Source: Gammaproteobacteria bacterium (lineage in GTDB: Bacteria > Pseudomonadota > Gammaproteobacteria > JAJFKG01). Taken from it: 64,000 nucleotides of DNA. Position 1 is the first letter of the stretch; every line of letters begins with the position of its first letter. The notes beneath the pieces were generated by a model. It was not told where the DNA came from. It worked only from the letters and a program-made list of their open reading frames with translations, and made no database searches. The position numbers and the translations under genes are program-made. This document shows positions 1 through 64,000 of the stretch, piece by piece. The DNA is taken from NCBI GenBank assembly GCA_965116795.1, contig OZ220716.1, positions 2,250,503 through 2,314,502 of the forward strand, written 5' to 3'.

Positions 1-183
1 GGCCAAGGTTTCTGGCTATGTCATAAACGACTGTCCAGAGGACGACTTCAGTGGTGGCCACAAGATAATTGCACGACGATTGAATTAACTGCCAGCACAC
101 TGAATATCTTACTGTATAACGGCAATCCCATTACCGCTAATTGTCAACAAAACTGGAAGTCTCTACCTGCCAAAGCGGCTTAG
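1..183 (+). CDS. tnpB: IS66 accessory protein TnpB, 3' part
   Basis: Frame 1 reads GQGFWLCHKRLSRGRLQWW...PAKAA*, identical to the C-terminus of 12804..13166. Confidence 0.9.
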   Translation, partial: GQGFWLCHKRLSRGRLQWWPQDNCTTIELTASTLNILLYNGNPITANCQQNWKSLPAKAA

Positions 184-1813
184 GCCGCTTTGGCTAATGC
201 CTTGGTGTTGAGTGTGTCCTTATAATGCCAAGGTAACCAATCGTTAGCACGCTGTTGTAACTCATCTTTATGCAACAATAAACTTTGTAAATAATCCACT
301 GGGTCAACACCAGCATATTGCGCCGTGAATAATACACTCATCAACACGTCGCCAACCATAGCACCATAAGTGGTACGATATTGTTGTGAATTCTTACGAT
401 ACATCACGGGTGCAATCTTAATTAAACGCTCAGAATCATTGTTATCTAGCACTGCACCAAGAACAGATAAAAATAACGTTAACTCTCGAAAATGGTTGCG
501 CATATAATTGATAGCTTTGCCAGCACTACTGTTAGGCTCCGCCCAGCGTTTTCGAACACATTGTTCTAAAAATCGCCGTAGCTGTTTCATTATCGGTTTC
601 GAATGACGACGATGATAATGCAGGCGTTGCTCTGGTGTATAGCCGTATGTTTTACAATGACGCTCGTGTCGATACACTTGCCCAATCCAGTTTAGTACTG
701 GCTGACATACCTTCGGATAAACGTCTTTGCACTCGAAAAAATAGCGTCTGGCATGGGTTAAACAATAGCTAACTTGCGTCTGTTCGGCAATCGACTCGTC
801 TTTGATGCGGTTTCGACTCAGCGCATCTGACATTAAAATAACAGACCCTAACTCAGTATCACGTTTGCGCAATAACGCTGTGATATTCTCACCACCATGT
901 GAGCGACCTGTAAAGACTAATACCACTTCGTTATCACCTACTTTTGATAGTGCCGCTGTTGTAAATATGCCACGACGTGCTTTTTCTTCTAGCGCCTGGT
1001 TTTCTAACACGAGGCTTTGGACCTTCGCTGTGGTGTCATCGTATTGGACCAACTCGCCGTTGGCCGCAGTACGTTGCAATGCTTGATAAACAGGAAGTAC
1101 GTGATTAAACACCGTCTCCATGCACGCAAATTGATTCGATGTCGGTAATGGAATGCCTTGCGCTTCGTGATACTTCGCTATCCGATAAAATGGCAAACCA
1201 AATACATAGTGATTCACCGCCAATACCGCTTTGAAACTATCGCTATAGACATCTTTGCCGCTTTCTTTTGGTAACGGCACTGTAAATAACGTTAAACACA
1301 ATCCGCAACGATAGACCTCTCTGTCATAACGTACAACCCGCGCCATTGGTTGGCCTAACAAACGGATCACTTTTGATGGTTTATTCCATAAATATAAACG
1401 GCCTTTACAATCAACATGTAAGCAATGTGCACCTGGGTAGTAACGTTCATCACTCACTTTGTGAACTTCTGCTGCAACATAATCATCTGCGCTATAGCGT
1501 CCATGCCCTTTGTTTGATTGCTCAGATACATCATCTTCCTTAACGTTGTCAGTGTCTTTTGGCACTTTGTCAGAAGAACTTGCCGACGTTGATGTACCTT
1601 TTACCCCTGTTTTTCGCTGCAGATCCCAAATATTCTCTTCAATCGACGGATACTGAGTTTGGCTTCGGTTAATTGACCTTGCAACCAAAATACCATGCGT
1701 AGTGCACTGCTGCATAGCTTGCGATCGGTGTCTGATAGATTACCTGTTTCAAGTCGTGACAGTAATGACTCTGCTTCTGCATGGCTTAAATCAATCGTTT
1801 CCGGTTTCTTCAC
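180..1813 (-). CDS. tnpC: IS66 DDE transposase TnpC in two overlapping frames (1601..1813 and 180..1715)
   Basis: N-terminal LKRIFGICSEK leucine-zipper motif; zinc-finger C..C...CGLC; motifs YDDT, LMSD, CLTHARRYF, LDNNDSER. Confidence 0.9.
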
Positions 1814-1997
1814 AACATAATCCTTGTTTCATCCATTGGTCAGTCAGAAATAACCTGACCTGGAAACAAGTCTGATCCCATTATTTTCAAATTGCAAGTC
1901 GGAAAAAAGCACAATGGCAAAATCAAAAAAATAAATTGCCCCTACACAGAATAATTGACAGATTGATGGCTGTCACGCAACGGTACTGGAAGCATAC

Positions 1998-3181
1998 GAA
2001 CCAACAACAAAGATACGTCAGCCCGCAGTGGCAATGAATTACGTTGGGCAGGCTTAAAAGCTACGCTTAATCAACCTGCTGATATGGGCAATGTCACTTT
2101 GCTTGCCATCAAAATGCGTGCCACCGATAATTTATCACAGCGTGCATCACGATTAGTTAATTGCATTGTTACGCGCAAACTGCCAACGTGGAGTAAAGAA
2201 ACAGGCTGGAGTGCACCCAAGGCGACACGCTCGATTGCTTGGAGTTTAGCGGATATTGCCAAAAATGAATATGGCGGTAACTTGCCTGACAGTCGCATTG
2301 ATTTACAAGCCTTAGCTAACTTAGATGCGATATGGCAACAACGCAACGATACTGTTGATGTGGTATTTGACCAACCGATTACGGTATGGGAAGCGATGAC
2401 ACGCGTTGCCCGTTGTGGGCGTGCGGTGTGTTTTATGCAAACGGGGATTGTCAGGTTCGTTAGGGATGAGCCAAGAGAAATTCCAGTTGCTTTGTTCTCA
2501 CCACGCAATATTGTTAAACACAGTTTGAAATTGCACTATCTATTAGCCAGTGATGATACCGCTGACAGTGTCATTGTTGAATATTTTTGTAACCAAACTT
2601 GGCGACCTGATGAAGTGGAAGTCAGTTTACCTAACAGTACCAGTGAACAACCAGCAAGAGTGAGATTATTAGGCTGCACTGATAAGAGTCAAGCTATACG
2701 TGAAGGTAAGTATATGGCAGCGACCAACCACTATCGCAGAAGATTAGTAACCTTTCAAACGGAGTTAGAGGGACTAATCCCAACCTATGGCGATTTAATT
2801 GCGATTACGCATGATATGCCATCTTGGGGGCAAGGGACTGAAGTGGTTAGCGTTGAGGGTAATACATTAACGCTATCGGAGCCACTGACCTGGGATGAGA
2901 ATAAACTCAATGAACATGTCATCGGACTTCGCAAACAAGATGGCAGCGTCAGTGGCACGTATCAAGTGCTGCCAGGTAATAATGCCAATCAAGTCATCAT
3001 TCAAGGTGACTTTGATTTTCAGCCCTACACCGGTGAATCACAAGAGCGCACGCATGTGGCCTTTGGTGTTGGCAATGCGTGGAGCACATTGGCTCGTGTT
3101 ACGGCTGTACGTCCCAGAGGCGATGTCATTGAAATCAGTGCGGTTACTGAACATCCTGCGGTGCATACGGCTGACGCATAA
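1998..3181 (+). pseudogene. Phage tail tip/host-specificity protein (TipJ-like), C-terminal part, 5' end cut by IS66
   Basis: Frame is open from 2000 (TNNKDTSARSGNELRWAGLK...GNVTLLAIKMRATDNLS). Motifs ATRSIAWSLAD, FVRDEP, LFSPRNI and VTFQTELEGLIPTYGDLIAITHD are typical of J-like tail proteins. Confidence 0.8.
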
Positions 3182-3245
3182 CATTCAGTTCATTTATTTT
3201 TTTCAATCCGATTTAACTTAACTTTTGCAACAGAAGGAAATCACT

Positions 3246-3548
3246 ATGGAAATCGATAAAGCCAAACAACCTCAAGTTGGTATCACGTTATCACAAGCAG
3301 AATTGGACGAATTAATTGAAAGGGCCTCAACACGTGGCGCACGTAAAGCACTGATTGAAATGGGCTTGATGGATGATACGGTTAATGACCTGCGCACGTT
3401 AAGAGGATTAGCGAAAACCCTCAAGACCATGCAACACACCTTTGTGCAAACGATAGTACGTTGGTTAACCATAGGTATGTTAGTGCTCTTCTTCGCAGGG
3501 ATTTCAGGGAAGCTGGATTCACTTTTTCATTTAAACAATGGCAAGTAA
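3246..3548 (+). CDS. Small phage membrane protein of the lysis region (holin/DUF6127-like)
   Basis: AAGGA RBS before ATG 3246; LSQAELDELIERASTRGARKAL..MGL motif; one C-terminal TM; lies after the tail gene. Confidence 0.6.
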   Translation: MEIDKAKQPQVGITLSQAELDELIERASTRGARKALIEMGLMDDTVNDLRTLRGLAKTLKTMQHTFVQTIVRWLTIGMLVLFFAGISGKLDSLFHLNNGK

Positions 3549-3563
3549 ACAAGGAATAATAGG

Positions 3564-4028
3564 ATGATAACTTTACTGGCTACATTAGCAGGTTTTATCT
3601 CTTCGGCGTTTCCAGATGTTTTAAAGCTTGTTAGAGACAGAGCTGATAGGAAACACGAGCTTGCGATTCTTGATAGGCAGCTTGAAGCCCAACGTGAAGG
3701 CCATGCTCAGCATTTAGAGGAAATTCAAATCCAAGCAGACATGACTGAGAGCAAAGCGTTGTATCAACATGCCAGTCTTCCAAGTCATGTAAAGTGGGTC
3801 GAAGCCTTGCGTGCATCGGTTAGGCCAATAATCACATATGCATTTTTCGCTTTGTTTGTGTTTGTTAAAGTAATGACATTAATTACAGCATTACAACAAG
3901 GGTTCACAGTAATAAATAGTGTGCTTACCATTTGGGACGATGAAACGCAAGCGTTATTTGCGGCTGTAATGGCCTTCTGGTTTGGCCAACGCAGTGTCGC
4001 AAAATCCCGTCAATTGCATCAGCGATAA
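3564..4028 (+). CDS. Putative phage holin (3-TM type)
   Basis: DRKHELAIL, WVEALRASVRPIITY and AVMAFWFGQR motifs, hydrophobic segments, upstream of an endolysin. Confidence 0.7.
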   Translation: MITLLATLAGFISSAFPDVLKLVRDRADRKHELAILDRQLEAQREGHAQHLEEIQIQADMTESKALYQHASLPSHVKWVEALRASVRPIITYAFFALFVFVKVMTLITALQQGFTVINSVLTIWDDETQALFAAVMAFWFGQRSVAKSRQLHQR

Positions 4029-4117
4029 CTGCTCGAATAAATAGGGATAATGACTGGCTATACCTTCGATAGTAAGCGTTAATGGTGATAAGAAAACATT
4101 TACTGGAGATTAAAACC

Positions 4118-4423
4118 ATGAACACAAACACTTGCCACGTTAACATCACTATGATTGAAAATCCTGATGATAACTGCACACAGAGCGAAGTAAATGCCCT
4201 TATTACGGTATTTCGAGATGCACTGACTTGCATTGTTCCTACTCGCGCTAGCGAAGTATGGATAACCTTAAGCGATTCCACCAAAACGCCAAAGAATGTT
4301 AAGGACTTTCAAGTGCGTTTAGGGCGTTGCGAACGGTTTGCCGGAAAACCTGAAAAATGGGCAGGCGAATTTACCACCGCCAGCAAGAAAGTCACCTTGA
4401 TTGCACGGATAGACAATCACTAA
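4118..4423 (+). CDS. Hypothetical protein, array paralog 1 (101 aa)
   Basis: GGAG RBS at 4105-4108, ATG 4118; shares the E..aL...F / R...W.G.F....K pattern with the next two ORFs. Confidence 0.75.
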   Translation: MNTNTCHVNITMIENPDDNCTQSEVNALITVFRDALTCIVPTRASEVWITLSDSTKTPKNVKDFQVRLGRCERFAGKPEKWAGEFTTASKKVTLIARIDNH

Positions 4424-4441
4424 TTAACTCTCCTTGAGTTT

Positions 4442-4481
4442 GGCAACAGGCGCCTAACGTTGGCGTTTGTTGTCCTTTTTT
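4442..4481 (+). terminator. Intrinsic terminator of unit 1
   Basis: GGCAACAGGCGCC/GGCGTTTGTTGTC stem followed by a T tract. Confidence 0.75.
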
Positions 4482-4662
4482 ATTGAGTTAAACCCCATCT
4501 CCCCTACTCCATCATGAAGCCCTGTCACGTCGATTATTCCAGCCACATTAATGGCCTGCACATCAACGATGACTGCTGAAAATGATAGTGCTTTTGTACT
4601 GGCTATAGTGCACAGCCAGAGCCTTAATGGTAACACCGCATTGAAAGAAAAGGAGACTTATC

Positions 4663-4968
4663 ATGTTAACCGACATACTCAATCGCAAACCATTTATTTT
4701 TTACATCGATAATTTTCACTGTGATGAAGATGAAATCATGGCCTTGTTAAATTACTTTGAGTTTATTATGAAGCGTGCATCCATCGTGTCTGCCAGCAAA
4801 TTGTGTTTTATCCTCAAGCAAGCGGTTCCAAAGCATAGTATATTACACCCATTTACTTTAACGATGGAGCGCCATCTTGTTGACTCTAAATGGCAATGGC
4901 ATGGAGTATTTAAGCATGAGGTGGATAATAAAACGTTGCATGTGATGGGACTTTTACTAGAGCAATAA
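4663..4968 (+). CDS. Hypothetical protein, array paralog 2 (101 aa)
   Basis: AAGGAG RBS; LTMERH..QWHGVFK...KTLHVMG. Confidence 0.8.
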   Translation: MLTDILNRKPFIFYIDNFHCDEDEIMALLNYFEFIMKRASIVSASKLCFILKQAVPKHSILHPFTLTMERHLVDSKWQWHGVFKHEVDNKTLHVMGLLLEQ

Positions 4969-4987
4969 CTTCCCTGGCTTTAACTTG

Positions 4988-5022
4988 GCAGCAGGCGCAC
5001 ACAGTTCGCGTCTGTTGCGTTT
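4988..5022 (+). terminator. Terminator-like hairpin of unit 2
   Basis: GCAGCAGGCGC/GCGTCTGTTGC stem, related to the unit 1 hairpin. Confidence 0.65.
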
Positions 5023-5203
5023 ATCAGGCTAAGCCAACCAAGTGCCGCATACAACAAGGTTACAACACACAGCCCAAAAATGGCATCTGCTGTTATCACG
5101 ATATCAGTTATCACTGCGGCAATAAATAGGCTTATTGACTGGATATCCTTTCCATAATAGGCGTAAATGAAGTTGTACATTAAATTGAATTGGAGGTAAC
5201 ACA

Positions 5204-5491
5204 ATGAACGAATCACAACACGCTATTCACACAAAATACATTGTTAATGACAATTATTCCGATGAGGAACTGGCTATCTTGGAAAATGTTTTCAAAGAAT
5301 CTATTGAAGGCTTAACACCAACGCCTGCCAACAAAGCTATTTTTAAAGTTGGTGATTGCATTAAACATGTCAACCTGCATCGAGTTAGATTGACGCTAGA
5401 GCGCTTTCAATTAGGCAAACAAACGCAATGGCATGGACAGTTTAAAGATGGCAACAAACAATTGCACATCATTGGGGCTATCGCTGATTAG
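5204..5491 (+). CDS. Hypothetical protein, array paralog 3 (95 aa)
   Basis: GGAGGT RBS; LTLERF..QWHGQFK..NKQLHIIG. Confidence 0.8.
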   Translation: MNESQHAIHTKYIVNDNYSDEELAILENVFKESIEGLTPTPANKAIFKVGDCIKHVNLHRVRLTLERFQLGKQTQWHGQFKDGNKQLHIIGAIAD

Positions 5492-5503
5492 TAATTTAGT
5501 AGA

Positions 5504-5530
5504 CAGGTGTATTAAGCGCCTGCCCTTTCC
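5504..5530 (+). terminator. Terminator-like hairpin of unit 3
   Basis: CAGGTGT-attaa-GCGCCTG followed by a pyrimidine tract. Confidence 0.5.
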
Positions 5531-5692
5531 TCTAGTTTGCTAGCTATATTACTCGTGCTTTAGCGTACATCATATAAATCACCTCTTTGAAGTATTAGCT
5601 AACCCAATCTTATTGATAACTCCCCTTCCCTATTCTGTGCTAGCAATGATGGTATTGGCTAATGCAGAAATAACAATGTGAGAAATGACATC

Positions 5693-6124
5693 ATGCGACA
5701 TGTTACCGAAAATGGATTAAATCTGATTAAACAATTTGAGGGATTTAGTTCAACTGTGTATATTTGTTCTGCGGGTTATTCAATAATTGGATTTGGCCAT
5801 GTACTCAGACCAGGTGAGCATTTTGATGATGGCATTGATAAACAGCAAGCAGAGTTATTATTGCGTCGTGATGTGCAAGTTGCAGAGCGAGCAGTATTGC
5901 GATTGATCAATGTGCCACTGACCGATGGACAGTTTGATGCGCTGGTATCGTTTACGTTTAATTTGGGGGCGGGTGCACTTCAGCGATCAACACTGCGATG
6001 TAAAGTGAATCGTGAAGAACACGCTGAGGTACCAGCGAAATTTGTGAGATGGGTTTATGCGGGTGGGCGGAAATTGCCAGGTTTAGTGAAGCGCAGACGG
6101 TGTGAGGCATTAATGTATAAATAA
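5693..6124 (+). CDS. Phage endolysin, GH24 lysozyme
   Basis: GLNLIKQFEG, IGFGH, QFDALVSFTFNLGAG and WVYAGGRKLPGLVKRRRCE motifs. Confidence 0.93.
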   Translation: MRHVTENGLNLIKQFEGFSSTVYICSAGYSIIGFGHVLRPGEHFDDGIDKQQAELLLRRDVQVAERAVLRLINVPLTDGQFDALVSFTFNLGAGALQRSTLRCKVNREEHAEVPAKFVRWVYAGGRKLPGLVKRRRCEALMYK

Positions 6125-6286
6125 AATATTACCCCTTAGTTAGTATCAATGGCCGCTAAGCTTGCAGGCCAGGCAAACTTGCGTTAGATTGACAGCATAA
6201 ATTTAACAAAAGGGGATATTTTCCGTTGTTTTGCTAGCGGATTGAAATTTGCCCCTGATATGGATAACCAAGTATAAGGAGATAGC

Positions 6287-9200
6287 ATGAAAAAGCACAG
6301 ACGTCGTCGTAGAGCAACTAAACAAAATAAACAAAGCACTTTAAAGCAACAGAAATCCCTGAAACAACAAAAAAATAGCCAGCATATCGAGCAATCTGTT
6401 ATTACAGAAACACAGCAAGACACTGCTTCCACAACTGCAAGCACTTTTTCTTGGTTAACAGACACATTAACGGATTCGGCTACAGTATTGTATAAATCAG
6501 CAACAAAAGTCTCTGAGTTATGGTATGGACAATCAACACAAGACACGCAAGAGCATAATTCTAATTCGGAAGAAAATGTATCTGATGAGTCAGATTTTTT
6601 TGCTGAACACGATGGATTCTTTGATATTGACGATGATGATATCGACGATAGCATTCTAAGCATGATTAGGCAAAAACAAGAAGATGATTTTATCTTTGAT
6701 GCATCTGTCTTGGATGAGCTTACTCCTGAAGAATGGGATGCATTAGAAAAAGAAACATTAGCAATCACAAAAGAGATAGAACAAGAACAAATAGTATGCG
6801 AAGCTATAGCTACACAGGAAAAAGAAAACGATATATCTACCTCTCAACCAAATATTTCTGCTGCGCAATATGCAACAGCAGTTGCATTATTCTTAGCGAC
6901 GGGTGGAGCAACGGTTGCTGCTACCGCTGCAGTGATGTTATTTAGTGGCACTGCACTTGCCTCTACTGCTGCCACTGCCACTCTAGATTTAGTAAGTGTA
7001 TATCCTAATGAAGCAAAAAATATAGCAACATCAATTATTCACTATCTCGCAAGGGAAAGTAGTGAAAATGGTGCTTTCAGAAGTCCTGTATTTTGGTTTG
7101 CTTTGTTGAGTTGTGCTGCTAAAGGAGTAGATGCAGCTAAAGCTGTGAATAGCAATGATTACAATGCACGAGAAAATTACTTGCAATTTAAAGAGGCAAC
7201 AGCGTCGAACACATCTTCTTTGGTATTACATTCAAACTCTACCCCAACGCACATACCAGCAATATCAATAGAAAACAGTGCTAATAATCAAAATGCATTG
7301 ACACAACAGCAAAATGCTAGACAAGCTACCAATTCAGCAAATTTATTTGAACCAGTGATTAATGTGTCAACGCTGGATGGAAGTGATGGGTTTCGGATTA
7401 TGAATGAAGAAACAGGTGTAACTCACTGGTCTGTTAGCGAGGCAGGCGATGTGAACGCGGATGGAGTTAATGATGTGATAATAGGGGTGAACGGCGTACG
7501 CTCGTCCAACGGTAATCATGCGGGTTCAAATTATGTGGTATTTGGTCGTCGTGATGGTTTTAATACAATGTTATTGTTATCAATCTTAGATGGAACGACG
7601 GGGTTTCGGATAGGTGGTGAATTAGAAGATTGGTTGGGTTGGGCTATTAATGGTGCGGGAGATGTGAATGCAGATGGAATTGATGATGTGATAGTAGGGG
7701 CACCTGGAACGTCGCCCAGCGGGGTTTCTCGTGCAGGTTCAAGTTATGTGATATTTGGTCGTCGTGATGATTTTAATGCGACGTTATTAGTATCAAACTT
7801 AGATGGGTCGGCAGGTTTTCGGATAGATGGTGAGGCAGCAGGTGACAATTTGGGTTGGTCTGTCAGCGGTGCTGGCGATGTGAATGCGGATGGAATTGAT
7901 GATGTGATAGTAGGGACGATTGGAGCTGTTTCTCGTGCAGGTTCAAGTTATGTGATATTTGGTCGTCGTGATGGTTTTAATGCGACGTTATTAGTATCAA
8001 ACTTAGATGGGTCGACAGGTTTTCGGATAGATGGTGAGGCAGCAGGTGACAATTTGGGGATCTCTGTCAGTGGTGCTGGCGATGTGAATGCGGATGGAAT
8101 TGATGATGTGATAGTAGGGGCACATACAACTTCACCCAATGGGGTCTTTCATGCAGGTTCCAGTTATATCATATTTGGTCGTGCTACTGGCTTTGATTCA
8201 AAGTTTTTATTATCAACGTTAAACGGCACAAATGGCTTTCGGATAGATGGTGAGGCAGCAGATGATGGTTTGGGTTGGTCTGTCAGCGGTGCTGGCGATG
8301 TGAATGCGGATGGAATTGATGATGTGATAGTAGGGACGATTAAATCTTCACCCAATGGGGTCTTTCATGCAGGTTCCAGTTATATCATATTTGGTCGTGC
8401 TACTGGCTTTGATTCAAAGTTTTTGTTATCGACATTAAGCGGTGCAAATGGTTTTCGAATAGATGGTGAGGCGGTAAATGATTATTTAGGTTATTCTGTC
8501 AGCGGAGCGGGCGATGTGAATGCGGATGGAATTGATGATGTGATAGTAGGGGCGACTGAAGCTTCGCCCAATGGGGTCTTTCATGCAGGTTCCAGTTATA
8601 TCATATTTGGTCGTGCTACTGGCTTTGATTCAAAATTTTTATTATTGACGTTAAACGGCACAAATGGCTTTCGGATAGATGGTGAGACAAGAGATAACTG
8701 TTTTGGGGCCTCTGTCAGCGGTGCTGGTGACGTGAATGGTGATGGTGTTGCTGATATGGTAGTTGGACTACGGCACGAGCATCTTTCAAAGAACAAGTAT
8801 TTATCTAGCAGTGTGATATTTGGCAAAGCATTATCACCAAGTTCCTCCCCTAGTTCAAGCTCAAATCCATCACCGTCACCAAGCCCTGCTCCAAATCCGA
8901 ATCCAAGTTCGTCACCCTCACCTAGTGCAAGTCCATTCCCAAGTTCAAGTACACTCCCATCACCAAATGCATTGCCATTATCACCCTCACCCAGTCTACC
9001 AATACCTGACTTTAATTCGATTGTTGGATTATCTAATATAGTAGCTGCCTTGACAGGTGTCGTAAGTGTGATAATGGCATATATAAGTTTGAAAATGGCA
9101 TGTCGAAACCAAGAAGAACAAAGACAACAAGAGGAAATTGAATCAGATAATCTTTTTGAAGATGGAGGCGATGAAGAAAACGTTGAAAATGTCGATGATA

Positions 9201-9322
9201 GTGTCCATTTTAGTCAACGTATTACTAATTGCGGCTTAACTCTTTGGAATGGATTCTCTGCACTTCCAGAGCAACTACCAGATAGGCCAGAATGGCTTAA
9301 TGATTTGCCGTGTTTTAGGTAG
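6287..9322 (+). CDS. FG-GAP (integrin-alpha beta-propeller) repeat protein with Pro/Ser linker and C-terminal TM
   Basis: Seven AGDVNxDGxxD Ca-binding repeats with YxIFG; (SP)n linker; hydrophobic helix near 9020-9090; AAGGAG RBS. Confidence 0.9.
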   Translation: MKKHRRRRRATKQNKQSTLKQQKSLKQQKNSQHIEQSVITETQQDTASTTASTFSWLTDTLTDSATVLYKSATKVSELWYGQSTQDTQEHNSNSEENVSDESDFFAEHDGFFDIDDDDIDDSILSMIRQKQEDDFIFDASVLDELTPEEWDALEKETLAITKEIEQEQIVCEAIATQEKENDISTSQPNISAAQYATAVALFLATGGATVAATAAVMLFSGTALASTAATATLDLVSVYPNEAKNIATSIIHYLARESSENGAFRSPVFWFALLSCAAKGVDAAKAVNSNDYNARENYLQFKEATASNTSSLVLHSNSTPTHIPAISIENSANNQNALTQQQNARQATNSANLFEPVINVSTLDGSDGFRIMNEETGVTHWSVSEAGDVNADGVNDVIIGVNGVRSSNGNHAGSNYVVFGRRDGFNTMLLLSILDGTTGFRIGGELEDWLGWAINGAGDVNADGIDDVIVGAPGTSPSGVSRAGSSYVIFGRRDDFNATLLVSNLDGSAGFRIDGEAAGDNLGWSVSGAGDVNADGIDDVIVGTIGAVSRAGSSYVIFGRRDGFNATLLVSNLDGSTGFRIDGEAAGDNLGISVSGAGDVNADGIDDVIVGAHTTSPNGVFHAGSSYIIFGRATGFDSKFLLSTLNGTNGFRIDGEAADDGLGWSVSGAGDVNADGIDDVIVGTIKSSPNGVFHAGSSYIIFGRATGFDSKFLLSTLSGANGFRIDGEAVNDYLGYSVSGAGDVNADGIDDVIVGATEASPNGVFHAGSSYIIFGRATGFDSKFLLLTLNGTNGFRIDGETRDNCFGASVSGAGDVNGDGVADMVVGLRHEHLSKNKYLSSSVIFGKALSPSSSPSSSSNPSPSPSPAPNPNPSSSPSPSASPFPSSSTLPSPNALPLSPSPSLPIPDFNSIVGLSNIVAALTGVVSVIMAYISLKMACRNQEEQRQQEEIESDNLFEDGGDEENVENVDDSVHFSQRITNCGLTLWNGFSALPEQLPDRPEWLNDLPCFR
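7380..8825 (+). repeat. Intragenic ~207-216-bp FG-GAP repeats
   Basis: Near-identical DNA blocks GATGTGAATGCGGATGGAATTGATGATGTGATAGTAGGG recur. Confidence 0.9.
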
Positions 9323-9747
9323 TCGATATATTACGTCTCTTTTGGAGTCATGAGTCAAAGGATCAAACGTATCACAGGAAATTGGCAATCTTACCAATCC
9401 TTAGAAAATCAACCTATTAGCTAGCCTCACTTTTAGCAGAAATCCGGCGCATTTAAGTCTATGCACCGCCAGTCACTTTTCGCTAACCTTTCTACAACAA
9501 AATCTGCGATTGTAAAAATGCTTAGTAATACAAAGGCTTTTTGGGGTGATTCGTTGACTTCGAGTTACCAAATTTTGGCGATTTTTCCCGATTTTTTGCC
9601 CTAAAATCGCCAATCCTCTAAAAACTATGCACTTTAGCAAACGAAGTGCATAGTTGTTAAGTGCGCGATATTGTAGTGTTTTAGCTGCGTGCTGGTTGGA
9701 ACTGGACTGTGGGTAGCATAGACAAACGTACTCCTAAGGTATTCATA

Positions 9748-10989
9748 TTAACTTAGCGACACATTCATACTCAGTGAACTGGATGACGATGAGCTACTGT
9801 TCAAGTTTGAGCTATTACTTTTACTTGAGTGTGTGAATGGTTGAGTGACATCTTTTGGCAATGTTACCAGGAAATTATACCACTGACGCGGTATTTCATA
9901 TTTCGGCGTGCTATTATCTTTTGTAGCAATACCTTTTACTTGCTTACGGCACCACGATAGGCAACTATGAGTTTCAATCTGCTGATTTGCACCAAAAAAT
10001 GCGAGCCAACTTGAACTACTACCATAATAAGAAACTACCCCATCGCCTAGTTGACTATAACGCATTGCCTCCTGTTGATCAGAACGAATGTTGCGCAATA
10101 GCCGTTCCCCCTCGTCTGCTGTTATCTCAAATTGATTTGCTTCATACATTGAAGCTGATTTTTTGAATTGTTTCAAGTTATCCAGTGGTCTAAGCGTAAT
10201 AGCGGCCTGTCTACCATCAGTCGTTGTCAATTCGGCGCGAACAATAAACCGCCGGTTTTGTCTAATTCCTTCAATGATGAGAAATCCGTGGCCTACTTCG
10301 CCAGTGTTATTATCAATCATATTACCAACCCAACCACCAATACCCGCACCAATCAAAACACAAGCTAGTGATGCAACACTGATACCAACCAATGCACCAA
10401 CCGAAATACCAACCATCGCAGCGCTAATTCGGTTGTTATGTTTTCTTGCTACCGATAATACCCACACATTTTCACTGACAGTACGTCTCTGACTTTGCCT
10501 CTGGTGTTCTATTCCTACTAAACTTAGCTGGGCTTGATGATGCGCAGTTCCGACAATAGGTTTGAATAATTGACACCACGGCTGATAAGTTATCCCTTCA
10601 TTTTTGTTTGGCTCTCCTCTACTCCCTCGTTGCTTGCATAATCGTTGATTCTCGGTAGAAACATGCAGTGCTTGACTGATATTAAGCCCACTCAGAACTA
10701 ATGCCCCTATCCCCCTATGTACCCATTGAAACTGGGGATGCCACTGCTGTGTCCGTAGATTGTTAATGTCTATTGCCAATAGACAACCGGCAGCTCCTGC
10801 CGCTATCAGCTGATTAGCGCCTATTGCCACAGAGTAAAGAGGAAATCCTAATGGTAACTCTGCCAAACAGCAACCATTCTCTCTATCCCACAGGCGCACA
10901 GTTTTATCCAAGCCCCCTGAGGCAATCACCGAGGCATCAGTGCTTATTGCCACACTTTTAACCGAATTCGTGTGTCCTCTCAGAATATG
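9748..10989 (-). pseudogene. C-terminal fragment of a NACHT-WD40 protein (last WD40 repeats, conserved tail and an extra domain), cut by IS66
   Basis: Frame is open from the IS end at 10989: HILRGHTNSVKSVAISTDASVIASGGLDKTVRLWD; then GLNISQALHVSTENQRLCKQRGSRGEP. Confidence 0.8.
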
Positions 10990-11173
10990 GTATGCTTCCA
11001 GTACCGTTGCGTGACAGCCATCAATCTGTCAATTATTCTGTGTAGGGGCAATTTATTTTTTTGATTTTGCCATTGTGCTTTTTTCCGACTTGCAATTTGA
11101 AAATAATGGGATCAGACTTGTTTCCAGGTCAGGTTATTTCTGACTGACCAATGGATGAAACAAGGATTATGTT

Positions 11174-12807
11174 GTGAAGAAACCGGAAACGATTGATTTA
11201 AGCCATGCAGAAGCAGAGTCATTACTGTCACGACTTGAAACAGGTAATCTATCAGACACCGATCGCAAGCTATGCAGCAGTGCACTACGCATGGTATTTT
11301 GGTTGCAAGGTCAATTAACCGAAGCCAAACTCAGTATCCGTCGATTGAAGAGAATATTTGGGATCTGCAGCGAAAAACAGGGGTAAAAGGTACATCAACG
11401 TCGGCAAGTTCTTCTGACAAAGTGCCAAAAGACACTGACAACGTTAAGGAAGATGATGTATCTGAGCAATCAAACAAAGGGCATGGACGCTATAGCGCAG
11501 ATGATTATGTTGCAGCAGAAGTTCACAAAGTGAGTGATGAACGTTACTACCCAGGTGCACATTGCTTACATGTTGATTGTAAAGGCCGTTTATATTTATG
11601 GAATAAACCATCAAAAGTGATCCGTTTGTTAGGCCAACCAATGGCGCGGGTTGTACGTTATGACAGAGAGGTCTATCGTTGCGGATTGTGTTTAACGTTA
11701 TTTACAGTGCCGTTACCAAAAGAAAGCGGCAAAGATGTCTATAGCGATAGTTTCAAAGCGGTATTGGCGGTGAATCACTATGTATTTGGTTTGCCATTTT
11801 ATCGGATAGCGAAGTATCACGAAGCGCAAGGCATTCCATTACCGACATCGAATCAATTTGCGTGCATGGAGACGGTGTTTAATCACGTACTTCCTGTTTA
11901 TCAAGCATTGCAACGTACTGCGGCCAACGGCGAGTTGGTCCAATACGATGACACCACAGCGAAGGTCCAAAGCCTCGTGTTAGAAAACCAGGCGCTAGAA
12001 GAAAAAGCACGTCGTGGCATATTTACAACAGCGGCACTATCAAAAGTAGGTGATAACGAAGTGGTATTAGTCTTTACAGGTCGCTCACATGGTGGTGAGA
12101 ATATCACAGCGTTATTGCGCAAACGTGATACTGAGTTAGGGTCTGTTATTTTAATGTCAGATGCGCTGAGTCGAAACCGCATCAAAGACGAGTCGATTGC
12201 CGAACAGACGCAAGTTAGCTATTGTTTAACCCATGCCAGACGCTATTTTTTCGAGTGCAAAGACGTTTATCCGAAGGTATGTCAGCCAGTACTAAACTGG
12301 ATTGGGCAAGTGTATCGACACGAGCGTCATTGTAAAACACATGGCTATACACCAGAGCAACGCCTGCATTATCATCGTCGTCATTCGAAACCGATAATGA
12401 AACAGCTACGGCGATTTTTAGAACAATGTGTTCGAAAACGCTGGGCGGAGCCTAACAGTAGTGCTGGCAAAGCTATCAATTATATGCGCAACCATTTTCG
12501 AGAGTTAACGTTATTTTTATCTGTTCTTGGTGCAGTGCTAGATAACAATGATTCTGAGCGTTTAATTAAGATTGCACCCGTGATGTATCGTAAGAATTCA
12601 CAACAATATCGTACCACTTATGGTGCTATGGTTGGCGACGTGTTGATGAGTGTATTATTCACGGCGCAATATGCTGGTGTTGACCCAGTGGATTATTTAC
12701 AAAGTTTATTGTTGCATAAAGATGAGTTACAACAGCGTGCTAACGATTGGTTACCTTGGCATTATAAGGACACACTCAACACCAAGGCATTAGCCAAAGC
12801 GGCCTAA
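11174..12807 (+). CDS. tnpC: IS66 DDE transposase TnpC in two frames (11174..11386 and 11272..12807; -1 shift near 11372-11386)
   Basis: Same motifs as copy 1; a fused product would be 544 aa. Confidence 0.9.
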
Positions 12808-13166
12808 GCCGCTTTGGCAGGTAGAGACTTCCAGTTTTGTTGACAATTAGCGGTAATGGGATTGCCGTTATACAGTAAGATATTCAGTGTGCTGGCAGTT
12901 AATTCAATCGTCGTGCAATTATCTTGTGGCCACCACTGAAGTCGTCCTCTGGACAGTCGTTTATGACATAGCCAGAAACCTTGGCCATCGTAGGTCAGCA
13001 GTTTGATGGCGTTACGACGACGATTGGTAAAGACAAATACCGTGCCATTAAAGGGGTCATTGTACATGTTAGCTTGGCAGACTCGACACAAACCTTCGAT
13101 ACCGGCTCTGAAGTCCACCGGTTCTTTGGCTAATAAAATGCGGTGTTGAGGCGTTATTTGCAACAT
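12804..13166 (-). CDS. tnpB: IS66 accessory protein TnpB
   Basis: PVDFRAGIEGL, VFVFTNRRRNAIKLLTYDGQGFWLCHKRL are canonical IS66 Orf2 motifs. Confidence 0.95.
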   Translation of the reverse strand: MLQITPQHRILLAKEPVDFRAGIEGLCRVCQANMYNDPFNGTVFVFTNRRRNAIKLLTYDGQGFWLCHKRLSRGRLQWWPQDNCTTIELTASTLNILLYNGNPITANCQQNWKSLPAKAA

Positions 13167-13176
13167 CCGTTTATCC

Positions 13177-13614
13177 TCAGCACAGTGTTTTCAATAGTTG
13201 GGCTGTTGATGTGACATCCGCTAGACGAATAGCCACATGCAGACCATGTGGGTAATGGATAGTCAACTCACACGCGGCCGTTTGTATTGCGATGTTGGTT
13301 TGAGGTGCTTTGTTCTTAATTGGTTTGACGGTGACAAAGTGTGGTGTTGTTTTACTTGATACGGCTTTTTGCTCACGCCAGCGTTTTAGTTGAGAATGAT
13401 TTATTCTTAATGACTTCAGTTTTGAGAATGGTATGCCGTTATTAAAGGCGCGAACAGTTGCTTGGCGTAACGCTAGTGGCACAGGCGCATTGCTAGATTT
13501 GTTAGCCCGCCATTGTTCAAACTGTTGTTGCAATTGATCGAATGATGACGAATTTGCAATCTGTTTTTTACTACGTAAAGTTGTGCTGTGCGTTTTTGAT
13601 TTCCTTGTTCCCAT
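13177..13614 (-). CDS. IS66 accessory protein TnpA-like
   Basis: Directly upstream of tnpB inside the element; FEQWR and QLKRWR HTH-like segments; C-terminal ELTIHYPHGLHV. Confidence 0.7.
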   Translation of the reverse strand: MGTRKSKTHSTTLRSKKQIANSSSFDQLQQQFEQWRANKSSNAPVPLALRQATVRAFNNGIPFSKLKSLRINHSQLKRWREQKAVSSKTTPHFVTVKPIKNKAPQTNIAIQTAACELTIHYPHGLHVAIRLADVTSTAQLLKTLC

Positions 13615-13696
13615 TAAAATGTCCTCTTGATACTGTTAGCAACTTCAGGCTAAACCATCAAAAAACACTATGCACGCACTTTTGCGGGAAGCATAC

Positions 13697-14752
13697 GCTA
13701 AACCCAACGCTTCTCACAATATCCTCGTGACTTCTCAGACGTTGGCACAACTCGCCACTTCCAACATCCCATACGCTCACGGTCTTATCATGACTCCCCG
13801 ACACCACAAGCTTACCATCACCGCTAAATGCAACGCTGTACACCCTATTCTCGTGACCCGTCAGACGTTGGCACAACTCGCCACTATCAACTTCCCATAT
13901 GCACACGGTATTATCCCAACTCCCCGACACCACACACTTGCCATCATCGCTAAACGCAACGCTGTACACATTATCCTCGTGACCCCTCAGACGTTGGCGC
14001 AACTCACCACTCGCAATATCCCATACGCACACGGTCTTATCCCAACTCCCCGACACCACACGCTTGCCATCATCGCTAAACGCAACGCTGTACACATCAC
14101 CCTCGTGACCCCTCAGACATTGACACAACTCGCCACTGCCAACATCCCATACACTCACGGTCTTATCACTACTCCCCGACACCACAAGCTTACCATCACC
14201 ACTAAACGCAACGCTGTACACATCACCCTTGTGACCCCTCAGACATTGGCGCAACTTGCCACTTCCAATATCCCATACGCTCACGGCCTTATCACCACCT
14301 CCCGACACCACATGCTTGCCATCATCGCTAAACCTAACGCTGCTCACCCAACTCTCGTGATCCCGCAGACGATGGCGTAACTCGCCACGCTCAACGTCCC
14401 ATACGCACACGGTCTTATCACCACTCCCCGACACCACATACTTGCCATCACTGCTAAACGCAACGCCGTACACATCACCCTCGTGACCCCTCAGACATTG
14501 GCACAACTCGCCACACTCAACATCCCATACGCTCACGGTAGTATCACTACTCCCCGATACCACATGCTTGCCATTATCGTTAAACCCAACGCTGTTCACA
14601 TCACCCTCGTGACCCGTCAGACGTTGGCGCAACTCGCCACGCTCAACGTCCCACACGCACACGGTCTTATCACCACTCCCCGACACCACATACTTGCCAT
14701 CATCGCTAAACTCAACGCTTGTCACATAACTCTCGTGCCCTCTCAGGATGCG
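13697..14752 (-). repeat. 126-bp WD40 tandem repeats (8 full + 1 partial)
   Basis: Exact 42-codon period, GHE..V.SV.FS.DGK.VVSGS.DKTV.VWD. Confidence 0.95.
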
Positions 14753-16750
14753 CCGTAACGTGCGTGTGGTGGCATCAAATAGATGAATAGCCTTACCACT
14801 CGCCACTGCCAAGTAACTTTCATTCGATGAATACGCCACAGCGTAACATACACTTTCGAATTTCAAGTACGGGTACTCACCAAACTGTATCCCTGACATC
14901 TGCGCCCCTTTAAAGTTCACTTCTCGCAGTGACGCACGGTAAAACGTCACATCCATTAAGTTTGCCCCACTGAAATTCGCCTTATCACAGATGGCACCGG
15001 TTAAATCCGCTCCTGCAATACAGACTCCTTCCAACTTCCATCCATAAAACGATACCCATGCCACATTGAGTATCGTTATTGCATTCGACGCTACCCGTCC
15101 TAAACTCGGTGTATGCCTTGATGCCATCAATACATCAATGAGGCGTCGTTTGAAGTCAGGGTTCTCCCTGGCCATCTCTGCCAATCGCGTGATTATCTCT
15201 GGCTCTTTCACCAGTAACATTCGATTTAATCCGCGCCTGGGTGGTGAAGGGTCTACACCATTTTTAGACGCCTGTATCAGTGACAGTTCTTCTACCATCA
15301 CCCTGTGCGCTACCAAATATTCTGTCACCGACTTGTGTAAGAACTTAAATTCACCTTCTTCTAAATAATCATCTTCATCCACTCGACCATACAACAGATG
15401 AAGTAAGCAGCTAGAGCGTATATCGCGAAAGTTAGTATTAGGGGTTCCGTCTGTGTCAAAAAATAAGGTGCGCGGATGGCGCTTATGCAGTAGTTCAATC
15501 AAGTTAGGCTGTAATGTCTCTTCTGCGGTTAACGAGCGCTCATTTAATTGACCAGTTTCATCATCAAGTAAGAAAAGTGCTAAGTTCTCTGCATACCCTC
15601 GCATGTAACGAATAACGTCTTTTTGGCATAACTTAGGACAACTCGATGATAAGAGGTTTTTTGCTCTGCCTCGGGCAATTTCCTTAACAAACCAACCGCC
15701 ACAAGGCTCGCCTTTATCATTTGGCACTCCCTCAAGAAAGTAGTGGAATATACTGCTTTGGGTGAAACGCGGTATGTTAGCAGCACTAGCTTTAGGCAGC
15801 TTGTCAATATACGGCAAGATGTCGGTCACCATGCGTAACAAAAACGGTGTCGTCACTAAGGCTTTGAGTGATGGTAATTGTGTTAACTGGTGATAATAGC
15901 GTTCGCTGTCTGATTTCGTCTTAAAGCACGCTTTAAAATACGCCTGAATCTGTTCATCAGTAAACGGTTGTAAATATTGTCTGGTATACGTGGCTAACTG
16001 ACCTGAAAACTCACCACCGGCTTCAAACAATGCCGATAAATTCTCATGCAGTAACACGTCAGGGCGACAGGTAACAACTACCTGAATATCATAGCCATGC
16101 TCTCCCCATCCTTGTAGTCGATAAATATTCTCACGAAAAGTAATTTCATCAAAACCATCCAGAAAAATCAGCAATGGCTTTGTCTTAACTATCTCGATTT
16201 CTTCATCAGAAAGCTGATGTTTTCTTAATACCGTCTCTAATAACGTGCCTTTATCTAATTTCCCTTTATCTACTAACTGTTTCTCGCGGTGAAGTTGCTT
16301 ATCGTAATTCGGTAAATAAATGTATAACGGTAATCGGGGTAATGGTGCATTGGGATTGGTTTTAAGCTGTTCTCGTATCCGTCTCCATACCGTCTGGCAA
16401 GTCAGCAAACTAAAATACGACTTGCCCATCCCCGCTTGACCTAATAACAAGAGTGAGCGTTTTGAACTGTCGAGAAATTCGTTGACTTTATCTGCTAAAG
16501 GCAAACAGCTTTCAGCGCTGGCTCTTTCTCTATCTGAAGTTAACGGCGGAATATAAATCTCACCTAATCTCGGATCAAATGCACCACTGTAGTAATCAGC
16601 AAGTTGCTTAATTAACTCTTTTTTATTTTTCAGTGGTTTCTTCGATTTGCTAGGCGTTTGTTTAATATACTGATCAAAATGCTGTTCAGTATATTGTTCA
16701 CAAATAATTGCCTTTTGTGGTCTCTGGCTCGCTTCGTTAGCTTGCTTCAC
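13697..16750 (-). pseudogene. NACHT NTPase-pentapeptide-WD40 (NLR-like) protein, interrupted by IS66
   Basis: Walker A GQAGMGKS, Walker B LIFLDGFDE, VVVTCR, FLHKSVTEYL, pentapeptides GADLTGAICDKANFSGANL, eight full WD40 repeats; the last 12 residues of the ORF are IS-derived. Confidence 0.9.
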
Positions 16751-16791
16751 CTTCTTCGTGTGCGTACGACGTTTCTTCGAAGATGAGCAAC

Positions 16792-18834
16792 TTACTTTGG
16801 GCCATCTAACCCAAACATTTTTTCAGCTAAATTTTCAACTTTCTCTTCAGATAGCATTTTTCCTTGCACAGCATTAACTTCATTATCTTCTCCACCGTAT
16901 TCTAAATTTTCAGCAATAAAGTTTCCTTTATTTCCTTTCCCTTCAATTTTAAATAAGGATGGCTGCTGTCCGGTACTACTTGACTGAGATTGAGGATGCT
17001 CTGCTTCATGACTATCACTATCTGATCGTTTTGTTCTTTTTTTCCGTCTTTTTTCTTTCTTTTCTTGTTTTTCCGCTTTTTTTGAAGGTTCCGCTCCGAA
17101 CAATCCACTTCCACCGCCCAGCTCCTGTGCCGATTTCCGCTCCCTGCGCGCTTCCTCAACCATCTCTTCATCTGAACTACTTGCTTCCTCTCTCTTTTTC
17201 TTATGCTTTTTCTTCTTCCCTTCTTTCTCTTTTCCTTTCAGAGAAGGTGGTGATGTCGTGCGTTCATTTAAATCAATATCCTCTTCTTCCGGCGGTGGTG
17301 CACTGGGGATTGGTAATGTTTCAGGCATGAGCAACACCTGAGGACTACTACCTCTATCTTGTTCGTGTTGACTCATAGCCAACGGTGGAGGTGACATACC
17401 ACGCGTCTGCCATGGTGTATGCTTTGATGGGATTGCAACACCTGCACCATGTTGCTGTTGCTTATCCAGTGGCTCTATTATCATTGCACTTGGAGAAAGA
17501 CTATTACTAATAGCATGCCGCAACCTTTCACTTAACTCTTCTTGATTACTGAGATAAGATAATTTATTTCTGGCGTACTCTCTTTTGTGAGTAGATTTTC
17601 TATTCTCAGATAACTTGCCTAGTACACTTAGCACTTTGCGCTGAAAGTGTCGCTCAGCAACTGTGTCGCCTGAATAAGTAAGCAGTAAGTCAGTCAGCAA
17701 ATCACATACAAATGCTTGCGCATACTTACCTTTTACTTTTTTGGGTTCTTCTATTTGCTTAAATAATTTATCTAATAAGTTATATAGCTGATCACTATAA
17801 GTTTCATCATTTTCCTTCTTGCTTTTTACCAAAAAAAGCATAGCTCCCATTAATAGTTGTTTAAACAACATGGCTTTGTCATACCATTTCTCTTGCATAG
17901 GCTTCATGTGAAACGCTTCACTGAATTGTTCAATCCCTTCTATGGTATTGGTGAATGTCAATACGGCAGATACACCACTGACAGGTACTAACAGCGCTGC
18001 ACCAGCTGCCATTGCGAAATGTTTTACGCCTAACACAAACGCAATGCCTTTACGAAGCCGTAAATCACTCTTTGATTCATCACTACCAACACGCCGTAAC
18101 GCTTGGTATGCCACTGCTGCTTGCAGTGACAACGAAATATCGCTACGCTTTTTACCACTTACAATATCAAGCAGTTTATTTAATAGCGCATCAGTCTTTT
18201 GCTTATCTGCACCATTTACATCAGCAGCCAATGCGGCTTCTAAAAATAAATTCAGTGCAATGAGACAATGCATATCAGGTTTAATTTTCTCTGCAAAAAT
18301 AGTTAATATTGCCTCGTACTTTGTATCATCCATCCACTGTTGCTTATTTTCATATAATAAAATAATTTGAGTTAAGCCCAACAATGCTGGGAGATTGCCT
18401 AACGGATGGCTAGATAAATCATACAGCCTTCTTAAAATAGCTTGATATACATCGCTATCCTTTACTCCTGCCAACATCACTAATGTGTTAATTTCTTGTT
18501 GCGATAGACTTTGTTTGCCAGTTAGTTTACTGACTTTATCGTTTATATATGACAAGTGTGCTTGTTTGTGTTCAGTATTAAATTGAGATACTAAACCAGA
18601 CCACCTTTGCAGTTGTGTAGCTTCTTCGACTCTATTTGTTACTGCCAAAGAAGAGGAAGCTAGCGGACTGCTTACTGATAATTGCGATGATGAAGAGGGA
18701 ACAGGTGATAATGATCTGACATGACTACTATTGCTACTAGAAGAAACTGATGACGATGAGTGGCTGTAGCTACCGCTGGGTTCGTCCTTTACGATTGTGC
18801 TTTTGCTTTCTTTTTTTCTTGTTTCCATGTACAT
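16792..18834 (-). CDS. Hypothetical helical protein with Ser-rich and Lys/Glu-rich disordered regions; probable N-terminal module or partner of the NACHT protein
   Basis: AAGGAG RBS; long ORF; QAAVAYQAL..V.SDE motif; co-oriented and 41 bp from the NACHT ORF. Confidence 0.7.
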   Translation of the reverse strand: MYMETRKKESKSTIVKDEPSGSYSHSSSSVSSSSNSSHVRSLSPVPSSSSQLSVSSPLASSSLAVTNRVEEATQLQRWSGLVSQFNTEHKQAHLSYINDKVSKLTGKQSLSQQEINTLVMLAGVKDSDVYQAILRRLYDLSSHPLGNLPALLGLTQIILLYENKQQWMDDTKYEAILTIFAEKIKPDMHCLIALNLFLEAALAADVNGADKQKTDALLNKLLDIVSGKKRSDISLSLQAAVAYQALRRVGSDESKSDLRLRKGIAFVLGVKHFAMAAGAALLVPVSGVSAVLTFTNTIEGIEQFSEAFHMKPMQEKWYDKAMLFKQLLMGAMLFLVKSKKENDETYSDQLYNLLDKLFKQIEEPKKVKGKYAQAFVCDLLTDLLLTYSGDTVAERHFQRKVLSVLGKLSENRKSTHKREYARNKLSYLSNQEELSERLRHAISNSLSPSAMIIEPLDKQQQHGAGVAIPSKHTPWQTRGMSPPPLAMSQHEQDRGSSPQVLLMPETLPIPSAPPPEEEDIDLNERTTSPPSLKGKEKEGKKKKHKKKREEASSSDEEMVEEARRERKSAQELGGGSGLFGAEPSKKAEKQEKKEKRRKKRTKRSDSDSHEAEHPQSQSSSTGQQPSLFKIEGKGNKGNFIAENLEYGGEDNEVNAVQGKMLSEEKVENLAEKMFGLDGPK

Positions 18835-19071
18835 ACATACTCTCCTTTATTCAATGCCAAGCACACATGTCTAGCATGCGTATTTTAAGTTGCTACTTTT
18901 CATTATGATTGGAGAATAACAATGAACTGTTCAATGTAAGCACATTAAAACATATTTTTTCTAATAACAGAACCACACAATGTCTAAATTGAATAAACAG
19001 AAAAGTGAGCTACAAAATTATTAAATTAGTGTTAAATAGATACTATCAAATTGGCCCGGCTTCGCTTACAG

Positions 19072-21465
19072 CTACGCCGAGGCAAGCCCCGTTGCTAAAA
19101 ACAACCAAGTAGATAATACTGAATCAGGATTCAGTGAAATACTCTCGATACCTTGTTGCATTAACCAGCGGGCGAGATCAGGGTGATCAGATGGCCCTTG
19201 GCCGCAGATCCCAACGTATTTACCCTGCTGTTTACACGCAGCAATTGCATTTGCTAATAGCTGCATAACCGCCGGATCACGTTCATCAAATTGTGCAGCA
19301 ACCACAGCAGAATCCCTGTCCAATCCTAACGTTAATTGAGTTAAATCATTTGACCCGATTGAGAAACCATCAACGTATTCTAAGAATTGCTCAGCTAAAA
19401 TCGCATTTGATGGAATTTCACACATCATGTTCACACGCAATCCCTGTTGTCCGCGGACTAAACCGTTTTGCGCTAAACTATCAATCACGCGTTTGCACTC
19501 TGCTACAGTACGTACAAAGGGTAACATGACTTCTACATTGGTTAATCCCATGGTTTCACGCACGTATTTTACCGCTTTACATTCTAATGCAAAACACTCA
19601 GCAAATTCGTCAGACACATAACGTGATGCACCACGAAACCCTAACATTGGGTTTTCTTCATCGGGCTCAAACTGTTTGCCACCGATTAAATTGGCATATT
19701 CATTTGATTTAAAATCTGAGAAACGTACGATCACTGGTTTTGGCCAAAACGCAGCACCTAATGATGCGATCCCTTCAGTTAACTTATCAATATAATAGGC
19801 AACAGGTGATGCATAACCACTGATTCTATCGCGAATAATGCCTTGCAGATCCGCATCAAGTGTATCAAAGGTTAATAATGCCCGCGGATGAATAGCAATC
19901 GATTGACTGATTAAAAATTCTAAACGCGCTAAACCAACACCTGCATTGGGTAATCGTTGAAAGTCAAAAGCACGTTCTGGGTTGCCAACATTTAACATGA
20001 TCTTGACTGGCACGTCCGGCATTTTTTCAATGTCGATACGTTCAATGTCGATCGGCACTAAGCCAGCATACACTCGACCTTCATCCCCTTCTGCACACGA
20101 TACGGTAATGACCTCTCCTGATTGAATGACTTGGGTTGCATCGTGGCAACCAACAACCGCTGGGATCGCTAATTCGCGCGCAATGATCGCAGCATGACAA
20201 GTACGACCACCACGATTAGTGACGATCGCAGCAGCACGTTTCATCACCGGTTCCCAATCTGGATCAGTCATATCAGTTACCAATACATCACCTGGTTGCA
20301 ATTGGTCCATATCCGCCAAACTAGCAATAATACGTGCCTTGCCTTGGCCAACGCGTTGACCAATACTACGTCCACGGGTTTTAATGGGATAATCTTGACT
20401 ATTAGTCAAACGAAACCGTTCAATGATCGGTTGTTGTTGTGATTGCACAGTCTCAGGGCGTGCTTGCACAATATATAATTTACCATCATTACCGTCTTTC
20501 GCCCATTCAATATCCATTGGACATTGGTAATGTTGTTCAATGATCAAGGCTTGTTTCGCCAATTGGATCACATCATCATCACTAATACAAAATTGTTGAC
20601 GCTCAGAATCAGGCACATCAACAGTAGCAACCGATGCTTGCAATTGATCAGCATTACCTTGCTGATAGATCATCTTTTGCTGTTTTAAACCCAAATTGTG
20701 TCGCAAAATCGCCGGTTTGTTGGCAGTCACATTGGGTTTATACACATAAAATTCATCGGGATTGACTGCACCTTGTACCACCATTTCCCCTAATCCGTAA
20801 GCACCGGTAATCAATACCACTTGATCAAAACCCGATTCAGTGTCCAAGGTAAACATCACCCCACTAGCACCGCGATCACTGCGCACCATTTGTTGGATAC
20901 CTGCTGAAATCGCCACATCGGCATGGGCAAACCCATGATGCACCCGATATGCAATCGCTCTGTCATTAAATAATGAGGCAAACACGTGCTTAACGGCGTG
21001 TAATACGTTATCAATACCACACACATTCAAATACGTTTCTTGTTGACCAGCAAATGAGGCTTGAGGTAAATCTTCAGCAGTTGCTGATGATCTCACTGCC
21101 ACACTAAAATCGCTTGTTTTATCGTTAGCTAATTGTGCATAGGCATCACGAATCGCCATTTCTAACGTCTCAGGTAATGGTGCAGCTAACACTGCTTCTC
21201 TAATGCGTTGTGCAACAGTTTGTAATTGAGAGACATTGTTAATATCAATCGCCGCCAACCAATCGCTGATCTGTTCTCGCAAATTAGCTTGTGTTAAAAA
21301 CTGAGTAAAACTATCTGCATGAGTCGCAAACCCTCTGGGAACACTGACACCAGCATGGTGTAAATGATTAATCATTTCACCCAGTGATGCATTCTTACCA
21401 CCTACAGCCGCAATATCAGCTAAACCAATTTGTTCAAACCACAAAATAGACTGTGTCATTGCCAC
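19072..21465 (-). CDS. ppsA: Phosphoenolpyruvate synthase
   Basis: [48 protein letters not shown]. Confidence 0.98.
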
Positions 21466-21536
21466 CTCGTTTTGATATACTCAAGATACTTTGAGTATGT
21501 ATTGCATATTATTAGCAGTTTGATGAGAATCATTAC

Positions 21537-22361
21537 ATGAAACGTACGATTTTTTTCATTTCAGATGGTACCGGGATCACTGCGGAAACGCTAGGACGCA
21601 GTTTGTTAACCCAATTCGAAGGCATAAATTTTGAGCAAAATACCTTGCCTTTTATTGACTGCAAAACCAAAGCACAAGAAGCAGTTGCCACGATCAATCA
21701 TGCCAGTACAACCGATGATTGCAAGGCCATTGTCTTTTCAACCGTTGTTCAACCAAGCATTCAAGCTATTTTGGCACAGAGCGATGCGATCGTATTAGAT
21801 TTCTTTAACACTTTTGTCACTCTATTGGCTACTGAATTTAAGCAACAACCTACACATTCAGTTGGGCGGTTTCACAGCCTGATTGATTCCGATAAATATA
21901 AAACGCGTATAGATGCCGTGAATTATGCGTTGGATTGTGATGATGGTGCTGGCATTCAACATTACCCTAAAGCGGATATCATTTTAATTGGAATCTCACG
22001 TTGCGGTAAAACACCGTCTTCACTATATATGGCATTACAATTTGGCTTGAAGGTCGCGAACTACCCATTCACGGAAGACGATAGTGATGTTGCTGGTTTT
22101 AAACTACCGACTGCATTACATAATGTACGTGACAAACTGTTTGGATTAACCATTGCTGTCCCACAATTGGCTGCTATTCGTCACGAACGCCGACCAAATA
22201 GCAACTATGCTGATCCAAAACGCTGCGCACGTGAAGTGCAACAAATCGAATCACTGTTTCAGCGCGAACACATACCGTTTATCAATACCACCACTAAATC
22301 GATCGAAGAAATCGCCACTGCGATTATTGAACAATTACATATTCCACGTGGACAATTGTAA
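21537..22361 (+). CDS. ppsR: PEP synthase regulatory protein (kinase/pyrophosphorylase)
   Basis: ISDGTGITAE, GISRCGKTPSSLYMA, SIEEIA; divergent from ppsA. Confidence 0.96.
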   Translation: MKRTIFFISDGTGITAETLGRSLLTQFEGINFEQNTLPFIDCKTKAQEAVATINHASTTDDCKAIVFSTVVQPSIQAILAQSDAIVLDFFNTFVTLLATEFKQQPTHSVGRFHSLIDSDKYKTRIDAVNYALDCDDGAGIQHYPKADIILIGISRCGKTPSSLYMALQFGLKVANYPFTEDDSDVAGFKLPTALHNVRDKLFGLTIAVPQLAAIRHERRPNSNYADPKRCAREVQQIESLFQREHIPFINTTTKSIEEIATAIIEQLHIPRGQL

Positions 22362-22385
22362 CGATTGAGAATATCAGTAAGTAAA

Positions 22386-22973
22386 TTAGCCGGCTAATGA
22401 ATAAGCAGTCAGCTGATGTGTATCAACCCGACGCAATTCCTTCTCAACATAACGCAACAATGTCGCGTTAAGCATTGCTTCACGCCACACTTGTATTTGC
22501 TCACTAGTATTGGAAATGCGGCTACGTAGGAATGCCACTGCATCTTTACCATCTTTAATTGTTGGCTTCTGTTGTAAACTTGCATTAGGTAATGATGCTG
22601 GCAACAGATTCGTACGCAATTCCAATGTTATTAATCGTCGAATATTTTCAGGAATACTGCTGACAGTACAGAGTGAACGCCGCTGTAATGATTGAAAGTC
22701 ACTCATTGGCAAACGAGACCATCGAGCTAGCTGTTCACGATGAGTATTCAACAAAGAACGACTCATTAAATCAGTGTGAGTAAAGGAGTGCCAACTTGTG
22801 ATCAGGTTTTTTGCTTTTTCAGAAAGGTGACTATAGTTCGATGCCCCACTGCAAAAGAAATTGGTATGTAAACTAAGTTCTAGTTCTTCATTTGCATTAG
22901 CAGAACATAATGCTTGCGTATGCGGCCTCTCATCTTGCAAATGTCTTATTCTTCTCCTTGGCATAGTTAACAT
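22386..22973 (-). CDS. Hypothetical protein (paralog of 25790..26362)
   Basis: Shared SWH.FTHTDL, LITLELRT.LLP.SLPNASLQQ and C-terminal SLAG. Confidence 0.8.
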   Translation of the reverse strand: MLTMPRRRIRHLQDERPHTQALCSANANEELELSLHTNFFCSGASNYSHLSEKAKNLITSWHSFTHTDLMSRSLLNTHREQLARWSRLPMSDFQSLQRRSLCTVSSIPENIRRLITLELRTNLLPASLPNASLQQKPTIKDGKDAVAFLRSRISNTSEQIQVWREAMLNATLLRYVEKELRRVDTHQLTAYSLAG

Positions 22974-23002
22974 CCTTATTTACTGTTTATTTCGACAAGC
23001 AG

Positions 23003-23031
23003 ATTCTACAAAAGTAAATCTTTCTTTGCAA
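23003..23031 (-). promoter_or_regulatory. Sigma70-type promoter of 22386..22973
   Basis: TTGCAA-17-TAGAAT; conserved in the duplicate as TTGTAA-17-TACGAT. Confidence 0.6.
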
Positions 23032-23102
23032 ACGTTTAATACAGCTATCTTATTCATGCAACCGTTCCCGAATCAAGCAACATAACTACTTCTTCCCTAC
23101 GG

Positions 23103-23302
23103 CCGTCATCCCGTGATGATCCGGTTTCTATACAAATAACGCAACTACCCTCTCTCTACGACCGTCATCCCGCGGCGCGCTCTTTCCGTCATCCCGCGGC
23201 TTGACCGCGGGATCCAGGGAACAAAACTCAGAGGTAAAACAACGGTGAACATCAGAATAATTACACGATTCTCTGGATCCCGCGGTCAAGCCGCGGGATG
23301 AC
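23103..23302. repeat. REP/REPIN-like palindromic element with two extra truncated arms
   Basis: Perfect 30-bp inverted repeat GTCATCCCGCGGCTTGACCGCGGGATCCAG at 23188-23217 / 23273-23302; partial arms at 23103 and 23162. Confidence 0.9.
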
Positions 23303-23314
23303 AGAATAACTACT

Positions 23315-25474
23315 TTAAGTAAGGCTTGGTGCTTCTGTTTGCTCTGATGCATCTTTGACTTCTGACAATGGCATTTGTTGATCATCAGTTGTTTGCTGCA
23401 CAGGATTCTCAGCTAGGTTTAATCTATGGATTGATGATGACAACTCTGGTTTTGATGATGACTCCACTGATCGCACACAAGCTTCATATTCAGACCGTAA
23501 TTCTTCATCACAATACACTTTCCAAACTGCTTCTTGCTGCTCAAGACTAGCTTGTGGATTAGCCTTAACAAATTTTTCTAAATTATCAGTTACAGTATCA
23601 GTTATATCCTTTTTTAGTTCTTCAATATCAAGAGCATTTTTTTCAATATCTGACCAAAATTGATGAGTGAACATATACTCTTGAATTTTTTCACAGTTAA
23701 TATAATAGTCATGATAATACTTTAATTGTTCATCACAATGAACTGTCCAAACTGCTTCTTGCTGCTCAAGACTAACCTCTCGATTACTCTTAACAAATTC
23801 TCCTAAACGATTCATTACAACATCAACTATATCATCTCTTAGCATCTCAATATCATCAGCATGTTTTTCAATAACTGACCAGAAAACATGAGCAGATATA
23901 TAGTTTTGAACTTTTTCGAAGTTTATACAGTCATCATAATGATATTTTAATCTTTTATCACAGTCTTCTGTAATATATTTTTGTATATCTTCTTTTGACA
24001 CTGGAACTGCCATATCATTTTTACGCTGAATAGATCGAGCTAAATTCATTTGTATTGTTTCGCTAATCTGATTTTTTAATTTCTTAGGATCTTCTATCAA
24101 CTTCTGAATATCTTGCCAATAATCATGTTTATCAATATAAGCTTGAATGTCACTATCAATCGTTTTTAAATAATCATTCAACTCTACTCTGTAAATGTTT
24201 GCCACATAGTTCCGACATACTCCATCTTTCAAAGATTCTGCTAATAGTTCATTCATGGCAGGTGTTATAATCTTTGCAATATTTTCTACTGTTGGCGCAT
24301 TGTCTTGTATTCTACGTGAAGCGAAATAATCTTTAAAGCGATACAGCGATAATTTTTCATTTAAGAAATTTTGGTATAACTCATCTACCCTATGTTTAAG
24401 ATCAGGAAGACCTTGACAGCATTTAGTTATTTCTTTTCTGATAGACAGTAAATTTTTATTTAACTTTTTATCCTGCTGCTTCAATGCATTTTCAATAGTG
24501 CCAAAGAATAATTTTTTCTGGCTCGCCAAATAATAAATAATATGTTGCAAATGATTTGAAAAATCAACACATGCTTGAATACGCTCATCAAGCAAAAGTT
24601 CTTTTGCTTCTCTTTTAATAAGTTCGTGATAAAAAGTATATTGATCAGGTTCTAATAAGATCATATGCGCAGATGAATACAATGCTTGCTGAAAATAGTC
24701 ATCAGCTTGCTGAGCATGCACTGTTAACATACCTTGTACTAACTGTTCCTTTTGCAATGGTATATCAGGTATATTTTGGCAAATCTCATCAGAAAATTTG
24801 TTGGCTGTCTCCCCCACTTTTTGATTTAGTTTAATGTTAGGCCAATCAATAGTCTTACTTATGTCGTTGGCAAGCACATACGTTAATATCTGTATTTTTA
24901 AATCACCTTTTAATTCTTTTCTCAAGAAATCAAGCATGCTTGTTATATCTATGCAAGCTAAGCCTTCTTTCTTCTCATCATACTTTTTACCAAATTCTGC
25001 TGCTAATCCTTTATCTTTATTGCTAGGGTTTCGCTTATTATCTAGCTCTTGCATAGCTTGATGATGCCAGTAGACTTTCTTACCCTTTATCTCTATCCGT
25101 CTCTTTGTTTTCTCATCCGTATACTTATAACTATATTGATGTCTACGATTTAAAAAATTAGTATACCATTGTTGATAATGTTGATATAACCGTTCTGTAA
25201 TAAGCTCATGGTGTTGTTGCAAAATCACCTTAGGAAATGCTGTATGTATTTTACGATCTGCAGCAATTGCCTCTTTATATACCATTGCTTCATTTCTTTT
25301 ATTAGCTTTCCGAGTAGGGACAGTGTGATAGCTCTTAATAGGTGGGACTTCTTCTTCCAGCCAACTAACATGGCGTTGTTCCTGACCCTTTGACTGAGAT
25401 TGTTTTAAAATTGACTTTTTAGGTTGTTTTGACGGATCGAATTTGCTAGCAGGGGAAGCTGGGAATAGAAACAT
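23315..25474 (-). CDS. Hypothetical helical repeat protein, effector candidate with SILK/RVxF motifs
   Basis: 719-aa AT-rich ORF; paralog of 26681..28699; three ~75-aa C-terminal repeats. Confidence 0.8.
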   Translation of the reverse strand: MFLFPASPASKFDPSKQPKKSILKQSQSKGQEQRHVSWLEEEVPPIKSYHTVPTRKANKRNEAMVYKEAIAADRKIHTAFPKVILQQHHELITERLYQHYQQWYTNFLNRRHQYSYKYTDEKTKRRIEIKGKKVYWHHQAMQELDNKRNPSNKDKGLAAEFGKKYDEKKEGLACIDITSMLDFLRKELKGDLKIQILTYVLANDISKTIDWPNIKLNQKVGETANKFSDEICQNIPDIPLQKEQLVQGMLTVHAQQADDYFQQALYSSAHMILLEPDQYTFYHELIKREAKELLLDERIQACVDFSNHLQHIIYYLASQKKLFFGTIENALKQQDKKLNKNLLSIRKEITKCCQGLPDLKHRVDELYQNFLNEKLSLYRFKDYFASRRIQDNAPTVENIAKIITPAMNELLAESLKDGVCRNYVANIYRVELNDYLKTIDSDIQAYIDKHDYWQDIQKLIEDPKKLKNQISETIQMNLARSIQRKNDMAVPVSKEDIQKYITEDCDKRLKYHYDDCINFEKVQNYISAHVFWSVIEKHADDIEMLRDDIVDVVMNRLGEFVKSNREVSLEQQEAVWTVHCDEQLKYYHDYYINCEKIQEYMFTHQFWSDIEKNALDIEELKKDITDTVTDNLEKFVKANPQASLEQQEAVWKVYCDEELRSEYEACVRSVESSSKPELSSSIHRLNLAENPVQQTTDDQQMPLSEVKDASEQTEAPSLT

Positions 25475-25659
25475 AATAATTAGCCTTTTATTTTAATTAG
25501 TTAAATACACCCCTCCATAGTCAATTTATATCCTTATTACAAAAACAGTAGATTATACCTGAAAAATCTAGAAAGTCACGCAAAAATCGCCCATTCTCAA
25601 TCACCGCTAAGTTCATCTTTTTTTGGATATATAAGATGATACTTGCTGGGTTAAACAAT

Positions 25660-25790
25660 TAATGATGGAATTTTCACTTGCAAGCGGAAACTGCGGTGAT
25701 GCACTGGGCTTGAGCCAAGTGTTGCCAATGCGATTATCAAACAATACATATTCCACATGGATATTGTAATCACTGAGAATATTAGTAACT
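25660..25790. pseudogene. Chimeric remnant of the rnhB 3' end and the ppsR 3' end
   Basis: 25671-25727 matches the rnhB end at ~28898-28954 (5 mismatches in 57 nt); 25724-25790 matches the ppsR end and downstream sequence. Confidence 0.88.
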
Positions 25791-26362
25791 CAACCGGCTA
25801 ATGAATGGCAAGCTGACTGTGCGTTACCCTGACGCAATTCCTTTTCAACATAACTCAACAATGTGGCTTTAACAATTGTTTCACGCCATGCTTGTATTTG
25901 CTCATCATCATTGGCAATACGGCTACGCAGGTATGCTACCGCATTTCGACCATCTTCAATTGTTGCGTGCTGTTGCAAACTTGCATTGGGTAATGATTCT
26001 GGCAACAGACTCGTACGCAATTCCAGTGTAATCAATTGTCGAACAACTTCAGGAATACTACTGATAGCAAATAGTGAACGCTGCTGCAATGATTGGAATT
26101 CGCCTGTTGGTAAATGAGCCCATTGACTTGACTGTTCATGATAGGTCCCTAATAAAGCAGGGCTTATTAAATCAGTATGAGTAAAGGCATGCCAACTTGC
26201 GATCAATACTTTTGCTTCTTCAGAGAGATCACTATACTTAGACACACCCGTTCGAAAAAAATTGGTACGTAAACTAAGCTGTAATTCGTCATCTATATCA
26301 TTTGAACACATAGCCTGCGAATGAGGAGGCTCGTTTTGAAAGTTTATCCTGAACACGATCAA
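25790..26362 (-). CDS. Hypothetical protein (paralog of 22386..22973)
   Basis: Colinear similarity with 22386..22973. Confidence 0.8.
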   Translation of the reverse strand: MIVFRINFQNEPPHSQAMCSNDIDDELQLSLRTNFFRTGVSKYSDLSEEAKVLIASWHAFTHTDLISPALLGTYHEQSSQWAHLPTGEFQSLQQRSLFAISSIPEVVRQLITLELRTSLLPESLPNASLQQHATIEDGRNAVAYLRSRIANDDEQIQAWRETIVKATLLSYVEKELRQGNAQSACHSLAG

Positions 26363-26387
26363 TATCCCTCTTTAACCTGTAGGAACG

Positions 26388-26416
26388 ATCGTACAAGGAT
26401 ATAGGTTACTTTACAA
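26388..26416 (-). promoter_or_regulatory. Sigma70-type promoter of 25790..26362
   Basis: TTGTAA-17-TACGAT, in the same position as 23003-23031. Confidence 0.55.
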
Positions 26417-26549
26417 ACCTTAAGCATATGCAACAGTTTTTATAGAGTTCACTGCAAGTACAAATTGATAACTAATGCCATGTTCAACTTTAACTAACAT
26501 AACAAGCCAAATGATTTTGCTTTCAAAAACAACTTACTCTTCCCCGCAG

Positions 26550-26671
26550 CCGTCATCCCGCGGCTTGACCGCAGGATCCACGGAACAACGCTCAAGAATA
26601 AAAAACAGAACAAACATCAATGTTAATACACACAATTCCCTGGATCCCGCGGTCAAGCCGCGAGATGACGG
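26550..26671. repeat. REP/REPIN-like palindromic element
   Basis: CCGTCATCCCGCGGCTTGACCGCAGGATCCA ... TGGATCCCGCGGTCAAGCCGCGAGATGACGG (2 mismatches). Confidence 0.9.
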
Positions 26672-26680
26672 AATAGTTAC

Positions 26681-28699
26681 TTAAGTAAGGCTTGGTACTT
26701 CTGTTTTCTCTGATACAGCTTTTGCGTCTTTGACTTCTGACAAAGGCATTTGTTGATCATCAATTGTTTGCTGTACAGGATTCTTAACCAGATTGAATCT
26801 CAGGGATGATGATGCCAACTTTGATTTTGATGATGACTCCATTGATCGCACACAAGTTTCATATTGAGATTGTAATTGCTCATCACAATAAGCTTTCCAG
26901 ACCGCTTTTTGCTTCTCAATACTAGCTTGCGGATTACTGCTAATAAATGCTTTTAGTTCATTCACAGCAGCATTAGCTATCTTACCTTTTAATACATTTA
27001 CATCATCAGTATCTTCTTTGATTAATGACCAATGACGATGATGCTTAATATAAGATCCAACTTCCTTAAAGTACATATAATCATTATAATAAGCTTGCAA
27101 TTTTTCATTACAGAGATTTTGCCAAATTTCAGTTAACTCTTTTTCAGACGGAAAAACAGAGAATTGTGTTTTTCGCTTAATAACAGTATCTAATTTCATT
27201 TTGACTGCATTAGCAATATTATTCTTTATAATAGCAGGGTCGGCTGCTGTCTTTTGAAAAGACTGCCAATAATCATGCTTATCAATGTAGCCCCGAATGT
27301 CAGCATCAATCCTTTTAATATAACGTTGCAGTTCTTTTTGATAAGTACTTACCACATAACATTCACACTGTTTCTTTCGCAAAAAGTCCGCTAATGGATC
27401 AGTTAGAACTGGTGTTATAATGTCTGCTATATTAGCTGCTGTTGGCGTATTGTCTTGTAGCTTAAGCCGAGCAAAATAATCTTGAGAACAGGGTGACCAC
27501 AGCATATCATTTAACTTTTGTTGATATAATTCATTCGCTCTATCCCTAAAATCAGGAAAATATTGACAATACGTAGTTATTCCTTTTTCTACAGCGACAA
27601 GTGCTTTATTTAATCTCTCATCTTTTTGCTTTAATGCGTCTTCAATAGCTTTGGAAAATAGCACTTTTTGACTAGCCAAGTAAATAATAGCACTTGAAAA
27701 ACAATTTGACAGCTTAATACACGTTTGAATATGACCATCAGTTAATAGCTCTTTTGCTTTCCCCTTAATAAGCTCGTGATAAGTAGTATATTGATCAGGG
27801 TCGAAAAAGAGCATGAACGCTAATGAATATAATGTTTTCTCAAAGCATTCATCAGCTTGTTGAGCATGCAACGTTAATATACCTTGTGCTAACTGTGTTT
27901 TTTGTAATGGTATGCTAGGTATAGCTTGATACAACTCATCAACAAACTTATTAACTGTATCAATCACCTTTTGACTCATCCTAGTATTAGCCCAATCAAT
28001 AGATTTACTTATATCTTCAGAAATTAAGCATACCAATAGCTTTATTCGCAAATCGCCTTGTAATTCCTCTCTCAAGAAAACAAGAAAATTGGTTATATCA
28101 ATAGAAGATAATTCTTCTTGCTTTTTTTCTTTTTCCTTATATTTTTCATCAAATTCTTCTGCTAATCCCTTATTTTTATTGCGAGGATCTCTCATTATAT
28201 CTATTGCTTCCATGACTTGATGATGCCTATAGAATTTTCTCGACTTATGTGATGTTTTGAAGTGGGTAAATTCATGTTGTCGATTTAAAAAACCATCATA
28301 CCATCGGCGATAGTATTGATATAAAAATTCTGCAATATGATCGCAGTGTTGTTGCCAAATAAGTGGAGGGAATAATTCTTGTATCTGTTTATCGTTAACA
28401 ATTGCTTCTTTATATACAACTGCTTCAGCCTGTTTATTAGTGTCTCTAGTAGGGATAGCATGATGGCTATTAATAAGATGACCTGCTTCATCTTCAGACC
28501 AACTAATATGACCTTTTTCGCTGCTTACCGGTTTACCATCTGCATTTGCATTAGCCTCGCTCATGCCTTGCGAACCAACGCCTGCCCTTTCAGGTACATT
28601 TGTTTCATTCTCATTGGCTTGAGACTGTTTTAAAATTGACTTTCCAGGTTTTTTTGAAGAATCGAATCTGCTAGCAGATGAAGATGGAAACAGAGCCAT
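26681..28699 (-). CDS. Hypothetical helical repeat protein, effector candidate (paralog of 23315..25474)
   Basis: 672 aa; KSILKQSQ, HISW; C-terminal QQMPLSEVKDA...PSLT shared with the paralog. Confidence 0.8.
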   Translation of the reverse strand: MALFPSSSASRFDSSKKPGKSILKQSQANENETNVPERAGVGSQGMSEANANADGKPVSSEKGHISWSEDEAGHLINSHHAIPTRDTNKQAEAVVYKEAIVNDKQIQELFPPLIWQQHCDHIAEFLYQYYRRWYDGFLNRQHEFTHFKTSHKSRKFYRHHQVMEAIDIMRDPRNKNKGLAEEFDEKYKEKEKKQEELSSIDITNFLVFLREELQGDLRIKLLVCLISEDISKSIDWANTRMSQKVIDTVNKFVDELYQAIPSIPLQKTQLAQGILTLHAQQADECFEKTLYSLAFMLFFDPDQYTTYHELIKGKAKELLTDGHIQTCIKLSNCFSSAIIYLASQKVLFSKAIEDALKQKDERLNKALVAVEKGITTYCQYFPDFRDRANELYQQKLNDMLWSPCSQDYFARLKLQDNTPTAANIADIITPVLTDPLADFLRKKQCECYVVSTYQKELQRYIKRIDADIRGYIDKHDYWQSFQKTAADPAIIKNNIANAVKMKLDTVIKRKTQFSVFPSEKELTEIWQNLCNEKLQAYYNDYMYFKEVGSYIKHHRHWSLIKEDTDDVNVLKGKIANAAVNELKAFISSNPQASIEKQKAVWKAYCDEQLQSQYETCVRSMESSSKSKLASSSLRFNLVKNPVQQTIDDQQMPLSEVKDAKAVSEKTEVPSLT

Positions 28700-28877
28700 A
28701 ATAATTAGCCTTTTATTTTAATTAGTTAAACATATCCCTCCGCAGTTAATCTATGCATTCCCTTACAAAAACAAATCATTATACATTAGAAATCTAAAAA
28801 GTCACTCAAAAATTGTCCAATCTCAATCACTGTTGAGATTATCCTTTCTGATCAGATAGATAAGTTGATAGTAACTG

Positions 28878-29495
28878 TTAGGCAATTGATGATGCAGTTT
28901 TCGCTTGCAAGCGAAAACTGCGGCGATGCACTGGGCTTGGGCCGAGTGTTGCCAGTGCAGCGTAATGTGCTTTGGTTGGATACCCTTTATGTTGGGCAAA
29001 CCCATAGCCAGGGTAATGAGTGTCATACTCGATTAACAACCGATCACGACTGACTTTGGCAAGAATCGACGCTGCACTGATTGCAGCAACTTTGCTATCG
29101 CCTTGTATGATCGCTTCAGATGAGCAGGGTAAATCAGGCGTACGATTACCATCAACTAATACATGATCAGGCACTACGGTCAATTGCGCTACTGCACGTT
29201 GCATGGCTAACATGCTCGCCCATAAAATGTTTAATTGATCAATTTCATTAACATCAGCACTGGCCACTGCCCACGCTGTCGCTTGGGTAGTAATCACTGT
29301 ATACAACTGTTCACGTTGCTTTGCAGTGAGTTTCTTAGAATCGGTTAATTTAGGTATATCGTAATGAGTCGGTAATATCACTGCTGCAGCAACCACTGGG
29401 CCTGCTAATGGGCCACGGCCAGCTTCATCGACACCAGCAATGTGTTGGTCAGTAGGCATCCGTTGTGTTTCCAAATTCCATTGATGACTATTCAA
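28878..29495 (-). CDS. rnhB: Ribonuclease HII
   Basis: [30 protein letters not shown]. Confidence 0.97.
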
Positions 29496-30669
29496 TTAAC
29501 TCAATAATAGCTTGTGCAGCTTGCTGACTGGCATCACGGCGTAATACATGATGCATACGATCAAATTTATCAATTAAGGCTGTCACTTGTTGTGGATGAT
29601 CTAAATAATCACTGATTGCATTCACTAAATTATCCACTGTTGCTGTGTAGTGAATATATTCAGGCACAATGCGCTGATTAGCAATTAAATTAGGTAACGC
29701 TACCATCCTAACATTCAGTAATTGGTTCACCAGCCAGGCAGTTATTGCAGAGACACGATACGAAACCACCATCGGCCGTTTGATTAACATACATTCCAAG
29801 GTTGCGGTACCCGATGCTAATAACACAACATCAGCTGCTGCCATCACAGATTGTGCTTGCCCATCAACCAATATAAATGGGATCTCAGGCGCCACTGTCT
29901 GCCATATTGCATAAAATTGCTGACGTCGTTTCTTATTGACTAGCGGTACAACGAATTGTAGATCAGGGTATTTTGCTAAACACGCTTTAGCCGTTTGAAT
30001 TAATAATTTACTTAAATAATGCAATTCAAAACGACGACTACCGGGTAAAATTGCCATGACGCGTCCTGATTGTGCTAATTGTAATTGTTGTCTCGCTAAC
30101 TGCTGATCAGAACGCAATGGGATCGCATCTGCTAATGGATGCCCAACAAACTTGACTGGGATTTGATGTTTTTCATAAATGGTATTTTCAAATGGCAGTA
30201 ACGTTAACATCAAATCCACTGCGCGCGCTATTTTACGAATACGCCAACTACGCCATGCCCATACAGACGGACTAGTATAGTGCACGGTTTTAATGCCTTG
30301 CTGATGCAACTTTTTAGCTAAGGTTAAATTAAAATCTGGTGCATCGATGCCAATGAATACATCTGGTGGGAATTTGCAAAAATAACGATACAGTTGTTGG
30401 CGTATGGATAAAATTCGTGGGATATGTTTGATCACTTCAAACAACCCCATGACATTGAGCGCTTCCATGGGAAATAAACTACGCGCACCCGCTTGCTGCA
30501 TGCGGGTACCGCCAATACCTTCAATGATCAGATCAGGATACTGTTTACATAATGCGTGTACTAACCCAGCACCTAAGATATCACCGGATTCCTCACCAGC
30601 AACAATGCCAATACGCAATGGTCGTTGTTGCAGTGAAGAGAAGAGTGTCGTCATTGATCTAACGCGCAA
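29488..30669 (-). CDS. lpxB: Lipid-A-disaccharide synthase
   Basis: [37 protein letters not shown]. Confidence 0.97.
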
Positions 30670-31495
30670 TGCCGCGAGTAGAATTGGTTAATGCATCAAT
30701 CATCGGTTGTACCACTGGAAACTCAGCAGCAATTGGTTTGAGTGCATCAATGGCATCTGCTACGGTTAAATTTTGTCGAAAAATAATTTTGTAAGCTGTT
30801 TTAATTGCATTGATTTGATCACGAGTAAACCTACGTCGTCTTAATCCAACCAAGTTTAAGCCATCAACCCGGCCATCTTCACCACAGACAATGGTATACG
30901 GCATTACATCTTTAGTAACCATTGCCCCGTGTACTAAGAAACTGCTTTGCCCAACTCGACAAAATTGATGTACGCCGGACGTGACACCACACACAGCATA
31001 ATCTTCAATATGCACGTGTCCAGCAATGCCTGCACAATTGGTTAAGATGATATGATTAGCTAACATACAATCATGCGCCACATGTGTATTAGCCATTAAT
31101 AGATTATGGTGACCAATCACAGTAACCCCATTATCCTGTGCAGTACCCCGATGTACCGTACAGTTTTCACGGAAAATATTGTGATCACCAATTTCAACGC
31201 GCGTTGGTTCATTGTTATATTTCAAATCCTGCGGTGCTTCACCAATACAACTAAACGGATAAAATTGGTTATGTGCACCAATAGTGGTATCGCCGGTAAT
31301 CACTACATGTGATTTTACAATGCTGTGATCACCGATGCTCACCTGCGGCCCTATCACACTAAACGGGCCGACCTGCACATGTTTACCTAACTTAGCGTGC
31401 TCATCAACAACTGCCGTTGGGTGGATCGTTGTCTCACATTGAGTAGACGCGTTAACAGGTGTGTGCTGTTGTGTGCGAGTCATTGTGTTAGCCAT
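30659..31495 (-). CDS. lpxA: UDP-N-acetylglucosamine acyltransferase
   Basis: Hexapeptide repeats, PQDLKY, TVHRGT, HVAHDC, GVHQF. Confidence 0.97.
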   Translation of the reverse strand: MANTMTRTQQHTPVNASTQCETTIHPTAVVDEHAKLGKHVQVGPFSVIGPQVSIGDHSIVKSHVVITGDTTIGAHNQFYPFSCIGEAPQDLKYNNEPTRVEIGDHNIFRENCTVHRGTAQDNGVTVIGHHNLLMANTHVAHDCMLANHIILTNCAGIAGHVHIEDYAVCGVTSGVHQFCRVGQSSFLVHGAMVTKDVMPYTIVCGEDGRVDGLNLVGLRRRRFTRDQINAIKTAYKIIFRQNLTVADAIDALKPIAAEFPVVQPMIDALTNSTRGIAR

Positions 31496-31970
31496 TATCT
31501 TCTGGATCCTTAATAAAACTCATCAAGGTTGCATTGCATACCAACTCACCATCAACCGTTGCTTTTGCAACTGCCTTGCAACACGCACGGCGCATCGTTG
31601 TCATTTCCACTGCCAAACGCAATTGATCACCAGGTACAACCGGGCGGCGAAACCGTACATCATCAACACCAGCAAAAAATATAATGCTTCCTGGATAATA
31701 ACGTTCAAAATCAGGCGATGCATAGGCAATTAATGCCGATGCTTGTGCCATCGCTTCAATAATTAATACCCCAGGCATCACTGGATATTCAGGGAAATGT
31801 CCATTAAAAAAGGGTTCATTGTACGAAACATTTTTGAGCGCAACAATTGATTTTGATTCGACGAGTTCAATCACTCTATCGATTAACAAAAAGGGTTGAC
31901 GATGCGGTAACATGCGCCGAATCCATTGGATATCCATGTGTTGTTCTGTTATTTTTTGTTGTTCTGTCAT
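31488..31970 (-). CDS. fabZ: 3-hydroxyacyl-ACP dehydratase
   Basis: LPHR.PFLLIDRV, GHFPEYPVMPGVLIIEAMAQ; start placed at MTEQQ. Confidence 0.96.
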   Translation of the reverse strand: MTEQQKITEQHMDIQWIRRMLPHRQPFLLIDRVIELVESKSIVALKNVSYNEPFFNGHFPEYPVMPGVLIIEAMAQASALIAYASPDFERYYPGSIIFFAGVDDVRFRRPVVPGDQLRLAVEMTTMRRACCKAVAKATVDGELVCNATLMSFIKDPEDNG

Positions 31971-32001
31971 CTTGGCCCTCTTAAGAGAAATTATTAATTC
32001 T

Positions 32002-33045
32002 TCATTCTTCACTATCATTAACAACATGCTTTAATTGCTTCTCAACATGTGCTAAGCGCTTTGTCATATGATGTAGCCGCGTGTGATAAATAGCATTACG
32101 CTTACCTTCATGCCACGGTTGCATCTGCACACCTGCACCATAAACACCTGGCGTTTTTACTGAACGATCAACAGCCGTCATCCCAGTAATTGCAACATTA
32201 TCCGTAATATTGATATGACCGGTTAAACAAACCCCACCACCAATTAAACAATGTTTGCCAATGGTAGTACTGCCAGCGATCGCCGTACACCCTGCAATCG
32301 CTGTATGTTCCCCGATTTGCACATTGTGTGCAACTTGAATCAAATTATCGAGTTTCACATCGTTTGCGATTTGAGTATCCTCTAATGCACCCCGATCAAC
32401 GACCGTGTTCGCGCCAATTTCAACATCATCACCGATTGTCACCCCACCCAATTGGGGTACTTTTAACCAAGCACCATTATGCTTAGCCATGCCAAAACCA
32501 TCACTGCCAATCACTACACCACTGTGCAGTGTGCAACGTGCACCAATAGTCACACCATGGTATAGCGTTACATTGGCATACAATCGCGCGTGTGTACCGA
32601 TCGTGCAATTAGCATCAATGATACAGCCTGCACCAATGATGGCACCACTGGCAATGCTAACATTGGCACCAATCACACAATTAGCACTTATGCTAACCCC
32701 ATCCGCAACAGTAGCAGATGAATCAATCACTGCACTGGGATGAACACCTGGGGTTACCGCAGGACGATCATCAAATAACATGGCTGCTTTTGCATAAGCA
32801 GCATAGGGACTATCTATCACTAAGGTTGCGACAGGGCAATTTGCCGCAGCTTGTGGCGCTAAGATCACTGCACAGGCTTGTGTATTGGCTAATTGATCTT
32901 GATAACGTGGATTATCTAAAAAACTAATCTGTGACGGCGTTGCCGTACGCAATGATGCAATCCCAGTGACAGTACTATTACCATCACCATTGAGTTCGGC
33001 ACCAATATGTTTTGCAATATCAAATAATGTATATGTGTTTGGCAT
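32002..33045 (-). CDS. lpxD: UDP-3-O-acyl-glucosamine N-acyltransferase
   Basis: [26 protein letters not shown]. Confidence 0.97.
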
Positions 33046-33063
33046 ATCTCTTACAAACTAAAC

Positions 33064-33090
33064 GCGCAGTGTTTATTAGAAACACTGCGC
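33064..33090 (-). terminator. Hairpin/terminator between skp and lpxD
   Basis: GCGCAGTGTTT/AAACACTGCGC 11-bp stem, T-rich on the minus-strand 3' side. Confidence 0.6.
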
Positions 33091-33142
33091 ACTAGAATAC
33101 AAATTAAGATGGCGTTTTCCCTAAATAGTATCTAATAACTTT

Positions 33143-33667
33143 CTATCGGGTTAGTTTGATCACGTCTGAAGTAATATTATCAACCTTGCCATCATCTACA
33201 AACGCAACACTACGCATTTCCACAACAAGCGCATAGCCTTTTTGTTTAGCAACTTTGGTGACATTATTTTTAATCTTATTTAAATACGATTGCATTGCTT
33301 TTGACTGTGCATCATTGATATCTTGCTGAAATGCAACAACCCGTTCTTGAAAAGCAGCACGTTGTGAAATGATTTTATCGCGCAGCGCGCCTCTATTTTT
33401 ATCACTCATCACACTGCTATCTTTATCTAACTTCGCTTGATTAGCTTGTAATTTTTTCTGATCCGTTTGCAACTTGGCTTCACGTGATTTAAATTGTTTT
33501 TTAATTTTATCAGCAACTTTCTTAGTTTGTGGTGATTTTGCTAGCACTTGCTGCACATCAACCACTGCAATTTTTTGCAGTCTACTATTATCAGCAGCAA
33601 CGCCTACTGTTGATACACAAAATAATAAACTGGCTAATACCATTGATACTATCGTTTTCATCAGCAA
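33143..33667 (-). CDS. skp: Periplasmic chaperone Skp/OmpH
   Basis: Signal peptide, KIAVVDVQQVL, coiled coil, NITSDVI; lies between bamA and lpxD. Confidence 0.9.
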   Translation of the reverse strand: MLMKTIVSMVLASLLFCVSTVGVAADNSRLQKIAVVDVQQVLAKSPQTKKVADKIKKQFKSREAKLQTDQKKLQANQAKLDKDSSVMSDKNRGALRDKIISQRAAFQERVVAFQQDINDAQSKAMQSYLNKIKNNVTKVAKQKGYALVVEMRSVAFVDDGKVDNITSDVIKLTR

Positions 33668-33818
33668 CTATCTCCTAAGTTTGTCTACAGTTTTACTAAA
33701 ACACGCTATTTTCTAGTTACAAGGCAAATAATGTGGCACGATCTGCCATCGACATATTGAAATCAATCTTCCCTTGAAAGCATAGAAAGGATACCGAGTT
33801 ATGTATAAAATGTCTAGG

Positions 33819-33848
33819 TATACTCGGCGCCCTTGAATTGTAGGCTTT
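33819..33848 (+). repeat. ERIC-like MITE remnant
   Basis: TATACTCGGCGCCCTTGAATTGTAGGCTTT; 28/30 identical to 36204-36233. Confidence 0.6.
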
Positions 33849-33887
33849 ATCAGTTGCGCAACTTAAAATCAATAAATGACCAAGCTG

Positions 33888-36167
33888 CTAGAATGATGTT
33901 CCAATCAAAAATTGGAAATACTGCTTGTCATCACCATGATTGGCATTTAATGGCATTGCTAAGCTAAATTCAAGTGGTCCGATCGGCGAATGCCAATCTT
34001 CTTGGATACCAACTGAATAACGCAATTCATCAAAGTCAAACCGATTATCAAATGTATTACCACCATCAAAAAATACCGACGTGCGTAAACTGTCTGTACT
34101 TAATGGTAAGATGACTAAACCGACACTGCCATCCACTAATATGTTACCCCCGATTGGATCATCTGTTGAATCACGTGGTCCCAATGTATCGGTTTGATAA
34201 CCACGTACAGTATCAATACCACCTGCAAAATAGTTTTGATAAAAAGGTAAATCGCCCGTTGATCCAAGCCCATCTCCATAACCAAATCCGGCACGCGCAT
34301 TGAAAATAAAGAATTGCGTTAATGGATGATAATAATGTGCATTATACGTAATCGTGTAATAAGACAGTGAACGTGAATCAAGCGGCAAATACAAATTACC
34401 AAATAACGATTGGTGTAAACCGCGATTAGGGAAAGTCGGTTTATCATACCCATTTCGGCTCCAACCCATTGAAAAAATACCTTGGTTAAAGGTAGTACCA
34501 TGTTGATCAATAAAGTCAATAATCTGCGTTGATGCTGACCCTTGCTTTTCAATGCGTTGGTGTTCAACACCTAAAGCAAAATTCACAAAATCATCTTTTT
34601 CACTGACCGGGATATTATATGAAACACGCCCGCCATATTTCTCATTAGAATAGCTTGCTAAATCTAAATCGGTTGGGTCAAATGTATTGTAGTAAACTGA
34701 ATAACCGAGTTGTGCCCCATTTGGCTTAAAGTAAGGATCATTGTAACCAATATTAGCGCTTTTTGAGTACGCTGTTTGATTATAATTGAGGTCTAAATAG
34801 TTTCCCGTACCTAAGAAATTCTGCTGACTTAACCCTGCTCCAAATTGCACTCCATCGCTACCATATCCAACACTGACATATGCCGTTGCTGAAGGATTTT
34901 CAGTGAAATTGAAATCTAAATCGACTTGATCATCCGTACCAGGCACCATCGGTGTTTTAATTTCAACGGTTTTCACATAGCCAGATTTTTTGAGTTGTCG
35001 TTCTGATTCCTGGATATTGCCCAAGGAAAATACGCTGGCTTCAAATTGGCGTAACACTTGGCGTAATGCATAATCCGCTGTTTTGACATTGCCTGAAAAA
35101 TTGATTCGACGCACATATATCCGTTTGCCTGGTTCAATGGCAAAGTTAACAAACACTTGACGGCGTTTTTCATCAATTTTAGGTTCAGGTACGATGCGTG
35201 CGAACGCATAGCCTTCATTGCCTAACAAATCCCCCATTTTACTGTCGGCATCGATAATGATTTTACGTGAGAAGGTATCACCTGGCTTGATAGCGATAAC
35301 ACGAGTTAACTGTTCTTTGGGTAAGATTAATTGCCCAGACAGTTTAAACCCACTAAATGTATACTTCTCACCTTCTTCAACACGGACAGTGATGTACACC
35401 GACTTACGATCCGTGGATACCGCTACTTGGGTTGCTGCCATCTTAAATTGCAAATACCCTCTGTCCATGTAGTAGGACTTTAACTGCTCTAAATCAGCAT
35501 CTAGCTTTTGCTTATTATACAAATCAGCTTGGGTTAAAAAGGTTAAAGACCAAATGGAAGGCGGTTTTAAATGGAGTTCGGATAACAGCTTCTTCTCAGA
35601 AAATGCATGATTGCCAACAATATTGATACGACGGATTTTAGCCGCTTTACCCTCAGAAATGGTGATATCGATTTTTACCCGATTACGGGTTTGGGATGTG
35701 GCAGTTGCCGTTACATTGGCATTGTACCGTCCCAGATCAAAATACTGGACTTTTAATGCTTGCTCTAAGCCACTTAGTGTCGATTGATTAAATACTTGAC
35801 CCTTTTCAAGCCCTGCTTCTTTTAATGTTTCTTTGATCTGATCGGTACTGATAACATGGTTGCCAGTTACCTTCACTTCACCAATGGTCGGCCGTTCAAC
35901 CACTTCAATAACTAACGTATTACCACTACGATACAGCTTAACATCCGCAAAAAAGCCCGTCTTATATAAATTTTCGATAATAGCAGGCGTATTACTGGGA
36001 CGTAACACATCGCCAGTAGACACCGGCAAATAACTGAGTACCGTGCCCACTGAAACGCGTTGTACACCACGTACATCGATACGCTTAATGGTAAATGCCG
36101 TATCTGCAGCAATAACGTGTCCTGCAAACAACAACAAGAAAATACTGATAATAAGTCGTCTGTGCAT
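33888..36167 (-). CDS. bamA: Outer membrane protein assembly factor BamA
   Basis: POTRA domains, VRGY motif, SPIGPL, terminal F; ORF extends to 36197. Confidence 0.97.
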   Translation of the reverse strand: MHRRLIISIFLLLFAGHVIAADTAFTIKRIDVRGVQRVSVGTVLSYLPVSTGDVLRPSNTPAIIENLYKTGFFADVKLYRSGNTLVIEVVERPTIGEVKVTGNHVISTDQIKETLKEAGLEKGQVFNQSTLSGLEQALKVQYFDLGRYNANVTATATSQTRNRVKIDITISEGKAAKIRRINIVGNHAFSEKKLLSELHLKPPSIWSLTFLTQADLYNKQKLDADLEQLKSYYMDRGYLQFKMAATQVAVSTDRKSVYITVRVEEGEKYTFSGFKLSGQLILPKEQLTRVIAIKPGDTFSRKIIIDADSKMGDLLGNEGYAFARIVPEPKIDEKRRQVFVNFAIEPGKRIYVRRINFSGNVKTADYALRQVLRQFEASVFSLGNIQESERQLKKSGYVKTVEIKTPMVPGTDDQVDLDFNFTENPSATAYVSVGYGSDGVQFGAGLSQQNFLGTGNYLDLNYNQTAYSKSANIGYNDPYFKPNGAQLGYSVYYNTFDPTDLDLASYSNEKYGGRVSYNIPVSEKDDFVNFALGVEHQRIEKQGSASTQIIDFIDQHGTTFNQGIFSMGWSRNGYDKPTFPNRGLHQSLFGNLYLPLDSRSLSYYTITYNAHYYHPLTQFFIFNARAGFGYGDGLGSTGDLPFYQNYFAGGIDTVRGYQTDTLGPRDSTDDPIGGNILVDGSVGLVILPLSTDSLRTSVFFDGGNTFDNRFDFDELRYSVGIQEDWHSPIGPLEFSLAMPLNANHGDDKQYFQFLIGTSF

Positions 36168-36203
36168 ACCTACCCTATTCTCTACACCCATTCCCAACAG
36201 GTA

Positions 36204-36233
36204 TATACTCGGCGCCTTTGAACTGTAGGCTTT
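36204..36233 (+). repeat. ERIC-like MITE remnant
   Basis: TATACTCGGCGCCTTTGAACTGTAGGCTTT. Confidence 0.6.
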
Positions 36234-36372
36234 GTTGGCTACAATCCAATTGCTTGAGTTTATATTTTGTTATAACTCATATCAAACGTCATTTCTATTT
36301 GCCGCATTTCTAAATGCGGGGTTACAGTCTGAACACACTGTCTAAATACCGTGCATTTCAACTGAAGCTGCA

Positions 36373-37203
36373 TCATACTAAACCCACTTCAAGAAAACTA
36401 CTGGAAAAGAGTAAAAATAAACTGGCAAACAGTGGGGCTGTGGATAACAAGCTATCTATTCTGTCTAAAATACCACCATGTCCAGGCAATAACGTACCAC
36501 TGTCTTTAACGCCTTGCTGACGTTTTAACAGGCTTTCCCATAAATCCCCGATTAATGCAAAATAACTTGTCAACAATGCCATTAATAACAATATCCATAC
36601 GTAATTAACGGATACAGGTAACCAGATTAATCCACTCAATGCCACAACTAATGCGAGTAATACACCGCCCAAAAAACCTTCTACTGTTTTGTTAGGGCTC
36701 ACCGCTGGCATCAGTTTACGCCGACCATAAGCACGTCCAACAAAATATGCTCCTGTATCAGCTGCCCATGTCAACAATAATAAAAACAATAACCAATACG
36801 CACTCAGGTAATGCAGTAAGACCAGGCTTAACCAACAACTACTTAATTGCCAATAACCTAACAAGCTCAGTCCATACGAGGTAAAATGTGGAATGTTTGG
36901 ATAACGTCTAATCCATAACCAACACCCCAACCAACTTAATGGCAATACTAAAAATAACCATGAACTCATTAATAAAATGTGTCCCCACAACCAGGCAAAT
37001 CCATAAAAAAAGCCACCGATACCCACAACATAAGCAACGCGCCAGTACTTATTTGCAATTCCTGCTAAGTGTATCCATTCCCACGCAGCACATAACAACA
37101 ACGCTGTGGCTAATACACTAAACACACGTGTTGATGTAAAAAATAAGGCACCAACAACCAGTGCAACTAATAGGATTGCGGTTATTATCCGCTGTTTAAG
37201 CAT
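36373..37203 (-). CDS. cdsA: Phosphatidate cytidylyltransferase
   Basis: MLKQRIITA, SPNKTVEG, KDSGTLLPGHGGILDRIDS. Confidence 0.97.
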   Translation of the reverse strand: MLKQRIITAILLVALVVGALFFTSTRVFSVLATALLLCAAWEWIHLAGIANKYWRVAYVVGIGGFFYGFAWLWGHILLMSSWLFLVLPLSWLGCWLWIRRYPNIPHFTSYGLSLLGYWQLSSCWLSLVLLHYLSAYWLLFLLLLTWAADTGAYFVGRAYGRRKLMPAVSPNKTVEGFLGGVLLALVVALSGLIWLPVSVNYVWILLLMALLTSYFALIGDLWESLLKRQQGVKDSGTLLPGHGGILDRIDSLLSTAPLFASLFLLFSSSFLEVGLV

Positions 37204-37232
37204 GATTATCTCCTGCGTCGTAATCAATTGTT

Positions 37233-38000
37233 TCAATGTGTGGGGTTTTGTTGGTTAATCTTCGCATTCTTTTGCAGTTGTCGACTGGTATGACCAAAAC
37301 GCCGTTCACGTTTAGCAAATTCAGTTAACGCTTGCTCTAAATCAGTTTCAGTAAAATCAGGCCAATACACATCGGTGAAATACAATTCGGTATACGCTAA
37401 TTGCCATAATAAAAAATTACTTAAACGAAATTCACCACTGGTACGGATAAACAAATCAGGAGTCGGTAAACCGGCTGTTGATAAGGCTGTGTCAATTGTC
37501 TGTTGGTTAATTGCATCTGCGGTTAACTCACCGGTTGCCACTCGTTGCGCGATTGACTGCATCGCTTGAGTCATATCCCACTGACCACTGTAGTTAAAGG
37601 CAATGACTAACCACATACCCGTATTATCATGCGTTTTAGCCACAGCATCTTGTAAACGTTGTTGTAATTTAGGTTGTACACTGCTGAGATCACCTATGAT
37701 CTTCAAACGGATATTATTATCAATTAACTTAGCTAATTCACGTTCAACAGCAGAAAATAATAGTGAGTGTAGGTAGGAGACTTCCTGCATTGGTCTGCGC
37801 CAATTTTCTTGGCCAAATGCAAATAAGGTGAGCACCTCAATAGGTTTCTCAGTACAAGCCCGTACAATGCGTTGCACCGTTTTTACCCCAGCACGATGCC
37901 CAGCAACCCTAGTTTGCCCTCTTTGCAGAGCCCAACGGCCATTACCATCCATGATGATGGCAATATGTTTGGGAAGGGATGACGATATAGCAGCTTGCAT
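37233..38000 (-). CDS. uppS: Undecaprenyl diphosphate synthase
   Basis: HIAIIMDGNGRWA, IRTSGEFRLSNFLLWQ. Confidence 0.97.
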   Translation of the reverse strand: MQAAISSSLPKHIAIIMDGNGRWALQRGQTRVAGHRAGVKTVQRIVRACTEKPIEVLTLFAFGQENWRRPMQEVSYLHSLLFSAVERELAKLIDNNIRLKIIGDLSSVQPKLQQRLQDAVAKTHDNTGMWLVIAFNYSGQWDMTQAMQSIAQRVATGELTADAINQQTIDTALSTAGLPTPDLFIRTSGEFRLSNFLLWQLAYTELYFTDVYWPDFTETDLEQALTEFAKRERRFGHTSRQLQKNAKINQQNPTH

Positions 38001-38029
38001 AGTTACCCTTCGCCTTGCAAACGATTCAC

Positions 38030-38587
38030 TTATATCTCCATTAAGTCCGTTTCTTTCGCAGCGGCTAACGCATCGATCTCACTGACAACACCGTCTGTCA
38101 GTTTTTGAATGGTATCTTGACCGCGACGCTCCTCATCTTCAGTGATCGTTTTATCTTTTAATAAAGCCTTTAACTGAGTATTGGCATCACGACGAATATT
38201 ACGCACTGCAACACGTGCATTCTCTGCATCACTTTTAACAATGCGCCCCATTTCACGACGACGTTCTTCCGTTAAAGCTGGCATTGGCACACGAATAATT
38301 TCACCCATCGTTGCCGGATTTAATCCTAAATCTGCTGCCATAATCGCTTTTTCTACGGTTTGAACCATCGACTTTTCCCACGGGGTAACCGCTAAGGTGC
38401 GTGCATCTTCAACATTAATCGAAGCAACTTGATTCAGTGGAGTCCCTTGGCCATAGTATTCCACTAAAATCCCTTCCAACAATGCCGGCGTTGCCCGGCC
38501 AGTACGGATTTTAGCTAATGCATTTTTTAGCGCCTCTACGCATTTTTGCATACGGGCTTTTGCATCGCTTTCTATTGATTGAATCAT
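38030..38587 (-). CDS. frr: Ribosome recycling factor
   Basis: [24 protein letters not shown]. Confidence 0.98.
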
Positions 38588-38620
38588 GGTATTGTATTCC
38601 TCTATGTTTCCTTAGCCACA

Positions 38621-39361
38621 TTATTTGTTTCCATTAACAATCAATGTACCCTCTTCTTCACCTAACACAATTCGCAATAAAGCACCGGGCTTGTGCATGG
38701 TAAAGATACGCAGCGTTAAGTTGTAATCACGGCATTGACAAAATGCAGCCAAATCCATTACCCCTAATTCTTTTTGCAGTACGTCAGCATAAGTTAATTT
38801 GTGATAACGTTTAGCCGTTTTATCTTTATGCGGATCAGCAGAATACACACCATCAACATTAGTTGCTTTCAACACTAAATCAGCATCAATTTCAATGGCA
38901 CGTAAACTGGCAGCAGAATCAGTAGTTACAAATGGATTACCGGTACCAGCTGCAAAAATAACAACTCGACCTTGTTTGAGGTGATTAACGGCTTTGCGTC
39001 GATCATAAGGATCAACGATACCCGTCATGGTAATCGCTGACATGATCCGTGTTGGCATGGCGTTTTCTTCAAACACATCGCGCATTGCTAATGCATTCAT
39101 TAATGTCGCCAACATCCCCATGTGATCGCCAGTGACACGACCAAGGCCAGCTTGAGATAACGCAGCACCTCGAAATAAATTACCACCACCGATCACAACA
39201 CCCACTTCTACACCCAACTCCACTAGCTGGTGAATTTCTGTTGCAATCCGCTGTAACACGGCTGGATCAATACCCATCTCAGTATTACCATTTAAGGCTT
39301 CACCACTGAGCTTCAATAAAATGCGTTTGTACTTTGGTGTTTGTCCAGCTGCTATTCCCAT
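38621..39361 (-). CDS. pyrH: UMP kinase
   Basis: [32 protein letters not shown]. Confidence 0.98.
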
Positions 39362-39366
39362 TAAGG

Positions 39367-40245
39367 TTACTCTCCTTGTACTTGTGCCATCACCTCTGCT
39401 GCAAAATCGACTTGCTGTTTGTCAATCCCTTCACCCACTTCATAACGAACAAATTGAATAACCTCTGCATTCGCACCACTAACCAATTTGCCAACAGTCA
39501 TATCAGGGTTTTTAACAAATGCTTGCCCATACAAACTGATCTCATTAACGAATTTTTGTAAGCGCCCTTTAATCATCTTTTCAATAATCTCAGATGGCTT
39601 ACCACTCTCTTGCGCTTGTGCAATTAAAATTGCTTTTTCTGCATCAACACGAGCACTGTTAACATCATCAGGTTTAACACATTCTGGATTGCTTGCCGCA
39701 ATATGCATGGCAATATCTTTGGCTAATTCAACATCATCATCACTCACATCCACTAATACACCAATGCGACCACCATGAATATAATGCCCTAATACACCTT
39801 GTTCGCTAGAGATAAAGTGACAACGTCTAACATTAATATTTTCACCAATTGTCACGACTAAACGCTGACGCAATGCATCAACCGTATCATCGTCTACTGA
39901 CGCAGCTAACAGTTGACTTAATTCTGTAGTGCGTTGTGCTAATGCCACCTCACCCAACAGTTCGCAAAATTGTTTGAAATGGGTATCACGTGCAACAAAA
40001 TCGGTTTCGCAATTCACTTCAATGATGGCAGCTTGCTTACTATCCGCACTAATCGCAATGATAATTAATCCTTCTGCTGCAACTCGACCGGCTTTTTTAG
40101 CAGCTTTGGCTAAACCGGCTTTACGCATAAACTCAACCGCTTTTTCCATATCGCCATTTGTTTCCTGCAGCGCTTTTTTGCAATCCATCATGGCGCCACC
40201 GGTACGCTCACGTAACTCTTTAACTTGTGCTGCTGTTATTGTCAT
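39367..40245 (-). CDS. tsf: Elongation factor Ts
   Basis: [19 protein letters not shown]. Confidence 0.98.
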
Positions 40246-40334
40246 CGTTATTTCCCCATACTGTTACTGTTTAACGTAGGCATCACCTACAGTTAAAACT
40301 TGACTATTACTATTCAATTTTAAAAATAGTTAAA

Positions 40335-41162
40335 CTAAGCGGCGGCTTCATCACCATTACTACTGGGTGGATTAACATCACCTTCCGGTTTTACATCAGG
40401 TGTTTCCACTGTCTCTTCTGTTGGTGTTGAATGGTTAGACTGCTTTGGCTTGGCCGCTGTGGCCGCACGGGTTTGTTGATAGTCTGCAGCACCAGCGAGC
40501 AATGCATCAGCAATCGCACTACTATACAAACGAATGGCACTCATCGAGTCATCATTACCAGGAATAATGTAATCAACACCAAGCGGTGAATTATTGGTAT
40601 CAACAATACCAATAACCGGAATACGCAATCGATTTGCTTCTGCAACAGCAATCTTTTCATAATTCACATCAACGACAAAGATGACATCTGGCAATCCACC
40701 CATGTCTTTAATACCGCCCAAACTGCGCTCTAGCTTAACTAATTCACGACGCAGGGTTAGCGCTTCTTTCTTAATTAACTTGTCAAAACCGCCACGTTCA
40801 TGCAACGATTCTAAATCCTTTAACCGTTTAATCGATTGACGCACCGTTTTGTAATTGGTCAGCATCCCACCTAACCAACGGTGATCAACATATGGCATTC
40901 CACAACGCTGCGCTTCTTCGGCAACAATTGATTGAGCAGCACGCTTAGTACCAACAAATAATACTTTGCCGCGCCGCGCACCAATTTGACGTACAACATC
41001 TAATGCTGTTCGCAACATGGGTAAGCTTTTTTCTAGATTGATAATATGGATCCCATTACGTTGACCATATATATAGTTGGCCATTTGTGGATTCCAGTAA
41101 CGGGTACGGTGACCAAAGTGAACACCGACAGCTAACATGTCTCGCATGCTAATGGTTGTCAT
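40335..41162 (-). CDS. rpsB: 30S ribosomal protein S2
   Basis: [21 protein letters not shown]. Confidence 0.98.
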
Positions 41163-41184
41163 AGATGACTCCTGATAATGTAAG

Positions 41185-41400
41185 GGTTAAACTCTACCAC
41201 TGTTTCTGTTGAGCAAGTGCCCATGTGTAGTAATAACTTTACAATATCAACATTGCAAAGCACCCATCACTACATCTTCCACTACTTTCTCAGAAAGTTA
41301 TTTTTTTCATAGACTTCCTTGGGAAAGCTGCGGTTTTGTTAATCAGCAAAACCGCTGGGATCAGCCCAGTGTGCTATTTCCATCAACTGTGAATATTTTT
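41185..41400 (-). ncRNA. Probable rpsB 5' leader (S2 autoregulatory/t44-like RNA)
   Basis: Minus strand has GGGTGC in a stem and TGGTAGAGTTTAACCC before the RBS, resembling the gammaproteobacterial rpsB leader; several further hairpins. Confidence 0.45.
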
Positions 41401-41554
41401 CTCAACTAATGGATAGGCGCGTTTATACCACAGCCACCTAGTGATTACAATGTGATCGCCTGGCGTAACCTATTGTTAGATCGGATTAAATGTTATAGTG
41501 CGCGGATTATTTGATAAATGGGCCTGAATTTACACATCGAGACGTTAACACGCC

Positions 41555-64000: not shown

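Follow-up and report, generated by a model that had tools for sequence, protein, structure and literature searches.

The window, a stretch of 64,000 nucleotides, carries on its minus strand two large paralogous genes, each with a small gene behind it. The first large gene (23315..25474) encodes, by translation of the open reading frame, an orphan protein of 719 residues, P0001, which is a candidate Dot/Icm effector. The second (26681..28699) encodes P0002, of 672 residues and 47% identical to P0001 in the alignment of the two translations. The ORF list places the gene of a small helical orphan protein of 195 residues behind P0001 (22386..22973, minus strand) and that of its paralog, of 190 residues and 63% identical by comparison, behind P0002 (25790..26362, minus strand). 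The two units of a big and a small gene form a tandem duplication of about 3.2 kb that starts in the 3′ end of the gene at 28878-29495, which we take from a motif to be rnhB. The region upstream of P0001 (25475..25731, minus strand) duplicates the region before P0002, with 80% identity over 342 nt, and within it the 3′ end of the presumed rnhB is repeated. A promoter-like site, GTGACT-16-TATAAT, is identical in both upstream copies; overall, such sites are counted at chance level. Behind P0002 lies a palindromic intergenic repeat (26536..26680, not assigned to a strand) that gave 60 blastn lines in the genome; it recurs near 23186-23308, behind P0001, and many times across the genome. The P0001 gene has a GC content of 33%, in the lowest 3% among 1298 ORFs, and that of P0002 falls in the lowest 5% of ORFs. 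Contigs of a second-study run spanning 25211-25513 and 28367-28638 showed zero letter differences from the window, so that the motifs described below are not assembly errors; these contigs contained no coding variants usable for a selection test.

P0001 consists of a low-complexity N-terminus with a putative PP1-docking string, a helical body, three repeats of about 74 residues and an acidic tail. The helical repeats, delimited with a repeat HMM, comprise residues 439-509, 511-584 and 586-659 (23498..24160, minus strand); P0002 has one repeat unit fewer, seen as a gap of 75 columns in the alignment. No Pfam or NCBIfam family scored over its cut-off in P0001 or P0002. The predicted structure of P0001 is all-helical at low confidence (mean pLDDT 34). 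Residues 1-58 are without secondary structure in this model and 76% of residues 1-33 are of the disorder-promoting kind, which would suit a disordered motif-bearing N-terminus. For the partner protein a fold was predicted with a pLDDT of 72, and its best structural match (Z 6.4) corresponded to a common helical arrangement.

Except where a paper is named, the docking patterns used here, including RVxF-x(5-8)-phi-phi-x(8-9)-R, are part of general background. The minus-strand segment 25417-25310 encodes K20 to R55 of P0001 and was found by translation to read KSILKQ, eight residues and then RHVSWLEEEVPPIKSYHTVPTR, letter for letter as the initial annotation had stated. K20-SILK24 (25403..25417, minus strand) fits the [GS]IL[KR] consensus given in the available text of PMC9582199. 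The RVxF-type motif R34-H-V-S-W38 (25361..25375, minus strand) fits all four RVxF patterns tried. In the extension after W38 (25310..25360, minus strand), E40 stands at +2, I46 at the +8 or lid position, Y49-H50 at the +11/+12 or phi-phi positions and V52 at +14, followed by P-T-R55. PP1-motif definitions can also be found in the available parts of PMC7599070 and PMC5005033.

P0002 reads GKSILKQ, an insertion of 29 columns and then KGHISWSEDEAGHLINSHHAIPTR. Its SILK motif, K20-SILK24 (28628..28642, minus strand), was recognized by pattern match, and pattern tests pointed to a degenerate RVxF motif, K62-G-H-I-S-W67, with an extension to R85 (28445..28516, minus strand). KGHISW fits none of the four RVxF patterns, only a single lax one, since K62 and I65 are three residues apart and the sequence thus misses [KR]x[VI]x[FW]. 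Both motifs had been said to survive an insertion of about 29 residues in the paralog; this is true of SILK and of the hydrophobic I-x-W core, but not of RVxF itself. Downstream, E69 (+2), L75 (+8) and H79 (+12) are in register, with S at +11, A at +14 and I82 one residue late. P0002 is therefore only partly in the register of the solved complexes (+8, +11/+12, +14), which P0001 fits.

A PNUTS/spinophilin-type Arg motif lies 8-9 residues after phi-phi. We rejected this motif, since that spacing, and with it the RVxF-x(5-8)-phi-phi-x(8-9)-R arrangement, is absent from P0001 and P0002; R55 of P0001 comes only 5 residues after H50, and in all three proteins of the family (the third, P0003, is described below) an Arg is found 4-6 residues after phi-phi. 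Of the suggested phi-phi pair and Arg, P0001 has the pair in the GM/PTG register and lacks the PNUTS-type Arg spacing, and PNUTS/RepoMan-type docking has to give way as the closest model to GM and PTG, whose register fits better. The offsets after W38 equal those of the crystal structures of these two regulators. In the GM:PP1 complex they correspond to F68, D70 (salt bridge to PP1 R261), L76 (lid), V79-K80 (phi-phi) and F82, in a binding mode that leaves the PP1 active site open (available text of PMC6235537), and in PTG to F87, D89, L95, I98, H99 and F101 (available text of PMC9582199). P0001 thus shares with GM (PPP1R3A) and PTG (PPP1R3C) the acid at +2, the lid residue at +8, the phi-phi pair at +11/+12 and a hydrophobic residue at +14, and in addition the His at +12 with PTG and the Ser at the x position of RVxF with GM. 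Unlike both, P0001 and its relatives have W for F in RVxF and V or I for F at +14, and unlike glycogen-targeting subunits P0001 and P0002 possess neither CBM21 nor any other Pfam domain. Their SILK motif lies upstream, whereas PTG carries a SALK downstream and GM no SILK in the account given by the available text of PMC9582199. The likeness to GM and PTG is likely due to convergence rather than to homology. For the upstream half of the string, P0001 resembles KNL1 and inhibitor-2 (as well as RIF1 and CSRNP), with SILK before RVxF, a flexible linker of free length and the consensus (G/S)IL(K/R). These regulators are eukaryotic, however, with bodies unrelated to the P0001 family, and the active-site helix of inhibitor-2 has no counterpart here.

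RVxF-like matches are frequent, occurring in 525 of the 2084 ORFs of the source genome (G000). SILK followed by a standard RVxF within 5-60 residues was observed in 4 of these ORFs against 3.3 expected (395 in 120 shuffled proteomes), and once against 1.2 expected when both had to lie within the first 100 residues. A SILK + RVxF match alone is therefore not above chance. The same level was found for the GM register alone (3 of 2084 ORFs, 2.65 expected). By contrast, upstream SILK combined with the full GM register was present in P0001 only among the 2084 ORFs, versus one occurrence in 120 shuffled proteomes, and SILK plus the register minus the +2 acid appeared in 12 of 150,000 shuffles of P0001. 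The longer string is above chance in this genome; given the very many windows surveyed, rare strings will sometimes arise by chance. For a SILK-RVxF spacing of 7-55 residues we found no printed source.

Searches for homologs of P0001 in 5.8 billion proteins and in 1.84 billion representative sequences returned P0001 and P0002 only, as did a search with a three-row profile. None of 60 relatives gave a homolog (this search also missed P0003), none was seen in 595 candidate stretches of metagenome contigs, and the ESM Atlas contained no usable match for P0001, P0004 or the partner protein of the same-genus genome G001. Over 400 scored genomes of the class, a motif profile recovered the three known places and two weak matches. 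The latter were rejected as parts of housekeeping-type genes, presumably MsrP-like and RNase E-like. The motif profile found nothing in a set of five genomes and only chance matches (E about 1) among PDB sequences.

The third place was reached by way of the neighbouring gene, without use of the motif, and the register pattern was already fixed when P0003 came into view. The partner gene of P0001 has a homolog in G001 (33% identity, E 8e-8), and the ORF directly before this homolog encodes P0003, an orphan of 555 residues whose own homolog search retrieved P0003 itself only. The partner-gene profile matched the source genome and G001, with no match in G002 or in four other IcmW-bearing genomes. 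The string of P0003 consists of K63SILR, 14 residues, K82HVLW, I94 (+8), F97-F98 (+11/+12) and I100 (+14), followed by P. The +2 position is occupied by Q instead of an acid, so that P0003 fails the full register pattern, and +2 was left out of its shuffle test; without it, the string was reproduced in 27 of 150,000 shuffles of P0003, compared to 822 of 150,000 for SILK plus the core RVxF. RHVSW of P0001 and KHVLW of P0003 both match [KR]x(0-1)[VI]x[FW], P0003 also fits the phi-phi register of the solved complexes, and a [GS]IL[KR] motif near RVxF is present in all three proteins (KSILK, KSILK and KSILR). Between P0001 and P0003 the motif stretch is what aligns best (E 1e-5), and it was the sole match when the source genome was searched with P0003 (E 0.025). 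When P0001, P0002 and P0003 are aligned, K-S-I-L, H, W, I and P do not vary, across SILK-RVxF linkers of 9, 39 and 14 residues, respectively. The initial annotation had made its reading depend on the motifs being conserved in further homologs, and except for the +2 acid the string is indeed kept in the divergent P0003. The motif family comprises three proteins in two genomes, of which the paralogs P0001 and P0002 are not independent.

Outside the string, P0003 barely resembles the other two. Its body aligned with z scores of 2.1-2.5 to P0001 and 1.2-1.5 to P0002; the P0001 score was reached by 12 and 5 of 300 shuffles, and 3 of 663 unrelated ORFs scored equally high. HMMs failed to pick up the P0003 body, and the likeness to that of P0001 is scattered and confined to the last repeat. 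The orthology of P0003 consequently rests on gene arrangement and motif, and judged by these alignments its body either diverged beyond recognition or was replaced. The small partner gene accompanies the big gene in all three loci, while the pair occupies different genomic places in the source genome and G001. No transmembrane stretch was detected in any of the three proteins, the highest 19-residue hydropathy values being 0.59, 1.14 and 1.26. Between P0001 and P0002, residues 1-28 are 71% identical and residues 59-563 49%, at similar synonymous identities (0.74 and 0.72), a difference that points to selection on the N-terminus. Over the C-terminal 49-50 residues the identity is 78%, but here the synonymous identity is also higher (0.86) and gene conversion may therefore contribute to their likeness. 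As residues 1-28 as a whole and the C-terminal 50 or so residues are well conserved, SILK is no lone island.

The source genome, a single contig of 2.45 Mb, is one of three genomes of its family in the collection. Its Dot/Icm genes are distributed over two loci. IcmQ, IcmS, IcmW, DotD, a DotC-type protein, DotH, DotI and DotM scored over the Pfam cut-offs and DotB, DotN, IcmT, IcmV and DotA/TraY over those of NCBIfam, whereas IcmX, DotF, DotG and DotK stayed below; a coupling protein is also encoded. Several components fall below the equivalog cut-off and the gene in the IcmB/DotO position gave a weak VirB4 match only. IcmW was found in all three family genomes and in none of 14 controls, and the IcmW of the source genome is 48-60% identical to that of 20 out of 21 loci from Coxiellaceae, Legionellaceae and unclassified gammaproteobacteria, and 85% to the remaining one. 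The check for dot/icm genes called for at the outset thus revealed a Dot/Icm system that includes IcmS and IcmW as effector adaptors. As a putative repertoire for host interaction, the genome further encodes a U-box protein and has 51 ankyrin matches, the latter being seen in 5 of the 14 controls as well; an F-box search gave no match anywhere it was tried and was uninformative. A eukaryotic PP1 query, from a metagenome locus and identified against the PDB, found no match in the source genome. Dot/Icm substrates are typically orphans of low GC with ends of low complexity, and the C-terminal signal of this system comprises an acidic block and a hydrophobic residue or Pro at -3/-4. Positions -25 to -8 hold 5, 4 and 3 acidic residues in the three proteins, at least 5 being found in 7% of 1594 ORFs, and the feature at -3/-4 fits 53% of ORFs; the tails are thus weakly suggestive of a Dot/Icm signal. 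As the eukaryotic host we assume a protist, as a default guess.

The specificity of PP1 comes from regulators, which use several short motifs to wrap around it. Host PP1 is hijacked by a number of pathogens, through Pi04314 of the oomycete Phytophthora, RipAS of Ralstonia and the viral proteins Tat, measles V and HSV pUL21, and AvrE is said to bind TOPP. RipAS associates with plant PP1 without an RVxF according to the available text of PMC10273071, and in that of a review of viral PP1 binders (PMC10807198) the term SILK occurs once, in the general introduction. The closest precedent is LpPIP (Lpg1625) of Legionella pneumophila, which uses one RVxF together with a tail anchor to bring PP1 to mitochondria; its authors consider RVxF likely its only PP1 motif, list 11 further RVxF-bearing effectors and mention SILK 0 times in the main text (available parts of PMC12313075). 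With LpPIP the P0001 family shares the Dot/Icm context and an N-terminal RVxF for host PP1, demonstrated there and predicted here. By the description of LpPIP, the family is set apart from this tail-anchored mitochondrial protein, which determines location and not substrate specificity, by its length of 555-719 residues, by lacking a transmembrane stretch and by adding SILK, lid and phi-phi positions. In the open-licence literature we found no bacterial effector with SILK and RVxF, with or without a phi-phi clamp, and LpPIP is the sole motif-mapped bacterial PP1 mimic found there, with a single motif that only relocates the enzyme. Because LpPIP already recruits PP1 through RVxF, the idea of PP1 targeting is less new than the initial annotation implied; as far as the open-licence literature goes, we found no precedent for a new effector family with a multi-motif clamp.

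We consider it probable that the proteins of the P0001 family bind PP1, a judgement that adds up two readings of what such binding would achieve. The one we favour, at somewhat better than even confidence, is that P0001 and its relatives are Dot/Icm-injected effectors with the predicted role of bacterial targeting subunits for host PP1. By way of its acidic tail the protein would pass through Dot/Icm into the eukaryotic host cell, where the unfolded N-terminus would wrap PP1, with SILK in the acidic groove and V36 and W38 in the RVxF pocket. E40 would sit on PP1 Arg261, I46 would serve as the lid, and Y49-H50-x-V52 would extend along beta-14 as a strand, reaching the phi-phi and Pro298 pockets, the active site staying open as in GM. 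The helical body and its repeats, which change fast between the copies, would bring PP1 to a place or substrate, and through S21 and S37 host kinases would be able to turn binding off, in the manner of KNL1 and GM. P0002 probably binds PP1 more weakly or is tuned differently, and the product of the small gene is probably a chaperone or regulator of the effector. The original proposal of secreted PP1-targeting effectors is strengthened in this form by the Dot/Icm system, the register match and the string in P0003, and weakened by the loss of an intact RVxF in the paralog and of the canonical Arg.

The second reading on which PP1 binding would hold is that the family acts as a sink or inhibitor that outcompetes cellular regulators, or keeps itself or partner effectors dephosphorylated, without a substrate chosen by the body. 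A designed peptide of the type SILK+RVxF+phi-phi-xF has an affinity of about 4 nM for PP1 and competes with the cell's own regulators (available text of PMC11536154), sequestration has been raised by the LpPIP authors themselves (available text of PMC12313075), and a poorly conserved body without membrane anchor would suit such a role. All three proteins keep a helical body of 500-600 residues with repeats, however, which exceeds the need of a sink, and in the GM-type mode the active site stays accessible, so that we regard this reading as unlikely, if a serious contender. Less likely still, and in our view rather improbable, is that the proteins are effectors in which the string serves another job, such as binding a secretion chaperone, the partner protein or a different host protein, with a coincidental likeness to PP1 motifs. 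The degenerate RVxF of P0002, the abundance of RVxF-like matches and the constant company of the partner gene would agree with this; two motifs for the same enzyme kept in the right order over linkers of very different length, and downstream offsets that fit two crystal structures, argue against it. That the family is not secreted and works inside the bacterium, for example as a two-gene mobile or toxin-antitoxin-like unit, is very improbable: secretion is predicted only and the gene pair is low in GC, duplicated and differently placed in the two genomes, but neither Pfam nor NCBIfam gave a match, the source genome lacks a PP1 match and the proteins have the typical traits of Dot/Icm substrates.

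Going beyond the favoured targeting-subunit reading, we tentatively propose, as a possibility that we hold somewhat doubtful, that this deep Dot/Icm lineage independently built full PP1 clamps (SILK + RVxW + lid + phi-phi) and kept the clamp while bodies were exchanged or rewritten, in no fewer than two effector families unrelated to each other. The source genome has another orphan pair, unrelated to P0001 and P0002, that retains KKxVxW in a tail of low complexity, and in one of the copies a SILK follows downstream; the pattern behind this enrichment was chosen after the fact. The pair also speaks for the favoured reading.

If the assignment is true, a multi-motif clamp convergent down to the GM/PTG register would be a measure of the reach of motif mimicry and would provide a natural tight PP1 binder for comparison with designed ones. 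Motif strings in floppy ends can expose related effectors and their host targets where searches with whole proteins, even against billions of sequences, fail. If the clamp is indeed combined with exchanged bodies, the lineage would possess a bacterial kit of substrate-choosing PP1 holoenzymes, unlike the single-motif relocaliser LpPIP.

In the genome carrying the window (G000), an rnhB-like gene (window 28878) and a ppsR-like gene (window 22361) border the duplicated gene pair, each copy of which comprises a candidate PP1-docking effector (P0001 or P0002) and its small partner gene. In the same-genus genome G001, a dnaE-like gene directly follows the rnhB-like gene and an ampG-like gene directly follows the ppsR-like gene, all four names being presumptive assignments of ours. 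The duplicated pair therefore sits at a rearrangement point. Two intergenic stretches, window 23186-23308 and 26536-26680, hold palindromic repeats of one family, for which the genome gives dozens of matches. P0003, the 555-aa protein of G001, and its partner gene occupy 8421-10803 of locus L155 (G001:C43). Basic clusters in the P0003 N-terminus, DKRKR and PLKRTR, resemble nuclear localisation signals. The x position of its RVxF motif is Leu, which would preclude a phosphorylation switch at this position.

KK-x-V-x-W was observed in a second pair of orphan paralogs (255 and 260 aa, 43% identical), encoded at G000:C1:364201-364968 (minus strand) and G000:C1:1956449-1957231 (plus strand). Neither has a Pfam match, and searches of G001 and of the further genome G002 did not detect the pair. 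The motif lies within the low-complexity tail of both proteins (PKKTVHW and VKKKVTW), and a 651-aa Ser-rich orphan is found upstream of each. The protein at 364201-364968 also carries SILK, 40 residues downstream of KK-x-V-x-W, an order that matches PTG. VxW-type motifs in low-complexity context were found in 3 of 170 low-GC ORFs vs 0 of 1128 others, and none of 60 block shuffles reached 3, for a pattern picked post hoc, after the hits were seen. Upon loosening of the pattern to V/I and F/W, the enrichment disappeared (4 vs 1.9).

Several other large proteins are encoded in the window. The 1030-aa protein at 13658-16750 (minus) combines a presumably NTPase-like N-terminal part (P-loop) with a pentapeptide-like stretch and WD40 repeats. 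An IS66 transposase (11272-12807) separates it from a second ORF (9748-10953, minus) starting with a WD40 remnant, and the element may therefore have broken up a longer gene or moved part of it elsewhere. The 1011-aa protein at 6287-9322 (plus) has a basic N-terminus, seven FG-GAP repeats, a Ser/Pro stalk and two hydrophobic stretches. The Ser- and Lys-rich orphan at 16792-18834 (680 aa, minus) is a further candidate effector; its ARM-like match is weak, and it has a 38% paralog (G000:C1:2330133-2331566).

Elsewhere in G000, a low-GC orphan of 449 aa (C1:2049838-2051187, plus) contains RISF followed by a poly-Ser run, and its C-terminal part resembles an OTU-type cysteine protease (DDGNCWY, NHY). 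Finally, the 570-aa protein with a U-box and TPR at C1:1411232-1412944 (minus) is likely a eukaryote-type ubiquitin ligase effector.
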